Source: Acutalibacteraceae bacterium (GTDB lineage: Bacteria; Bacillota; Clostridia; Oscillospirales; Acutalibacteraceae). From it: a DNA stretch of 64,000 bases. Each line of letters starts with the position of its first letter. Position 1 is the first letter of the stretch. Both the position numbers and the translations under genes were made by a program. Positions 1 through 64,000 of this stretch are shown here, piece by piece. The notes under the pieces were generated by a model that saw nothing but the letters and a program-made list of their open reading frames with translations, was not told the origin of the DNA and made no database searches. The stretch covers positions 2,825-66,824 of the forward strand of contig JBGVGM010000044.1 of NCBI GenBank assembly GCA_045121655.1, given 5' to 3'.

Positions 1-726
1 ACGGTAATCCTCATTTATGCTGAGACTCAGAGCAAGCGACACACCAACCGTAACAGCACCCGAAACGCCTTTATAAGCACCCGTAAAAAGTATCAGCAGA
101 AAGCAGAGAATTCTTACCGGTGAAAGGCCCTCAACGTCAAAGCCTGAAGCACACATTATAAATACGCAGAAGCTGCCTCCGAAATAAAGGCTTTCCTTTA
201 CTGAAAGCTCGCTTAAGCCCATCTGAATAAATGGCGTTTTAAAGCATTTGCAAAAAAGCAGCGTGCAAGCAAAAGCAACCGCACTTTCGCTTATTATGTA
301 CATAAAGCCTGTCAGCTCACCCTCAAGAACAAAGCTTTGCACCAATGCACTGAGAAAGCAGGCAAAGAAGGAAAACACAGCGTTAAGGTATTCCTTCTGT
401 AGTTTCGGAAAGTATCTTCCTTTGATTATCCTCAGCACACATACTGCAAAAAGTGCCGCCGTACATTTTACGGCACTTCTCACATTAAGCGAAGTGAAAG
501 CCCCGAGAGCTCCTCCCACAAAAGCAGAAAAGCAGTATTCAAACGGTATTGCACCCACAAAGGCTACAGAAAACGGTGACATACCGTAAAGAAAATCAGG
601 CTGAGAAAAAAGGAAACCGCACAGTGCGTAAAGTCCTATTTTTCCCCATTTCTGAAAGCCGCTTTTCTCTTCGTAAATTTCCTCTTCCTCTGTTATGACT
701 GCTTCAATTCCGGCTGTTTTTTTCAT
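1..726 (-). CDS. Polytopic membrane protein, N-terminal 242 codons only (gene continues past the left edge). Weak resemblance to a SpoIIE-type N-terminal membrane domain.
   Basis: Hand translation from ATG 726-724 (MKKTAGIEAVITEEEEIYEEKSGFQKWGKIGLYALCGFLFSQPDFLYGMSPFSVAFVGAIPF...). I checked all 242 codons to position 1 and found no stop. A GGGGGA RBS-like motif lies upstream and there are multiple hydrophobic segments. The + ORF 248..589 is its antisense shadow. Confidence 0.6.
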   Translation of the reverse strand, partial: MKKTAGIEAVITEEEEIYEEKSGFQKWGKIGLYALCGFLFSQPDFLYGMSPFSVAFVGAIPFEYCFSAFVGGALGAFTSLNVRSAVKCTAALFAVCVLRIIKGRYFPKLQKEYLNAVFSFFACFLSALVQSFVLEGELTGFMYIISESAVAFACTLLFCKCFKTPFIQMGLSELSVKESLYFGGSFCVFIMCASGFDVEGLSPVRILCFLLILFTGAYKGVSGAVTVGVSLALSLSINEDYR

Positions 727-863
727 AAAAAGTCCCCCTTTTTACCATTCTGACACCTTATTATAAGTCAGGTAAAAGGAGAATTTTGGCGAAACACAAA
801 CGCAGAACATAAAAAAACAAGCACTCCGAAACAACCTTTCAGAGTGCTTATATCATTTGAAAT

Positions 864-1586
864 TTACGCCTTTTTAGCTGTGATTTTCTTTTCAAAAATT
901 GTATAGAGCTTCACACCGATAAGACCGAGCACTGCCGTTCCCACAAATACACCGACGGAAAGCAGATAATTCTTTTCGCCAAGTGCGGCACCGCAAATTG
1001 TTGAGGTGATAATGGACGGAATACGTGCAATACCCGTAAGAAGCAGAAACTTCCAGATGTTGTAATCGGTGACGCCGATCAGGTATGTGATTACATCTTT
1101 CGGTGTGCCGGGTATAAGGTAAATTATAAAGAGGGAAACGGAAAGCTTTTCTTTATTCTGAAGAAAACCGAGAGAGTTGATTTTCTCTTCGCTTACAAAA
1201 AGATTTACCGCCTTCATTCCGAAAATCTTTGTTATTGCAACAATTATAAATGAACCGATTTCCGTACCCAACATACAGTAAAGAAATCCGCCCCATACAC
1301 CGAAGGCATAGCCTGAACCGATTTCCAAAGGCTCCGCCGGAATAATTTTCACAACTGTCTGGAATGCTCTCACAGCAACAAAAATGATTTTTCCAAGGCT
1401 ACCGTATGAGTGAAGCCACGCTTTGAAACGGTCCGCATCACTGACAAAAGCAAGAAGCTCTGAGCCGAATTTTATGTAGCAGCCAATGAATATCGCTATA
1501 AAAATACAGCTTGTTATTATAACACCTATCTGTTGTCGGCGTTCCTGCTTGTTGTCACTGAGGATTTTGATTTTTTTTGATTTCAT
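864..1586 (-). CDS. TVP38/TMEM64 (DedA-related, SNARE-associated) family membrane protein
   Basis: ORF track, 240 aa. Multi-TM with family-typical segments (KIIPAEPLEIGSGYAFG, LIPGTPKDVITYLIG). Lies 1 nt downstream of the GT8 gene. Confidence 0.8.
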   Translation of the reverse strand: MKSKKIKILSDNKQERRQQIGVIITSCIFIAIFIGCYIKFGSELLAFVSDADRFKAWLHSYGSLGKIIFVAVRAFQTVVKIIPAEPLEIGSGYAFGVWGGFLYCMLGTEIGSFIIVAITKIFGMKAVNLFVSEEKINSLGFLQNKEKLSVSLFIIYLIPGTPKDVITYLIGVTDYNIWKFLLLTGIARIPSIITSTICGAALGEKNYLLSVGVFVGTAVLGLIGVKLYTIFEKKITAKKA

Positions 1587-1587
1587 T

Positions 1588-2403
1588 TTATCCTACCTTT
1601 TTGAATGAGGGGCTCTCTGCATCTCTGAATCTGAAATACAAAGGTGCCAGAATTCCCTTGTAGCCTTCCTTCCAGGGCTTGTATTTTCCGTTGAAATGAA
1701 CAATAACTGCGTTATCTTCAACCCACTTAAGGTCTCTTACTCTTCTGCGGTTGAATCTTACTGTCTTTTCGTCAAGATTATAAATGCATTCGTCTATATT
1801 TATGGTATCTTTGCCCAGCATTCCGTTCAGTACATCCTGATCTGCAAGGAAAAGCCATTTCTGATTCTTTCTGATGTAATCGAACACCATTTCGCTAGTG
1901 ATGTTCTTCCTGAGCTTTTCAAGGTTTACCATAAGCACGCCTGCGTTGAAGTATCTTACACCCTTTGGATTGTTAAATCTGATACGGTTTATACCCTCAA
2001 CCCAGAGCTTTACGTGACCTGCCGCCGCAAGAGTCTTACCCTTAAAATCGATGTTATAAAGAGGAGAAATGTCTCTGAGAATAACTATATCCGGGTCAAT
2101 GTATAAAACTCGGTCCACGCTTTCAGGGAGATAATCCATCATAAGAAGTCTGTAGTAGGTTTCCTTTGATATTCTTTTGAGAACAGGTGCGTGTTCAAGT
2201 ATACCAGGTGAAACGGTTACTGAATGAACTCTTGTCCTCTGAGGGTCGGTTGCTCTTCTTATTTTTATAAAATCCTCTTCGGTAAGGGATGAATGTGCAA
2301 CGTAAAGGTCGAAACTATTATTGGGATTGGTTATCATAAGTGACTTCAGCAGCACAGTAAGAGGACCTACGTAGTTACTGTCAAGTGTTACAAGTATATT
2401 CAT
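1588..2403 (-). CDS. Glycosyltransferase family 8
   Basis: ORF track, 271 aa. GT8 motifs are present: YIDPDIV (DxD-type), YFNAGVLMVNLEKLR, DQDVLN. Confidence 0.85.
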   Translation of the reverse strand: MNILVTLDSNYVGPLTVLLKSLMITNPNNSFDLYVAHSSLTEEDFIKIRRATDPQRTRVHSVTVSPGILEHAPVLKRISKETYYRLLMMDYLPESVDRVLYIDPDIVILRDISPLYNIDFKGKTLAAAGHVKLWVEGINRIRFNNPKGVRYFNAGVLMVNLEKLRKNITSEMVFDYIRKNQKWLFLADQDVLNGMLGKDTINIDECIYNLDEKTVRFNRRRVRDLKWVEDNAVIVHFNGKYKPWKEGYKGILAPLYFRFRDAESPSFKKVG

Positions 2404-2595
2404 TTTCTTACCTCCTTCGGGTTAATGTTCACGGTATACAAATAATACCTCGTATTTTTATATAAATCAATGGGTCTTATGAATTTGTAAGAATATCGTA
2501 ATTTTCATTTTAAAATTACTTCATTCTTTCGCTTTTTTCTTACAGAAATGCAAGTTTATTTTCTTTTAAGCTATTAAATCTCACTGTTTTATTTC

Positions 2596-2883
2596 TTACT
2601 CAAAATCAAATTCGTCCTCGTTTTTCATTCTGAACACTTCAAAAACACCGTCAAGCACCTTATCGTCGGTCATGCGGACATAAACCTCTTTGCCGTTTAC
2701 GTGCATAATTCTGAAAATATCCACATATCCGTCGCCATTTTCAGGCTCAATTATAACGTATTCGTTCTTTTGGTAAAGCACAATGTCAAGAAACTCGCCC
2801 TTGCACTCCGCTCCGTCAGTGTCCTTGAATTTCACCGTAAAATCCAGCTCGTCATCATTGAGCTGATTGAGAAGCTCGCTCAT
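2596..2883 (-). CDS. DUF1292 (UPF0473) family small acidic protein
   Basis: ORF track, 98 aa. I moved the start to the ATG (MSELLNQL...) 8 nt downstream of AAGGAG; the track start is an upstream GTG. Typical acidic DUF1292 pattern (EFLDIV..YVIIEPE). Confidence 0.75.
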   Translation of the reverse strand: MSELLNQLNDDELDFTVKFKDTDGAECKGEFLDIVLYQKNEYVIIEPENGDGYVDIFRIMHVNGKEVYVRMTDDKVLDGVFEVFRMKNEDEFDFE

Positions 2884-2888
2884 AAAAA

Positions 2889-3287
2889 TCACTCCTTATT
2901 ACCCATTTCAAAGCGATAAATTTCCTGCTTTTCAATATCCACATTTTTCACCATAATGGGCGGTACTCCTGCGTTTGCCGAAATTGTTGTGATAAGCGCC
3001 TTTGCAAAAGGGAAAAGCTCCTTGAAGGTGTCTACGTGCACAAACTCCTTTTCAACGCCCGGAGTTACAGCAAACACACCGTTAACCGTAACCTTTACAT
3101 TGAGCACATCAAAATTTTCCTTGTCAAAAACCTCAACGGTCATAACAGCTTCGCAAATACCGTTCTGACTGTATTTTACGTTGTGGGACACCTTGTTATT
3201 CAGCTTCAGCTGAACCTTTCCCTGAACCTTGTTGTTAAATTTAATTTCACTTACCTTGTAAGCCTTCATCTCAACGGTATTAGCCAT
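2889..3287 (-). CDS. SecB-like chaperone family protein
   Basis: ORF track, 141 aa, trimmed to MANTVEM (GGAGG 8 nt upstream). The C-terminal ELFPFAKALITTISANAGVPPIMVKNVDI aligns with E. coli SecB [29 protein letters not shown]. The N-terminal beta-strand pattern is also SecB-like. Confidence 0.6.
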   Translation of the reverse strand: MANTVEMKAYKVSEIKFNNKVQGKVQLKLNNKVSHNVKYSQNGICEAVMTVEVFDKENFDVLNVKVTVNGVFAVTPGVEKEFVHVDTFKELFPFAKALITTISANAGVPPIMVKNVDIEKQEIYRFEMGNKE

Positions 3288-3882
3288 TTTTCTTTCCTCC
3301 CGGTTTCTTAACATCCATATACATCAGTATAAGTGCCTCACGAAGATAATTCTGCACTTTTACATTTGAGGGGCTTTCAGCAGGAAGTGTTGTCACCTCG
3401 AAGCCTATCTGCTTTGCAAGAAGACCTGCTCTGTAAAGATGAAGCTCACTTGAGAGAAATGCAGTTTTCTTTGTATCTGCACTTGCTTTTTCGTCAATAA
3501 TAACCTTGGCGTTAATGAAGTTTTCTTCCGTCGTTTTTGACTTATCCTCAAGAATAATACGGTTTTCGTCTATACCGCTTTTAATAAGCTCAGCACCAAT
3601 TATCTCAGCCTCGCTTTTTTCCTGGCCCTTCTGTGTAAAGCCTCCGCAGGGAATTGCAATAACCTTGGGGTTACTTTTAAGATATTCAGCTGCAGCGTCT
3701 ATTCTGCTTCTGAGAGTCGGGTCAATTGTGTTGTCCTTTACTCTGTATCCGAGAATCATAAGGTAGTCGGGTGTTTCCTTTGTGTTCCCCGTTGCCCCCT
3801 TGATAACGAGACAAACGTTTTTTGTAAGCCAACTGAAAAGCACAAATAAAGTTGCAACAACTGCTATCTTTAAAACGAGCAT
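3280..3882 (-). CDS. DUF218 (YdcF/ElyC/SanA-like) domain membrane-anchored protein
   Basis: ORF track, 200 aa. N-terminal TM, then a DUF218 core (YLMILGYRV, RIDAAAEYLK, PCGG, SEAEIIG, IILEDKSKTTEEN). The stop overlaps the SecB-like start by 8 nt. Confidence 0.75.
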   Translation of the reverse strand: MLVLKIAVVATLFVLFSWLTKNVCLVIKGATGNTKETPDYLMILGYRVKDNTIDPTLRSRIDAAAEYLKSNPKVIAIPCGGFTQKGQEKSEAEIIGAELIKSGIDENRIILEDKSKTTEENFINAKVIIDEKASADTKKTAFLSSELHLYRAGLLAKQIGFEVTTLPAESPSNVKVQNYLREALILMYMDVKKPGGKKNG

Positions 3883-4022
3883 AAACCATCTTCCTTTAAT
3901 AAACCTTAAAATTTCAAAAAACTGTATGAGAAGTAATCATACAGAGGAATTGTACCATAAAATATATAAAAAGAAAAGATTTTTTCAAAAAATAAACTTT
4001 ACCCCTGATAAGGAGAATTTTT

Positions 4023-5846
4023 ATGTGTGGAATTGTTGGATATATCGGAAAAGAAAAAGCTGTGCCATATCTGCTTTCAGGTCTCCAAAAGCTTGAATAC
4101 CGTGGATATGATTCGGCAGGTATTGCACTTCACGGTTCAAAAGGTATAGAGGTACACAAATGCGAGGGCAGAGTCAGTGCTCTTTGTGAAAAAATCAAGG
4201 ACAAAGCTTTCAACAGTACTGTCGGAATAGGCCACACACGTTGGGCAACCCACGGCGAGGTTTCCCAAAGCAACGCCCATCCCCACGTCAGCTATAAAGG
4301 TGTTTTTGCCGTAGTTCACAACGGCATAATCGAAAACTATGCTGCGCTGAGAGATAAGCTGAAGGACGAGGGTTATCCCTTCGTTTCTGACACTGACACC
4401 GAGGTAGTCGCCCATCTTCTTGAGCGTGATTACAACGGCGATCTTATTTCTTCACTTATGAACACAGTAAAAAAGCTTGAGGGCTCTTTTGCTCTTGCCA
4501 TACTTTGCAAGGATTTACCCGACACCATAATACTCATTAAAAAGGAAAGCCCCCTTATAGTCGGGAAGAGTGCTGACGGCTTTTTTGTAGCATCTGACAC
4601 TAATGCACTTTGCGGTTTTGCTAATGAAACTATAAAGATGCACGACGGAGAAATTGCTGTTCTTACAAAGGAAAAAGCCACCTTTTATCTTCCTGACGGT
4701 CACGAGGTTTACAGAAAATTTGTGTCCGAGGATTTGTGCTGCAATGATACTGAAAAAGGCATTTTTCCCCACTTTATGCTGAAAGAAATTTTTGAACAGC
4801 CCGAAGCTGTCAGTGCCACCTTTGATTCTATCAGTGAGAAAAAAGATGAGCTTTTAAAAGAGTTTGCCTTTGCTTTTTCAAAAGAAAAATCTACTGAAAG
4901 GATTTACATTATCGGCTGCGGCTCAGCTTATCATGTGGCAGCGGCAGGTAAATATGTCTTTGAAAAGCTCACGAAAATTCCCACCGAGGCAGTTATCGCG
5001 AGTGAGTTCTGCACCGCCGATTTTCCCGTAAACAGATACAGCCTTTGCATTTTCATTTCACAAAGCGGAGAAACAGCGGACACCCATTCTGCTTTAAAAA
5101 AAGCAAAAGAAAAAGGCGCTTATATTCTCTCTGTTGTAAACGTTAAATCAAGCTCCGTCGCCTTAAAAAGCGACAAGGTTATTTACACAAAGGCGGGGCC
5201 TGAAATTGCCGTTGCAACCACAAAAGCTTACACTTCTCAGCTTACAGTGGTTTATTTTCTTGCCGTTCTTTTCGGTTATTGCAGTAAAATTTTAAACGAG
5301 GGCGACTATCAATACTACCTGAATGAGCTTTCCTGTCTTTCCGAGAAAATCCAGGGAATTCTGCACCGTAAAGACGAGCTTATCAAGATGGGAAAGCTGC
5401 TTTCCTTACAATCAAGCTTACGCTTTATCGGTAGAAATACAGATTATGCCGCAGCTATGGAGGGCGCTTTGAAAATGAAGGAAATCAGCTACATTCCCTG
5501 CGAGGCCTACCCTGCAGGCGAGCTGAAGCACGGCACAATTTCCCTCATTGAAAAAGGCTCACTGACCGTCGCTCTTTGCTGTAACGATTACGTTTTTTCA
5601 AAAACTGCAAACAGTATTGAAGAAATACGCTCAAGAGGCGGTGACATTATTACAATAACCACCGAAAAGCACGCAGAGGACCTTTCTGCTCTTCAAAGAA
5701 AAATCATTATTCCCGATACAGATGACCTTTTTGTAACTCTTCTCGAAGCTGTACCCTTACAGCTTCTAAGCTACTACACCGCAAGTGAAAAGAACTGCGA
5801 TATTGATAAACCGAGAAACCTTGCAAAATCCGTTACAGTAGAGTGA
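4023..5846 (+). CDS. glmS: Glutamine--fructose-6-phosphate aminotransferase
   Basis: ORF track, 607 aa. N-terminal MCGIVGYIG nucleophile, two SIS domains, C-terminal ...KPRNLAKSVTVE. Confidence 0.97.
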   Translation: MCGIVGYIGKEKAVPYLLSGLQKLEYRGYDSAGIALHGSKGIEVHKCEGRVSALCEKIKDKAFNSTVGIGHTRWATHGEVSQSNAHPHVSYKGVFAVVHNGIIENYAALRDKLKDEGYPFVSDTDTEVVAHLLERDYNGDLISSLMNTVKKLEGSFALAILCKDLPDTIILIKKESPLIVGKSADGFFVASDTNALCGFANETIKMHDGEIAVLTKEKATFYLPDGHEVYRKFVSEDLCCNDTEKGIFPHFMLKEIFEQPEAVSATFDSISEKKDELLKEFAFAFSKEKSTERIYIIGCGSAYHVAAAGKYVFEKLTKIPTEAVIASEFCTADFPVNRYSLCIFISQSGETADTHSALKKAKEKGAYILSVVNVKSSSVALKSDKVIYTKAGPEIAVATTKAYTSQLTVVYFLAVLFGYCSKILNEGDYQYYLNELSCLSEKIQGILHRKDELIKMGKLLSLQSSLRFIGRNTDYAAAMEGALKMKEISYIPCEAYPAGELKHGTISLIEKGSLTVALCCNDYVFSKTANSIEEIRSRGGDIITITTEKHAEDLSALQRKIIIPDTDDLFVTLLEAVPLQLLSYYTASEKNCDIDKPRNLAKSVTVE

Positions 5847-5963
5847 TTTTATAATTAAAAAAATGTAAAGACAGTTGAATTTTGAATGCAGTTAGAGTAT
5901 AATTGAGTAGAATAGGTAATTTGTTGCTATCTTACCTCAGGTTATAAACAAGGAGACTCGATT

Positions 5964-6389
5964 ATGGCTAAAAAATTCACCGTAACAGAAAACGGCTATG
6001 ACCCCATAGAGGTTGACAAGTATGTGGATATGATCCAGACAGAATACCACAATGCCGTTCAATGGGGAGAGGAAAACGAGGCAAAATACGAAAAGCTCAG
6101 AAAAGATATGGAAGAGCTTGGAGTTTATTTCACTATCGACGAGGATAACCAGAGCGAGGTTATTGAAAAGGTTTTCGGCGAGCTTAAGACAACCGTTGCA
6201 AGAATCAAGGAGGAGGCTGACAAAAAGGCAGCCGAAATCGTTGAGCAGGCAAACGAAAAAGCAAAGCTTATCGTACGTCAGGCAATGGAACATTCAGTTG
6301 AGCTGAGAACAGAAAATACAACTATTATGAAGAACCTTGAAAGCATCAACAAGATGATTTCAGTTGTTCTTGAAAAGGGTTCGTACTGA
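5964..6389 (+). CDS. DivIVA-domain protein
   Basis: ORF track, 141 aa. DivIVA N-terminal signature (GYDPIEVDKYVDMI) followed by coiled-coil-like sequence. AAGGAG RBS. Confidence 0.75.
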   Translation: MAKKFTVTENGYDPIEVDKYVDMIQTEYHNAVQWGEENEAKYEKLRKDMEELGVYFTIDEDNQSEVIEKVFGELKTTVARIKEEADKKAAEIVEQANEKAKLIVRQAMEHSVELRTENTTIMKNLESINKMISVVLEKGSY

Positions 6390-6432
6390 TTCGGTACAAA
6401 CAGAAAAATCAATGCAAAGGAAGTGATTTTAA

Positions 6433-8232
6433 ATGGCAGGATACAGACCAAAGAGCCTTAACGAGCTTAATGATATGTACGATAAAACCATCACAGCTGA
6501 AAAAGCCATCATTAAAGCCTCTCAGCAGCTCCATGATGTAACTGAAACAATTGTGCCCTCAGAAAGCGTTCAGCCTGCAGTTGAAAAACAGCAGAAAGAG
6601 GAAACAAGAGCCGTTGAAGAGCTGTCAAGCGAGGTTGACTCACTTATAAATCGCTTCAAATCGGAAATGACTGCGCCCGCAGTAAAGGCTGCAGAACCGC
6701 CTGCACCAAAAATGGCGGCAACTGCCACTGAGCCACCTAAGACAATCTCCTTTGAAAAAGATAAAAAGCCTGCAGAGGAAAGTGCGAAAGCACCTGCTCC
6801 TTCAATTCCCGCTGAGCCTGCAGTAAAAGCTAAAACCCACTACGAGCTTGAGCTTCCCGGTGAGGTTATTCAGAAGGCCGCATCAAAAAGTGACGAAAGA
6901 ACCGGGCTTTTTGATGACTATATGAAAATCATGAACGACGACGATGACGACTTTTTCTCAAAGCATGAATCCTTTAAGAAAAAGGGCAAAAAGAAAAAGT
7001 ACAAGAAGAGCCTTTTCTCCCGTCACGAGCCCAAGGAGGAAGTGGTTGAAGATACCACAGATGCAGCCGAAGAGCCTGCTGTTGAAGTTCCCGCAGCTGA
7101 AGTTCAGGAAGATGCGCTTCCAATAAGAGAAGTTATTTATTCACCTGAAGTTCCCGACGAAGACAGCGGACTTAAAATTGAATTCAGTGCGTTTTCACAA
7201 AGTTCTCCTACAGATTCTGATGAAGAGGAAGAGTTTGCTGATTTTGCTCAGCAGGATTATACTGAAGCTGAAGAGGAGCTTCCTGAAGCTTCGGGGGAAG
7301 CTGCGGAAGCTGAAAACGAAGAAAGTTCTGAAGAATACCTTGATTTTGACATTGGTGAAGAAAAAGACGATGAGCTTCCACCCGTACCTGCAGAGCTTAC
7401 AGACACCACCTACGACGAATTTATGAATTCCGACGATATTTACTCCTTCGACCCCAATAAGGCAAACACTATCCCCGGGTATGCAAAGGATTCCTATTCA
7501 CCTGAGGAAGACGAAACTGTGTATGCTGAAAACGGTGAAGAGGAGTACTATGACGAAGAAGATTCAGCTTGTTCCGAGGAGGAATATCCTGTTCCGAAGA
7601 ACAAGAAGGGTATTGTTGCAGGCAGAGTAATTCTCAGCATTGTGCTTTCACTTCTTGTACTTGTTGCTGTTGCCGTTTCAGGAATCAACCTTGTTTTAGG
7701 TGTAAACAGCGGCAGAGAGGTTTTCGGAAACAAATTCATTTTCACTGCTGAAAGTGACTACACAGGCGCAGATATACTTGACGGCGACCTTGTTATCACT
7801 GAAAACCGTTACGCAGAGGACGGCGAAGTTTTCGCCTATATCAACTACGCTCAGCAGAAATTTATGTTTGGCAAGAGAAACGGAAGTATTGTAAACGACA
7901 TTTCAGACGTGCTGTTTATTGCCGAAAACAACGGTGAACGTGTACTTGTGCTTCGTGACGATACAAGAGGTGTTGTTACCAATATCTATCCCGGCGTAGG
8001 CAAAATCGTAAGCGTATGCACAGATTATTTCATTCCGGTTATAGCCGTGATTCTCATTTTAGGTCTTGTAATTGTTCTTCTTCTTGCTTTTGTTTTCAAG
8101 GACAAGGAAAAGGCGTATAAAAAGATGATGAAGAAAATGATAAAAAAAGGTGTTATAACTGCCGACGAAGAATCAGATTACTCTTACACTGAAGAAAGTG
8201 GTACAGAGAATCTTTTCAGTTCAATAGAATAA
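6433..8232 (+). CDS. Hyperacidic low-complexity membrane protein with two TM helices flanking a small globular domain
   Basis: ORF track, 599 aa. Long D/E/P/A-rich tracts (DDDDDFF, SDEEEEFADF, EAENEESSEEY). TM helices at ILSIVLSLLVLVAVAVSGINLVL and IPVIAVILILGLVIVLLLAFVF. No family recognised. Confidence 0.7.
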   Translation: MAGYRPKSLNELNDMYDKTITAEKAIIKASQQLHDVTETIVPSESVQPAVEKQQKEETRAVEELSSEVDSLINRFKSEMTAPAVKAAEPPAPKMAATATEPPKTISFEKDKKPAEESAKAPAPSIPAEPAVKAKTHYELELPGEVIQKAASKSDERTGLFDDYMKIMNDDDDDFFSKHESFKKKGKKKKYKKSLFSRHEPKEEVVEDTTDAAEEPAVEVPAAEVQEDALPIREVIYSPEVPDEDSGLKIEFSAFSQSSPTDSDEEEEFADFAQQDYTEAEEELPEASGEAAEAENEESSEEYLDFDIGEEKDDELPPVPAELTDTTYDEFMNSDDIYSFDPNKANTIPGYAKDSYSPEEDETVYAENGEEEYYDEEDSACSEEEYPVPKNKKGIVAGRVILSIVLSLLVLVAVAVSGINLVLGVNSGREVFGNKFIFTAESDYTGADILDGDLVITENRYAEDGEVFAYINYAQQKFMFGKRNGSIVNDISDVLFIAENNGERVLVLRDDTRGVVTNIYPGVGKIVSVCTDYFIPVIAVILILGLVIVLLLAFVFKDKEKAYKKMMKKMIKKGVITADEESDYSYTEESGTENLFSSIE

Positions 8233-8242
8233 CCAGTTCATA

Positions 8243-8276
8243 GGGCAGCCGAGTTATTTGGCTGCCTTTACTTTTA
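8243..8276 (+). terminator. Rho-independent terminator after the 599-aa gene
   Basis: GGCAGCC (8244-8250) pairs with GGCTGCC (8260-8266), followed by a T-rich tract. Confidence 0.7.
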
Positions 8277-8348
8277 TACAAAGTTTGTACATATTAATAA
8301 ATAAGAGTTAATATATTTTGATTAAACAATTAAATAGTTAAACTACCT

Positions 8349-8377
8349 TTGACTTTATAGGTAATCTGTGATAGAAT
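8349..8377 (+). promoter_or_regulatory. Sigma-70-type promoter for the lipid kinase gene
   Basis: TTGACT (8349-8354), 17-nt spacer, TAGAAT (8372-8377), with TG one nt upstream (extended -10). Confidence 0.5.
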
Positions 8378-8452
8378 TGTTCTGCGAGAAGGGCTTTTGT
8401 CTTTCTTAGTAAATAAAAAAAGAAAGGGTGCGTAAGCTATAAGGTAAGCATT

Positions 8453-9532
8453 ATGGATAACGACAAGAAAAAAGTGCTTCTGATTGTGAATCCCTGTGCA
8501 GGCAGATCCAAATCAAGAGCAGGTACATTTGATATTGTAAATAAGTTTTCTAATAATGATTATAAATTTTCCGTACACACCACCACCTGTCAGGGTGACG
8601 CAACCAACATTGTAAAGCGTGAGCTCAAAGACCATGACCTTGTTGTATGCTGCGGCGGTGACGGAACACTCAATGAAACCATCAACGGCGTTATGAATAT
8701 GCCGAGACGTGTGCCTATAGGCTACATTCCTGCAGGTACAACCAACGACCTTGCAACAACTCTGGGTATTCCCACCGACATAAGCAAAGCAACTGAGCTT
8801 ATTATGAGCGGTCAGGTCAACGATTATGACCTGGGACTTTTCAACAACAGATGCTTTTGCTACGTCGCTTCCTTCGGTGCATTCAGTGCTTCCTCCTACA
8901 CAACCTCACAGAGAATGAAGAATATTTTCGGCCACTCTGCTTATGTTGTAAAGGGATTTCTTGAAACAAAGGATATTCACCCTACAAGAATGAGAGTCGA
9001 GTATGACGACGGTGTACTGGAAGATGATTTTATCTTCGGCACAATTTCAAACTCAACCTCCGTAGGCGGTTTCTTCAAATTCAGAAAAGAGGACATCAGG
9101 CTTAACGACGGTTACTTTGAGGTTCTCCTTGTCAAGAATCTTCCCTTTGTAAAGTATATTCCCGCAATAAGAAAGGTTCAGAAGCAGCAGTATGACGGAA
9201 AGGAAATCATCTTCTTCAAAACAAAGAAGCTGAAAATCCACTCCCCTCACGAATGTGTAAACTGGACAGTAGACGGTGAATTCGGCGGTGCTCACCACGA
9301 CGTTATGATTCACGTTCTTGAAAGAGCAATAGACATCTGTTCACCGGAGAATCCTCTTTTTGTAAAGCACGAGCCTAAAATTATCGACCCTGTTGAAATT
9401 GCAGCTGATAAATATGAAAAAGCTGAAAAGAAAAAGAGCTTCAAAAAAAAATCAAAAAGCGAAAAGAACGCTGAGACAGCAGAGCCTTCCGTTCAGGAAG
9501 AAGCTCTTCAGACAAATGAAGAAAACACCTAA
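8453..9532 (+). CDS. Diacylglycerol kinase family lipid kinase (YegS/DagK-like) with a K/E-rich C-terminal tail
   Basis: ORF track, 359 aa. GGDGTLNE catalytic motif and LIVNPCAGR N-terminus. About 50 aa of charged tail (KYEKAEKKKSFKKKSKSEKN...). Confidence 0.85.
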   Translation: MDNDKKKVLLIVNPCAGRSKSRAGTFDIVNKFSNNDYKFSVHTTTCQGDATNIVKRELKDHDLVVCCGGDGTLNETINGVMNMPRRVPIGYIPAGTTNDLATTLGIPTDISKATELIMSGQVNDYDLGLFNNRCFCYVASFGAFSASSYTTSQRMKNIFGHSAYVVKGFLETKDIHPTRMRVEYDDGVLEDDFIFGTISNSTSVGGFFKFRKEDIRLNDGYFEVLLVKNLPFVKYIPAIRKVQKQQYDGKEIIFFKTKKLKIHSPHECVNWTVDGEFGGAHHDVMIHVLERAIDICSPENPLFVKHEPKIIDPVEIAADKYEKAEKKKSFKKKSKSEKNAETAEPSVQEEALQTNEENT

Positions 9533-9550
9533 ACCACAACATAAAAGAAA

Positions 9551-9597
9551 AATCGGCAACAGGTATCACAGCAGCAACTGTTGCCGATTTTATATTT
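9551..9597 (+). terminator. Rho-independent terminator after the lipid kinase gene
   Basis: Perfect 12-bp stem: AATCGGCAACAG (9551-9562) with CTGTTGCCGATT (9578-9589), then a T-rich run. Confidence 0.8.
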
Positions 9598-9670
9598 CAG
9601 AATGCCAATATAGATTTTCCCATTTTTAAACATTTTATTAATAAATTTCACCTTTTTTTTAAATAAATCA

Positions 9671-9699
9671 TTGACAAATCCCATTCTATAGTATATACT
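9671..9699 (+). promoter_or_regulatory. Near-consensus sigma-70 promoter of the small ORF
   Basis: TTGACA (9671-9676), exactly 17 nt, TATACT (9694-9699). Confidence 0.6.
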
Positions 9700-9731
9700 A
9701 TAGATATATAAACGACAGGAGGCATGCAATA

Positions 9732-9842
9732 GTGGATTGGGCCAGAATGATAAGAGCATTAGTCGACTTTATTATGCAGATAGTAGCATATTTTAAAAAG
9801 AGCGACAATACAGAAGAACCCCCAACAGAAGAAGTAAACTGA
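9732..9842 (+). CDS. Candidate 36-aa small protein with an amphipathic/hydrophobic helix and an acidic tail
   Basis: Hand translation: GTG 9732 (AGGAGG at 9717-9722, 9-nt spacing) gives VDWARMIRALVDFIMQIVAYFKKSDNTEEPPTEEVN*, stop TGA 9840-9842. It has its own promoter and terminator. Not in the ORF track. An alternative start is the ATG at 9747. Confidence 0.4.
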   Translation: MDWARMIRALVDFIMQIVAYFKKSDNTEEPPTEEVN

Positions 9843-9863
9843 ATATACCAAACAAATATAATA

Positions 9864-9889
9864 CCTCAGCTTTTGGCTGAGGTTTTTTT
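9864..9889 (+). terminator. Rho-independent terminator of the small ORF
   Basis: CCTCAGC-TTTT-GGCTGAGG hairpin (9864-9882) followed by TTTTTTT. Confidence 0.8.
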
Positions 9890-9906
9890 ATTTACATAAA
9901 CACAAA

Positions 9907-9937
9907 AGAGCTGTCATGAAAAATCACATGACAGCTC
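9907..9937 (-). terminator. Terminator of the 671-aa secreted-protein gene
   Basis: AGAGCTGTCATG (9907-9918) pairs with CATGACAGCTCT (9926-9937). On the minus strand it is followed by CTTTTGTG, just past the stop at 9948. Confidence 0.7.
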
Positions 9938-9947
9938 TGAATTTATT

Positions 9948-11963
9948 TTATTTTGTATATGCAAGGAGATCGCCTAATGTAAGATACATATCATAGCAGC
10001 ATACATACTTAACACCGAAGAGTCTGTAAAGAAGGTTGAGAACTCTTACCCAGATTCCTCTGAAGAAGCTGTTATGACAGATACAGTTGCAACGGCTCTG
10101 ATGCTCTTCTGAGTAGCTGCCGTTAAGCTCAAGGTTCATGATGATGGGATCTTTTTTATCATACATAGCCTTGAATACTGACCATACAACGCCCTTTTCT
10201 GCAAAGTACTTTTCGTTAGGTGAAACAACTGTGATGTTGTACATTTCAGCCTTTGTAACTGTAAGGTCGCACTTCCAATCCTTTGTTACACCTGAAGCAA
10301 GAAGCTGGCCGTGCTCGTTTGTTACCTGAACAACAAGTCCGCTCTTGTAATCGTCGGGAGTAAGCTCGCCGTACTTATCAACGTCGAGATCAATCTTAAC
10401 AGTAAATGTACGGTCAATAACTCTCTGATAGTATGCAGGCTTAACCTTAACATTTCTGAGGTTCTCAGCATCTGTAGCATCAAATTTAACTCTGTTACCA
10501 TTGGCATCGATTTCGTTGATTCCTCTGCTGTCGATAACAAGGCAAAGAGCCTTACCGTTTGAGTTGATGATGTAGTCGCCATCACGTGTTACAGGGAAGA
10601 CATAAGTAAGAACTTCCTTATTGAAATAGCCGGGCTGATTATCATAATAATCATGAAGCTGTTCAACTTCAAGATTTTCGCCGCCTACTGTTTTGAAATA
10701 GTTGTCGTTTACATCCTTGAGGTAAATTGGGTCGTCATAGTCAACACTGCCCTTGGGTACTGTGAAGCTTTCAAGATAAGATCTCTGACCCTGAAGTGAT
10801 TCCCAATAGCCCTTATATTCATATACGTATGTATCGTCGGAGTAGTTACCGTAAGTAATGCCTTTTCCGTCAATACGTGCCTTTACGTTGTCACCGTAAG
10901 CCACTTCTACAACGCCCTGTGACTTGCCGTATGCATCAAGGAAATCAACTCTGTAGATTCTGGGTGTAGAACCGTGAACAGCCTTGATTGCATCACCTGA
11001 GAAAATAGGGATATGCTTGATGTGTGCTTCTTCTACAGGATAGAAGTTATACTGATCGCCTGCCGCTGTTTTTGTGCCGATTTCCCAGCCTTTAAAAACA
11101 AAGTCAACAGAAGTTTCTGAAGCTCTTTCAGGATAGCTGTAGGGATAGTCGATGCAACTACCGTGCTTGATATTCTGAGCTATAAGAACCTGTCTTCCGT
11201 CACTGTTGTAAACAATTGTCTTATAGCTTACGTCTACACCTTCCCATGCAGCATAGTACTTTGTGTTCGCAGTAACTTCTTTTACAGTGATCTTATAATT
11301 CTCATTTGAGCCTATAGTGGTAACTGAACCGGGAATAACACTTTCTGAACGGTAATCCTTAGTCCAGCCGATGAATCTGTATTCACCGTATTTAACATCC
11401 TTTGTTCTTACAGGCTTTTTGCCTACATATGTAATTGAACTGCCATGTTTTACATAGTTTGTCTGAAGACCTTCGTTCTTTGTTGTTTCAGCAAGAACTG
11501 TATAGTCAACCGGTACATTGTAGGTCTTTCCGTAGCTTTCAACCTGAACGGTTTCCAATCTCTTGTCAAGAGCATGGCCGTTGATAAACTCAACACTGTA
11601 ATATCTTACAGGATTCTCATCTCCACCCTCTGTAACATGAGCTTCTGTACAGCCTGCATTGGTACAGCTCTGAACATTCTTATAGAAATCATTGCCGTCA
11701 AGAGAGTCTACAAATACATAATCCTCGTGCTTCCATTCGTGACCTGTGGGATCAACATAATTGTCATATGTAAAGCTGTTACAACCTTCTCTTGTACAGG
11801 TATATACATCATAACCCCGAGTTGTACATGTTGCCTTAACTACCCCTGTTTTCTGGTATACGTGACCGAGGCCGAGTTCGTTACAGTTTGTTGCACTTAC
11901 GCTGAAAGCAGCCACGCACATAAGCATTATCACAGTAAGTACAAATAATAAGCGCTTTTTCAT
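9948..11963 (-). CDS. Secreted protein with an N-terminal Cys/His module, Listeria-Bacteroides (InlB B-type) repeats and a C-terminal CxCxCH amphipathic tail
   Basis: ORF track, 671 aa. Signal peptide MKKRLLFVLTVIMLMCVAAFSVSA. Repeats end in ..YRFIGW, ..FVFKGW, ..YEYKGYW. Tail is CNCICHNSFFRGIWVRVLNLLYRLFGVKYVCC. Confidence 0.8.
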   Translation of the reverse strand: MKKRLLFVLTVIMLMCVAAFSVSATNCNELGLGHVYQKTGVVKATCTTRGYDVYTCTREGCNSFTYDNYVDPTGHEWKHEDYVFVDSLDGNDFYKNVQSCTNAGCTEAHVTEGGDENPVRYYSVEFINGHALDKRLETVQVESYGKTYNVPVDYTVLAETTKNEGLQTNYVKHGSSITYVGKKPVRTKDVKYGEYRFIGWTKDYRSESVIPGSVTTIGSNENYKITVKEVTANTKYYAAWEGVDVSYKTIVYNSDGRQVLIAQNIKHGSCIDYPYSYPERASETSVDFVFKGWEIGTKTAAGDQYNFYPVEEAHIKHIPIFSGDAIKAVHGSTPRIYRVDFLDAYGKSQGVVEVAYGDNVKARIDGKGITYGNYSDDTYVYEYKGYWESLQGQRSYLESFTVPKGSVDYDDPIYLKDVNDNYFKTVGGENLEVEQLHDYYDNQPGYFNKEVLTYVFPVTRDGDYIINSNGKALCLVIDSRGINEIDANGNRVKFDATDAENLRNVKVKPAYYQRVIDRTFTVKIDLDVDKYGELTPDDYKSGLVVQVTNEHGQLLASGVTKDWKCDLTVTKAEMYNITVVSPNEKYFAEKGVVWSVFKAMYDKKDPIIMNLELNGSYSEEHQSRCNCICHNSFFRGIWVRVLNLLYRLFGVKYVCCYDMYLTLGDLLAYTK

Positions 11964-12117
11964 AAGCTTACCTCCTTGGATTTAACGTCACTGATATATA
12001 ATATTATATATTATTTTACAATGAACCCATTATCAGTATTAGTTTATATTTTTTTTCAAAAAATGTCAATGCTCTTTTCTCATAATAATGAAAAAATCAC
12101 GTAAATTTCATAAAAAT

Positions 12118-12780
12118 TTACAAAGCGCGTATGCTTCTTACAAAAAATCCTCCATCGGTATTTTTTCCGAGGGTGATTTCCATAAGCTTGCTGTGTTCGG
12201 GTTCAGTTATATTCCCTTCGTTGTCACGTGTCCAGTCGGTGGTTGCAAGATAGCCCACCTGAAGTATTACGGAGCTTTCCCTTTCCTTTGCCTCAAGCAC
12301 CTTCGGGATATATATGGGGGTGATTCCCGTAATGGGAATGATGTAGCCTTTTTTGCTTTCGCTGTATCTGAATTCGATACCCTCACCACCGTCAACAGTG
12401 CTATGCTTATATTTTACATCCGGACCGAAAATAAGCTCGAACTCTTTTTCAACATCCTTTTGCGGAATGAAGATTCCCGAATCCACGTATTCGTAATTGT
12501 CAGGCTCGGAATTCTTTTCAATAAGCGACCACACGGATATGCTTATGAGCTGGTCCTTATTTGCCTGAGAAATATCGTCGAAGGTGTCCGGGTCATTCAT
12601 TACAACAACCGAAAGAAATTTCTCATATACGCTGAATTTTTCTCTGTTTCTTTCGTCATTCATTTCTGAAACCTCAGAAAAAAGAGATGTGATCAGGCTG
12701 AACGCTCCCACAAAGGCGAAGAGTATTACAACAAGACCTACTGCCGTTTTAGGCGCTGAACGCTTTCTTTTTTCGTTCAT
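12118..12780 (-). CDS. Membrane-anchored protein of unknown function
   Basis: ORF track, 220 aa. N-terminal TM (VGLVVILFAFVGAFSLITSLF). Starts 4 nt after the proA stop. The + ORF 12088..12669 is an antisense artefact. Confidence 0.7.
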   Translation of the reverse strand: MNEKRKRSAPKTAVGLVVILFAFVGAFSLITSLFSEVSEMNDERNREKFSVYEKFLSVVVMNDPDTFDDISQANKDQLISISVWSLIEKNSEPDNYEYVDSGIFIPQKDVEKEFELIFGPDVKYKHSTVDGGEGIEFRYSESKKGYIIPITGITPIYIPKVLEAKERESSVILQVGYLATTDWTRDNEGNITEPEHSKLMEITLGKNTDGGFFVRSIRAL

Positions 12781-12784
12781 AATC

Positions 12785-14023
12785 TTATCTCACCTGTCCG
12801 TTACCGTATACGGTATATTTAAAGGTTGTAAGCTCAGGAAGTCCTAAGGGGCCTCTGGCGTGAAGCTTCTGGGTTGAAATACCGATTTCTGCACCGAAGC
12901 CGAACTCACCGCCGTCGGTGAATCTTGTTGAAGCATTCACATAAACTGCAGCTGCGTCAACCTCTGAGGTAAATTTTCTTGAGGCGGTGTAGCTTTCTGT
13001 TATGATGCACTCGCTGTGACCCGTTGAGTACTTCATAATATGACTGATTGCTTCGTCAATATTGCTTACAGTTTTTACGCTGATTTCATAGTCGAGATAT
13101 TCTTTTCCGTAATCCTCTTCAGTGGCAGGAATACAGTCGGGGTTCAGACTGCAAACCTTTTCGTCACCGTGCCATTTTACGTTTTTGCTGTCCAGCTTTT
13201 CCTTTAAAAGAGGAATAATTTTTTCCGCAATTTCTTCGTGAATTACAAGGCTTTCGCAGGCGTTACATACAGACACTCTTGAGGTTTTGGCATTGAAAAC
13301 AATATCTGATGCCATAGTCAGATCGGCATCTTTATCAATGTAGATATGGCAGTTGCCTGTTCCTGTTTCAATTACGGGTACGGTTGAGTTTTCAACGCAG
13401 GCTCTGATCAAGCCTGCACCGCCTCGTGGAATAAGCACGTCAACATAGCCGTTCATTTTCATAAGAGCCAGAGAGCTTTCTCTGCTTGTATCTTCAACAA
13501 GCTGAATACAGTTTTCGGGAAGCCCCGCCTTGGCAATTGCCTCTCTCATAACCTTTGCTGTAGCCTTGTTGGAGTTTATCGCTTCTTTACCGCCGCGGAG
13601 AATTACGCTGTTGCCCGACTTGAGGCAAAGTGCCGCCGCATCAACGGTAACATTGGGACGAGCCTCAAAGATTACGGCAATTACGCCCATGGGAACAGTA
13701 ATTTTTTCTATAACAAGACCATTGGGTCTTTCAGTGCCGCTTACCACCTTACCGCAGGGGTCATCGTAGGAGACAATCTGCGTAACCGCCTTACTTATAT
13801 CCTCGATTCTTCCCTTTGTGAGAGTCAGACGGTCAATCATACTTTCGCTCATACCGTTTGCTCTTGCTGTTTCTATGTCTTTGTTGTTCTGTTCAATTAT
13901 GTAATCACAATTACGGATAAGTGCATCTGAAATATTTCTGAGCGCCTGATTTTTTACACCGGTTGAAGCGGTCATGAGCACTCTTTCAGCTTGTTTTGCG
14001 TTTTCGCCTAAAAACTTAAGCAT
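12785..14023 (-). CDS. proA: Gamma-glutamyl phosphate reductase
   Basis: ORF track, 412 aa. Aldehyde-dehydrogenase-type ProA sequence (VIFEARPNVTVDAA, STRFTDGGEFG, KLHARGP). Directly follows proB. Confidence 0.95.
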   Translation of the reverse strand: MLKFLGENAKQAERVLMTASTGVKNQALRNISDALIRNCDYIIEQNNKDIETARANGMSESMIDRLTLTKGRIEDISKAVTQIVSYDDPCGKVVSGTERPNGLVIEKITVPMGVIAVIFEARPNVTVDAAALCLKSGNSVILRGGKEAINSNKATAKVMREAIAKAGLPENCIQLVEDTSRESSLALMKMNGYVDVLIPRGGAGLIRACVENSTVPVIETGTGNCHIYIDKDADLTMASDIVFNAKTSRVSVCNACESLVIHEEIAEKIIPLLKEKLDSKNVKWHGDEKVCSLNPDCIPATEEDYGKEYLDYEISVKTVSNIDEAISHIMKYSTGHSECIITESYTASRKFTSEVDAAAVYVNASTRFTDGGEFGFGAEIGISTQKLHARGPLGLPELTTFKYTVYGNGQVR

Positions 14024-14026
14024 TTC

Positions 14027-14818
14027 TTACGCCTCCTTGCAAAGAAAAATCGTTCCTATACTGTGTCCGTCAATAAGCTTGTAAATATCCTGCGGTGCTT
14101 CACCGTTCATTATAACCGTGGGGATATTTGCACCTGTTGCAATTTCTGCGGCGTGGATTTTTGTAACCATTCCGCCTGTGCCTCTGTCTGTACCTGCCGC
14201 ACCGCAAAGGCTTCTGATTTCGTCATTTATTTCCCTTATAACGGGAATGAGCCTTGCATCGGGGTTTTCGTTGGGGTTATCGTCAAAAAGTCCGTCAATA
14301 TCCGAAAGAATAATCAGTGCGTCGGCGTGAATGAGCTTTGCAACAATTGCGGAAAGGCTGTCGTTGTCGCCGTAGACAATCTCTTCTGTTGCAACGCTGT
14401 CGTTTTCGTTGATAATGGGTACAGCACCGTATTCAAAAAGCTTTTCAAAGGTATTCTCGAGATTTACTCTTCTCTTACCGTTTTCAATGTCGCTTTTTGT
14501 AATGAGAAGCTGACCTGTTTTTACACCGTGTTCGCCGAAGTATTTGTCATACATAAACATAAGCTCGCACTGTCCAACAGTAGCTGCAGCCTGTCTGCCG
14601 GGAATATCCTTGGGTCTTTCTTTAAGGCCAAGCTTACCTACACCCACACCGATTGCACCTGAGGTTACAAGTACAACCTCTCTGCCTGAATTGTGTAAAT
14701 CTGCAAGCACACTGCAGAGCTTTACCATTCTTCTGATATTGATTTTTCCTGTGTCATAGGTAAGAGTTGATGTACCTACCTTGATTACGATTCTTTTTGC
14801 GCCCTGAATTTCCTTCAT
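14027..14818 (-). CDS. proB: Glutamate 5-kinase (short form without PUA domain)
   Basis: ORF track, 263 aa. Motifs RIVIKVGTSTLT, VLVTSGAIGVG, INENDSVATEE, GTGGMVTK. Confidence 0.95.
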   Translation of the reverse strand: MKEIQGAKRIVIKVGTSTLTYDTGKINIRRMVKLCSVLADLHNSGREVVLVTSGAIGVGVGKLGLKERPKDIPGRQAAATVGQCELMFMYDKYFGEHGVKTGQLLITKSDIENGKRRVNLENTFEKLFEYGAVPIINENDSVATEEIVYGDNDSLSAIVAKLIHADALIILSDIDGLFDDNPNENPDARLIPVIREINDEIRSLCGAAGTDRGTGGMVTKIHAAEIATGANIPTVIMNGEAPQDIYKLIDGHSIGTIFLCKEA

Positions 14819-14825
14819 TTTTTTG

Positions 14826-16085
14826 TTACCTCTTTACTTTGCCTAGTATTCTTTTATATTCATCCTCTGTTTTTACTCTGCCTACAGCAGTAAAAGACAT
14901 TTCCGAAAGCTTTAAATATTTATCTGCCGCTATTTTAACATCTGACAGAGTAACCTTTTTAATTTTTTGGATTATTTCATCATCTTCTGCAAATCTGTCA
15001 GTGAAAAGAAGACTGTATCCCATGGCAGAGAGCTTGCTCTGAGGCTGTTCCCTTGACATAATAAGGCTTGAAATCAGCTTTTCCTTTGCTATTTCAACCT
15101 GACGTTCACTTACAGACGATGAAAAATTTCTTATAATTTCAAGAGTTTCCGTCAGCGCCATTTCTTCGCTTTGTGCACCGAGGCTCATGGAAACCGTAAT
15201 ATAACCGCCGCCGAGATACCTTGCAAGCCACGAATCAATGCTGTAAACAAGTCCCAGCTGTTCACGTATTCTCTGATTGAGCATCGACGATGTACCTGTC
15301 CCAAGAATGAACATACACACCTGAAGCGTATATAAATCCTCGTGTTCAATTGGAATACCCTTAAAAGAAAGAGTTATATGAGTCTGCTCCGTATCCATCT
15401 TTTTAAGAGTCATAACTCTTCTGAATGGTACTTCGTACCCGGAAACGGGGTTTCCGGTGCTTTTAAGGGAGCCGAAATACTCCTCAATTTTTCTGAGCAT
15501 TTCTTCCTTTTCAAAGTTGCCGTTTACGCCGATGACAATTCTTTCGGGTACATAATGCTTTTCCATATACTCTTTAAAGTCACAGGCTCTGAAAGAACTG
15601 ACAGTTTCTCTTGTGCCGAGAATATCCATCTGAAGAGTTGTACCCTCAAAAATTCTTCTTTCGTTCAGCTCACTGCACACGTCGGCAGGGTCGTCCTCAC
15701 ACATAGCAATTTCTTCGGTTATTACTCCCTTTTCCGTTTCAATGTCCTCTTCAAAAAGTCTCGGGTTTCTTATCATATCAAAGAGAATATCTGCCGCCTT
15801 GAGAATCTGATAATCCAGAGCCTTCGTATAGAAAAAGGTGTACTCCTTTGTAGTGTACGCATTGACATAAGCACCGATTTCGTCCATTCCCTCAGCAATT
15901 TCAAAGCCGCTTCTTTTTTCTGAGCCCTTGAAAACAATATGTTCAATGAAATGGGATATTCCGCTGTTTTTCTCCTCTTCAAACCTTGAGCCGCTTGCAA
16001 TCCAGATTCCTACTGTCGCAGAGCGCAGAGTGTCGGTTTTGTTGAGAAAGATTCTGAGTGAGTTAGGGAGAGTAATAAGCTCCAT
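14826..16085 (-). CDS. M16 (pitrilysin/insulinase) family zinc peptidase
   Basis: ORF track, 419 aa. HxxEH motif (GISHFIEHIVFKGS). Length is typical of the M16B family. Confidence 0.85.
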   Translation of the reverse strand: MELITLPNSLRIFLNKTDTLRSATVGIWIASGSRFEEEKNSGISHFIEHIVFKGSEKRSGFEIAEGMDEIGAYVNAYTTKEYTFFYTKALDYQILKAADILFDMIRNPRLFEEDIETEKGVITEEIAMCEDDPADVCSELNERRIFEGTTLQMDILGTRETVSSFRACDFKEYMEKHYVPERIVIGVNGNFEKEEMLRKIEEYFGSLKSTGNPVSGYEVPFRRVMTLKKMDTEQTHITLSFKGIPIEHEDLYTLQVCMFILGTGTSSMLNQRIREQLGLVYSIDSWLARYLGGGYITVSMSLGAQSEEMALTETLEIIRNFSSSVSERQVEIAKEKLISSLIMSREQPQSKLSAMGYSLLFTDRFAEDDEIIQKIKKVTLSDVKIAADKYLKLSEMSFTAVGRVKTEDEYKRILGKVKR

Positions 16086-16113
16086 TGTGTTTCCTTTCGT
16101 AAGGTATTATGCC

Positions 16114-17961
16114 TTATTGTTCGTTGCTGAACTGAGAGTTATATAAATTAGCATAGAAGCCGTTCTTCTGAAGAAGCTCCTTGTGTCTGCCTGTTTCAAC
16201 TATTTTGCCCTCATTCATAACAATTATGTTATCCGCACCTACAATGGTTGAAAGTCTGTGGGCAATTACAAAGTTGGTTCTGCCCTTCATAAGGTTGTTC
16301 ATAGCTTCCTGAATCTGAAGCTCCGTTCTTGTATCAACTGATGAGGTAGCTTCGTCGAGAATGAGAATCTGCGGGTCGGAAAGAATAGCTCTTGCAATAG
16401 TAATAAGCTGCTTCTGACCTGCTGAAAGGTTTGCTCCGTCCTCCTCGAGAACTGTGTCGTAGCCGTCTGAGAAGGTGTTTACAAAGGAATCAACCCTAGC
16501 AGCTCTGACTGCGTTCATAAAGTCTTCCTCGGTAGCCTTTTCGTTGGAATACATAATATTATCCCTGATTGTACCTGCGAAAAGCCACGTATCCTGGAGA
16601 ACCATAGAAATAAGATTGCGGAGATTTTTTCTTGAAATTGCTCTTATATCGGTGCCGTCAATTTTAATTGCACCCTTATCAATATCATAAAAGCGCATAA
16701 GCAGGTTTACAATTGTGGTTTTACCCGCACCGGTTGGGCCTACAATTGCAGTAAGCTGACCTTTTTTGACCTCTAAGTTAAAGTTTTCAATAAGAGGCTT
16801 TTCGGGAAGGTATGAGAAGCATACATTTTCAAAGGATATATCCTCGCCCTTTGAAAGCTCTTTTTCAATCATTTCTACGCTCTCTTCTTTCTCCGAAAGC
16901 ACATTGAACACACGCTCTGCACTTGCAAGAGAGGACTGCATATTATTGGCAATATTTGAAAGGTCGATAATGGGCTGCATAAGCAGCTTTGTGTACATCA
17001 TAAAGGTGGTAATTGCACCAACGCTCTGCTTACCGGTCAATATGAGATAACCGCCGAGAACGCAGATTACAACATAGCCTGCGTTGTTTGCAAAGTTAAT
17101 AAGGGGACCGAGAATACCCGAATAGAACTGGGCATTTTTAGCTGAGGTTGAAAGGGCCTCGTTAATAAGGTCGAATTCCTCAGTCGCTCTTTTTTCGTAG
17201 CTGAATGCCTTTACAATTGCGTGGCCTGTGAACATCTCTTCTATATGGCCGTTGATGTCACCCGTTGTTTTCCACTGCTTACGGAACCAGCCCTTGGAAA
17301 TGTTGAGAATTGTAAGGGCAATAATAAGACAAATGGGGAAGGGTGAAAGGCTTGTAAGAGAAAGCATTACGCTGTTTCTCATCATGATTACGAAAACACC
17401 CACAAAGGTTACCACAGATGTAATAATCTGAATCATATTGTGCTGAAGTGTGTCGTTAACGTTGTCGATATCGTTGGTCATACGGCTGAGGATGTCGCCT
17501 TTTGTGTGGCTGTCAAAATATGAAAGGGGCAGCTTTGACAGCTTGAGGTTAAGATTTCTTCTCAGCTTTGTAATAAGATTCTGCACAACTCCCGCCATTA
17601 TATAGTGCTGGAAAAAGCTTAAAAGTGAGCTTCCTGCATATACAAGCAGAATTGTAAGAAGTATATCCTCAATGGGCTTGAAATCCATAACACCCGTGTT
17701 GATTTTGCTTTCAATCTGAAGGGCGAGCACGTCAATAACCTTACCGAGATAATCGGGGCCGAGGATGCTGAGATATGAGCTTACGCAGGCGCAGATTACA
17801 GTGAAAATTACTGCTGTTACCCTGCCTTTGAGAAGTCCGAAAAGCTTACCTGCACTTTTCATAAAGTTTTCGGGCTTGTCACGCATAGAAGCCTGACCTC
17901 TGTATGCAGCGTATTTATCCTTATATTCGGGAAGAGCGTTCTTGTTTTTTCTTTTCATCAC
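16114..17961 (-). CDS. ABC transporter, fused permease/ATPase (exporter type), subunit 2
   Basis: ORF track, 615 aa. Six-TM domain, Walker A GPTGAGKTT, signature LSAGQKQ, Walker B ILILDEATS. Confidence 0.9.
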   Translation of the reverse strand: MMKRKNKNALPEYKDKYAAYRGQASMRDKPENFMKSAGKLFGLLKGRVTAVIFTVICACVSSYLSILGPDYLGKVIDVLALQIESKINTGVMDFKPIEDILLTILLVYAGSSLLSFFQHYIMAGVVQNLITKLRRNLNLKLSKLPLSYFDSHTKGDILSRMTNDIDNVNDTLQHNMIQIITSVVTFVGVFVIMMRNSVMLSLTSLSPFPICLIIALTILNISKGWFRKQWKTTGDINGHIEEMFTGHAIVKAFSYEKRATEEFDLINEALSTSAKNAQFYSGILGPLINFANNAGYVVICVLGGYLILTGKQSVGAITTFMMYTKLLMQPIIDLSNIANNMQSSLASAERVFNVLSEKEESVEMIEKELSKGEDISFENVCFSYLPEKPLIENFNLEVKKGQLTAIVGPTGAGKTTIVNLLMRFYDIDKGAIKIDGTDIRAISRKNLRNLISMVLQDTWLFAGTIRDNIMYSNEKATEEDFMNAVRAARVDSFVNTFSDGYDTVLEEDGANLSAGQKQLITIARAILSDPQILILDEATSSVDTRTELQIQEAMNNLMKGRTNFVIAHRLSTIVGADNIIVMNEGKIVETGRHKELLQKNGFYANLYNSQFSNEQ

Positions 17962-19706
17962 TGCACGCCTCCCATCTGTGAAACATAAATCTGTCGGTAT
18001 TCTTCACAGCTTTCCATAAGCTCCTCATGTCTGCCTATACCGACGGTTTTACCTTGGTCGAGGACAACAATTTTGTCTGCGTCAAGGATTGTACCTATTC
18101 GCTGAGCAACGATAATTACAGTTGCGTCTATGTTTTTTCTGATGTTTGCTCTTACTGCGGCATCGGTTGCAAAGTCGAGAGCTGAAAAGCTGTCGTCAAA
18201 AATGTAAACCTCTGCCTTTCTTGTAAGGGCTCTTGCAATTGAAAGGCGCTGTTTCTGTCCGCCTGAAAGGTTGTTTGCGTTCTGACTGATGAAGGACTGC
18301 ATTCCGTCACTGAGCTTGTCAATAAACTCGCTGCTACAGGAAATATCAAGGGCTTTTCGCATCTGTTCCTCGGTTGCATTCTCGTCTCCGAAGCGAAGGT
18401 TATCCTCAACACTGCCGCTGAAAAGGCACGCCTTCTGAGGCACAAAGCCGATTCTTGAGCGCAGGTCCTTTTGAGTGTAGTTTCTTACATCTGTTCCGTC
18501 AAAAAGTACTTGACCGCCCGTTACGTCGAAAAATCTCGGCACCATGGCAATAAGGCTTGATTTACCGCTGCCCGTACCGCCGATAATTGCAGTTACCTTG
18601 CCTTTTTCAGCAGTGAATGAAATGTCTGAAAGCACAGGACTTTCCGCATTTTCATAAGTGAAACTTACGTTTCTGAATTCAACGGTACCCTTTTTGTTTT
18701 CGTCTGCTGTCTGAGGCTTTTCAGGGTCGGTGATGCTTGCTTTTGTGTCAAGCACTTCAAGAATTCTCAGTGCTGAAATTCTCGCTCTGGGGACAATTAC
18801 AAACATAGCTGCAGCCATAGTTACGGCGAAAATTATCATCAGCATATAGGTAATAAATGCCTGAAGGTCGCCTATGGCAGAAATAAGCTCGGGCTTTTGA
18901 GTCAGATGGTCGAGAGTATCAAGATTTTTAGCCGAAAGAAAAACGAGCAAATCAAGACCGCAGATAATAAGAAGCATACAGGTAGGAATAAGCACTGACA
19001 TTATTCTGTTAAACTTAAGAGTAAGACCTGAAAAGTCCATATTCTTCTGCTCAAATTTTTCGTCTTCAAATTCCTGCTTGTTGAAAGCTCTGATAACTCT
19101 TATACCGCTGAGCTTCTCTCTTATGAAACGGTTGATTCCGTCAAGCATTTTCTGTCTTTTTCTGAACATAGGTATAACCGTTTTGATCACAAGCATCACA
19201 ATAACGGCAATAAGGGGAATAAGTGCAAAAATTACCAGAGCAAGCTTCGGGTTAAGCACAAAGGTCATAACAACACCGCCCACAAGCATAATGGGCGCAC
19301 TTATAATCATACGAAGCACCTGAAGAACAAAATCCTGCACAATTCTCACATCGTTTGTACATCTGGTAATAAGTGAGGGTGTGCCGATTTTTTCAATATC
19401 CCCTTTTGAAAGGCTTTCCACCTTGAGAAATAGTGTTCTTCTCAGGGATTTGCTGAAAAGTGCGGCAGTTTTGCTGGAAAAGAAGCTGCCAAAAATGCTG
19501 ATTACTACACTGAGAGCTGATATAACCATCATCATTACTCCCATGCGTTTTATGTAATCAATGTCACCGTTCATTATGCCGTTGTTGATAATATCCGACA
19601 TAAGAAGCGGCAACACAAGTCCGCCAATCTGTCCGAGGATTGCGAAAACCGTTGAAAGAATTGCTGTGCCTTTAATCTCTTTAAGCTGTTTCAGTAATCT
19701 TATCAC
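17958..19706 (-). CDS. ABC transporter, fused permease/ATPase (exporter type), subunit 1
   Basis: ORF track, 598 aa from a TTG at 19754. I prefer the GTG at 19706 (GGAGG 9 nt upstream), giving M/V-IRLLKQLKEIKG. Walker A GGTGSGKSS, signature LSGGQKQ. Overlaps the next gene by 4 nt. Confidence 0.85.
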   Translation of the reverse strand: MIRLLKQLKEIKGTAILSTVFAILGQIGGLVLPLLMSDIINNGIMNGDIDYIKRMGVMMMVISALSVVISIFGSFFSSKTAALFSKSLRRTLFLKVESLSKGDIEKIGTPSLITRCTNDVRIVQDFVLQVLRMIISAPIMLVGGVVMTFVLNPKLALVIFALIPLIAVIVMLVIKTVIPMFRKRQKMLDGINRFIREKLSGIRVIRAFNKQEFEDEKFEQKNMDFSGLTLKFNRIMSVLIPTCMLLIICGLDLLVFLSAKNLDTLDHLTQKPELISAIGDLQAFITYMLMIIFAVTMAAAMFVIVPRARISALRILEVLDTKASITDPEKPQTADENKKGTVEFRNVSFTYENAESPVLSDISFTAEKGKVTAIIGGTGSGKSSLIAMVPRFFDVTGGQVLFDGTDVRNYTQKDLRSRIGFVPQKACLFSGSVEDNLRFGDENATEEQMRKALDISCSSEFIDKLSDGMQSFISQNANNLSGGQKQRLSIARALTRKAEVYIFDDSFSALDFATDAAVRANIRKNIDATVIIVAQRIGTILDADKIVVLDQGKTVGIGRHEELMESCEEYRQIYVSQMGGVQ

Positions 19707-19885
19707 TGCTTTTTTCCTCCGTAAAAATTCTCTCTTCATTTTTATGTCTGCCAAAATGCAAACAAAAATTCATTATAGTATACCAATAATATATGAATAT
19801 TTTGTAAAGAACACCCCCTTTCATATGCAACAGAGTGCATTTCTGTTATAATTTAATAAAGTTTAATGGATTCTGAGGTGCAGAA

Positions 19886-21787
19886 ATGAACAGTCTTTCT
19901 TTTTTTAATATAAATTCCTTTAAAGCTGACGATTCATTCATCGGAAAATTTCAAAAGCTTATCAGCGACACTGTTATCCCTTATCAGTACAAGGTTCTCT
20001 GCGACGAGGTTGAGGGCGCTGCAGAGAGCCATGTAATAAAGAACTTCACCGATGCCGGAAGAGTTCTTTCAGGAAAAGAGCCTCTTGAGGGCTTCAGAGG
20101 TATGGTTTTTCAGGACAGCGATGCCGCAAAGTGGCTTGAAGCTGTAGCTTACAGTCTTAAAGTAAAGCCTGACAATGAGCTTCAGAGCAAGGCTGACAGC
20201 CTTATTGAGCTTATTTCAAAGGCTCAGGACACCGACGGCTATCTCAACACCTTTTACACAATCAAGGACAAGGACAAGCGTTGGACTAATCTTCTTGAGG
20301 GTCACGAGCTTTACTGCTCAGGTCATATGATTGAAGCAGGCTGTGCCTATTTTGAAGCAACCGGCAAGAGAAGTCTTCTCGATATATGCGAAAAAAACGC
20401 AGAGCATATATATAACGTATTTATTGAAAACGGTCACGAGGGATATCCCGGTCATCCGGAAATTGAGCTCGCCCTTTTAAGGCTTTATGAGATTACGAAA
20501 AATGAGAAATATCTCACCCTTGCAAAGCACTTTATTGACGTGCGAGGTGTGGACAGCGACTTTTACATAAAGGAAGTCAAAAGCAGAAACTGGAGTGTGT
20601 GGGGCGGCGACGGCAGAAACAAGTACTATCAGCAAAGCTATCTTCCCGTAAGAGAGCAGAAGGATGCAGTAGGTCACAGCGTAAGAGCTGTTTATCTTTA
20701 TACCGCTATGGCTCACCTTGCTTTTGAAAGCGGAGATAAGGAGCTTTTTGAAGCCTGCAGAACTCTTTTTAAGAGCATTACGGAAAAACGTATGTACATA
20801 ACCGGTGCCATAGGCTCAACGGTACACGGTGAGGCTTTCACCGAGGATTACGATCTGCCCTCAGACACTGCTTATGCAGAAACCTGTGCTTCAATCGGGC
20901 TTATGTTTTTTGCTTCAAGAATGCTTCAGAATGAAGTCAAGGGCGAATACGGCGACATTATGGAAAAAGCCTTTTTCAACACCGTTCTCTCAGGTATGGA
21001 AAGTGACGGAAAACGCTTTTTCTATGTAAATCCCCTTGAAGTTATTCCCGGAATTTCACAAAGAGCAGTCACCCATCATCACGTGCTTACTCAGCGTCCC
21101 TCCTGGTATACCTGCGCCTGCTGTCCTCCCAATGTTGCAAGACTTGTAACCTCTATCGGGAAATACAGCTACGGTGAAAAGGGCGACACCGTTTACTGCC
21201 ACCTTTATTCAGGCGGTACGGCGAGCTTTAAAAACGGTATGAAGCTTAAAACAGAAACTGAGTACCCCTACGGTTTTACAGTAAAGTTTACTGTTGAGGG
21301 CAAGGGAAGATTTGCAGTGCGTGTGCCCTCATGGAGCGAAAAAACAAGCTTCACTTTTGACGGCAAGGCTTCTGAGCCCGAAATTACAGACGGTTACGCT
21401 TATTTCACCATAGAAGATAAAGCAGAAATCACCCTGCAGCTTGACGACACCGTAAGAATTCTTTATCCCTCTTCAAAAATTCCCACCCTCAGCGGTATGG
21501 GTGCAGTAATGCGCGGACCTCTTGTTTACTGTGCAGAGGGCAAGGACAACAAAGACGATGTACTTTCTCTTTACCTTTCAGAAAACGCTTCTTTTACTGC
21601 AGAAAAATCCGACATTCTCGGTGGTACGGTTATTCTTAAAGCAGACGGCTTCAGAAGAGAAATCTCCGATTCTCTTTATTCTTCATCAAAGCCCACCTTC
21701 AAAAATGAGAGCATAACACTTACCCCCTACTACCTCTGGGGCAACCGTGGAGAAACCCAAATGAGAGTATGGCTTCCCGTAAGATAA
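19886..21787 (+). CDS. Glycoside hydrolase family 127 (DUF1680, beta-L-arabinofuranosidase-like)
   Basis: ORF track, 633 aa. Family motifs GHELYCSGHMIEAG, ETCASIG and the Cys cluster WYTCACCPPNVARL. Confidence 0.85.
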   Translation: MNSLSFFNINSFKADDSFIGKFQKLISDTVIPYQYKVLCDEVEGAAESHVIKNFTDAGRVLSGKEPLEGFRGMVFQDSDAAKWLEAVAYSLKVKPDNELQSKADSLIELISKAQDTDGYLNTFYTIKDKDKRWTNLLEGHELYCSGHMIEAGCAYFEATGKRSLLDICEKNAEHIYNVFIENGHEGYPGHPEIELALLRLYEITKNEKYLTLAKHFIDVRGVDSDFYIKEVKSRNWSVWGGDGRNKYYQQSYLPVREQKDAVGHSVRAVYLYTAMAHLAFESGDKELFEACRTLFKSITEKRMYITGAIGSTVHGEAFTEDYDLPSDTAYAETCASIGLMFFASRMLQNEVKGEYGDIMEKAFFNTVLSGMESDGKRFFYVNPLEVIPGISQRAVTHHHVLTQRPSWYTCACCPPNVARLVTSIGKYSYGEKGDTVYCHLYSGGTASFKNGMKLKTETEYPYGFTVKFTVEGKGRFAVRVPSWSEKTSFTFDGKASEPEITDGYAYFTIEDKAEITLQLDDTVRILYPSSKIPTLSGMGAVMRGPLVYCAEGKDNKDDVLSLYLSENASFTAEKSDILGGTVILKADGFRREISDSLYSSSKPTFKNESITLTPYYLWGNRGETQMRVWLPVR

Positions 21788-21795
21788 CTTTACTC

Positions 21796-21823
21796 TTGAT
21801 TTTTTCCACATAATATGTATAAT
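21796..21823 (+). promoter_or_regulatory. Promoter of the lysine-riboswitch leader
   Basis: TTGATT (21796-21801), 16 nt, TATAAT (21818-21823). Confidence 0.55.
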
Positions 21824-21835
21824 ATAAGTTAATAA

Positions 21836-22005
21836 GATAGAGGTGCGTAAATCATCAGTAGCTTTTCTCAGCTTCTCAAAAGGCGTTTACGGAAGGTGAA
21901 AGGGTTTTATGCCGAAGCGTTTCTTCTTTTGAGAGAAGAAGCTGCTGGGTAGCGGAATAATATTCCGTTAACTGTCGCACAAGGCGGAGAGCTATCAGCT
22001 TATAT
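21836..22005 (+). promoter_or_regulatory. Lysine riboswitch (L-box)
   Basis: Begins AAGATAGAGGTGCG, identical to the start of the B. subtilis lysC L-box. Conserved blocks follow in order: GGTGAAAGGG, GCCGAAGC, GCTGCTGG, AACTGTCGCAC. Confidence 0.9.
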
Positions 22006-22017
22006 TATGTAAGTTAT

Positions 22018-22056
22018 GAGAGATTCTTCCTTTGTGAGAATCTCTCTTTAAATTTT
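22018..22056 (+). terminator. Riboswitch expression-platform terminator
   Basis: Perfect 10-bp stem: GAGAGATTCT (22018-22027) with AGAATCTCTC (22037-22046), then TTTAAATTTTT. Lies 20 nt before the RBS of the transporter. Confidence 0.8.
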
Positions 22057-22075
22057 TAAAACGGAGGAAAACAAA

Positions 22076-23914
22076 ATGCAAAAGACCAAAAGATCCCTTG
22101 CGAAAATAATCCTTGCTTTTATGGTTATTTTTGCTCTTGCAATTCCCATGTCATGTGTTGCTGCAGAAGATACTGCTGCTCCTCTCATGACTGAAACAAT
22201 CGGCGCTGCTGACGAAGCTGCCGCTGAAACATCTTTCATTCTCGGCGAAGGTGAAGATGCAATTGAATACGACCTTACAGACGGCGAAAGTGCTCTCGAG
22301 TATGTAGGCGGTTATGCTGACAACCTTGAAGCTGACCCCGACTTCAAAACTCACATCACAACAGCTATTGCAAAGGTTCGTGAATCAATCAGCAAGTATG
22401 CAACAATCTGGTCACTCCTTCCCCCTGTAGTGGCTATTGCTCTTGCACTCATCACAAAAGAGGTTTACTCCTCACTTGTAATCGGTATCATCGTTGGCGG
22501 CCTTATTTATGCAGGCGGTAACTTTGAGACCACAATCACTCATGTAATTACAGACGGTTTCGTTGCAAACGTTGCCGATTCCTACAACATGGGTATCATC
22601 ATCTTCCTTATTCTCCTTGGTGCACTTGTTTCAATGATGAACAAGGCAGGCGGCTCAGCTGCTTTCGGCCGTTGGGCAACAAAGCACATCAAGTCAAGAG
22701 TAGGCGCTCAGCTTGCTACAATCGCTCTCGGCGTGCTTATTTTCATTGACGACTATTTCAACTGCCTTACAGTTGGTTCAGTTATGCGTCCCGTTGCTGA
22801 CGCTCACAAGGTTTCAAGAGCAAAGCTCTCCTACCTTATTGACGCTACAGCAGCTCCCGTTTGCATCATCGCTCCCATTTCATCATGGGCTGCAGCAGTT
22901 GCAGGCTTTGCAAGAAGTGCCGGTGCAGAAAACGGCATCAAGCTCTTCATTCAGGCTATCCCCTATAACTTCTACGCTCTTCTCACAATCGTAATGATGA
23001 TTTTCCTTGCTCTTATGAAGTTCGATTTCGGTCCTATGAAGACACACGAAAAGAACGCAAAAGAAAAAGGCGACCTTTTCACAAGCGGTACACAGCAGGC
23101 TGTTCAGGAAATGACAGCTAACCCCAAGGGCAAGGTTATCGACCTTATATTCCCCGTACTTGTTCTTATCGTTACATGCGTAATCGGTATGATTTACTCA
23201 GGCGGCTTCTTCAGCGGAGAAAGCTTTATTGATGCATTCTCAAACTCAGACGCTTCCGTTGGTCTCGCTTACGGTGCAGGTATCACAATCATCATCACAG
23301 TTATTTATTATCTTCTCAGAAGAGTTCTCAAGTTCAAGGACCTTATGGAATCACTCCCCGAAGGCTTCAAGGCTATGGTTCCCGCAATTATGATTCTTGC
23401 TTGTGCATGGACTCTTAAAGCAATGACAGACTCACTTGGTGCAAAGATCTTCATTTCACAGCTTATCGAAGGCAGTGCAGGTGCATTCCAGTCCTTCCTT
23501 CCTGCAATCATCTTTGTAATCGCTGTTGGCCTTTCATTTGCAACAGGTACATCATGGGGTACATTCGGTATCCTTATCCCCATCGTTCTCAGCGTATTCG
23601 GTGCAGGCGAGCCCATTACAATAGTTGCAATTTCAGCTTGTATGGCAGGTGCTGTTTGCGGCGACCACTGCTCACCCATTTCAGATACAACAATTATGGC
23701 TTCAGCAGGTGCACAGTGTGACCACATCAACCACGTTTCAACTCAGCTTCCCTACGCTCTTACAGTTGCAGGCGTTTCAGCAGTAAGCTATGTAATTGCA
23801 GGCTTCGTTCCCAACTGGATGATTGTTCTTCCTATTGCTATCGTTCTTATGATTGCTACACTCTTTGTAATCAAGGCGGCAACTAAGAAAAAAGGCATAG
23901 GACTTTCAAAATAA
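22076..23914 (+). CDS. NhaC-family transporter (lysine-riboswitch-controlled, candidate lysine transporter) with a ~110-aa N-terminal extension
   Basis: ORF track, 612 aa. NhaC core starts near WSLLPPVVAIALALITKEVY. The N-terminal extension carries a signal/TM segment and an acidic region. Confidence 0.85.
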   Translation: MQKTKRSLAKIILAFMVIFALAIPMSCVAAEDTAAPLMTETIGAADEAAAETSFILGEGEDAIEYDLTDGESALEYVGGYADNLEADPDFKTHITTAIAKVRESISKYATIWSLLPPVVAIALALITKEVYSSLVIGIIVGGLIYAGGNFETTITHVITDGFVANVADSYNMGIIIFLILLGALVSMMNKAGGSAAFGRWATKHIKSRVGAQLATIALGVLIFIDDYFNCLTVGSVMRPVADAHKVSRAKLSYLIDATAAPVCIIAPISSWAAAVAGFARSAGAENGIKLFIQAIPYNFYALLTIVMMIFLALMKFDFGPMKTHEKNAKEKGDLFTSGTQQAVQEMTANPKGKVIDLIFPVLVLIVTCVIGMIYSGGFFSGESFIDAFSNSDASVGLAYGAGITIIITVIYYLLRRVLKFKDLMESLPEGFKAMVPAIMILACAWTLKAMTDSLGAKIFISQLIEGSAGAFQSFLPAIIFVIAVGLSFATGTSWGTFGILIPIVLSVFGAGEPITIVAISACMAGAVCGDHCSPISDTTIMASAGAQCDHINHVSTQLPYALTVAGVSAVSYVIAGFVPNWMIVLPIAIVLMIATLFVIKAATKKKGIGLSK

Positions 23915-23963
23915 TTCAGACTGTCCGATAAACGCACAAGAACGCAAAAAGATTCAAAGTTAA

Positions 23964-23995
23964 AAGGCTGCCACAAAAGTGACAGCCTTTTTCTT
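23964..23995 (+). terminator. Terminator after the NhaC-family gene
   Basis: AAGGCTG (23964-23970) pairs with CAGCCTT (23983-23989), then TTTTT. Confidence 0.7.
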
Positions 23996-24301
23996 CATAT
24001 CATATATTTTCTCATTTTAAAAGCCGATAGCTTATTATGTTTCCGATTGACAAGGGATATTATATCACTTAAAATCAATTAGTTCAATATTCAAACTATC
24101 CAAACTATTTCACTTTCTTTTGGCACTATTTACTTTAAAAAAGTCATTGTCAACAATAAAGCCACAAAAAACTATGGACTTTTCACAAAAATCACTTTTT
24201 GAAAAAAGTTAGATAAACTTATGGAAAAATAGATAAATATATGTTATAATGTTTTTTGTATGTAAAACCCAACACTAAAACTAAAGGAGTGCTAAGTTAA
24301 A

Positions 24302-25570
24302 ATGAGTTTTAAGGAGTTAATTATCAACGCAGGCTCTTCCTCACTGAAATATCAGGTGTTTGAAATGCCCGAAGCAAAGGTTCTTGCAAAGGGTATTTTC
24401 GAGCAGATAGGTACTGACTGCACATTCACACACAAAATCGACAAGGACGGCGAAGAAGTTAAGGTTCTCAACAAAAAGCCCGTTGATGCTAAGGACCACA
24501 ACGACGCTATCACAATTCTTCTCGAAACACTCACCGACAAGGAAAACGGCGGCGTTCTTGATTCAATGAACGACATCGCAGCTGTAGGCCACAGAGTTCT
24601 TCACGGCGGCGAAAAGTTCAGCGGCAGCGTTGTTGTTGACGAAGCTGTTAAGGAAGCTATCAGAGAATGTATCCCTCTCGGCCCTCTTCACAACCCTGCT
24701 AACCTTACAGGTATCGAGGTTTGCGAAAGCATTATGAAGGGTATTCCTCAGGTTGCTGTTTTTGACACTGCTTTCCATCAGACAATTCCCGAATGTGCAT
24801 ATATGTATGCTCTTCCCTATAAGTATTATCAGAAGCACGGCATCAGAAAGTACGGTTTCCACGGCACAAGCCACAGATATGTAAGTGCAAGAACAACCGA
24901 CTTCCTTATGAAGAAGTATCCCGGCAAGTACAACGCTGACGAGCTTAAGGTTGTAACCTGCCATCTCGGTAACGGTTCATCAATTTCAGCTATCAAGGGC
25001 GGAAAGTGCTTCGACACAACAATGGGTCTTACTCCTCTTGAGGGTATTATGATGGGTACACGTTCAGGCTCAATCGACCCCGCTATTATCGCAGTTCTTT
25101 GCGAAAGAGAAGGCCTTACAGCTAAGGAAGTTGACAACATCCTCAACAAAAAGTCAGGTATGCTCGGTCTCACAGCTGAATACGACGAAAACGGAAACGA
25201 AATTCCCGACACAGCTACAAGCGACAACAGAACAATCGAAGGCCGTGCAAAGGAAGGCAACAAGAGGGCTATGCTCGTTGAAGATATGCTCTGCCATCAG
25301 CTCGTTAAGTACATCGGCGGTTTTGCTGCTGCTATGGGCGGTGTTGACGCAGTTGTATTCACAGGCGGTATCGGCGAAAACAATCCTCACTACCGTACAA
25401 GAGTTGCTGAAAAGCTTGGCTTCCTCGGCACAAAGATTGACGAAGCTCCCAACAGTGTAAGAGGCGAAGAAATTGAAATTTCAACAGAAGATTCAGCTCT
25501 TAAGCTTCTTGTAATTCCTACCGATGAAGAACTTCTCATCGCTCAGGATACCTACGAGCTTGCAAAATAA
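24302..25570 (+). CDS. ackA: Acetate kinase
   Basis: ORF track, 422 aa. Motifs INAGSSSLKYQVF, GHRVLHGGEKF, HNPANL, VFTGGIGEN. Carries a ~15-aa acidic insertion (AEYDENGNEIPDTAT) compared with typical AckA. Confidence 0.95.
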   Translation: MSFKELIINAGSSSLKYQVFEMPEAKVLAKGIFEQIGTDCTFTHKIDKDGEEVKVLNKKPVDAKDHNDAITILLETLTDKENGGVLDSMNDIAAVGHRVLHGGEKFSGSVVVDEAVKEAIRECIPLGPLHNPANLTGIEVCESIMKGIPQVAVFDTAFHQTIPECAYMYALPYKYYQKHGIRKYGFHGTSHRYVSARTTDFLMKKYPGKYNADELKVVTCHLGNGSSISAIKGGKCFDTTMGLTPLEGIMMGTRSGSIDPAIIAVLCEREGLTAKEVDNILNKKSGMLGLTAEYDENGNEIPDTATSDNRTIEGRAKEGNKRAMLVEDMLCHQLVKYIGGFAAAMGGVDAVVFTGGIGENNPHYRTRVAEKLGFLGTKIDEAPNSVRGEEIEISTEDSALKLLVIPTDEELLIAQDTYELAK

Positions 25571-25577
25571 TTTATTT

Positions 25578-25608
25578 CTGCTGCACTTTTGTGCAGCAGG
25601 ATTTTTTT
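25578..25608 (+). terminator. ackA terminator
   Basis: CTGCTGCAC-TTTT-GTGCAGCAG hairpin (25578-25599), then ATTTTTTT. Confidence 0.85.
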
Positions 25609-25614
25609 GCAAAA

Positions 25615-25658
25615 CTAAAGGGCAGATGCATTTTGGTGCAACTGCCCTTTAGTTTTTA
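25615..25658. terminator. Bidirectional hairpin terminator between ackA and the convergent acyltransferase
   Basis: Perfect 11-bp stem: CTAAAGGGCAG (25615-25625) with CTGCCCTTTAG (25642-25652). T-runs on both strands. Confidence 0.7.
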
Positions 25659-25660
25659 TT

Positions 25661-26887
25661 TTAAGCTTTCTTTTTATCCTGAACGAAGATTATCGGCATC
25701 CATTTGTTTGCTACGTTCACTGCAATTATTATAAAGAAAATGTACACTGTCGCTGAAAGCAGCTGCGTATGAAGACTTTCACGAAGCATACCGTCCATAA
25801 AATGATTGTTGAAGTAGAGATACGGCACTGCACCTGTTGCTGCAGTAGCCAGATATTTGCCGTATTTTATAAGGCGTGTTTCCTCTTTTATAGGGTTGCC
25901 GTTTATATAGGGGAAATACCTGTTGGCAATTTGTGTAAGCGGTAAAAGAAGCAGGAAACATGCAATTGATGCCGGAACAACAAAGAACATTTCATTCTCG
26001 TATTTTTCAAACACTTCTTCGAAAATAAGCAGTACCGGTTTATGAATACCCATATAGAAAAGTGAGTTTTTGCCTACGAATGCTAAAATCCGGTCAATGG
26101 GCAGCTTTATTGCAACAAGTGCAAAGCCTGCACAACTGAGATAACCGCTCAAAAGATAGAGAATGTATTCATCACCGAATTTGTTTCCGTGAATTGAAAC
26201 CACACCATTTGCTCTGCTGAGAACAAAGCCAAGGAAAAGAATTCCCAAAGCTATGAAAAAGCCTGAAATTCTGCTTAAAGAGTCCACCTTAGATTTGTTT
26301 TGGAGATAAAGTTCCATAATAACTCTGCCGAGGTATATACTGAACATTACATTAGGCACACCGTTTATGTGCCATGGCAGATCAATATCCTGGGTAATTA
26401 TGCTCACAAGACAAAAGCAAGCGAGGAAAATTCCCATTTTCTTTTTATCTGCCTTTGTCAGCTTTATAACAAGCCACAACCCTAGCTGTGCAGCAAAAAG
26501 CATATAGATATAATACATAGGGTTTGACGGTGCTTCCACAAGCAGATTGTTTCCCACCAGTATACCGAGAAGATACTCCTTTACAGGTACCTCCTTGTGT
26601 GCCCCTAGAATATTCACCGCATAACGGGTGAGAAAGCTTAAAAACTGAATCCACACATAAGGCACCAGAAGCCTTTTTACAAGCTGAGTGAAATATGCAC
26701 CAAAACTTGTGTTTTTCACCTTTTCAATATTAAGAGTTGCGCCGCTCATCATAAAAAAGATGGGCATATTAAAGGAAACCATCCAGTTACGAAGGGGCTT
26801 ATATACATTCAAGTGGCATAGTATCACCGTGTACATCGAAAAGCCCTTCAGCTCGTCAATCCATTCTATTCTCTTTTTTTCCGCCAT
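25661..26887 (-). CDS. Acyltransferase family 3 (OafA/YrhL-like) integral membrane protein, copy 1
   Basis: ORF track, 408 aa. MAEKKRIEWIDELKGFSMYTVILCHL N-terminus and about 10 TM helices. Confidence 0.8.
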   Translation of the reverse strand: MAEKKRIEWIDELKGFSMYTVILCHLNVYKPLRNWMVSFNMPIFFMMSGATLNIEKVKNTSFGAYFTQLVKRLLVPYVWIQFLSFLTRYAVNILGAHKEVPVKEYLLGILVGNNLLVEAPSNPMYYIYMLFAAQLGLWLVIKLTKADKKKMGIFLACFCLVSIITQDIDLPWHINGVPNVMFSIYLGRVIMELYLQNKSKVDSLSRISGFFIALGILFLGFVLSRANGVVSIHGNKFGDEYILYLLSGYLSCAGFALVAIKLPIDRILAFVGKNSLFYMGIHKPVLLIFEEVFEKYENEMFFVVPASIACFLLLLPLTQIANRYFPYINGNPIKEETRLIKYGKYLATAATGAVPYLYFNNHFMDGMLRESLHTQLLSATVYIFFIIIAVNVANKWMPIIFVQDKKKA

Positions 26888-26941
26888 ACTTTTTCACCTT
26901 CGTTAAGTCGGATTTAAAAGTATGATGCACAATTGAAAGTG

Positions 26942-28153
26942 TTACTTTCTTCTCTCTTCTTTCAGGAACATAAACGGTAAAAATCTTGTAAATACTCTTT
27001 CGGTTATTACTACTATTACAGCGAACACCAGAAGAGCAAGTATCTCCTTAACTACACTGCCGACAATATAGTCGCCCACTAAAGCGTAATAAGGCACAAT
27101 TCCGCTTGCGGCAACGGCAACGAATTTAAAAATCTTAACCGGTGTTGATTCTTCTTTAATGCTGTTTCCGCAGGTGTAGGGCATAAACTTACTGAAGAAC
27201 CAGGCAACGGGAATAAGTCCGAAAAAGCATACCAGCGAACCTAATATGAGGAAAATGGGATGGTTTTCGTATTTTCCCGCATAAGCTTCAAACACCAACA
27301 AAAGGGGCTTATGAATACCCATATAGAAGAAGGTGTTCGCACCGATAAAGGTGAGAGCCTTGCTCTGAGGAAGAAGCATTACAAGCATAGCAATTGCCAC
27401 ACTTGAAGCCACTGCACACACGAGGAAAATAATGAACTCCTTGCCGTAGTAGTTGCCGTGGATAGAAATACGGCCGTTGTAACGGCAAAGCACATAACCT
27501 ACACCGAGAAGCACAGCGCAGATTCCGAGATAAAGCACCTTGTTCATTTTGTGAAGGTTTTCCCTCACTGCAAGGTAGCCGTCCATAAGCAGTCTGCCTA
27601 CAAAAATGAGAAGCATAGCTGTAGGTACAACGTTAATGTGCCAGGGAAGGTCTATCTTCTGGAGGCACACACTACCCACCGCTAAAATACTGAGAATCGC
27701 CCCTATAAGCCCTTTGTCACCCTTTGCAACTCTGATTACAAACCACAGACCAACCTGCGCCAGAAACAGAAGCAGAACGTAATAAAGAGGGTTTGAGGGT
27801 GCGCCTATAATGTTGTTGTTACCTACGAGAATACCGATAAGGTAATCCCTGACAGGTACGGGTTTATGGTTTACAACGGACACTTCAAATCTCAGAACAA
27901 AGCTGAGCATCTGAAGCCACACATAAGGTACAAGCATCTTTTTCGCAAGACGCAAGGTAAAATCCTTAAAGCTTGTGTTGTAAACTCTCTCAACATTAAG
28001 GTTAAGCCCCGAAATCATAAAAAACAAGGGCATATGAAAAGAATAAAACCAGGTTTTAAAGCTTTTTCCGATTGACATATGACCGAGAATAACCGTATAA
28101 AAGGCAAGGCCTCTCAGCTGGTCAATCCAGACAATTCTCTTTTTTTCCGCCAT
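26942..28153 (-). CDS. Acyltransferase family 3 integral membrane protein, copy 2 (tandem paralogue)
   Basis: ORF track, 418 aa, trimmed to MAEKKRIVWIDQLRGLAFYTVILGHM (GAGAGGA RBS upstream). Colinear similarity to copy 1 throughout. Confidence 0.8.
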   Translation of the reverse strand: MAEKKRIVWIDQLRGLAFYTVILGHMSIGKSFKTWFYSFHMPLFFMISGLNLNVERVYNTSFKDFTLRLAKKMLVPYVWLQMLSFVLRFEVSVVNHKPVPVRDYLIGILVGNNNIIGAPSNPLYYVLLLFLAQVGLWFVIRVAKGDKGLIGAILSILAVGSVCLQKIDLPWHINVVPTAMLLIFVGRLLMDGYLAVRENLHKMNKVLYLGICAVLLGVGYVLCRYNGRISIHGNYYGKEFIIFLVCAVASSVAIAMLVMLLPQSKALTFIGANTFFYMGIHKPLLLVFEAYAGKYENHPIFLILGSLVCFFGLIPVAWFFSKFMPYTCGNSIKEESTPVKIFKFVAVAASGIVPYYALVGDYIVGSVVKEILALLVFAVIVVITERVFTRFLPFMFLKEERRK

Positions 28154-28351
28154 TTTACAAATCCTCTCAAATTTCACGAGTTTTACACATTGTAGCACAA
28201 TTCGAGCGGAAAGTAAACTGCTTAAAGCTTAAGATTTCTTTTCAGTGTATTAAGTTTTAAAGGATAATGCTTTTGTTCCTAATTTCATGCATCATCTGTC
28301 GGTTATTATATTTTCCTAAAGTGTAGTTTTTATGAAACGGTGTCAAAAAAT

Positions 28352-28387
28352 GGAAAAAACTCTCTTTTTCTTAAAGAAAAGAGAGTT
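28352..28387 (-). terminator. Terminator of the methyltransferase gene
   Basis: AACTCTCTTTT (28358-28368) pairs with AAAAGAGAGTT (28377-28387). The A-run on + (28354-28359) is a T-run on the minus strand. Confidence 0.75.
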
Positions 28388-28392
28388 ATATT

Positions 28393-29043
28393 TTATTTTT
28401 CTGCTTTTAAGGTATATGTATTTTCCCAGCTTTTAAGCACTTCAACAGATTTAAAGCCTGCCTTTTTAAGTGCTTCACTTTCGTGGGCAACCGTCAGCGG
28501 TGTGTCGTAATGATAGAACTCACCGTCGCTTATACCCTGCTCATTTTTAAGGCGAAGAAGCTCATTCTGATAGAAGGTTTCGTACTTGTCATCGGGAGCA
28601 AAGTAGTCCGTCAGAATGAAATATCCATTTTCTTTAAGAGCCGAGTAAAGCTTTTTGTAAAGAGGTATTTTCTCCTCTTTGGTAAAGTGGTGGAGAGATT
28701 CAACAGATACCGCCGCATCAAAAAGATTTTCGCCGAAAGGAACATCAAAATATGAACCTTTAATGAGTGTGATGTCTTTATCCTTGAACTTTTCACTGAG
28801 TGCATTCAGCATACCCTCTGAAAGGTCAATGCCTGTTATCTTTGCAGTAGGCTTCAGCTTGAAATACTCTTCAAGCTCAAGCCCTGTTCCGCAACCTAAA
28901 TCAAGCACAGTTGCGTCTTTATTTTTGGGAAGACACTCAGCAGTAAATGGATAAAACTCAACTGCACCGAGTATGTCCCTTAGCATATGTTCATCGTAAA
29001 AATCAAGTCGGGCTTCAAAAAAGTCAGCCATTTGTTCGAGCAT
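28393..29043 (-). CDS. Class I SAM-dependent methyltransferase
   Basis: ORF track, 221 aa, trimmed to MLEQMADFF (GAGGTG RBS). SAM motif VLDLGCGTG. Confidence 0.8.
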   Translation of the reverse strand: MLEQMADFFEARLDFYDEHMLRDILGAVEFYPFTAECLPKNKDATVLDLGCGTGLELEEYFKLKPTAKITGIDLSEGMLNALSEKFKDKDITLIKGSYFDVPFGENLFDAAVSVESLHHFTKEEKIPLYKKLYSALKENGYFILTDYFAPDDKYETFYQNELLRLKNEQGISDGEFYHYDTPLTVAHESEALKKAGFKSVEVLKSWENTYTLKAEK

Positions 29044-29060
29044 AGTATCACCTCGCAAAA

Positions 29061-29089
29061 ATTATACCACACCTCAACAATAAACGCAA
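29061..29089 (-). promoter_or_regulatory. Promoter of the methyltransferase/acyltransferase genes
   Basis: On the minus strand: TTGCGT (29089-29084), 17 nt, TATAAT (29066-29061), preceded by TGg (extended -10). Confidence 0.55.
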
Positions 29090-29093
29090 TTAT

Positions 29094-29124
29094 TTTGCAT
29101 TTTGAATTTTGCATTTTGCATTCA
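29094..29124. repeat. AAAATGCA-type A-tract repeat block, copy A
   Basis: The minus strand reads AATGCAAAATGCAAAATTCAAAATGCAAAAT. It matches 29 of 31 positions with the + strand at 47861-47891. Confidence 0.7.
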
Positions 29125-29154
29125 AAAAAACAGCCCCCACGATTGTGGAGACTG
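29124..29154 (-). terminator. rpsI terminator
   Basis: The minus-strand hairpin CAGUCUCCAC-AAUC-GUGGGGGCUG (two G-U pairs) is followed by TTTTTTT. Confidence 0.8.
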
Positions 29155-29181
29155 TTTTCTGTAAATCCCGTTCGGGAAAAA

Positions 29182-29580
29182 TTATCTCTTTGAGAACTGG
29201 GGAGCACGACGAGCGCCTTTGAGACCGTACTTCTTTCTTTCCTTCATTCTCGGGTCACGAGTAAGGAAGCCAGCCTTCTTAAGAGCAGGACGAAGTTCTT
29301 CGTCATACTGAAGAAGAGCTCTTGAAAGACCGTGACGGATAGCACCAGCCTGGCCTGTTACACCGCCGCCTGCAACTCTGCAAACGATGTCGAACTTCTC
29401 TGTTGTACCTGTAAGGTTGAGAGGCTGACGAACGATGAGCTTAAGTGTTTCAAGACCGAAATAATCGTCGATATCTCTGTCGTTGATTGTGATTTTACCT
29501 GTACCAGCGTATACACGAACTCTGGCAACTGATTTCTTTCTTCTACCTGTGCCGTAGAAGAACGGTGTTGTTTCGTACAT
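29182..29580 (-). CDS. rpsI: 30S ribosomal protein S9
   Basis: ORF track, 132 aa. ...[12 protein letters not shown]..., C-terminal [10 protein letters not shown]. Confidence 0.97.
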
Positions 29581-29601
29581 TCTTTTGTCCTCCCTTTCCT
29601 A

Positions 29602-30030
29602 TTAAAGTTCAACAACTTCGGGCTTCTGAGCTGCGTGAGCGTGCTCTGCACCTGCATATACGCGAAGTCTTGTAAGTGCGTTTCTGCCGATTGTTGTGTC
29701 GGGAATCATACCCTTGATTGCCTTTGTCATTGCGAACTCAGGCTTTGTCTTCATAAGTGTTGAGTACTTAACCTTCTTCATGTTACCGATGTAACCTGTG
29801 TGGTGGTAGTACATTTTCTGATCAAGCTTCTTACCTGTAAGAACAACCTTGTCAGCGTTGATGATAATTACGTGGTCGCCGCAGTCAGCGTGGGGTGCGA
29901 ATGTGGGCTTGTGCTTACCTCTGAGAAGGTCAGCAGCCTTTGCTGCAACATGGCCGAGAGTTTTACCTTCTGCGTCGATGATATACCAGCTGCGAGTAAT
30001 GTCGCCAGCCTTGGGCATATAAGTTGACAT
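29602..30030 (-). CDS. rplM: 50S ribosomal protein L13
   Basis: ORF track, 158 aa, trimmed to [19 protein letters not shown] (GGAGG 8 nt upstream). Confidence 0.95.
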
Positions 30031-30068
30031 AGCTTTTTCCTCCAATAGTTTATTTTTTATGCTCGCAT

Positions 30069-30097
30069 ATATTATCACAAGACTAAAAAAAAGTCAA
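30069..30097 (-). promoter_or_regulatory. rplM-rpsI promoter
   Basis: On the minus strand: TTGACT (30097-30092), 17 nt, TAATAT (30074-30069). This leaves a leader of only about 35 nt. Confidence 0.55.
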
Positions 30098-30271
30098 CCC
30101 CTTTTTCTTAATTTTTTAATTTACATTTTGTGTTCTTTGATTTTCTCCGTTTTTCTTTGATTTTTATATGATTTGCTCGTTTATGATTTTAAAAAAATAA
30201 TGATAAAATCACATGAGAATGCAACATTTACACCCTTTCAGCGGAACTAATAGTGAAAGGAGGAATGCCAA

Positions 30272-30769
30272 ATGAAAACTCAATCGTTGCGTACGGACGA
30301 TTGTTTTGAGGAAGTTATGGAAAGGTATTCGGATCTGATATACCGTGTAGCTTATGCAAATGTAAAGATCACAGCGGATGCGGATGATGTGTTTCAAGAG
30401 GTCTGGTGCAGGTATTATCAGAAAAATAGAACCTATGACAGTGAAGAGCACAGACGAAATTGGCTCATAAACGTTACTCTCAAATGCTGTAAGAAAATTT
30501 ATTCATCTGTAAGATACCGAAGAACCGTACTTACAGACGATATATCTTTGCTTGAAAACAGACTTCCGCCAAGGGATTTCGAAATATACCATACCGTTAC
30601 AGCTCTTCCTGAAAAATATCGCATACCCATTTACCTTTATTATTACGAAGGCTTTTCCGTAAATGAAATCAGCGAAATGACAGGAACAAACTCCTCAACC
30701 GTCAGAAGCCATCTGAAGCGAGGAAGAGAAAAACTGAAAGAAATACTGGAAGGAGATGTTTTTCTTTGA
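30272..30769 (+). CDS. ECF-type RNA polymerase sigma-70 family factor
   Basis: ORF track, 165 aa. Region 2 (YRVAYANV..ADDVFQEVW) and region 4 HTH (YYYEGFSVNEISEMTGTNSSTVRSHLKRGR). Confidence 0.85.
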   Translation: MKTQSLRTDDCFEEVMERYSDLIYRVAYANVKITADADDVFQEVWCRYYQKNRTYDSEEHRRNWLINVTLKCCKKIYSSVRYRRTVLTDDISLLENRLPPRDFEIYHTVTALPEKYRIPIYLYYYEGFSVNEISEMTGTNSSTVRSHLKRGREKLKEILEGDVFL

Positions 30770-31653
30770 ACAAAGATAGTATAAAAACCATACATAACAC
30801 ATTAAAACCCGACAGAGAGCTTATAGAAAAAACAAAAGCAGCAGCATTGAATCAATGTCCCCGTAAAACTCACACGCCTGCTCTTATTGCCGCCTGTCTT
30901 ATTCTTGTAATCTGCATATCAGCACTCATATCAAAAACTGAAAACGGTGATTTCAGAACTACTTTACCGGTGAACGAAACCACAACTGAAGAAAGCGAGA
31001 TTTTTTACAGCAATCTTATATCCCACAGGAAACAGCCTACATTTAATGTATCAGGATATCAGACTGCAGATATAGACTCGTTTAATGAGAAAATCCTCAA
31101 AGATTGCACAGCTGTCATTGAAGGCGAGATTCTGAGTGCGAGGGAGAAGGAATACACTGTTCTGTATGAATATGATAAGTTTGGCACCAATACGCTTACA
31201 GAGAAGACCAACACCATAATTTATGAAATAAAAGTTGAAAAAGTATGGTGTGGTGATATCAAAGTAAACGAAATAATTACCGTTCAGGATGAGGCGTTTA
31301 CTCTGGATAAAATATTCACCCCTGCTGTGGGAGGAAGCTATGTACTGCCTTTATGCGACTCCGGCGAGAATATAAGAATCGACACATCAGGGCAAAAGTA
31401 TTTAAACGGAGACACCAAAAGAGAGAGCATATACAGTACCCTTTATCCCTTTCATCCTCAGATAGAGCGAACAGACAGAGGATATCTTTTTACTTCTGAT
31501 TGGGTGAGTCTTGTAACCGATGAGACGAAAACCGTTACTGTTGATATTCCTCTTGCAGAAGAATACTATGCCGACAAAATGAGACTTAATTATGCAGATG
31601 TTTTTGAAAGGCAGTTTAAACAGTTGCTCATTAATGTAGGACTTGTTGATTAA
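30766..31653 (+). CDS. Putative anti-sigma factor: single-pass membrane protein with a ~230-aa extracytoplasmic domain
   Basis: ORF track, 295 aa. TTG start overlaps the sigma-factor stop by 4 nt. TM helix ALIAACLILVICISALI. Assigned by position only. Confidence 0.55.
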   Translation: MNKDSIKTIHNTLKPDRELIEKTKAAALNQCPRKTHTPALIAACLILVICISALISKTENGDFRTTLPVNETTTEESEIFYSNLISHRKQPTFNVSGYQTADIDSFNEKILKDCTAVIEGEILSAREKEYTVLYEYDKFGTNTLTEKTNTIIYEIKVEKVWCGDIKVNEIITVQDEAFTLDKIFTPAVGGSYVLPLCDSGENIRIDTSGQKYLNGDTKRESIYSTLYPFHPQIERTDRGYLFTSDWVSLVTDETKTVTVDIPLAEEYYADKMRLNYADVFERQFKQLLINVGLVD

Positions 31654-31725
31654 TTTTCACCGCAGGAAATCACTTTTCCGCGGACCGTCGAGGACGCCGG
31701 TCACTATCAAAGCACAAACAACATA

Positions 31726-31756
31726 TACAAAAAGCCTCCCGCAAAAGCGAGAGGCT
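31726..31756 (-). terminator. rplQ (alpha operon) terminator
   Basis: 10-bp stem 31733-31742 with 31747-31756 (one G-U when read on the minus strand), followed on minus by TTTTTG. Confidence 0.75.
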
Positions 31757-31784
31757 TAAAGTTTTTATTACACTGTATTATCAA

Positions 31785-32126
31785 TTATACAAGCTCGATG
31801 ATGCACATCTCTGCTGCGTCACCACGACGGGGACCTGTTTTGATAATACGGCAGTAACCGCCGTTAACATCCTTATACTTGGGGCCGATTTCGTCGAAGA
31901 GCTTCTTTGTTACATCTTCCTTTGTGATGTAAGCAAGAGCCTGACGCTTGTTGTGAAGTGTGTTTTCCTTGCCGAGAGTAATCATTTTCTCAGTCATGGA
32001 ACGAACTTCCTTTGCCCTTGTAACGGTGGTTTCAATGCTGCCTTTCTCTAAGAGATAAGTAACCATACCTCTGAGCATTGCACTTCTGTGAGCACTTACT
32101 CTACCGAGTTTTCTGGTTCCTGCCAT
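31785..32126 (-). CDS. rplQ: 50S ribosomal protein L17
   Basis: ORF track, 113 aa. [19 protein letters not shown]... Confidence 0.97.
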
Positions 32127-32154
32127 TTGAAATCACTCCTTTACTGTAAGTTGA

Positions 32155-33105
32155 TTATTCGTCTTCACTGCGAAGCTCAAGACCGAATGAATGAAGCTTG
32201 TTGATAACTTCATCAAGGGACTTCTTACCAAGGTTACGAACCTTCATCATATCGTCCTCTGTTCTGTTGGTCAGGTCTTCTACAGTGTTGATGCCAGCGC
32301 GCTTCAAGCAGTTGAATGAACGTACTGACAAGTCAAGTTCCTCAATAGTCATCTCGAGAACCTTTTCCTTGGCGTCGTCGCCCTTGTCGACCATAATCTC
32401 TGTTTCGTATGCCTCACCTGAGAGGTCACCGAAGAGAGCGAGGTGTTCGTTGAGAAACTTGGCTCCGAGTGAAACAGCTTCTGTTGCGGAAATGGTTCCG
32501 TTTGTCCAAACTTCAAGTGTGAGCTTGTCGAAACCGATATCCTGACCAACACGAAGGTCATCAATTGTGTAATTTGCCTTAAGAATCGGTGTGTAAATTG
32601 AGTCAATTGCAATTACGCCGATTACAGGCTGCATGAGCTTTTTGTTCTGCTCAGCCGATACATATCCACGGCCCTTGTTTACTGTGAGCTCCATATTGAT
32701 GTGAGCATCTTTGTCAAGTGTACAGATATGCCACTCCGGATTGATAATTTCAACTTCTGAATCGCACTTGATGTCACCGGCAAGAACTTCTCCTTCGCCT
32801 GTTGCATCAATGTACACTGTTTTAGGACCTTCACCGTGAATCTTGAGAATAACGCTCTTTAAGTTGAGGATGATTTCCGTAACATCTTCCTTAACACCGG
32901 GGATGGTTGAAAACTCATGAAGAACGCCGTCAATCTTTACACTGGTGATTGCGTAGCCGGGAAGTGATGAGAGAAGAATTCTTCTCAGGCTGTTGCCTAA
33001 TGTCACGCCGTAGCCACGCTCTAACGGTTCTACGACAATCTTTCCGTAGGTTCCGTCAGCTGCTAATTCTGCAGTTTCGATTCTGGGCTTTTCAATGCCT
33101 ATCAT
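32155..33105 (-). CDS. rpoA: DNA-directed RNA polymerase subunit alpha
   Basis: ORF track, 316 aa. N-terminal domain plus C-terminal domain ([22 protein letters not shown]). Confidence 0.97.
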
Positions 33106-33204
33106 GCAAAACCCTCCTTTATCTTTTGTGGATGTGTTTTACGGATATAAACCGACAATCGCTAAAACTCTCTTTCGTCTAAGTAACTACTGATTACTCA
33201 GTTA

Positions 33205-33831
33205 TTACTTAGAGTAGAGTTCTACGATAAGGTGTTCTTCAACCGGTGTAGCGATCTGATCGCGTTCGGGAAGAGCGATTACCTTAGCTTCAAGATTGTC
33301 GCTGTTAAGGTCAAGCCAAGCGGGAACAGGTCTTGATGCGTTAGCTTCGAGAACTGTCTTAATCTTTACGCTGTCGCGGCTCTTAGCCTTAATGGATACT
33401 ACGTCGCCAGCCTTGAGAAGGTATGAAGGAATGTCAACCTTGCTGCCGTTTACTGTGTAGTGTCCGTGTGTTACAAGCTGTCTTGCTTCAGCTCTTGAAG
33501 AAGCCCAGCCAAGTGTGTATACTACGTTGTCAAGACGGCTTTCGCAGATCTTGAGAAGGTTGTGACCTGTTACGCCAGCCTTCTTTTCAGCCATAATGAA
33601 ATACTTATGGAACTGACCTTCCTGAATACCGTAGTAGCGTCTTGCCTGCTGCTTAGCGCGGAGCTGGAGACCATATTCAGAATTCTTTTTGCGGCTCTGA
33701 CCATGCTGTCCGGGAGCGTAAGCACGACGTTCGATAGCACACTTACCTGTGTAGCATCTGTCACCCTTAAGGAAAAGTTTCTTACCCTCGCGGCGGCAAA
33801 GCTTACATACCGCACCTGTATATCTTGCCAT
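33205..33831 (-). CDS. rpsD: 30S ribosomal protein S4
   Basis: ORF track, 208 aa. [16 protein letters not shown]... Confidence 0.97.
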
Positions 33832-33846
33832 ATGTTTTTACCTCCG

Positions 33847-34248
33847 TTATACGCGTCTTCTTTTGGGCGGGCGGCATCCATTGTGAGGAATCGGTGTAAC
33901 GTCTTTGATCATTGTTACATCGAGACCTGCTGTCTGTAAAGCTCTGATAGCAGCTTCACGACCCTGTCCCGGTCCCTTAACATATACTTCAACTGTCTTC
34001 ATGCCGTGTTCGATTGCAGCCTTAGCAGCTGTCTCAGCAGCTGTCTGTGCAGCGAACGGTGTTGATTTTCTTGAGCCTCTGAAGCCCATTTCACCGGCAC
34101 TTGCCCATGACACTGCGTTACCCTGCAAATCGGTGATGGTAACGATTGTGTTGTTGAAGGTGGATTGGATATGGGCCGCACCGCGGTCAATGTTCTTGCG
34201 TTCACGGCGACGGCGAATAGTGGTAGCTTTCTTTGCAACCTTAGCCAT
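33847..34248 (-). CDS. rpsK: 30S ribosomal protein S11
   Basis: ORF track, 133 aa. ...[15 protein letters not shown]..., C-terminal [13 protein letters not shown]. Confidence 0.97.
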
Positions 34249-34263
34249 AATTGTATCCTCCTA

Positions 34264-34632
34264 TTATTTCTTCTTATTTGCGATGGTCTTCTTGGGACCT
34301 TTACGAGTACGAGCGTTTGTCTTTGAACGCTGTCCTCTTACAGGAAGGCCCTTTCTGTGGCGAACGCCACGATAGCAACCAATTTCAATAAGTCTTTTGA
34401 TATCGAATGCTGTTTCTCTTCTGAGGTCACCTTCAACCTTTACGTTGTGGTCAATGTATTCACGAAGCTTTGAAACTTCGTCTTCAGTGATGTCCTTAAC
34501 TCTTGTGTCGGGGTTGATACCTGTTGCAGCAATGATATCGCTTGCAGTTTTACGACCAATACCGTAGATGTAAGTAAGAGCAATTTCAATTCTCTTGTCT
34601 CTCGGCAGGTCTACACCTGAAATACGAGCCAT
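34264..34632 (-). CDS. rpsM: 30S ribosomal protein S13
   Basis: ORF track, 122 aa. [14 protein letters not shown]... Confidence 0.97.
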
Positions 34633-34663
34633 TTTTCAGTTGCACCTCCTAATAATTTGTCAA

Positions 34664-35030
<367 letters not shown>

Positions 35031-35037
35031 AATCTTT

Positions 35038-35295
35038 TTACCCTCCTGGGTTCGCTATTTTGTTAAGTGTTTTTCTCAGCTTTCGATCTGTGTTCACTGT
35101 TTCTGTGTCAACTGTGAATTCCGTAAGCTCGATATGCCTTAAGTTTTTAATTTTCGGCTTGCTGAGCCTGCGTTCTTTTCCGTCACACAGGAGAACACGT
35201 TTTTCATCAAAGCCCGCTATCATAAGAAGGTTACCTTTATCGTGACCTCTTATTGATTTTACAATCTGTCCTGTTTTAAGCTCCATGGCTTTCAC
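35038..35295 (-). CDS. KOW-domain RNA-binding protein (the small gene found between map and infA in Clostridia)
   Basis: ORF track, 85 aa. KOW-like [21 protein letters not shown]. Position is conserved. Confidence 0.75.
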
Positions 35296-35296
35296 C

Positions 35297-36046
35297 TTAC
35301 GGTCTTGTCAGAATGACGGGACCGTCCTTTGTGATTGCAACCGTATGCTCAAAGTGTGCCGACAGTTTGCTGTCCTGCGTTTTCACCGTCCAGCCGTCGG
35401 GAAGGACTTTGATTTTTGCGGTACCTTGGTTTATCATCGGCTCAATAGCGATTGTCATGCCCGGTAACAGGCGAACGCCTCGGCCGGCTGTGCCGTAGTT
35501 CGGCACACTGGGGTCCTCGTGTAATTCCTTGCCTATTCCGTGTCCTGTGTACTCACGCACTACGGAATAGCCTCTGCTTTCGCAGTAGGTCTGTACGGCT
35601 GATGCAACATCACCGATTTTGCCGCCGGGAACAGCCATTTTGATTGCCTCATAAAGGCTCTCTCTGGTTGTGTCCATCAGCCGCTTTGCCTCTTCGGAGA
35701 TTTCTCCGCAGGCAAAAGTGGCAGCATTGTCGCCGTTGTATCCGCCGATTTTCGCACCTAAGTCAATTGAAACGATGTCGCCTGACTTAAGAATACGCTT
35801 CTTGCTTGGAATTCCGTGAATAACCTCATCGTTTATGGAAATGCACGCAGTAGCCGGGAAACCGTACAGATTAAGGAAGTTGGGTTCGGCACCCTGACTC
35901 TTTATATAATCGTATGCAATTTTGTCGATCTCCCAGGTTGAAATACCCGGTCTGACCGCTTCTCCGGCCACCTGAAGTGCTCCTGCCGAAATTCTGCAGG
36001 CCTCTCTCATGAGCGCCAGCTCACGGCTGGTTTTGAGCACTATCAT
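35297..36046 (-). CDS. map: Type I methionine aminopeptidase
   Basis: ORF track, 249 aa. Metal-ligand context is present: IVSIDLGA, YTGHGIG, FEHTVAIT. Confidence 0.95.
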   Translation of the reverse strand: MIVLKTSRELALMREACRISAGALQVAGEAVRPGISTWEIDKIAYDYIKSQGAEPNFLNLYGFPATACISINDEVIHGIPSKKRILKSGDIVSIDLGAKIGGYNGDNAATFACGEISEEAKRLMDTTRESLYEAIKMAVPGGKIGDVASAVQTYCESRGYSVVREYTGHGIGKELHEDPSVPNYGTAGRGVRLLPGMTIAIEPMINQGTAKIKVLPDGWTVKTQDSKLSAHFEHTVAITKDGPVILTRP

Positions 36047-36048
36047 GC

Positions 36049-36681
36049 TTATTCCTCCAATGCTTTCAGAACAAGTGCGGAAGTGTCAGCCACTTCTTCC
36101 TGTCCTTCAACAATGAAAAGTTTGTTCTTCTTTGCGTAGAAATCCTTGAGAGGTTCGGTCTGATCATGATAAACATTGAGTCTTTCCTTAACCGTATCAG
36201 GATGGTCATCTGCTCTGAGAACAAGCTGTTCACCACAAGAATCGCAAGTGTTCTCTTTCTGAGGCTTCTTGTATTCTGTGTGGTATGAGTTGCCGCAAGA
36301 GTGGCAAACTCTTCTTCCTGACATTCTCGTAACGATTTTTTCGTCGGGAACTTCAATATCGATTACCTTATCGATTTCGATTCCCATTTCGTCAAGAGCT
36401 TCTGCCTGAGGAATTGTTCTGGGGAAGCCGTCAAGGATGAAGCCGTTTTTGCAGTCATCCTCACTGAGGCGTTCCTTTATGATTCCGATAACTACGTCAT
36501 CGGGAACGAGCTGTCCGTTGTCGATAAATGCCTTTGCCTTAAGTCCCATCTCCGTCTGAGCCTTGAGAGCTGCACGGATGATGTTACCTGTGGAAATTGC
36601 AGGGATTGAAAGGCGGTCGCAGATGAATTCTGCCTGTGTGCCTTTGCCTGCGCCGGGAGCACCTAAAAGAATTAACTTCAT
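36049..36681 (-). CDS. adk: Adenylate kinase (zinc-lid form)
   Basis: ORF track, 210 aa. GAPGAGKGTQ P-loop. Lid has CHSCG...CDSCG. Confidence 0.97.
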   Translation of the reverse strand: MKLILLGAPGAGKGTQAEFICDRLSIPAISTGNIIRAALKAQTEMGLKAKAFIDNGQLVPDDVVIGIIKERLSEDDCKNGFILDGFPRTIPQAEALDEMGIEIDKVIDIEVPDEKIVTRMSGRRVCHSCGNSYHTEYKKPQKENTCDSCGEQLVLRADDHPDTVKERLNVYHDQTEPLKDFYAKKNKLFIVEGQEEVADTSALVLKALEE

Positions 36682-36708
36682 GGTAATAATCTCCTTTACT
36701 GAAATTTA

Positions 36709-38031
36709 TCAATCAAGGAAGCCCTTGTAGTGTCTCATCATCATCTGGCTCTCAAGCTGCTTAACTGTTTCAAGTGCAACACCTACTACGATGATAAGTG
36801 ATGTACCGCCAAGTGAAAGCATAAGGGGTGAGCCGATGAGGTTTGTGAAGAGAGTAATCATATTGGGGAAGAGAGCTACAACTGAAAGAAGAAGAGCACC
36901 GAGGAGAGTAATTCTGCTGAGAATCTTCTTGATGTAATCAGCTGTGGGCTTGCCCGGACGAAGACCGGGAACCATACCGCTGTTCTTTCTGATGTTGTTA
37001 GCCATCTCAACAGGATTGTACTGAATGCTTGCATAAAAGTATGCAAAGAAGAGAATCAGTACAAAGTACATTACTGAGTAGAACCAGTGAGTTGTTGTGA
37101 ACACACCGAAGAACTTTTCCCAGAATGTGCCTGTAATCTTATCTTCGCTGAGGAACATCTGAACCGTGGGAGGTACAGAGAGGATTGATGAAGCGAAGAT
37201 AACGGGAAGAACACCTGACATATTAACCTTGATGGGAATATGTGTGCTCTGGCCGCCGTACATTTTACGTCCTACAACTCTCTTAGCGTACTGAACAGGG
37301 ATTCTTCTTTCTGCGTTGTCCATCCATACGATGAAAGCGATCATTGCAAGAAGAATGATTGCTACGATGGGAACAAGTGCATAGTAAGCGCCGCCCTGAA
37401 TGAGGTGTGCATAGAGTGTGTAAACGATTGTGGGAATTCTTGAAACAATACCTGCGAAAAGGATGATTGAAATACCGTTGCCGATACCCTTATCGTTAAC
37501 CTGTTCGCCGAGCCACATTACAAATGCTGAACCTGCTGTGAGGCAAAGGATAACTGCAAGACCCTGAAGCACTGCTGCGAAGCCTGTGAACTGGTCGCCG
37601 TTTGCATCTGTTACGATGTAGTTCTGAGCTCTGAGGTAGATGAAGTATGCTGTTGACTGTAAAAGTGCAAGAGCAATTGTTGTGTAACGTGTGATTGTTG
37701 CAATCTTCTTTCTGCCTTCTTCGCCTTCCTTTGAGAGTTTCTCAAGGTAGGGAATTGCAACAGTAAGAAGCTGAATGATAATTGAACTGTTAATGTACGG
37801 TGTGATTGACAGTGCGAAAATCGTACCGTAGGTGAAAGCATCACCTGTCATCATTGCCAGGTAGTTCATGAATGTTTCACCGTTGGGGTCAACGATACCG
37901 TCTCCGGTAATGTTTGTGAAAGGTACCGGAATAGCAGCACCGATTCTGAAAATCAATACTATAAGTGCAGTGAAGAGCATCTTCTTACGAAGATCCGCAA
38001 CCTTCCAAGCATTTATGAAAGTACTAATCAT
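36709..38031 (-). CDS. secY: Preprotein translocase subunit SecY
   Basis: ORF track, 440 aa. Ten-TM SecY sequence located between rplO and adk. Confidence 0.97.
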   Translation of the reverse strand: MISTFINAWKVADLRKKMLFTALIVLIFRIGAAIPVPFTNITGDGIVDPNGETFMNYLAMMTGDAFTYGTIFALSITPYINSSIIIQLLTVAIPYLEKLSKEGEEGRKKIATITRYTTIALALLQSTAYFIYLRAQNYIVTDANGDQFTGFAAVLQGLAVILCLTAGSAFVMWLGEQVNDKGIGNGISIILFAGIVSRIPTIVYTLYAHLIQGGAYYALVPIVAIILLAMIAFIVWMDNAERRIPVQYAKRVVGRKMYGGQSTHIPIKVNMSGVLPVIFASSILSVPPTVQMFLSEDKITGTFWEKFFGVFTTTHWFYSVMYFVLILFFAYFYASIQYNPVEMANNIRKNSGMVPGLRPGKPTADYIKKILSRITLLGALLLSVVALFPNMITLFTNLIGSPLMLSLGGTSLIIVVGVALETVKQLESQMMMRHYKGFLD

Positions 38032-38032
38032 A

Positions 38033-38476
38033 TCAGATCACCTCGGTCTTTCCGCCTGCTGCTTCAATCTTCTGCTTTGCAGATTCGCTGAAAGCGTTAG
38101 CCTGAACTGTGAGAGCCTTGCTAAGCTCACCGTGACCGAGAACTTTTACACCGTCAAGAACCTTTTTAACAAGACCCTTTTCGATGAGTGAATCAATTGT
38201 TACTGTTTCGCCAGCTTCGTAAGCCTTATCAAGAGCTGCTACATTTACGATTGCCATTTCTGTACCGAAAATGTTGTTGAAGCCTCTCTTGGGAAGTCTT
38301 CTCTGAAGGGGCATCTGACCGCCTTCAAAACCGGCGCGCATGCCTCTGCCGGCACGTGCCTTCTGACCCTTATGACCCTTACCGGCTGTTTTACCCTGAC
38401 CTGATGCAGGACCACGACCGATACGCTTACGAGCCTTTGTTGAGCCAGCTGCGGGTGAAAGTTCGTGCAATTTCAT
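38033..38476 (-). CDS. rplO: 50S ribosomal protein L15
   Basis: ORF track, 147 aa. [22 protein letters not shown]... Confidence 0.97.
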
Positions 38477-38492
38477 ATTCGCACCTCCTCTA

Positions 38493-38672
38493 TTATGCTT
38501 CAGTGGTCTCGATAAGGTGAGAAATCTTCTTTACCTTACCCTGAGTCTGAGGATTGTTCGGCTGAACTGATACATCCCCGATTTTCTTAAGACCAAGTGA
38601 GTTGGCGGTAGCAATCTGAGCCTTGTTTGAACCGATAAGGCTTTTTACGAGCTTTACCTTAATATCTGCCAT
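38493..38672 (-). CDS. rpmD: 50S ribosomal protein L30
   Basis: Hand translation: [65 protein letters not shown] 8 nt upstream. Not in the ORF track. Confidence 0.93.
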
Positions 38673-38686
38673 CTTGTACGCCCTCC

Positions 38687-39187
38687 TTAACCTAAGATTT
38701 CTTTTGCGCTCTTTCCGCGAACTTCTGCAACTTCTTCAACGTTGCGAAGCTTTGAAAGACCGTCGATTGTAGCTCTTACTACGTTACAAGGATTATTTGA
38801 ACGGAGAGCCTTTGTACGGATATCCTTAATGCCTACTGTTTCAACAACAGCACGAACCGGGCCGCCGGCGATAACACCGGTACCGGGAGCAGCGGGCTTA
38901 AGGAGAACTACGCCTGCGCCGAACTTACCGATAATTTCGTGGGGAATTGTTGTTCCCTTAAGTGAAACCTTCATAAGATTCTTCTTAGCGTCTTCAATAC
39001 CCTTACGGATAGCGTCGGGAACTTCGCCTGACTTACCAAGACCGAATCCGATGATGCCGTTACCGTCACCAACAACTACGAGAGCTGAGAACTTGAAAAT
39101 TCTACCACCCTTAACTGTCTTTGATACACGGTTAATGGCTACAACACGTTCGGTAAGTTCATAAGCTGATGCGTCAATTTTTAACAT
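38687..39187 (-). CDS. rpsE: 30S ribosomal protein S5
   Basis: ORF track, 166 aa. ...[27 protein letters not shown]... Confidence 0.97.
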
Positions 39188-39205
39188 AATTAATTTCCTC
39201 CTTGC

Positions 39206-39565
39206 TTAGAACTTCAGGCCGCCGGCACGAGCGCCTTCTGCGAGCTCCTGTACACGACCGTGATAAATGTAACCGCTTCTGTCGAATACGCATTCTTCAA
39301 TGCCCTTTTCGATAGCGCGTTTTGCTAATGTTTCGCCCACCTTGTGAGCTGCTTCTTTGTTACCGCCGTACTCAGTGAAATCCTTCTCTACTGATGATGC
39401 TGACGCAAGGGTAACACCGTTTACGTCGTCGATTAACTGAGCGTAGATGTGGCTGAGTGAACGGTAAACATTCAGACGAGGACAAGCTGCGGTACCGCTG
39501 ATCTTAGCACGTACTCTCTTTTGTCTCTTCTTTCTTGCTTTATTGCTATCTTGCTTAGAAACCAT
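39206..39565 (-). CDS. rplR: 50S ribosomal protein L18
   Basis: ORF track, 119 aa. ...[19 protein letters not shown]... Confidence 0.97.
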
Positions 39566-39589
39566 TTAAATGTCACTCCTTTACCAATC

Positions 39590-40132
39590 TTATTTACCCT
39601 TACCGGCTTTACCTTCTTTGCGGCGTACATATTCGTCAACGTACTTGATACCCTTGCCCTTGTAAGGTTCGGGAAGTCTCTTTTCACGAACTTCTGCTGC
39701 AAACTGGCCAACCATTTCCTTATCAGCACCGCTTACAACTATCTTGTTGGGAGCGGGAACTTCAACAGTGATGCCATCGGGCTGAGGCATAACAACGTCG
39801 TGTGAGTAACCGATCTTCATAACGAGATCCTTACCCTTCATTTCAGCACGATAACCGATACCGTTGATTTCAAGCTCTTTCTTGTAGCCGTTAGCTACGC
39901 CTTCAATCATGTTTGCGATAAGTGTACGAGTAAGACCATGAAGTGATCTGTTTTCTTTAAGATCGTTAGGACGTGTAACTGTAATTACGTTACCTTCCAT
40001 AGCGATTGTCATGTTGCTGTGCATAGTCTTGGTAAGTGTGCCCTTGGGACCCTTAACTGTAACTGTGCTGCCGTCAACTTTGACTTCAACTCCTGCGGGA
40101 ATTGTAATGGGAGCTCTACCTATTCTTGACAT
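39590..40132 (-). CDS. rplF: 50S ribosomal protein L6
   Basis: ORF track, 180 aa. [17 protein letters not shown]... Confidence 0.97.
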
Positions 40133-40144
40133 ATCAGCACCTCC

Positions 40145-40543
40145 TTACCAGATGAACGCAAGAACTTCACCGCCGACATTTGCCTTGCGTGCGTCCTTGT
40201 CAGTCATGATACCCTTGGGTGTTGAAAGGATTGCGATACCGAGACCCTTCATTACCTTAGGCATATCTTCACAGTTTGTGTAAATTCTTAAGCCGGGCTT
40301 TGAAACTCTTCTGAGACCGGTGATAACCTGAGTCTTACCGGGGCCGTACTTAAGCTGTACTTCCATGATACCCTGCTTACCGTCTTCTTCAACGGTGAAG
40401 CCTTTGATGTATCCTTCATCAACAAGAATCTGAGCAATTGCCTTCTTCATGTTGGATGCAGGAATCTTTACTGAGTCGTGTTTTGCTGCGTTTGCGTTAC
40501 GAATTCTCGTGAGCATATCAGCTATTGCGTCTGTTACTTGCAT
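40145..40543 (-). CDS. rpsH: 30S ribosomal protein S8
   Basis: ORF track, 132 aa. ...[13 protein letters not shown]... Confidence 0.97.
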
Positions 40544-40575
40544 TATTCCTTTACCTCCTTAAAATTTGCAATTGC

Positions 40576-40761
40576 TTACCAGCTTGCTTTCTTTACGCCG
40601 GGAATCTGTCCTGCGTGAGCCAGCTCTCTGAAGCAGATACGGCATACTCCGTATTTACGGAGATAAGCGTGGGGTCTGCCGCAGATTTTGCATCTGTTGT
40701 ATGCTCTTGTTGAGTACTTAGCAGCTCTCTGCTGCTTAACTTTCATAGCGGTTTTAGCCAT
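40576..40761 (-). CDS. rpsN: 30S ribosomal protein S14, type Z (zinc-binding, 61 aa)
   Basis: ORF track, 61 aa. [23 protein letters not shown]. Confidence 0.97.
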
Positions 40762-40779
40762 TTTAACTTACCTCCTCAA

Positions 40780-41319
40780 TTATTTCTCGAAGGGAGCGCC
40801 CATAAGTGAAAGGAGCTCTCTTGCTTCTTCGTCTGTGTTGGCTGTGGTTACGAAGCAGATGTCCATACCACGAACCTTGTCGATCTTATCGTAGTCGATT
40901 TCAGGGAAAATAAGCTGTTCCTTGATACCAACTGAGTAGTTACCTCTGCCGTCGAAAGCGTTGGGGTTGATACCTCTGAAGTCACGAACTCTGGGGAGAG
41001 CGAGATTGAAGAATCTGTCTACAAATTCGTACATCTTTTCGCCTCTGAGTGTAACCTTAGCACCGATTACCATGCCTTCACGGAGTTTGAAGTTAGCTAC
41101 TGACTTCTTTGCCTTGCAAAGAACGGGCTGCTGACCTGTAATCTGTCTGAGATCTGAAACTACAGCGTCAAGAACCTTTGAGTTAGCGATTGCTTCGCCG
41201 CAAGCTACGTTGACAACAACCTTGTCAAGCTTAGGGATTTGCATAACGCTCTTGTAGCCAAACTTCTTCATCATCTGAGGTGCAACCTCATTGACATAGA
41301 GTTCTTTTAATCTTGCCAT
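40780..41319 (-). CDS. rplE: 50S ribosomal protein L5
   Basis: ORF track, 181 aa, trimmed to [13 protein letters not shown] is 9 nt upstream of this ATG but only 3 nt from the track start. Confidence 0.95.
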
Positions 41320-41337
41320 TGTCATGTTCCTCCCTTA

Positions 41338-41661
41338 TTATTCAAACTTAGCGCCGCAGTCGCTCTTCTTGCAAACGCGCATCTTCTTGCCGTTTTCAAT
41401 TACGTGACCAACTCTTGTGGGTCTGCCGCACTTGGGGCAAAGGAGCTGAACCTTACTAGCGTAAAGAGCTGCTTCTGCCTCGATGATGCCGCCTGCTTCA
41501 CCCATCTTACGGGGCTTAACGTGCTTTTTAACAACGTTAACTTTTTCTACGATAACTTTGCCTTCTGAGGGGCTAACCTGCATTACTTTACCTCTGGCAC
41601 CACGATCTTTACCGTTGATAACTACGACCTGGTCGCCTGTTTTAACATGAACTTTACTCAT
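41338..41661 (-). CDS. rplX: 50S ribosomal protein L24
   Basis: ORF track, 107 aa. KOW motif [16 protein letters not shown]. Confidence 0.97.
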
Positions 41662-41673
41662 CGTGACACCTCC

Positions 41674-42042
41674 TTAAAGTACTTCGGGAGCGAGTGAGAG
41701 AATCTTCATATAGTCCTTATCACGAAGCTCTCTTGCTACCGGTCCAAAGATACGAGTACCCTTGGGGTTTTTATCTTCTTTAATGATTACGGCTGCATTT
41801 TCGTCGAAACGAATGTATGTTCCGTCATCACGGCGAACGCCTGTTGCAGTACGTACAACTACTGCCTTAACAACGTCGCCCTTCTTAACAACTCCGCCAG
41901 GTGCTGCTTTCTTAACTGAAGCAACAATGACGTCGCCGATGTTAGCATATCTTCTACCTGTGCCGCCGAGAACACGAATGCACATGATTTCTTTTGCACC
42001 TGTGTTGTCAGCAACCTTAAGATAAGTCTGCTGCTGGATCAT
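41674..42042 (-). CDS. rplN: 50S ribosomal protein L14
   Basis: ORF track, 122 aa. [18 protein letters not shown]... Confidence 0.97.
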
Positions 42043-42070
42043 TGTGTTTGGCCTCCTTTAGCTGCACCAA

Positions 42071-42328
42071 TTATTTGGCTTTTTCAATAATTTCTACAAC
42101 GCGCCATCTCTTATCCTTTGAAAGAGGGCGTGTTTCCATAACGAGAACACGGTCACCGATGCCACACTCGTTGTTTTCGTCGTGTGCCTTAACCTTTACT
42201 GTATGGTTAACGATCTTCTTATAAAGAGGATGTCTTACCTTGTCCTTGATTGTAACGACTACAGTCTTGTCCATCTTATCGCTTGATACGATGCCTACCT
42301 GAGTCTTTCTGAGATTTCTTTCGCTCAT
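42071..42328 (-). CDS. rpsQ: 30S ribosomal protein S17
   Basis: ORF track, 85 aa. ...[14 protein letters not shown]... Confidence 0.97.
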
Positions 42329-42344
42329 TATTCAGTCCTCCTTC

Positions 42345-42548
42345 TTAAGAATTTGAGCCGTAAAGCTCGATATCACGCTGAACTGTCTTGATTCTTGCGA
42401 TATCCTTCTTAACAGCACTGATTCTCATGGGGTTATCAAGCTGATTAACAGCCTGCTGGAAGCGAAGATTGAAAAGCTCTTTCTTAAGTTCAGCGAGCTT
42501 TGCATCCATCTCTGCGGCGGACAGTTTTCTGATTTCATTTGCTTTCAT
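42345..42548 (-). CDS. rpmC: 50S ribosomal protein L29
   Basis: ORF track, 67 aa. ...[12 protein letters not shown]... Confidence 0.95.
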
Positions 42549-42979
42549 TACTGTACACCTTCCTTTTCCTGTTCTGCTTTAGTTACGAACTTGCACTTGA
42601 TGGGAAGCTTGTTAGCTGCAAGACGCATAGCCTCACGAGCAACTTCTTCATCAACGCCCTTAATTTCGAACATAACTCTGCCCGGCTTAACAACAGCTAC
42701 CCAATATTCGGGTGAACCTTTACCTGAACCCATTCGGGTTTCAGCAGGCTTCTGTGTGATAGGCTTGTCGGGGAAAATCTTAATCCATACCTGACCGCCA
42801 CGCTTGATGTAACGGGTCATAGCGATACGGGCTGCTTCAATCTGTCTTGAAGTGATCCATGAAGGTTCGAGAGCTACAAGACCGAAATCACCGTAAGTTA
42901 CTTTGTTGCCCTTATGAGCTGCGCCCTTAAGACGGCCACGCTGAACCTTACGTCTTTTTACACGCTTAGGTAATAACAT
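42548..42979 (-). CDS. rplP: 50S ribosomal protein L16
   Basis: ORF track, 143 aa. [19 protein letters not shown]... Confidence 0.97.
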
Positions 42980-43683
42980 TATTTAGCTCCTCCTTCTCTG
43001 TTTTCCTTGCGGGGTCTGCGACGAGCGGGTCTTTCACGCTTCTCGTTGTTTGAAACCTGAAGAACTTCGCCTGTGTAGATCCATACCTTTACGCCGATAC
43101 GGCCGTAAGTTGTTTTTGCTTCTGCGAAACCGTAGTCAATGTCAGCACGGATTGTCTGAAGAGGAATTGTACCCTCTTTGTATGTTTCGCTTCTTGCGAT
43201 TTCAGCGCCGCCTACACGACCTGAAACCTGACACTTGATACCCTTAGCACCGAGCTTCATTGCGCGGCCGATAGCCTGCTTGAGAGCACGACGGAAAGAA
43301 ATTCTTCTTTCGAGCTGTGATGCAATGCTTTCAGCAACGAGCTGAGCGTTTACATCGGGGTTCTTGATTTCGATAATGTTGAGAGAAACTTCCTTGCCGA
43401 TCTTCTTTTCAAGAGTAGCCTTGAGCTTCTCGATTTCTGCGCCGCCGCGGCCGATAACCATACCGGGCTTTGCAACGTGAATGTTGATACGAACGCGCTT
43501 AGCTGTTCTTTCAATCTCTACCTTGGGAACTCCGGCGGGAGCAAGAGTTTCGAGGAGATATTCACGAAGTTCGTAGTCTTCTACAAGGGTGTCACCGAAG
43601 TCTGCCTTCTTAGCATACCAACGGGATTCCCAGTCTTTGATTACACCGATTCTCAGACCGGTGGGATTAATTTTCTGGCCCAT
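42979..43683 (-). CDS. rpsC: 30S ribosomal protein S3
   Basis: ORF track, 234 aa. [13 protein letters not shown]... Confidence 0.97.
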
Positions 43684-43702
43684 GATTTAACCTCCTCCTT
43701 AC

Positions 43703-44035
43703 TTATTCCATTTCCTTGAGTACAAGGGTAATGTGAGATGTCTTTTTGTTGATGCGGAATGCTCTGCCCTGTGCTCTGGGTCTGATTCTCTTGAGAGTGG
43801 GACCCTGGCCAACGTAGCACTCTGCTACATAGAGCTTTGACATATCCATATCTTTGTTTTCTGCATTAGCCATAGCTGACTTTAAAAGCTTAGCTACAAC
43901 CTCACACGCAGCCTTAGGCGTGTATTTGAGAATTGCTGCTGCTTTTTCTGCAGGCTGATTTCTGATAAGGTCAAGAACGATCTTTACCTTACGGGGCGCA
44001 ATGCGCACAAAAGTAACTTTTGCTGTTGCTTCCAC
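43703..44035 (-). CDS. rplV: 50S ribosomal protein L22
   Basis: ORF track, 110 aa. ...[16 protein letters not shown]... Confidence 0.97.
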
Positions 44036-44055
44036 TTTAATACACTCCTTTCGAC

Positions 44056-44337
44056 TTATTTACCGTTGTTTGAGGTTTTTGATCCGGCGTGACCTCTGAA
44101 GGTACGTGTCGGAGCAAATTCGCCGAGCTTGTGACCGATCATATCTTCTGTTACATAAACAGGAACGTGCTTACGTCCGTCATGTACTGCGAATGTGTGG
44201 CCAACGAATTCGGGGAAGATTGTGGAGCTGCGGCTCCATGTCTTAAGAACGATTTTCTCGCCCTTTTCATTCTTTTTAACGACTCTATCGTAAAGCTTAG
44301 CGTCTACGTAGAATCCTTTTTTAGTGCTTCTGCTCAT
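44056..44337 (-). CDS. rpsS: 30S ribosomal protein S19
   Basis: ORF track, 93 aa. [12 protein letters not shown]... Confidence 0.97.
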
Positions 44338-44357
44338 TATTCTTAGCTCCTTTCCCG

Positions 44358-45191
44358 TTATTTGTCGTTACGACGCTTAACAATAAGCTTGTCTGAACGA
44401 TTCTTCTTAGCACGAGTCTTGTAGCCGAGAGCAGGCTTGCCCCAAGGTGTAACAGGGCCGGGACGACCGATAGGTGATTTACCTTCACCACCACCGTGAG
44501 GATGGTCGCAGGGGTTCATTACTGAACCACGAACTGTAGGTCTGATACCCATATGACGGGTACGGCCAGCCTTACCGATCTTCACGTTTTCGTGATCTTC
44601 ATTGCCTACAACGCCTACTGTTGCCATGCATGCTTCGGGAACTTTACGAAGTTCGCCTGAGGGAAGTCTGAGAAGAGCGTAGCCGCCTTCCTTAGCCATA
44701 AGCTGAGCTGAGTTACCAGCTGCTCTTGCAAGCTGACCGCCTCTGCCGGGATAAAGTTCTACGTTGTGTACAACTGTACCGGTGGGGATGTCTGTGAGTG
44801 CAAGTGCGTTACCAACTTTGATATCTGCTGAAGGACCTGCTTCAACGATATCGCCAACCTTAAGGCCCTGGGGAGCGATGATGTATCTCTTCTCGCCATC
44901 TTCGTACTGAAGAAGAGCGATGTGAGCTGATCTGTTGGGATCGTACTCAAGTGTGGCAACTGTTGCCTTTACATCGAACTTATCTCTCTTGAAGTCGATA
45001 ATACGATACTTTCTTCTGTTTCCGCCGCCTCTGTGACGAACGGTGATACGACCGTAGCTGTTACGACCGCTTTTCTTGTTGAGAGGAGCAAGAAGGCTTC
45101 TCTCGGGACCGCACTTTGAAAGAGCGGAATAGTCTGTAACTGACATATTACGTGTGCCGTTTGTTACAGGCTTAAATACACGAATTGACAT
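44358..45191 (-). CDS. rplB: 50S ribosomal protein L2
   Basis: ORF track, 280 aa from a GTG. I prefer the ATG giving [14 protein letters not shown] (AGGAG upstream). ...[11 protein letters not shown]... Confidence 0.95.
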
Positions 45192-45334
45192 TTTGTTCAC
45201 ACTCCTAACTGGTTTAGCGGAGGACTGTCAGAACCTCCATACATTGCCATCGGATTTGAATGGTTTTAATTTGTTTTTTTACTATATATAATAGTATGGG
45301 CTTTTTAACCGTTTTCCGCCTCAGCGGTCAAGGA

Positions 45335-45631
45335 TTAAAGTAAGCCGTCGAAGAAGTCGATTGTGTCGCTGTCTTCTGTGAGAGTTACGATAGCTTTCTT
45401 CCATGAAGCTGTGTAACCTTCGTAGCGGCCGTATCTTCTGAGGTGGCCCTTGCAGTTCATTGTGTTAACCTTCTGAACCTTAACGCCGAATACCTCTTCA
45501 ACTGCCTTAGCAATTTCTGCCTTGTTAGCGTCCTTAGCAACCTTGAATGTGTACTTCTTGAACGCTGTACCCATCATTGATTCTTCTGTGATGACGGGCT
45601 TGAGGATGATGTCATGTGATAACTTTGCCAT
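45335..45631 (-). CDS. rplW: 50S ribosomal protein L23
   Basis: ORF track, 98 aa. ...ILKPVITEESM..., KYTFKVAKDANKAEI. Confidence 0.97.
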   Translation of the reverse strand: MAKLSHDIILKPVITEESMMGTAFKKYTFKVAKDANKAEIAKAVEEVFGVKVQKVNTMNCKGHLRRYGRYEGYTASWKKAIVTLTEDSDTIDFFDGLL

Positions 45632-46254
45632 TATGCATATACCTCCTCGATTTTAGCAACTGCGTCCTTGAGAACAACGATGCTGTTGCAGTTAAGGATA
45701 TCATATACGTTGAGAGTGCTTACGAGTGTTGTCTTAACACCGGCGATGTTTCTTGCACTTCTGTAGATGATGTCGTTCTTTTCGGGAAGAACGATAAGTG
45801 TCTTCTTGCCTGTTTCGAGGTTTGAAAGAACCTTAACGATTTCCTTTGTCTTGATTGCTTCAAGTGAGAGTGAATCGAGAACGATCATCTCGTTTGCAGC
45901 AACCTTTGAAGAAAGAGCAGACTTCATAGCGAGTCTTCTTACCTTCTTGTTTACTGAGAAGCCGTATGAACGGGGCTTGGGACCGTGAGCGATACCGCCG
46001 TGGTACCACTGGGGAGCTCTTGTTGAGCCCTGTCTTGCACGACCTGTGCCCTTCTGTCTCCAGGGCTTCTTGCCGCCGCCGCTTACTTCTGAGCGTGTCA
46101 GGGTTGACTGTGTGCCCTGACGCTGATTTGCAAGATAGTTTACAACCACGAGATGCATAGCTGATGTGTTGGGTTCGATACCGAAGATACCGTCAGCGAG
46201 CATAAGGTCTGAAACTTTCTTTCCGTTTACGTCGAATACTGATACGTTAGGCAT
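45631..46254 (-). CDS. rplD: 50S ribosomal protein L4
   Basis: ORF track, 207 aa. ...[19 protein letters not shown]... Confidence 0.97.
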
Positions 46255-46271
46255 TTTGTCCGGCTCCTTTC

Positions 46272-46907
46272 TTAAGCTTTCTTAACACTGTTTACTACCA
46301 TTACGATGCCCTTCTTGGGACCGGGGATTGCGCCCTTGATAGCGATGAGGTTGTTTTCTGCATCAACCTTAACAACGTCCAAATTCTGAATTGTAACTCT
46401 TTCTGCACCGAGGTGACCTGCGAGTTTCTTTCCCTTGAATACTCTTGAGGGATCGGAGCAAGCACCGAGTGAACCGGCATGTCTTGCAACAGGACCTGTA
46501 CCGTGAGTTTCCTTAAGTCTTGAGAAGTTCCATCTCTTGATAGCACCTGCTGTGCCCTTACCCTTGGTTGTGCCGACTACGTCTACCTTTTCGCCTGCTG
46601 CAAAGATGTCAGCCTTGATGATGTCGCCTACGTTAAGAGCGCTGTCGTCTTCGAGTCTGAATTCCTTGAGAATCTTCTTCGGAGCAACGTTTGCCTTGTC
46701 GAAGTGACCTTTCATAGGCTTGTTTGTTCTTGTAACCTTCATGTCGTCGAAGCCAAGCTGAACAGCGTTGTAGCCGTCGTTTTCGGTTGTCTTCTTCTGT
46801 GTTACTGTGCAAGGACCGAGTTCTACGACTGTTACGGGGATTACGTTACCCTTTTCGTCGAAGATCTGTGTCATGCCGACTTTTCTGCCGATAAGACCTT
46901 TTTTCAT
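46272..46907 (-). CDS. rplC: 50S ribosomal protein L3
   Basis: ORF track, 211 aa. [16 protein letters not shown]... Confidence 0.97.
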
Positions 46908-46996
46908 TTGTTTTTACCTCCTAATGGTTATTGGTTGCCCCTGCGGCAACTTGACCTGGTGTTCCGTCTGTTTGAATCGGGTATAGAAATCAGTTT

Positions 46997-47308
46997 TTAT
47001 CTCTTGATTTCGATTTCAACGCTTGCCGGAATTTCGAGATTTGTCAGAGCCTCTACGGTCTTGGGTGTAGGTCTGATAATGTCGATGAGTCTCTTGTGAG
47101 TTCTCTGTTCAAACTGCTCACGGCTGTCCTTATACTTATGAACAGCGCGAAGGATTGTAACAACTTCCTTTTCTGTGGGAAGAGGAATGGGACCTGAAAC
47201 AGTAGCATTTGTACGCTTAGCTGCCTCAACGATCATTTCCGCTGCCTTGTCAACAAGGTTGTGGTCATAACCCTTAAGTCTGATACGGATCTTTTCCTTT
47301 ACTGCCAT
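46997..47308 (-). CDS. rpsJ: 30S ribosomal protein S10
   Basis: ORF track, 103 aa. ...[14 protein letters not shown]... Confidence 0.97.
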
Positions 47309-47665
47309 TTTGTTTGCCTCCTAATAAGAATTAGTAGGGCGGTTGCTTTTTTAAATACCTTTCCGGGTGTTTGCGAACGGTTTCTTAAAAAAACCGGAAA
47401 CGCAATATTCCCGGTCACAGCTTAAAAAAGCACAGTTCACCCCTCATGACTGTTTAAGTCCTTGACGGCTCAGGAGCATACTTCTCCCGTACACCGACTG
47501 ACACTTAACGCAAGAAACAGTCGAGAAAGTGATATAGATCGCCCGGTTTTAAATCGGACATACTCCGCGGAAATTTCCTGCCTCAGAGGACAGCCACCTC
47601 CCGCATCATCGCATATCGTTTAGGTTGTGTGAAGACAGAGTTATACCCAAACCCATTTCACACGC
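47309..47665 (-). promoter_or_regulatory. Long 5' leader of the S10 operon (~355 nt, relatively GC-rich, several hairpins, no convincing ORF)
   Basis: Defined by the promoter at 47672-47700 and the rpsJ ATG at 47308. Contains stems such as GTGTGAA...TTCACAC and the terminator-like hairpin at 47387-47414. Confidence 0.45.
47387..47414 (-). terminator. Intrinsic-terminator-like attenuator inside the S10 leader
   Basis: The minus strand reads CCGGGAA-TATTGCG-TTTCCGG (7 bp, one G-U) followed by TTTTTTT, about 80 nt upstream of rpsJ. Confidence 0.5.
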
Positions 47666-47671
47666 TCGATT

Positions 47672-47700
47672 ATGATACCATACTCTTTTGTAAAAGTCAA
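47672..47700 (-). promoter_or_regulatory. S10 operon promoter
   Basis: On the minus strand: TTGACT (47700-47695), 17 nt, TATCAT (47677-47672), with TGg upstream (extended -10). Confidence 0.6.
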
Positions 47701-47860
47701 CAATTTTTTGCAAAAAAAGTTGTTCAAAACGCAGATTTTTATTTTGTTCACAAAACGCCTCTAAATGTAGTATTTATAAGGGTTTGCGGCACGAAATATT
47801 GATTTTTCAATGTGGCAGAAATATGCACAAAAAAGGGTGCGAACACGAGGAAAGGTGGAA

Positions 47861-47891
47861 AAATGCAAAATGCATAATGCAAAATGCAAAA
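47861..47891. repeat. AAAATGCA-type A-tract repeat block, copy B
   Basis: The + strand reads AATGCAAAATGCATAATGCAAAATGCAAAAT. It matches 29 of 31 positions with the minus strand of 29094-29124. Confidence 0.7.
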
Positions 47892-47940
47892 TTGCTGACG
47901 AAACGACAGAAAAAATCGTAGAGACCGGCGTCCCTACACA

Positions 47941-47970
47941 TAAAAAGAAGCCACCGAAGTGACTTCTTTT
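47941..47970 (-). terminator. Terminator of the LRR-protein gene
   Basis: 10-bp stem 47945-47954 with 47959-47968 (one G-U on minus), loop CGAA, short T-run on minus. Confidence 0.55.
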
Positions 47971-47989
47971 AAGGTGTGATATATAAGAA

Positions 47990-49747
47990 TTAGTAGTGAG
48001 CTACACCGCAAGCGCAGGTTTTGTTTGTTCTGAAGAGTTTCTGGAAGAAGAGAATGATTTTGAAGAAGAAACCGGCTATACCGCCCTTGTGACAGTTGCA
48101 GGAGCAGTCGAAACTTCTGTCATAATCGCAATTACTGCACTTACTGCTTCCGTCTTCAAAGCTATGTCCCTTAGGTTTGACTATCTCTTGATATTCGTCA
48201 CCGCAAGAGCAAACATAAGTCATAGCACCCTCAATCAAACAAGAAGGCTCCACAGACTCAACAAGAACATAAGAATGCTCATGTTCTTCAAAACCTAGAA
48301 AATGTATGTTTGCTCTTGTGAGGCTTTCATTATCACTACGAATGATTATTTGTTCCCACTCTTCTTCTGTTCCGTAATAATATACATCTTCTATTGCATC
48401 ACAGCTTTCAAAAGCTAAATAATCAATAAAAACAACACTATGAGGAATAGTAACGCTCTTTAAACTAAAGCAACAATCGAACGCATAATAACTGATACTC
48501 GTTACGCCTTCCGGAATAATTATATCTTTTAAATTTGTACAGCAAAAGAATTGTGCAAATCCCATATCTGAATTTTTTGACATTTTTGCAGTTTCAATAC
48601 CTGAAAATGCAAAAGCATAACTTTCAATACTTGTAACACTATCAGGAATCTCTATACTTTTCAAGCTAGTGCAATTTTCAAAAGCATATGCTCCAATAGT
48701 TTTCAAGGAATTTGGCAGTACCACCTCACAAAGGTAATGCGCCATAACAAAGGCTTCTTCTGAAATATGTTCAGTTGTTTCCGGTAAAGCATATTTCTCT
48801 GCCTTGTTTTCTGAAGGATATCGTATAAGTATTTTCTTTTCTTTGTCGAATAAAACTCCCGATTCATCACTAGAATAACACTTGTTTTCTTCGCTAACAT
48901 TAAACGCTCTTATGCTTGGGCAATCAGCAAAACATTCATAACCTAACACTTCAACAGAACTTCCTATATGAATAGTTTGCAAGTTCGAACATTCATAAAT
49001 TGCTCTATCGCCGACTTCGATAACTTTATCTGTAATATTGAATTCTGTTAATCCGGAACACCCCTCAAATGCACTTTGTCCAATTTCTTTAACATTATCA
49101 CCTATATTTATATTTAATAACTTATCACAATCACAAAAAGCTCCAACTGCAATTCTCTCAACGGTATTGGGCATTGTGTACTCGTTCAAACCATTTGAGG
49201 CAGGAAAAGCCAACAACACTGTTTTATTTTTATTAAATAAAATTCCACCTTCACTCACATAATTTAGATTAGCATCATTTACAATAATTTTTTCCAATGA
49301 GTCACAATTAATAAACGCTGCTTCACTAATTGATAATACGCTATCAGGAATCTCTACTTGCGTTAAACTGAAACAGCAATCAAATGCATACATTCCTATT
49401 TTTTCTATTGTATTCGGTATACTTACAGATTTCACTTTAGTGAAATAAAGAAAAGCTTCATCTCCAATACTTTTCACTCCACTTTCAATTTTAATATTCG
49501 TTACATTTCTCCAATAAGAATACCATGGTGCCATATTTTCGTTAGAAGACGAATAATTTTCCATTTCACCTTCACCGCTAATAACAAGTTCACCATTATC
49601 GTAAACGGTCCACAGTATACTATTATCTTCGTCACCGCAACTTCCGCTGTCAATAATTGTGCCTTCTGCACTTGAAACAAATGAAATGTTGACAAAAAGC
49701 AATGTAACTAAAACTGTAAACCAACCGTATTTAATAATTTTTTTCAT
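47990..49747 (-). CDS. Secreted BspA-type leucine-rich-repeat (LRR_5) surface protein with a Cys/His module and a C-terminal CxCxCH amphipathic tail
   Basis: ORF track, 585 aa. Signal peptide, then about 12 repeats of the pattern IP.SV..IG..AF..C.SL. Tail is CSCNCHKGGIAGFFFKIILFFQKLFRTNKTCACGVAHY. The gene is visibly more AT-rich than its neighbours. Confidence 0.85.
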   Translation of the reverse strand: MKKIIKYGWFTVLVTLLFVNISFVSSAEGTIIDSGSCGDEDNSILWTVYDNGELVISGEGEMENYSSSNENMAPWYSYWRNVTNIKIESGVKSIGDEAFLYFTKVKSVSIPNTIEKIGMYAFDCCFSLTQVEIPDSVLSISEAAFINCDSLEKIIVNDANLNYVSEGGILFNKNKTVLLAFPASNGLNEYTMPNTVERIAVGAFCDCDKLLNINIGDNVKEIGQSAFEGCSGLTEFNITDKVIEVGDRAIYECSNLQTIHIGSSVEVLGYECFADCPSIRAFNVSEENKCYSSDESGVLFDKEKKILIRYPSENKAEKYALPETTEHISEEAFVMAHYLCEVVLPNSLKTIGAYAFENCTSLKSIEIPDSVTSIESYAFAFSGIETAKMSKNSDMGFAQFFCCTNLKDIIIPEGVTSISYYAFDCCFSLKSVTIPHSVVFIDYLAFESCDAIEDVYYYGTEEEWEQIIIRSDNESLTRANIHFLGFEEHEHSYVLVESVEPSCLIEGAMTYVCSCGDEYQEIVKPKGHSFEDGSSKCSNCDYDRSFDCSCNCHKGGIAGFFFKIILFFQKLFRTNKTCACGVAHY

Positions 49748-49782
49748 GTTATCATCTCCACTTTTCTTTTTTAACTTAATTA

Positions 49783-49799
49783 TAGTTAAATTTTAACTA
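49783..49799. promoter_or_regulatory. Candidate operator palindrome in the LRR/XRE divergent intergenic region
   Basis: TAGTTAAA-T-TTTAACTA is a perfect 8-1-8 palindrome. Related half-sites TAGTTGA (49813) and TAGTTAA (49836) lie nearby. Confidence 0.3.
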
Positions 49800-49889
49800 A
49801 ATTATATTCCTATTAGTTGATTTTGTCAAGATCAATAGTTAATTTTGTTATAAAATACAATTATAATAAATTTGAAGGAGGAGTCCATT

Positions 49890-50165
49890 ATGGATATTGG
49901 CATCAAAATAAGAAATATACGTGAAGATGCTGACCTGACACAAAAAGACATGGCCGCCCTCATCCCCATGAACCAATCCAACTACTCCAAAATTGAACGC
50001 AATGTACAAGACCCCAGTGTGTTCCAGCTCAAACGTATTGCAGAAATTCTGAGCATTGACCTCAATGAGCTTTTCGAACTGAAAGACAGTGCCAACGCAT
50101 ACTCCAAAGATTTGGTTTTCGCACGTAAAGTTAAAAAATTATACGAAGAAACATACACAAAATAA
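49890..50165 (+). CDS. XRE-family helix-turn-helix transcriptional regulator
   Basis: ORF track, 97 aa from a TTG, trimmed to MDIGIKIRNIRE (AGGAGG upstream). HTH_3 pattern LTQKDMAALIPMNQSNYSKIERN. Confidence 0.85.
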   Translation: MDIGIKIRNIREDADLTQKDMAALIPMNQSNYSKIERNVQDPSVFQLKRIAEILSIDLNELFELKDSANAYSKDLVFARKVKKLYEETYTK

Positions 50166-50205
50166 ACCTGCCCGATTCAAATCAAAACGGACAGGTATTT
50201 TTTTC
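50166..50205 (+). terminator. Terminator after the XRE gene
   Basis: ACCTGCCCG (50166-50174) pairs with CGGACAGGT (50188-50196) with one mismatch, then TATTTTTTT. Confidence 0.65.
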
Positions 50206-50414
50206 AGGTTAAACGAAAAACGACTGCCGAAGCAGCCGCTTTTCGTTTGAAGAGAGAATTAGAACATAATAATAGAGAAACGCATATTAATGAACGTATC
50301 TGTCTGATACACTTATAATATAAAACTTTTAGCCGCCTTTGTCAATAGATTTATCTAATTTTTTATAAAATTTCTTAATTTTTCTTAATTTTTACACTTT
50401 TAACACCTGCCCCT

Positions 50415-50443
50415 TTGCAATATACAAGCGTTTATGCTATGAT
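50415..50443 (+). promoter_or_regulatory. aroK promoter
   Basis: TTGCAA (50415-50420), 17 nt, TATGAT (50438-50443). Confidence 0.5.
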
Positions 50444-50472
50444 TATCAAAACAAACCGAAAGCGTGATTATT

Positions 50473-50964
50473 ATGAAAAACATAGTCTTAATAGGTATGC
50501 CCGGCGCCGGCAAAAGCACAATCGGCGTTCTTCTGGCAAAGGCGTTGCTTTACACCTTCTGCGACACCGATCTTGTAATCCAGAGCAAGTACGGTATGAG
50601 CCTTTCTCAGATAATAGAAAAAGAAGGCACCGACACCTTCCTTAAAATTGAAAACGATGTAATCGCTGCCTGCAATTTTGAATCCTCCGTAGTCGCCACC
50701 GGCGGCAGTGCGGTTTACGGCAACGAGGCTATGACAAAACTGAAAGAAAACGGTATTATAGTTTATCTCCATCTTCCCGTAAGCGAACTGCAGAAGCGTC
50801 TTTCAAACATCCGAACCCGTGGTGTTGCTATGAAAAAAGGCGAGACTATTGCTGAACTCTTCGATCAGCGCAAAGCCCTTTACGAAAAGTATGCAGACAT
50901 AACCGTTGACTGTTTAGGGCTGACTGCTGAGGAGTGCGTTGAGGAGATAATCAGAAAGATTTGA
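50473..50964 (+). CDS. aroK: Shikimate kinase
   Basis: ORF track, 166 aa from a GTG, trimmed to MKNIVLIGMPGAGKSTIG (Walker A). ...ATGGSAVY... Confidence 0.9.
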   Translation: MKNIVLIGMPGAGKSTIGVLLAKALLYTFCDTDLVIQSKYGMSLSQIIEKEGTDTFLKIENDVIAACNFESSVVATGGSAVYGNEAMTKLKENGIIVYLHLPVSELQKRLSNIRTRGVAMKKGETIAELFDQRKALYEKYADITVDCLGLTAEECVEEIIRKI

Positions 50965-51008
50965 CTTTTCTTCTATAATTTCTGATTTATACCATTTGCC
51001 TTGTATTA

Positions 51009-51048
51009 TTTTTCGTTATATTTTTTCGTTATATTTTTTCGTTGTACT
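51009..51048. repeat. Short tandem repeat, three copies of a ~13-nt unit
   Basis: TTTTTCGTTATA / TTTTTTCGTTATA / TTTTTTCGTTGTA in direct succession. Confidence 0.7.
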
Positions 51049-51054
51049 ATAAAA

Positions 51055-51081
51055 AAGGGTCTGCTACAAAAACAGACCCTT
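51055..51081. terminator. Bidirectional terminator between aroK and glgA
   Basis: AAGGGTCTG (51055-51063) pairs with CAGACCCTT (51073-51081). A-run before and T-run after. Confidence 0.8.
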
Positions 51082-51096
51082 TTCTTCTTTTTCATT

Positions 51097-51139
51097 ATGG
51101 GGCTTTGCCCCATACCCCACGAGCTTTTGTAAAAGCTCG
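51097..51139. repeat. Two adjacent perfect palindromic hairpins
   Basis: ATGGGGC-TTT-GCCCCAT (51097-51113) and CGAGCTTTT-GT-AAAAGCTCG (51120-51139), downstream of the glgA stop. Confidence 0.6.
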
Positions 51140-51180
51140 CCAAAACTTTACTAGTTTTTATTTACTTGTTTCTATGTTCC

Positions 51181-52605
51181 TTATTTCAACATTTGCTTAT
51201 ACATTCTGATATACTCATTTGCACTCTTGCCCCAACTGAAATCACACTCAATCGCTCTCTTAACAAGCATATCCCAATGCTTCTTATCACCGTAAGCTGA
51301 AAGTGAACGTCTGATTGCGTCAAGCATATCGTGTGCGTTATAAGTCTTGAATGTAAAGCCGTTGCCTTCACCATCACCGCTATCTGTGATCGAGTCACGA
51401 AGACCGCCTGTTTCACGTACGATAGGCACTGTGCCGTAACGAAGAGCTATCATCTGTGAAAGACCGCAGGGCTCACTCTTTGAGGGCATAAGGAAAAGGT
51501 CAGCACCGGCATAGATTTTTCTTGAAAGAGAAGGCACGAAGCCGATTCTTACTCCAATCTTATCAGGATACTTGTCTGCCATTTCCTTGAAGAAGTTTTC
51601 ATACTGCCAGTCGCCTGAGCCGAGAACAACAAACTGTACATCTGTTGTGTAAAGAAGCTCGTCAAGAATACCCTTGATAAGGTCAAGTCCCTTATGGGAA
51701 ACAAGACGTGTTACAAGGCCGATTACAGGTACATCTTCTCTCTGAGGAAGGCCCATTGTTTTCTGAAGTGCTTTCTTGTTTGCAGCCTTACCCTTCTTTA
51801 CATCTTTAACGCTGAAGTTCTTTTCGATACAAGAATCTGTTTCGGGGTTATAGTTATCAACGTCGATACCGTTGAGGATACCCTCAAGCTTCCACTGTCT
51901 CTGCTTGAGAATTGTATCAAGGCCGTGGCTGTACCAGGGGTCAAGAATTTCGTTTGCATAAGATGGTGAAACGGTTGTAACTTTATTGGCACATTCGATA
52001 GCGCCCTTCATAAAGTTTACATCGCCATCGTATTCAACGATCTGTGTATCCTCGGGGTTAATACCGATAACGTCGCTGATAAGCTCCTTACCGTAGGTAC
52101 CCTGATACTGAATGTTATGAATTGTAAATACAGTCTTGATTCCCTGATACCAAGGATCCTTGCTGTAGAAGGTGGTATAGAAAACGGGAGTAAGAGCTGT
52201 CTGCCAGTCATTACAGTGAATAATATCAGGCTTGAAATCGATAACAGGGAGAATTTCAAGAATCGCTCTTGAGAAGAATGTAAATCTCTCTGCGTCATCA
52301 TAATGACCGTAAATTGTATCTCTCTTGAAGTAGTACTGATTATCGATGAAGTAGTAAATTACGCCCTCATGCTTAGCCTGGAAAATTCCGCAGTACTGTC
52401 TTCTCCACGCAACAGGAACGGAGATGTTTGTGATAAAGGTCATTTTATCCTTAAGCTCCTGCTTTATGGTGTCATAAAGAGGCATAACCACACGGCAGCC
52501 GATAAGTCTTTTTCTCAGCGCCTGAGGAAGTGAACCGGCAACGTCGCCCAGTCCGCCGCTGGCCATAAAAGGCAGAGCTTCACTTGATGCATATAAAACT
52601 TTCAT
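51181..52605 (-). CDS. glgA: Glycogen synthase (ADP-glucose type)
   Basis: ORF track, 474 aa. MKVLYASSEALPFMASGGLGDVAGSLP... Confidence 0.95.
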   Translation of the reverse strand: MKVLYASSEALPFMASGGLGDVAGSLPQALRKRLIGCRVVMPLYDTIKQELKDKMTFITNISVPVAWRRQYCGIFQAKHEGVIYYFIDNQYYFKRDTIYGHYDDAERFTFFSRAILEILPVIDFKPDIIHCNDWQTALTPVFYTTFYSKDPWYQGIKTVFTIHNIQYQGTYGKELISDVIGINPEDTQIVEYDGDVNFMKGAIECANKVTTVSPSYANEILDPWYSHGLDTILKQRQWKLEGILNGIDVDNYNPETDSCIEKNFSVKDVKKGKAANKKALQKTMGLPQREDVPVIGLVTRLVSHKGLDLIKGILDELLYTTDVQFVVLGSGDWQYENFFKEMADKYPDKIGVRIGFVPSLSRKIYAGADLFLMPSKSEPCGLSQMIALRYGTVPIVRETGGLRDSITDSGDGEGNGFTFKTYNAHDMLDAIRRSLSAYGDKKHWDMLVKRAIECDFSWGKSANEYIRMYKQMLK

Positions 52606-52638
52606 AGTCTGTTTTGTTTCCTTTCTGTGGGTAAGTTA

Positions 52639-53751
52639 TTAAACTGTAATACCCTTTCCGATATAAAGAGGATAGGTTTCTGCACCGCTGAGTTCACGTG
52701 CAGGCTTAACAACAACATCTTTATCAACAATTGCGCAATTGATTTTTGCGTTTGTGCTGATATAGCTGTCCTGCATAATGATTGAGTTCTTTACAACTGC
52801 ACCTTCGGCTACGTAAACGCCTCTTGCAAGAACACAGTTTTCAACTGTACCCTTGATGATACAGCCGTCAGCAATAAGTGAATCGCTTGTCTTTGAGCAT
52901 ACGCCGTAAATTGCAGGCATATCGTCACGAACCTTTGTATAAACAGGTCTGTCAGCCTTGAACAGATCTCTGAACTCGCCTGAAAGAAGCTGCATATTGA
53001 TATCGTAGTAGCTCTGAAGTGAATCAATTGTCTTTGCGTACTCTTCAATCTTATAGCCTCTGATATAGAGATCCTGAGCATTCTTAGCGATAATATCTCT
53101 TTCAAAGCTTTCTGCACCTGAGCTGATTGCACCGTTGATAAGTCTTTCAAGAAGAACTCTGCTCATAATGATGATATTAAGTGAATAGTCGCAAGCTTCA
53201 TCTGTCTTTGCGTCAACTGCAACGTTTGTGATTCTGTCGCCGTCAAAGCTGAAGCTCATTGTACCGAGAAGCTTGGGTGCGATACCTCTCTTATAAGCAA
53301 TTGAAATATCAGCGCCTGATTCAACGTGGCTGTCAATAAAATCTGTGTAATCAAGGTTGCAAACCACGTTACAGTCAGCGAAAAGAACATAGTCCTTGCC
53401 TGATTTCGAAATGTAGTTCATCATACCCTTGAGAGCCTCAACTCTTCCCTTATAAACGCCGCCGTCACCTGTAAGGCTGAAAGGAGGAAGAAGAGTCATA
53501 CCGTCTCTTTTTCTTGAAAGATCCCAGGGCTTACCTGAGCCAAGGTGGTCCATAAGTGACTGATAGTTAGCCTTTGTGCTTACGCCAACCTTACCGATTG
53601 AGCTGTTTACCATACCTGAAAGTACAAAGTCAATAAGTCTGTATCTTCCTGCGAAGGGTACTGAACCCATGGTACGCACACTTGTAAGCTCGCTTATGCA
53701 ATCGTCATAAACATTTGAATATACAATTCCCAATACATCTGAAGCGTACAT
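52639..53751 (-). CDS. glgD: Glucose-1-phosphate adenylyltransferase, GlgD subunit
   Basis: ORF track, 370 aa. GlgC-like but lacks the GGxGxRL loop (..RTMGSVPFAGRYRLIDF..). Sits in the typical Firmicutes glgC-glgD arrangement. Confidence 0.9.
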   Translation of the reverse strand: MYASDVLGIVYSNVYDDCISELTSVRTMGSVPFAGRYRLIDFVLSGMVNSSIGKVGVSTKANYQSLMDHLGSGKPWDLSRKRDGMTLLPPFSLTGDGGVYKGRVEALKGMMNYISKSGKDYVLFADCNVVCNLDYTDFIDSHVESGADISIAYKRGIAPKLLGTMSFSFDGDRITNVAVDAKTDEACDYSLNIIIMSRVLLERLINGAISSGAESFERDIIAKNAQDLYIRGYKIEEYAKTIDSLQSYYDINMQLLSGEFRDLFKADRPVYTKVRDDMPAIYGVCSKTSDSLIADGCIIKGTVENCVLARGVYVAEGAVVKNSIIMQDSYISTNAKINCAIVDKDVVVKPARELSGAETYPLYIGKGITV

Positions 53752-53752
53752 A

Positions 53753-54967
53753 TTATTCAGCCTCCTTTACATCTGTGTCAATCATTTCTTTAGCTTTTAC
53801 TGCGGCTTTCTTGCCGATTGTAACCTTTTCACCGATAACGGTTACGCCCCAATTATCAAGGTTATCGCAATTTTCAGGACTTTCGCCTACGCGAGCGCCT
53901 TCGTCGATAACTGCATTTTCAGCAACAATTGAGTATTCAACAACTGCGCCTGACTTGATTGTTGTGCCGGGCATAATAATTGAATATCTTACCTTTGCGC
54001 CCTCTTCAACTGTTACGTTTGAGAAAAGGATTGAGTAGTCAACGTCGCCGTCGATTACGCAGCCTTCACCGATCATTGAGTTTTCAACTGCAGCCTTCTT
54101 TGAAATGAAGTGAGGAGGTGCAACGGGGTTTCTTGAATAAATCTTCCAGCTGTCGTCTGAAAGGTCAAGGTCAACCTTGGGATTGAGAAGGTCGAGGTTT
54201 GCTTCCCAAAGACTGTCGATTGTACCAACGTCTTTCCAGTAGCCGTCGAACTTATAAGCGAACATCTTTTCGCCGTTTTCGTGCATTGCGGGAATAACGT
54301 CGTGACCGAAGTCGTTACCTGAATTGGGGTTAGCTTCGTCGTCAATAAGGTACTGACGGAGCTTGCTCCATGTAAAGATATAAACACCCATTGAAGCCTT
54401 GTTGCTCTTGGGATTCTTGGGCTTTTCTTCAAACTCTGAAATTGAGCCGTCGTCGTTTACGAACATAAGGCCGAAGCGTGATGCTTCCTCCCATGGTACT
54501 TCAAGCATTGCGATTGTGCAGGCTGCGCCCTTTTCCTTGTGGAATCTGAGCATCTTGTTGTAGTCCATCTTATAGATGTGGTCACCTGAAAGAACCGCAA
54601 CATATTCGGGGTTGTATCTGTCAATAAAGTTGATATTCTGATAAATTGCGTTAGCTGTACCCTTATACCATTCTGTACCCTTGATCTGCTGATAGGGTGA
54701 AAGCACATGAACACCGCCGTAGCTTCTGTCAAGGTCCCAGGGCTGACCGTTTCCGATATAATCGTTCAGCTCGAGAGGCTGATACTGTGTAAGCACACCT
54801 ACTGTTTCAATACCTGAGTTGATGCAGTTTGAAAGAGGGAAGTCGATAATACGATACTTTCCGCCGTAGGGTACTGCAGGTTTTGCGATGTTTTTTGTGA
54901 GTATACCGAGTCTGCTACCCTGACCGCCGGCAAGGAGCATTGCAAGGCACTCTGTTTTCTTAACCAT
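53753..54967 (-). CDS. glgC: Glucose-1-phosphate adenylyltransferase
   Basis: ORF track, 404 aa. [29 protein letters not shown]. Confidence 0.95.
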
Positions 54968-54996
54968 AAAAATTCCTCCGTTTCTATTTTTGTAAA

Positions 54997-56958
54997 TTAT
55001 TTTTTCTCTTTGGTTTTTGCAGCTGTTTTCTTCTCCGGCTTTTCAGAGATTTTTTTAGCTGCTCTTTTTGCTTTGGGCTTGTGCTTAAGGTAAATGCATG
55101 AGAATCCGGGAATGTCAACGCTTATGCTGTTTTCGAAGCCGTGCATGGGAATCTTCTTTGAGGTTGCCTTGGTTTTTGTTCCCTTGCCGTCGCCGCCGAA
55201 CTCTTCAGCATCTGTGTTGAGAATTACCTCATAGCTTCCCTCAGCAGGTACACCGAAGCAGTATTTTTCGCGCATAACCGGTGTAAAGTTACAGATTGCA
55301 ACAACAGTTTCTCCCTTCTTATCCTTTCTTGCAAAAGCAATTACACTGTTATTATTATCGTCACTTACAAGCCACTGGAAGCCTTCCCAGCTGTAATCAA
55401 TCTCCCAGAAGGCGGGAGTTTTTGCATAAAGATGATTAAGCTTCTTGACATAATCCTTAAGCTGTCTGTGCTTATCGTATCCGAGAAGAAGCCAGTCAAG
55501 ACCGCTGTCGTACTTCCATTCAATAAACTGACCGAATTCCTGACCCATAAAGGTAAGCTTTTTACCCGGGTGAATCATCATATAAGCAAGGAATGAACGT
55601 ATCCCCTTGAATTTATCGTCATACTCACCGGGCATTTTGCCGATAAGAGAGCATTTGCCGTGAACAACCTCATCGTGGGAAATCGGCAGAATGAAATTCT
55701 CAGAGAAAGCATAGAAGAACGAGAAGGTAAGAAGGTTGTGGTTAAACTTTCTTGAAAGTCCGTCCATCGAGAAATATCTCAGAGCATCATTCATCCAGCC
55801 CATATTCCACTTGAAGTTAAAGCCGAGGCCCCCGATATCTGTAGGCTTTGAAACAAGGGGCCACGCTGTGCTTTCTTCGGCAATCATAAGCACGCCGGGG
55901 AAGTCTCTGAAAATTCCGCTGTTGAGCTTTCTCAAGAATTCAACCGCTTCAAGGTTTTCGTTTCCGCCATCCTTGTTTGCCATCCAGTGACCGTCTTCTC
56001 TGCCATAATCAAGATAGAGCATTGAAGCAACCGCGTCAACACGAAGACCGTCTATGTGATACTTATCAAGCCAGAAGGCAGCCGAGCTTGTAAGGAAGGA
56101 TATAACCTCGTTTCTTCCGAAGTCGAATACCTTTGTACCCCACTGAAGATGCTCACCCTTCTTGGGATTTTCATATTCGTAGCAGGCTTCGCCGTCAAAC
56201 ATAGAAAGTCCGTGCTCGTCCTTGGGAAAGTGAGCAGGCACCCAGTCGAGAATTACCGAAATTCCGCTCTGGTGGCACTTGTCAACAAAGTACATAAAAT
56301 CGTGGGGTGTGCCGTATCTTGAGGTCGCTGCAAAATATCCCGTTACCTGATAGCCCCAGGAGCCGTCAAAGGGATATTCACTCATAGGCATAAGCTCAAG
56401 GTGAGTATATCCCATATCCTTAACATAGGGCACAAGCTCATCGGCAAGCTCTCTGTAGGAATAAGTGTTGCCGTCGTCGTGGATTTTCCAGGAGCCTGCG
56501 TGAACCTCGTAGATGTTCATGGGAGACTCGTAAACGTTAGTAGTTTTCTTTTTATCCTGCCACTTTGTGTCGCCCCACTTATAGCCGTTAAGCTCATAAT
56601 ACTTTGAAGCTGTGTCAGGTCTTGTTTCGGCGTGAAAAGCATAAGGGTCGCACTTGGCAGTTTTCTTGCCCGAAGCGGCTGTTACGAGAATCTTGTAATT
56701 ATCGTAAACCTTAACGCCGCTGATGTAAGCTTCCCACATTCCCGCATCGTTGATTTTCTGAAGGGGATCTGCGTTTTCATTCCAACCGTTGAAATCACCG
56801 ATTATGCTGACTGCTGCAGCGTGAGGAGCCCACACTCTGACAGAGAAAAGGTCCTTTTCGCCTTCCACTCTGTGGACACCCATATATTCGTACGCTCTCA
56901 TATTATTGCCCTGATGGTACAGATAAAGAGCTAAATCGTCGCCTCTCTTTTTAGTCAT
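54997..56958 (-). CDS. glgB: 1,4-alpha-glucan branching enzyme (GH13) with a lysine-rich C-terminal tail
   Basis: ORF track, 653 aa. Motifs [37 protein letters not shown]. Tail is [27 protein letters not shown]. Confidence 0.95.
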
Positions 56959-57217
56959 TTCAACACTCCTTTTTTTATGATGGTAAGCCCACTGCCCCCA
57001 TCATTACATTTATTCATATATCATAATAGCACTCCTTGAAATAAAATTCAATAGTTTTTGGCATTTTGTTACAAGGTGATTAAAAACTATTCATATATTT
57101 TAGTTACTTTGTTAGAAGAATTCTGTCAAATTATAAGATTTCATCCATTTTATATTGCAGCTTTTATACCTGAAGCCTGCGTAAACAGCTTTGTCTTTGT
57201 AAAAAGGCCGGAAATTC

Positions 57218-57246
57218 TGTAAAAACATGCCATTTTGTGATATAAT
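57218..57246 (+). promoter_or_regulatory. Orphan extended -10 promoter pointing into the structured element
   Basis: TGTAAA (57218-57223), 17 nt, TATAAT (57241-57246), preceded by TGa (TGnTATAAT consensus). There is no downstream + strand ORF. Confidence 0.4.
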
Positions 57247-57288
57247 ACATTTATCAACAAAAGCTAAGCTCCCTCTTTCTTAAAAGAA

Positions 57289-57425
57289 CGGGCGCCGACA
57301 AAATCAAAGCAAGAAATCCCCGAAGATTTCTTGCTTTGATTTTATTCTGTCAAAGACAGAATCGCCGAAAGAAAATCTTCACCCCGTCTGAAAGGCGAAG
57401 ATTTTCTTTCGGCTGTCGGCGCCCG
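57289..57425. other. 137-nt perfect nested palindrome that folds as a four-way junction; candidate ncRNA or palindromic DNA element
   Basis: Outer stem 57289-57299/57415-57425 (11 bp). H1 57300-57318/57325-57343 (19 bp). H2 57344-57351/57355-57362 (8 bp). H3 57365-57380/57397-57412 (16 bp). All pairs are Watson-Crick with no mismatches. Confidence 0.7.
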
Positions 57426-57454
57426 GCTTACCGGTTATCGCCATTTAACTTTAA

Positions 57455-57493
57455 CCAAAACTCCGACAGATAGCGGATGTATCTGTCGGAGTT
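57455..57493 (-). terminator. Terminator of the second decarboxylase beta-subunit gene
   Basis: Perfect 13-bp stem: AACTCCGACAGAT (57459-57471) with ATCTGTCGGAGTT (57481-57493). On the minus strand TTTTGG follows. Confidence 0.8.
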
Positions 57494-57500
57494 CAAAATT

Positions 57501-58691
57501 TTATTTACCGAACATCGCAAGAAGAAAGCCGGCAGCAACTGCTGAACCGATTACACCTGCAACATTGGGACCCATTGCGTGCATCAGAAGGAAGTTCTTG
57601 GGATTGTACTTCCTACCTTCTGCCTGTGAAACTCTTGCTGCCATGGGAACAGCTGAAACGCCTGCTGAACCGATGAGAGGATTAACCTTACCGCCCGTTA
57701 CAAGGTAAAGAAGCTTACCGAGCAGAAGTCCACCCACAGTTGAGAAACAGAACGCAAGAAGTCCGAGAACAACAATCATAAGTGTCTGAGGTGCAAGGAA
57801 GGTCTTTCCGTTTGCTGTTGCACCAACTGTAAGGCCAAGCATAATTGTAACAATGTTCATCAGCGCATTCTGAGCCGTGTCACTGAGTCTGTCAACAACA
57901 CCGCATTCCTTGAAGAGATTACCCAGCATAAGCATACCGAGAAGCGGTGCTACTGAGGGAAGAATAAAGGCACAGATTATGAGAACAACAACAGGGAAGA
58001 TTATTTTTTCTGTCTTGCTTACTTTTCTCAGCTGCTTCATTTCAACCTTGCGTTCCTTCTCTGTTGTGAGAAGCTTCATTATAGGGGGCTGAATGAAGGG
58101 AATAAGAGCCATATATGAGTAAGCGGCAACTGCGATAGGTCCGAGAAGGTGAGCAGCAAGCTTTCCTGCGAGGAAAATCGCTGTAGGACCGTCTGCGCCA
58201 CCGATAATTGCAATTGAAGCCGCTTCCTCGGGTGTAAAGCCCATAAGAATAGCAATTACAAATGCAACATAAATGCCAAGCTGAGCTGCTGCGCCGAGAA
58301 GAAGTGAAACCGGGTTTGAAAGAAGAGGTCCGAAGTCAGTCATACAACCGATGCCGAGGAAAATAAGGCAAGGGAAAATACTGCTCTTAACACCTGCATA
58401 AATCAGTCTCAGAACGCCCGAATCGTACCAGTGTGCACCTTCAATAATATTTGATGTATCCATAATTCCCGTGGGGTCATCCATAAGTCCTGCACCGGGA
58501 AGATTCGCAAGGAGTATACCGAATGCGATAGGTACAAGAAGAAGCGGTTCACATTTCTTTGCAATTGCAAAGTAGAGAAGAATACATGATACAAGTATCA
58601 TTACAAGGTTTTGCCAAAGGAATGATCCGTCTGCAAAAAGAGCAAAAAAGCCTGATGCTTCCCAAAGGCCCATAAGAACATCCTTAATCAT
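57501..58691 (-). CDS. Na+-translocating decarboxylase beta subunit (OadB/GcdB/MmdB family), copy 2
   Basis: ORF track, 396 aa. Shares [19 protein letters not shown] and [27 protein letters not shown] with copy 1. Confidence 0.85.
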
Positions 58692-59050
58692 TTTTCTTCA
58701 TCTCCTTTCCCGCTTTCTCCTGTATATCTGATTGACCTGAACTGTAATCTGTTCAAGGGGATACCTGTTTTTTCGCTGACAATAGCCATTATTACCGCTG
58801 CGGTTTTTTCGTCAGTATTAATAAGCTCCACACTGCTTTGCGTCGGAGCTGTGCTCACAGCTGCCGGCATCTGAACCTCTTCCGGATTTTTTGATGCCTT
58901 TTTTTCAAAGGCTCTGATCACCTTTGAAACCACAATGATAAGACAAGCAATTACAGCAAGAATCATCATTACTGTTGCAATACCGATAAGCGAAACAGCA
59001 AGCGCCTCGCCTATTGGCATTTTCATGGAGTATTCACTTGTAAAAAGCAT
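58688..59050 (-). CDS. OadG-like decarboxylase gamma subunit, copy 2
   Basis: ORF track, 120 aa. N-terminal TM, then a C-terminal [25 protein letters not shown] that is nearly identical in pattern to copy 1. GGAGG RBS. 4-nt overlap with the beta gene. Confidence 0.75.
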
Positions 59051-59120
59051 AGCTTTCCCTCCTCAAAATTGGTTTTGATACTCTGTTGAATTATGATATA
59101 AAACTATACTGCCAAACATG

Positions 59121-59149
59121 GCAAAGGGGATTGCTCAAAACAATCCCCT
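59121..59149 (-). terminator. Weak hairpin/terminator between the two decarboxylase modules
   Basis: AGGGGATTG (59125-59133) pairs with CAATCCCCT (59141-59149). Only a 3-nt T-run on the minus strand. Confidence 0.4.
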
Positions 59150-59154
59150 CAATA

Positions 59155-59301
59155 TTATTCTTCTGATTCCTTATCGGGTATGTTGTTAAGTGCGTTGACA
59201 AAAACTACAATAATTGCAGTAACAATGAAAATTCCGAGCATACCCTTTCCCATATAAGGAAGTGAGGCAAGAAAGGCTGCAAAATCAATTGTAAAATTCA
59301 T
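59155..59301 (-). CDS. 48-aa membrane peptide resembling the N-terminal TM segment of OadG
   Basis: Hand translation: MNFTIDFAAFLASLPYMGKGMLGIFIVTAIIVVFVNALNNIPDKESEE*. GGGAGG 9 nt upstream, overlapping the end of oadB. Not in the ORF track. Confidence 0.6.
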   Translation of the reverse strand: MNFTIDFAAFLASLPYMGKGMLGIFIVTAIIVVFVNALNNIPDKESEE

Positions 59302-59316
59302 ATTATTTTACCTCCC

Positions 59317-60423
59317 TTATTTACTGAAGAATGTAAGGATAAGACCGCCTGCAATAACAGAAGCAATCTGACCTGAAACGTTAACACCGATTGAGTGCAT
59401 AAGAAGGAAGTTCTGATTATCTTCCTCAAGACCCATTTTATGAACAACACGGGCTGCCATGGGGAAAGCAGAAATACCTGCGGCGCCTATCATGGGGTTG
59501 ATCTTCTTCTTTGAGAAGAGGTTCATAAACTTTGCGAGCATAACACCTGCAAAGGTATCGAAGATGAATGCGAAAAGTCCGAGACCGATAATGAGAAGGG
59601 TATCAACCTTGAGGAAGTCCTCTGCACGCATCTGAGAAGCTATGGTAAGGCCGAGGAAGATTGTGATAAGGTTTGCAAGAACCTTCTGTGCTGTTTCTGA
59701 AAGAGAGTTAAGTACACCGCATTCACGGATAAGGTTACCGAACATAAGGAAGCCGATAAGCGCAACTGCGTCGGGAGCTACAAGACCTACAATAACTGTA
59801 ACAACGATGGGGAAGAGAATCTTTGTAAGCTTTGAAGGCTGCTTGCCCTGAGTGTTATCCATACGGATGAGACGTTCCTTCTTTGTTGTGCAAAGCTTGA
59901 TGATAGGCGGCTGAATAAGGGGAACGAGAGCCATATAGGAATAAGCCGCAACCATAATTGCACCGATATACTTTGAGCCGAGCTCCATTGAAACCGCAAT
60001 AGCTGTGGGACCGTCTGCCGCACCTATAATACCGATTGAAGCAGCGTCCATAATATCGAAGCCTAAAAGTGATGCAAGACAGAGGGTGAAGAAAATACCG
60101 AACTGTGCTGCCGCACCGAAGAGCATAAGCTTCGGATTCGTAAGTAACGGCGTAAAGTCAATCATAGCACCGATACCGATGAAAAGAATAAGGGGCATAA
60201 GCTCGCCGAATTCATTCGAGATACCGAACTTGAAAATAACGTCAATAACGTGCTGAGCGCCTGAATTGGGAAGGTTTATAAGGATTGCACCGAAGCCCAT
60301 GGGGAGAAGAAGAGAGGGCTCCATTTCCTTTTTGATTGCAAGGTAAATAAGTATTGCGCCGATAATCCACATCGCAACCTGCTTGAATTCAAGAGTCGCA
60401 AAATTCGCAAACAAGTCTGCCAT
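59317..60423 (-). CDS. oadB: Na+-translocating decarboxylase beta subunit, copy 1
   Basis: ORF track, 368 aa. Motifs [46 protein letters not shown]. Confidence 0.88.
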   Translation of the reverse strand: MADLFANFATLEFKQVAMWIIGAILIYLAIKKEMEPSLLLPMGFGAILINLPNSGAQHVIDVIFKFGISNEFGELMPLILFIGIGAMIDFTPLLTNPKLMLFGAAAQFGIFFTLCLASLLGFDIMDAASIGIIGAADGPTAIAVSMELGSKYIGAIMVAAYSYMALVPLIQPPIIKLCTTKKERLIRMDNTQGKQPSKLTKILFPIVVTVIVGLVAPDAVALIGFLMFGNLIRECGVLNSLSETAQKVLANLITIFLGLTIASQMRAEDFLKVDTLLIIGLGLFAFIFDTFAGVMLAKFMNLFSKKKINPMIGAAGISAFPMAARVVHKMGLEEDNQNFLLMHSIGVNVSGQIASVIAGGLILTFFSK

Positions 60424-60440
60424 TTGTTACACCTCCGAAA

Positions 60441-60815
60441 TCAGATAACAATAAGAATATCATCGGTGTTTACGGTTGAGCCCTTTGTAACGAGAATCTG
60501 CTTAACTGTACCGTCGCAGGGAGCGGAAATATCGTTTTCCATTTTCATAGCTTCGAGAATCATAAGCACATCGCCTGCCTTAACAGCCTGGCCTACAGTT
60601 ACATTTACGTTAAGAATTGAGCCGGGCATAGGTGAAGGGATTGTTGTGCCCTCTGCTGAAACTGCCTGAGCTGCTGCAGGTGCTGCCGCAGGAGCCGCTG
60701 CAGGAGCAGCTACGGGAGCGGGTGCTGCACCGGCTGAAACGCCTACAACTACTGCTTCTGTTTCGTTTACTTCTACCTCATAGTTTTTTCCGTTTAAATT
60801 AACTATATATTTCAT
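60441..60815 (-). CDS. Biotin carboxyl carrier protein (stand-alone biotinyl domain with Ala/Pro linker)
   Basis: ORF track, 124 aa. Biotinylation motif LEAMKMEN. Linker AAPAPVAAPAAAPAAAPAAA. Confidence 0.9.
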   Translation of the reverse strand: MKYIVNLNGKNYEVEVNETEAVVVGVSAGAAPAPVAAPAAAPAAAPAAAQAVSAEGTTIPSPMPGSILNVNVTVGQAVKAGDVLMILEAMKMENDISAPCDGTVKQILVTKGSTVNTDDILIVI

Positions 60816-60817
60816 TA

Positions 60818-61189
60818 TTACTTGTCCTCCTTAAGGGTGATTGAATCGAACTTGAGTCTGTTAAGGGGTATGCCTGTTTTGTGTGAAACGATTGCCATAA
60901 TAACTGCGGCATCCTGTTCCTCTATTCCGTTCAGAACCGGTCCTGTATATACTGCCTGTGCGGGAGAATTTGCGCCGGGATGTGCCGGTGTTTTTATTGT
61001 TGCAACAGCTTCAGCAGGGAGAGATTTTCTGCGTATCGCCTTTGCTATATAAACATAAGCGATAAAAATAACACCGAAAACAGAAACGCATATTGCAGGA
61101 AGGGGAAGATTACCTGATATAAAAACTGCTGTGGGGCCGTCAGCGCCGCCGATTACAGCAACTTCCAGCAAATTAAGAATGTAATTCAC
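60818..61189 (-). CDS. oadG: OadG-like decarboxylase gamma subunit, copy 1
   Basis: ORF track, 123 aa. TM helices, then [24 protein letters not shown]. Confidence 0.75.
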   Translation of the reverse strand: MNYILNLLEVAVIGGADGPTAVFISGNLPLPAICVSVFGVIFIAYVYIAKAIRRKSLPAEAVATIKTPAHPGANSPAQAVYTGPVLNGIEEQDAAVIMAIVSHKTGIPLNRLKFDSITLKEDK

Positions 61190-61201
61190 AACTTCCCCTC
61201 C

Positions 61202-62578
61202 TTACACTTCTCTGATTGTGTACTTATATGTGTTCTTTGCTTTTTCCTCTCTCTTTTTCAAGAAGGGTTCTGCCTGAGCCGGGAAGAGAGCGTAGGAAAG
61301 AACATCCTCGTCGCTCTTTGCAAGTTCGCCGATTTCAGCCTTTGCCTTTTCGAAACCGGGCTCAAGAGTATCTGCAAAACGGGTTGTTACGGGTTCTTTA
61401 CCCTGAAGAACCTTTTCAGAGAGATCTTTGTCAATTTCACCGGGAGCCTTACCGTAGTCACCATGGATATAGTTAAGAATTTCCTTTGAGATGTTCTTGT
61501 ATCTTTCACCGTTAAGAACGTTTGATGTAGCCTGAACGCCTACCATCTGGCTGAGAGGTGTTACAAGAGGAGGATAACCCATATCCTTACGTACTCTGGG
61601 TACTTCAAGAAGCACCTCTTCAAGTTTTTCAAGCTTGCCTGCAGCTGTAAGCTGAGCTACAAGGTTTGAAAGCATACCGCCGGGCACCTGATAGGAAAGT
61701 GCGTCTGTGTCTGTTGCAAGAACAACAGGGTTGAGAAGCTTACTGTCGAGAGCCTTTGCTCTTACAGGCTTGAAGAAATCGTTGATTTTCTTAAGGCACT
61801 TTCTGTCAAGACCACAGTCATAGCCCATCTGGCTGAGTGTGTATTCAAGTGTTTCCGTAGGAGGCTGTGATGTGCCGCCTGAGAAGCATGAAATTGCTGT
61901 GTCGATTACGTCTGCACCTGCTTCAACTGCTTTGAGAAGAGTAGTTGTGCCGAGACCTGTTGTTGAGTGTGTGTGAACAACAACGGGAAGGTTAACTTCA
62001 GCCTTGATTGCCTTTACAAGGTCGTAAGCCTCCTTCGGTGACATAATGCCTGCCATATCCTTGATACAGATTGAAAGAACGCCCATCTTTTCCATTTCCT
62101 TAGCCAGAGCAACATAGCTTTCAAGGTTATGGATAGGACTTAAGGTATAGCAGATTGTACCCGAAGGATGAGCACCGCACTTAAGAGTTTCATCAACTGC
62201 AACCTCAATATTACGAAGGTCGTTGAGTGCGTCGAAAATACGGATAATATCAATGCCGTTTTCAACGCTCTTTCTGATAAAGGCTCTTACGATGTCATCG
62301 GGATAGTGCTTGTAGCCGAGAAGATTCTGACCTCTGAGAAGCATCTGAAGCTTTGTGTTGGGACAAGCCTTTCTGATTTTGCGAAGTCTCTCCCAAGGAT
62401 CTTCATTAAGGTAACGAAGGCATGAGTCAAAGGTTGCGCCGCCCCAGCATTCAAGTGAATAATAGCCTGCCTTATCAAGCTCACTGAGAATGGGCTCAAA
62501 ATCTTCAAAAGGCATTCTTGTTGCAATAAGAGATTGGTTGGCATCACGCAGAACTGTTTCCGTAAACTGTACTTTCAA
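61202..62578 (-). CDS. oadA: Oxaloacetate decarboxylase alpha subunit, carboxyltransferase domain only (HMGL-like/PYC_OADA)
   Basis: ORF track, 458 aa with a TTG start. ...TETVLRDANQSLIATRM.., ECWGGATFD, VHTHSTTGLG. There is no C-terminal biotinyl domain. Confidence 0.88.
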   Translation of the reverse strand: MKVQFTETVLRDANQSLIATRMPFEDFEPILSELDKAGYYSLECWGGATFDSCLRYLNEDPWERLRKIRKACPNTKLQMLLRGQNLLGYKHYPDDIVRAFIRKSVENGIDIIRIFDALNDLRNIEVAVDETLKCGAHPSGTICYTLSPIHNLESYVALAKEMEKMGVLSICIKDMAGIMSPKEAYDLVKAIKAEVNLPVVVHTHSTTGLGTTTLLKAVEAGADVIDTAISCFSGGTSQPPTETLEYTLSQMGYDCGLDRKCLKKINDFFKPVRAKALDSKLLNPVVLATDTDALSYQVPGGMLSNLVAQLTAAGKLEKLEEVLLEVPRVRKDMGYPPLVTPLSQMVGVQATSNVLNGERYKNISKEILNYIHGDYGKAPGEIDKDLSEKVLQGKEPVTTRFADTLEPGFEKAKAEIGELAKSDEDVLSYALFPAQAEPFLKKREEKAKNTYKYTIREV

Positions 62579-62641
62579 ATTATCACCCCATGTTTTTTCT
62601 TTATTTTTATTGAAATATTTACCAAATTTCCGCTATTTTAT

Positions 62642-62670
62642 ATTATACCCACAAAAACTGCAATTTTCAA
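62642..62670 (-). promoter_or_regulatory. Promoter of the decarboxylase operon
   Basis: On the minus strand: TTGAAA (62670-62665), 17 nt, TATAAT (62647-62642). Confidence 0.6.
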
Positions 62671-62752
62671 CCTTTTTCAGCTAATTTTCATTATTCATTT
62701 AAAAATACACTTCGCAACCCTTTGTTTTAATCAAAAATACAGCAACTAAAAG

Positions 62753-62781
62753 TTGAAATAATTCATACTCTGTTGTATAAT
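62753..62781 (+). promoter_or_regulatory. mnmE promoter
   Basis: TTGAAA (62753-62758), 17 nt, TATAAT (62776-62781). Confidence 0.6.
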
Positions 62782-62818
62782 CAAAAAAGTTAAACTTAAA
62801 AATCAAGGAGAATATCAG

Positions 62819-64000
62819 ATGTCCGACACAATTGCTGCCGTTGCAACGCCCCTTTCTGCAGGCGGTATCGGCGTTATCAGAATATCAGGTGAAAGTGCAA
62901 TTGAAATTGCAGACAAAGTAGTCAGAACCACCTCAGGCAAAAGTCTGGCCTCGCTTAAAGGCTATACTGCCGCCCACGGAAAGGTATATCTGGAAAATGA
63001 AGCCATTGACGAATGTGTGGCTCTTGTTTTCCGTGCGCCTAAAAGCTACACCGGTGAAAACACCGTTGAAATTTCTTGTCACGGCGGTGTTCTTGTAACA
63101 AAGCAGGTGCTTCGTGCAGTGCTTCAAAGCGGTGCAAGACCGGCTGAGGCAGGCGAGTTTACAAAGCGTGCCTTTCTCAACGGTAAGCTTGATCTAAGTG
63201 AAGCCGAGGCTGTTATGTCTCTTATCTCGGCTCAGGGGCAGCAGGGTATGAAAGCAGCCTTCAGCACCCTTGACGGCGCTCTCAGCAGAAAAATAGATTC
63301 ACTTTGCAGTATTCTTCTTTCCGCCTCGGCCAATATGGCTGCATGGGTGGACTATCCTGACGATGAGATTCCCGAGCTCAGCAATGATTCGCTTAAAAAT
63401 AGTATTGTCACGGTTAAAAACGGACTTACTTCTCTGCTTTCAAAGTTTGATGCAGGCAAGGCAATCACCGACGGTGTTGAAACTGCAATCGTTGGCAAGC
63501 CCAATGTGGGCAAGTCGGCTCTTATGAATATGCTTTCAGGCTTCAGCCGTTCAATTGTAACGGATATTGCAGGCACAACGAGAGACATTGTTGAGGAAAC
63601 TGTCCGTGTTGGAAATGTAGTGCTTCGGCTCGCCGACACTGCAGGTATACGTGAAAGCGACGACCTTGTTGAAAGCATCGGCGTTAATATGGCAAAGACG
63701 AGAATTGAGCGTGCAACTCTTATCCTTGCAGTTTTTGACGGCTCAGCGAGTCTCGACCAAAGCGACAAGGAAATACTTGACCTGTGCAAAAACAGAGATG
63801 TAATAGGCATAGTAAACAAAAGCGATCTTCCCTCAAAGGCTGATATTGACTATCTTAAAGCAACTCTTTCTAAGGTAGTTTTCATCAGTGCAAAGGAAGG
63901 CGAAGGCGAAGAGGAATTGACAAAAGCCATTGAGGAAGCTCTCGGCACAGATAAAATTGACACCTCACAGGCGATGATTACAACAGAAAGACAAAGAGTA
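62819..64000 (+). CDS. mnmE: tRNA modification GTPase MnmE (TrmE), first 394 codons; runs off the right edge
   Basis: Hand translation: MSDTIAAVATPLSAGGIGVIRISGE..., G1 GKPNVGKSALMN, DTAGIRE. AAGGAG RBS. Open to position 64000. Not in the ORF track because there is no stop in the window. Confidence 0.93.
   Translation, partial: MSDTIAAVATPLSAGGIGVIRISGESAIEIADKVVRTTSGKSLASLKGYTAAHGKVYLENEAIDECVALVFRAPKSYTGENTVEISCHGGVLVTKQVLRAVLQSGARPAEAGEFTKRAFLNGKLDLSEAEAVMSLISAQGQQGMKAAFSTLDGALSRKIDSLCSILLSASANMAAWVDYPDDEIPELSNDSLKNSIVTVKNGLTSLLSKFDAGKAITDGVETAIVGKPNVGKSALMNMLSGFSRSIVTDIAGTTRDIVEETVRVGNVVLRLADTAGIRESDDLVESIGVNMAKTRIERATLILAVFDGSASLDQSDKEILDLCKNRDVIGIVNKSDLPSKADIDYLKATLSKVVFISAKEGEGEEELTKAIEEALGTDKIDTSQAMITTERQRV

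Follow-up and report, generated by a model that had tools for sequence, protein, structure and literature searches.

The intergenic region considered here lies within a window of 64,000 nucleotides, the whole stretch of DNA that was analysed, which is core chromosome (it carries ribosomal protein genes and rpoA) and whose proteins have near-identical counterparts in metagenome-assembled genomes (MAGs) labelled Clostridia, Ruminococcaceae or Acutalibacteraceae; the organism is an uncultured Clostridium of the gut. The genes on either side are both encoded by the minus strand, an oadB-like gene for the beta subunit of a sodium-translocating decarboxylase (57501-58691) and glgB, encoding the glycogen branching enzyme (54997-56958). 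The oadB-like gene ends in an intrinsic terminator whose hairpin has 14 bp, rather than the 13 bp counted in an earlier note on this DNA, and which could also end a transcript of the plus strand, where the hairpin is followed by CAAAATTTTATTT. The glgB gene has its own promoter at approximately 57051-57023, preceded by a strongly conserved block and located downstream of the structured element that is the subject of this analysis (Table 1), and the element therefore falls outside the glgB leader. A scan of 20 window ORFs with Pfam found no transposase.

Two further observations concern the neighbouring operons. Just upstream of the glgB -35 box, a block at 57046-57122 is almost identical in five lineages, with the rest of the spacer unalignable. 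An inverted repeat of 10 bp, AATAGTTTTT-N24-AAAAACTATT, lies within the block, which probably serves as the binding site for a regulator of the glycogen operon. The decarboxylase operon includes two beta-subunit genes (57501-58691 and 59317-60423) in the window and in contigs L001, L004 and L147, and a single one in L002 and L003.

Table 1. Position and character of the repeat and of its immediate context in the window.
Feature	Position	Strand	Description	Basis or conservation
Promoter-like site (context)	57218..57246	+	TGTAAA (57218-57223), 17-nt spacer, TGATATAAT ending at 57246	Sequence
Outer stem, left arm	57289..57299	.	CGGGCGCCGAC, conserved terminal inverted repeat of the family	Identical in L001, L049 and L148
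Hairpin H1	57300-57318 / 57325-57343		19 bp, perfect; 6-nt loop CCCGAA	Identical in L001
Hairpin H2	57344-57351 / 57355-57362		8 bp, perfect; loop AAA	Identical in L001
Hairpin H3	57364-57380 / 57397-57413		17 bp, perfect; 16-nt loop	Differs in L001
Outer stem, right arm	57415..57425	.	GTCGGCGCCCG, 11-bp GC-rich pairing with CGGGCGCCGAC	Sequence and folds
Subterminal motif	57427..57436	.	CTTACCGGTT; family consensus CTCACCGGTT, which is AACCGGTGAG on the opposite strand	
Intrinsic terminator of the oadB-like gene (context, outside the repeat)	57459..57493	-	14-bp hairpin, then TTTTGG on the minus strand	

The element is a four-armed fold of 137 nt (57289-57425), in which an outer stem encloses three hairpins, with linkers of 0, 0, 1 and 1 nt between arms and hairpins. 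The earlier note had described a perfect palindrome in the form of a four-way junction, and both the sequence and the folds bear this out, as they do the lengths of 19 and 8 bp given for the first two hairpins; the third hairpin has 17 bp instead of 16, and the total is 55 Watson-Crick pairs instead of 54, with no mismatch and no G-U pair. Hairpins H1 and H3 both contain AAGAAA(A)TCTTCG, and the 9-mer previously seen to be common to them, CGAAGATTT, is found at 57321-57329 and 57396-57404. The ORFs that cross the element are short and implausible, in agreement with the first reading of the sequence.

Folded as RNA, the two strands have minimum free energies (MFE) of -87.9 and -94.5 kcal/mol (z = -11.7 and -12.8), and none of 200 shuffled sequences was equally stable; MFE folding of either strand recovers the four-way junction exactly. 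With DNA parameters the departure from shuffled sequence is larger on both strands (z = -15.3 and -15.8). Long perfect inverted repeats are scarce in the 64-kb window, a search of it tolerating up to 3 mismatches found no further copies, and when 161 kb of low-GC DNA was scanned generically for perfect hairpins lying next to one another in chains, only the window element and its relatives came up. At a permissive threshold, Rfam gave only sub-threshold noise of the miRNA-hairpin type for the window element and for the copies in L049 and L002 described below, consistent with the initial impression that the window element belongs to no named RNA family.

On the plus strand, upstream of the element, lies the promoter-like site with an extended -10 that the earlier note had assigned to the element. 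The site is present in the sequence, and was omitted from a consensus promoter scan because its -35 hexamer fits the consensus at only three of six positions, but its assignment to the element does not stand. In L002, a close relative of the window organism, the spacer at the same locus holds a gene of the DAPG-hydrolase family, oriented as the window plus strand. The sequence TCTATTATATCACA, immediately upstream of the DAPG_hydrolase start, is homologous to TGTATTATATCACA in the window, which in the plus-strand reading is the TGTGATATAAT promoter. On the simplest reading of this homology, the window site is a promoter that has outlived its gene; it is thus probably a leftover from a DAPG-hydrolase-type gene and not part of the element, as judged from sequence comparison. 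A tblastn search of the window for a remnant DAPG-hydrolase pseudogene found nothing. The minus strand of the same stretch (57150-57275) contains, just beside the element, a putative 36-codon ORF with a TTG start and, 8 nt before it, a strong ribosome-binding-like sequence (GAGGGAG-N8-TTG); this GAGGGAG is the reverse complement of the C/U-rich tract to which the earlier note had drawn attention.

Homologous copies were found both at the window's own locus and elsewhere. At the locus itself, a metagenomic contig encoding an identical decarboxylase protein (L001) carries the element, with H1, H2 and the outer stem unchanged. In its H3, 7 nt of one arm are deleted and the loop is inverted, matching the window loop at 13 of 16 positions when reverse-complemented versus 6 of 16 when read directly. 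The nearby terminator also differs between the two, by two compensatory changes in the stem and a flipped loop (57473-57479, five of seven bases matching after flipping). The element is absent at this locus from L003 and L002, where the decarboxylase protein is 95-96% identical, and the spacer is otherwise unalignable. In the oadB-glgB spacer of a 95%-related strain, L146, positions 2128-2165 hold CGGGCGCCGAT and a 10-bp hairpin (AAACATTTTTC GTG AAAAATGTTT) without a second arm, a possible relic of a decayed copy, or a chance occurrence.

The second locus came from a genome scan covering one genome per species, in which the two arms were sought 90-120 nt apart. The matches listed were mostly chance occurrences in high-GC DNA, the only real relative among them being L049, a Clostridia MAG from sheep rectum. 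Here (5647-5771) identical arms surround three different hairpins of 13, 20 and 13 bp, the last with one G-T pair, joined by 1-nt linkers; the right arm is followed by TCTCACCGGTT, the window counterpart of which is GCTTACCGGTT. The neighbours of this copy, a small Cys-rich ORF with a terminator and a gene for a MATE transporter, are unrelated to those in the window. Two further members of the sheep-gut Clostridia lineage, L148 and L154, carry the element at the same MATE locus; in L154 the right arm reads GTCGGTGCCCG, creating a G-T pair in the outer stem. The small ORF directly upstream of the MATE exporter (5395-5550 in L049; also in L148 and L149-L155) is itself conserved, encoding 47-51 amino acids rich in Cys, Gly and Asn (MFCNNNCSW...CGCGCNCGCQNDCNRSCGC), with an in-frame indel in one strain, and its product could be a small secreted or modified peptide.

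A third locus emerged when about 161 kb of low-GC DNA was searched with the arm sequences, two mismatches at most being tolerated. This copy lies in L002 (424-560), between the divergent genes mnmE and oadA, a spacer that in the window is without the element. It consists, in order, of GAACCGGTGAGTAC, GGGGCGCCGAC, three hairpins and GTCGGCGCCCC. The hairpins have 12-13 bp, 14 bp plus a 1x1 internal loop plus 8 bp, and 12 bp, respectively, and the outermost pair of the outer stem formed by GGGGCGCCGAC and GTCGGCGCCCC is altered in both arms, a paired change. The copy folds with z = -14.5, and the folds of all copies are similar (z between -9 and -14.5). Its first hairpin module (CCTGAATGAAAAA...) is homologous to the first of L049 (alignment score 19, z = 11.8 against shuffles). 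This is the one shared module that we claim, as the remaining similarity between modules of different loci is weak (z = 2-5) and consists of low-complexity A/T runs.

From the three independent loci, all of them intergenic and drawn from about 161 kb of relevant DNA, a member of the family can be described as a sequence of 125-137 nt with an 11-bp GC-rich terminal inverted repeat, a AACCGGTGAG flank motif and three hairpin modules separated by linkers of 0-2 nt. The sequences and lengths of the modules differ freely among copies, and each remains a hairpin. The flank motif adjoins the outer stem in the window, L001, L049, L148, L154 and L002; elsewhere in the 161 kb it has only matches with one mismatch, inside genes. 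In each copy it is well kept on one side and degenerate on the opposite side (for instance CTTGCCGTTT in L002 and ACCGG in L148).

Searches farther afield were negative. A scan of metagenomes with the terminal 22-mer gave no further copy, returning high-GC soil coding sequences and L135, in which a lone arm with the motif sits in apparently coding-like sequence and is probably a chance match. Viral contigs, scanned with the outer-stem pattern, H2 and the terminal 22-mer, yielded a single chance match in a high-GC gene (L005), and BLAST of three copies against plasmids and phages found nothing relevant. A string search of the literature for the arm and motif sequences returned primers only. In the rplI-dnaB spacer of Listeria newyorkensis (L095, 1621-1739), an imperfect single hairpin of 119 nt is closed by exactly the same 11-bp arms; it is without the flank motif, without a three-hairpin interior and without an Rfam match at a permissive threshold, and the identity of its arms with those of the Clostridia family is probably a coincidence. 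Separately, near-perfect palindromes of 120-170 nt occur on contigs of high-GC MAGs, some of them near contig ends (L114, 5088-5210; L091, 3495-3619; L093, 850-984); these look like fold-back assembly artefacts, not biology.

The strains that share a locus offer a view of how copies change. Strains whose MATE proteins are 100, 98 and 97% identical carry the element at the MATE locus, and those at 95% and 92% do not. In the strains without it (L155 and L149-153), the stretch from the stop codon to the promoter, terminator included, is different and shorter. The comparison of L049 with L154 gives identities of about 97% for the spacers, 92.8% for the MATE gene and only 80.6% for the element. The middle hairpin shows two fully compensatory transversion pairs in the lower stem and a rewritten upper half, the other stems and the outer stem gain G-T pairs and a few mismatches, and the loop of the terminator is exactly inverted, from TTATT to AATAA (5/5 bases). 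Differences between L148 and L049 are all one-sided and amount to 4 substitutions in 125 nt, compared with a difference of 5.6% in the neighbouring gene. Given the neighbouring gene, the divergence of the element is within the range for unconstrained sites, which argues against a strong constraint on the sequence of the interior; some constraint may nonetheless exist, in view of the very low divergence between L049 and L148. The non-Watson-Crick pairs in the L049 series comprise about 5-6 G-T pairs on one strand versus 2 A-C pairs, an excess with which an RNA read off that strand would also be compatible.

In all, three loop inversions were seen between close strains. Since the loops of ordinary terminators flip too (5/7 and 5/5 bases), loop inversion is common at hairpins in these genomes. 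Template switching by the polymerase at inverted repeats is known to homogenise the arms and to invert spacers or loops (PMC8604942, PMC8794818), and the loop flips, paired changes and arm homogenisation fit such replication template switching on DNA palindromes, as far as sequence comparison goes. Template switching would thus explain the perfect pairing without invoking selection on an RNA. At all three loci the well-kept flank motif is on the G-rich strand, as defined by GC skew (n = 3), which is a weak hint of a single-strand, replication-linked mechanism.

Several explanations of the element have to be weighed. The earlier note had left the choice between a small RNA and a DNA-level element of the REP or MITE type, leaning towards the latter, and that leaning is borne out by copies with the same termini at two unrelated loci, by variable presence among strains and by changes of the palindrome type. 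A cruciform or an ssDNA-origin-like element, also named in that note, may be kept as a candidate; the copies gave no plasmid or phage match. The alternative, an independent structured sRNA of about 240-250 nt that starts at the promoter-like site, ends at the terminator hairpin and acts through its C/U-rich 5' tract as an anti-Shine-Dalgarno sequence, has in its favour a promoter-like site on the plus strand with, downstream of it, a hairpin that precedes CAAAATTTTATTT, the extreme stability of the fold, and the fact that imperfect pairs in the L049 series are mostly G-T on one strand. The promoter, however, has its homologue in front of a protein-coding gene that L002 carries at this position; no comparable promoter accompanies the L049 and L002 copies, which are also oriented differently with respect to the genes beside them. 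None of the other copies has the C/U tract, not a single loop or junction nucleotide is conserved, and the stems are unlike among loci (19/8/17 bp versus 13/20/13 and 12/22/12, with completely different sequences). With no Rfam match, and both strands folding equally well, we regard an sRNA as distinctly unlikely, and the anti-Shine-Dalgarno idea is set aside along with the notion of the promoter as part of the element.

A cis-acting structure selected by the host at operon borders, whether as a bidirectional block to transcription, an insulator or a stabiliser of mRNA ends, is also unlikely, if slightly easier to entertain. At two of the three loci the element lies 25-35 nt from the upstream gene's terminator and precedes the promoter of the next gene, and AAAA and TTTT flank H1, as they would in a two-way terminator. 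A terminator role has been proposed for clusters of hairpins (PMC8355165), and a role in stabilising transcripts has been suggested for repeats located at operon 3' ends (PMC3049150). Against this, the L002 copy lies between divergent genes and is downstream of neither, the adjacent genes each already have a terminator of their own, the element is absent from close relatives at all three loci, and such a role would leave unexplained why unrelated loci share an identical 11-bp stem and flank motif. The conserved inverted repeats around a segment of about 105-115 bp, just upstream of promoters, could in turn suggest an invertible DNA switch, whereby an invertase acting at the 11-bp repeats flips the interior and alters expression of the downstream gene; the hairpin module shared by L002 and L049 adjoins the well-kept flank motif in the former and is far from it in the latter. 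This difference in module order is explained without inversion by the presence of a degenerate flank motif on the other side (see above). Moreover, the opposite orientation of the interior was seen in none of the strains compared within a locus (2 + 3), a consensus scan found no promoter inside the segment, no recombinase gene is nearby, and a palindromic interior would be left nearly unchanged by inversion, all of which make a switch very improbable. Finally, a meaningless one-off palindrome produced by local template switching would account for the perfect, young-looking pairing with no G-U and for the single copy in the 64-kb window, but is refuted, to a near certainty, by the existence in other genomes, at two unrelated loci, of copies that share its termini, flank motif and architecture.

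The explanation we favour, which we hold to be somewhat more probable than not, is that the element belongs, as one of several copies, to a dispersed and non-coding family of nested-palindrome repeats, similar to REPINs, BOX elements and MITEs, in uncultured Clostridia of the ruminant gut. The family is most likely selfish or neutral DNA and not a dedicated RNA gene, and we infer that it has no dedicated host function. It would appear to be mobile, judging solely by its dispersal to unrelated loci and its presence or absence among close relatives. No target-site duplication or clean empty site was found at the three loci, the whole spacer being different in relatives without the element, and no transposase or recombinase was present among the called genes around any copy.

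REPINs, which are doublets of REP sequences, consist of two conserved sequences in inverted orientation, separated by a spacer that is constrained mainly in its length and its capacity to form a hairpin and in which compensatory changes are frequent, and they are mobilised by RAYT transposases (PMC3116915). The present family likewise has short, conserved, GC-rich inverted sequences, a less conserved, hairpin-capable spacer with compensatory changes, an extragenic location and a predicted single-strand fold, and its 11-bp arms recur at three loci around unrelated interiors made of hairpins. It differs in that the spacer forms three hairpins in a four-way junction, as opposed to the one long hairpin of REPINs, in that the hosts are low-GC Clostridia, and in that the conserved end has no evident imperfect palindrome of the REP type. 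The gene for a RAYT, which is a Y1 HUH transposase, or an IS200-like gene was found neither among the called genes around the copies nor, using Pfam, among the 20 window ORFs.

BOX elements of the pneumococcus, composed of boxA, repeated boxB and boxC, have paired conserved ends and self-folding internal modules that vary between strains, and their empty sites and target duplications are hard to find (PMC3049150). Here too is a composite intergenic repeat of a Firmicute in which paired end modules enclose independently folding, variable internal modules, an arrangement seen in all copies. However, boxB occurs in a variable number of tandem units, whereas each complete copy of the present family always has three modules of unrelated sequence; its stems are perfect or nearly so, and no sequence similarity to BOX was found. 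With MITEs such as Correia, RUP and ERIC the family shares small size, lack of coding capacity, strong pairing, dispersal between genes, variable presence among strains and, in all copies, an 11-bp terminal inverted repeat, which is perfect in the window. MITE copies are normally alike over their full length, whereas in the present family the interior varies from copy to copy. No direct repeats that could be a target-site duplication flank any copy, and the plasmid and phage searches gave no match that could be a parent insertion sequence. The non-coding RNAs of retrons (msr/msd) also have an outer stem, formed by terminal inverted repeats, around several hairpins, some of them long and nearly perfect. 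Yet no reverse transcriptase gene adjoins any copy (the neighbours being oadB and glgB, the small ORF and MATE, and mnmE and oadA), and the sequence of the outer stem is conserved between copies, which is not a feature of retrons.

A mechanism can be suggested for the maintenance of the family. The conserved termini would be recognised by a mobilising or recombining enzyme, the likely substrate of which would be the folded single strand exposed during replication, as in REPIN and IS200-type systems. The interior would be kept as near-perfect hairpins mainly through template switching between arms, with changes copied from arm to arm and loops flipped in the process. Located between the oadB terminator and the putative leftover promoter, the window copy is probably transcribed incidentally, on both strands. 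A more specific version, which we offer tentatively and consider rather unlikely as it stands, is a REPIN-like mobile element of low-GC Firmicutes in which the folded single strand, an immobile four-way structure resembling a Holliday junction, is the substrate of a structure- and sequence-specific enzyme that reads only the 11-bp stem and AACCGGTGAG; the three hairpins inside would in that case be filler that is free to vary and renews itself, with template switching keeping the pairing perfect.

If its multi-copy nature is confirmed, the family would add a structured interspersed repeat to the uncultured gut Clostridia, in which such a repeat is apparently undescribed, and would represent a natural example of conservation confined to a closing stem, with the interior constrained only to stay as hairpins. 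The strain comparisons provide, in miniature, a picture of the evolution of palindromic DNA, with loop flips, homogenisation of arms and decay to G-T pairs. Such elements may pass for small-RNA genes or riboswitch-like leaders in genome scans, and may break metagenome assemblies.
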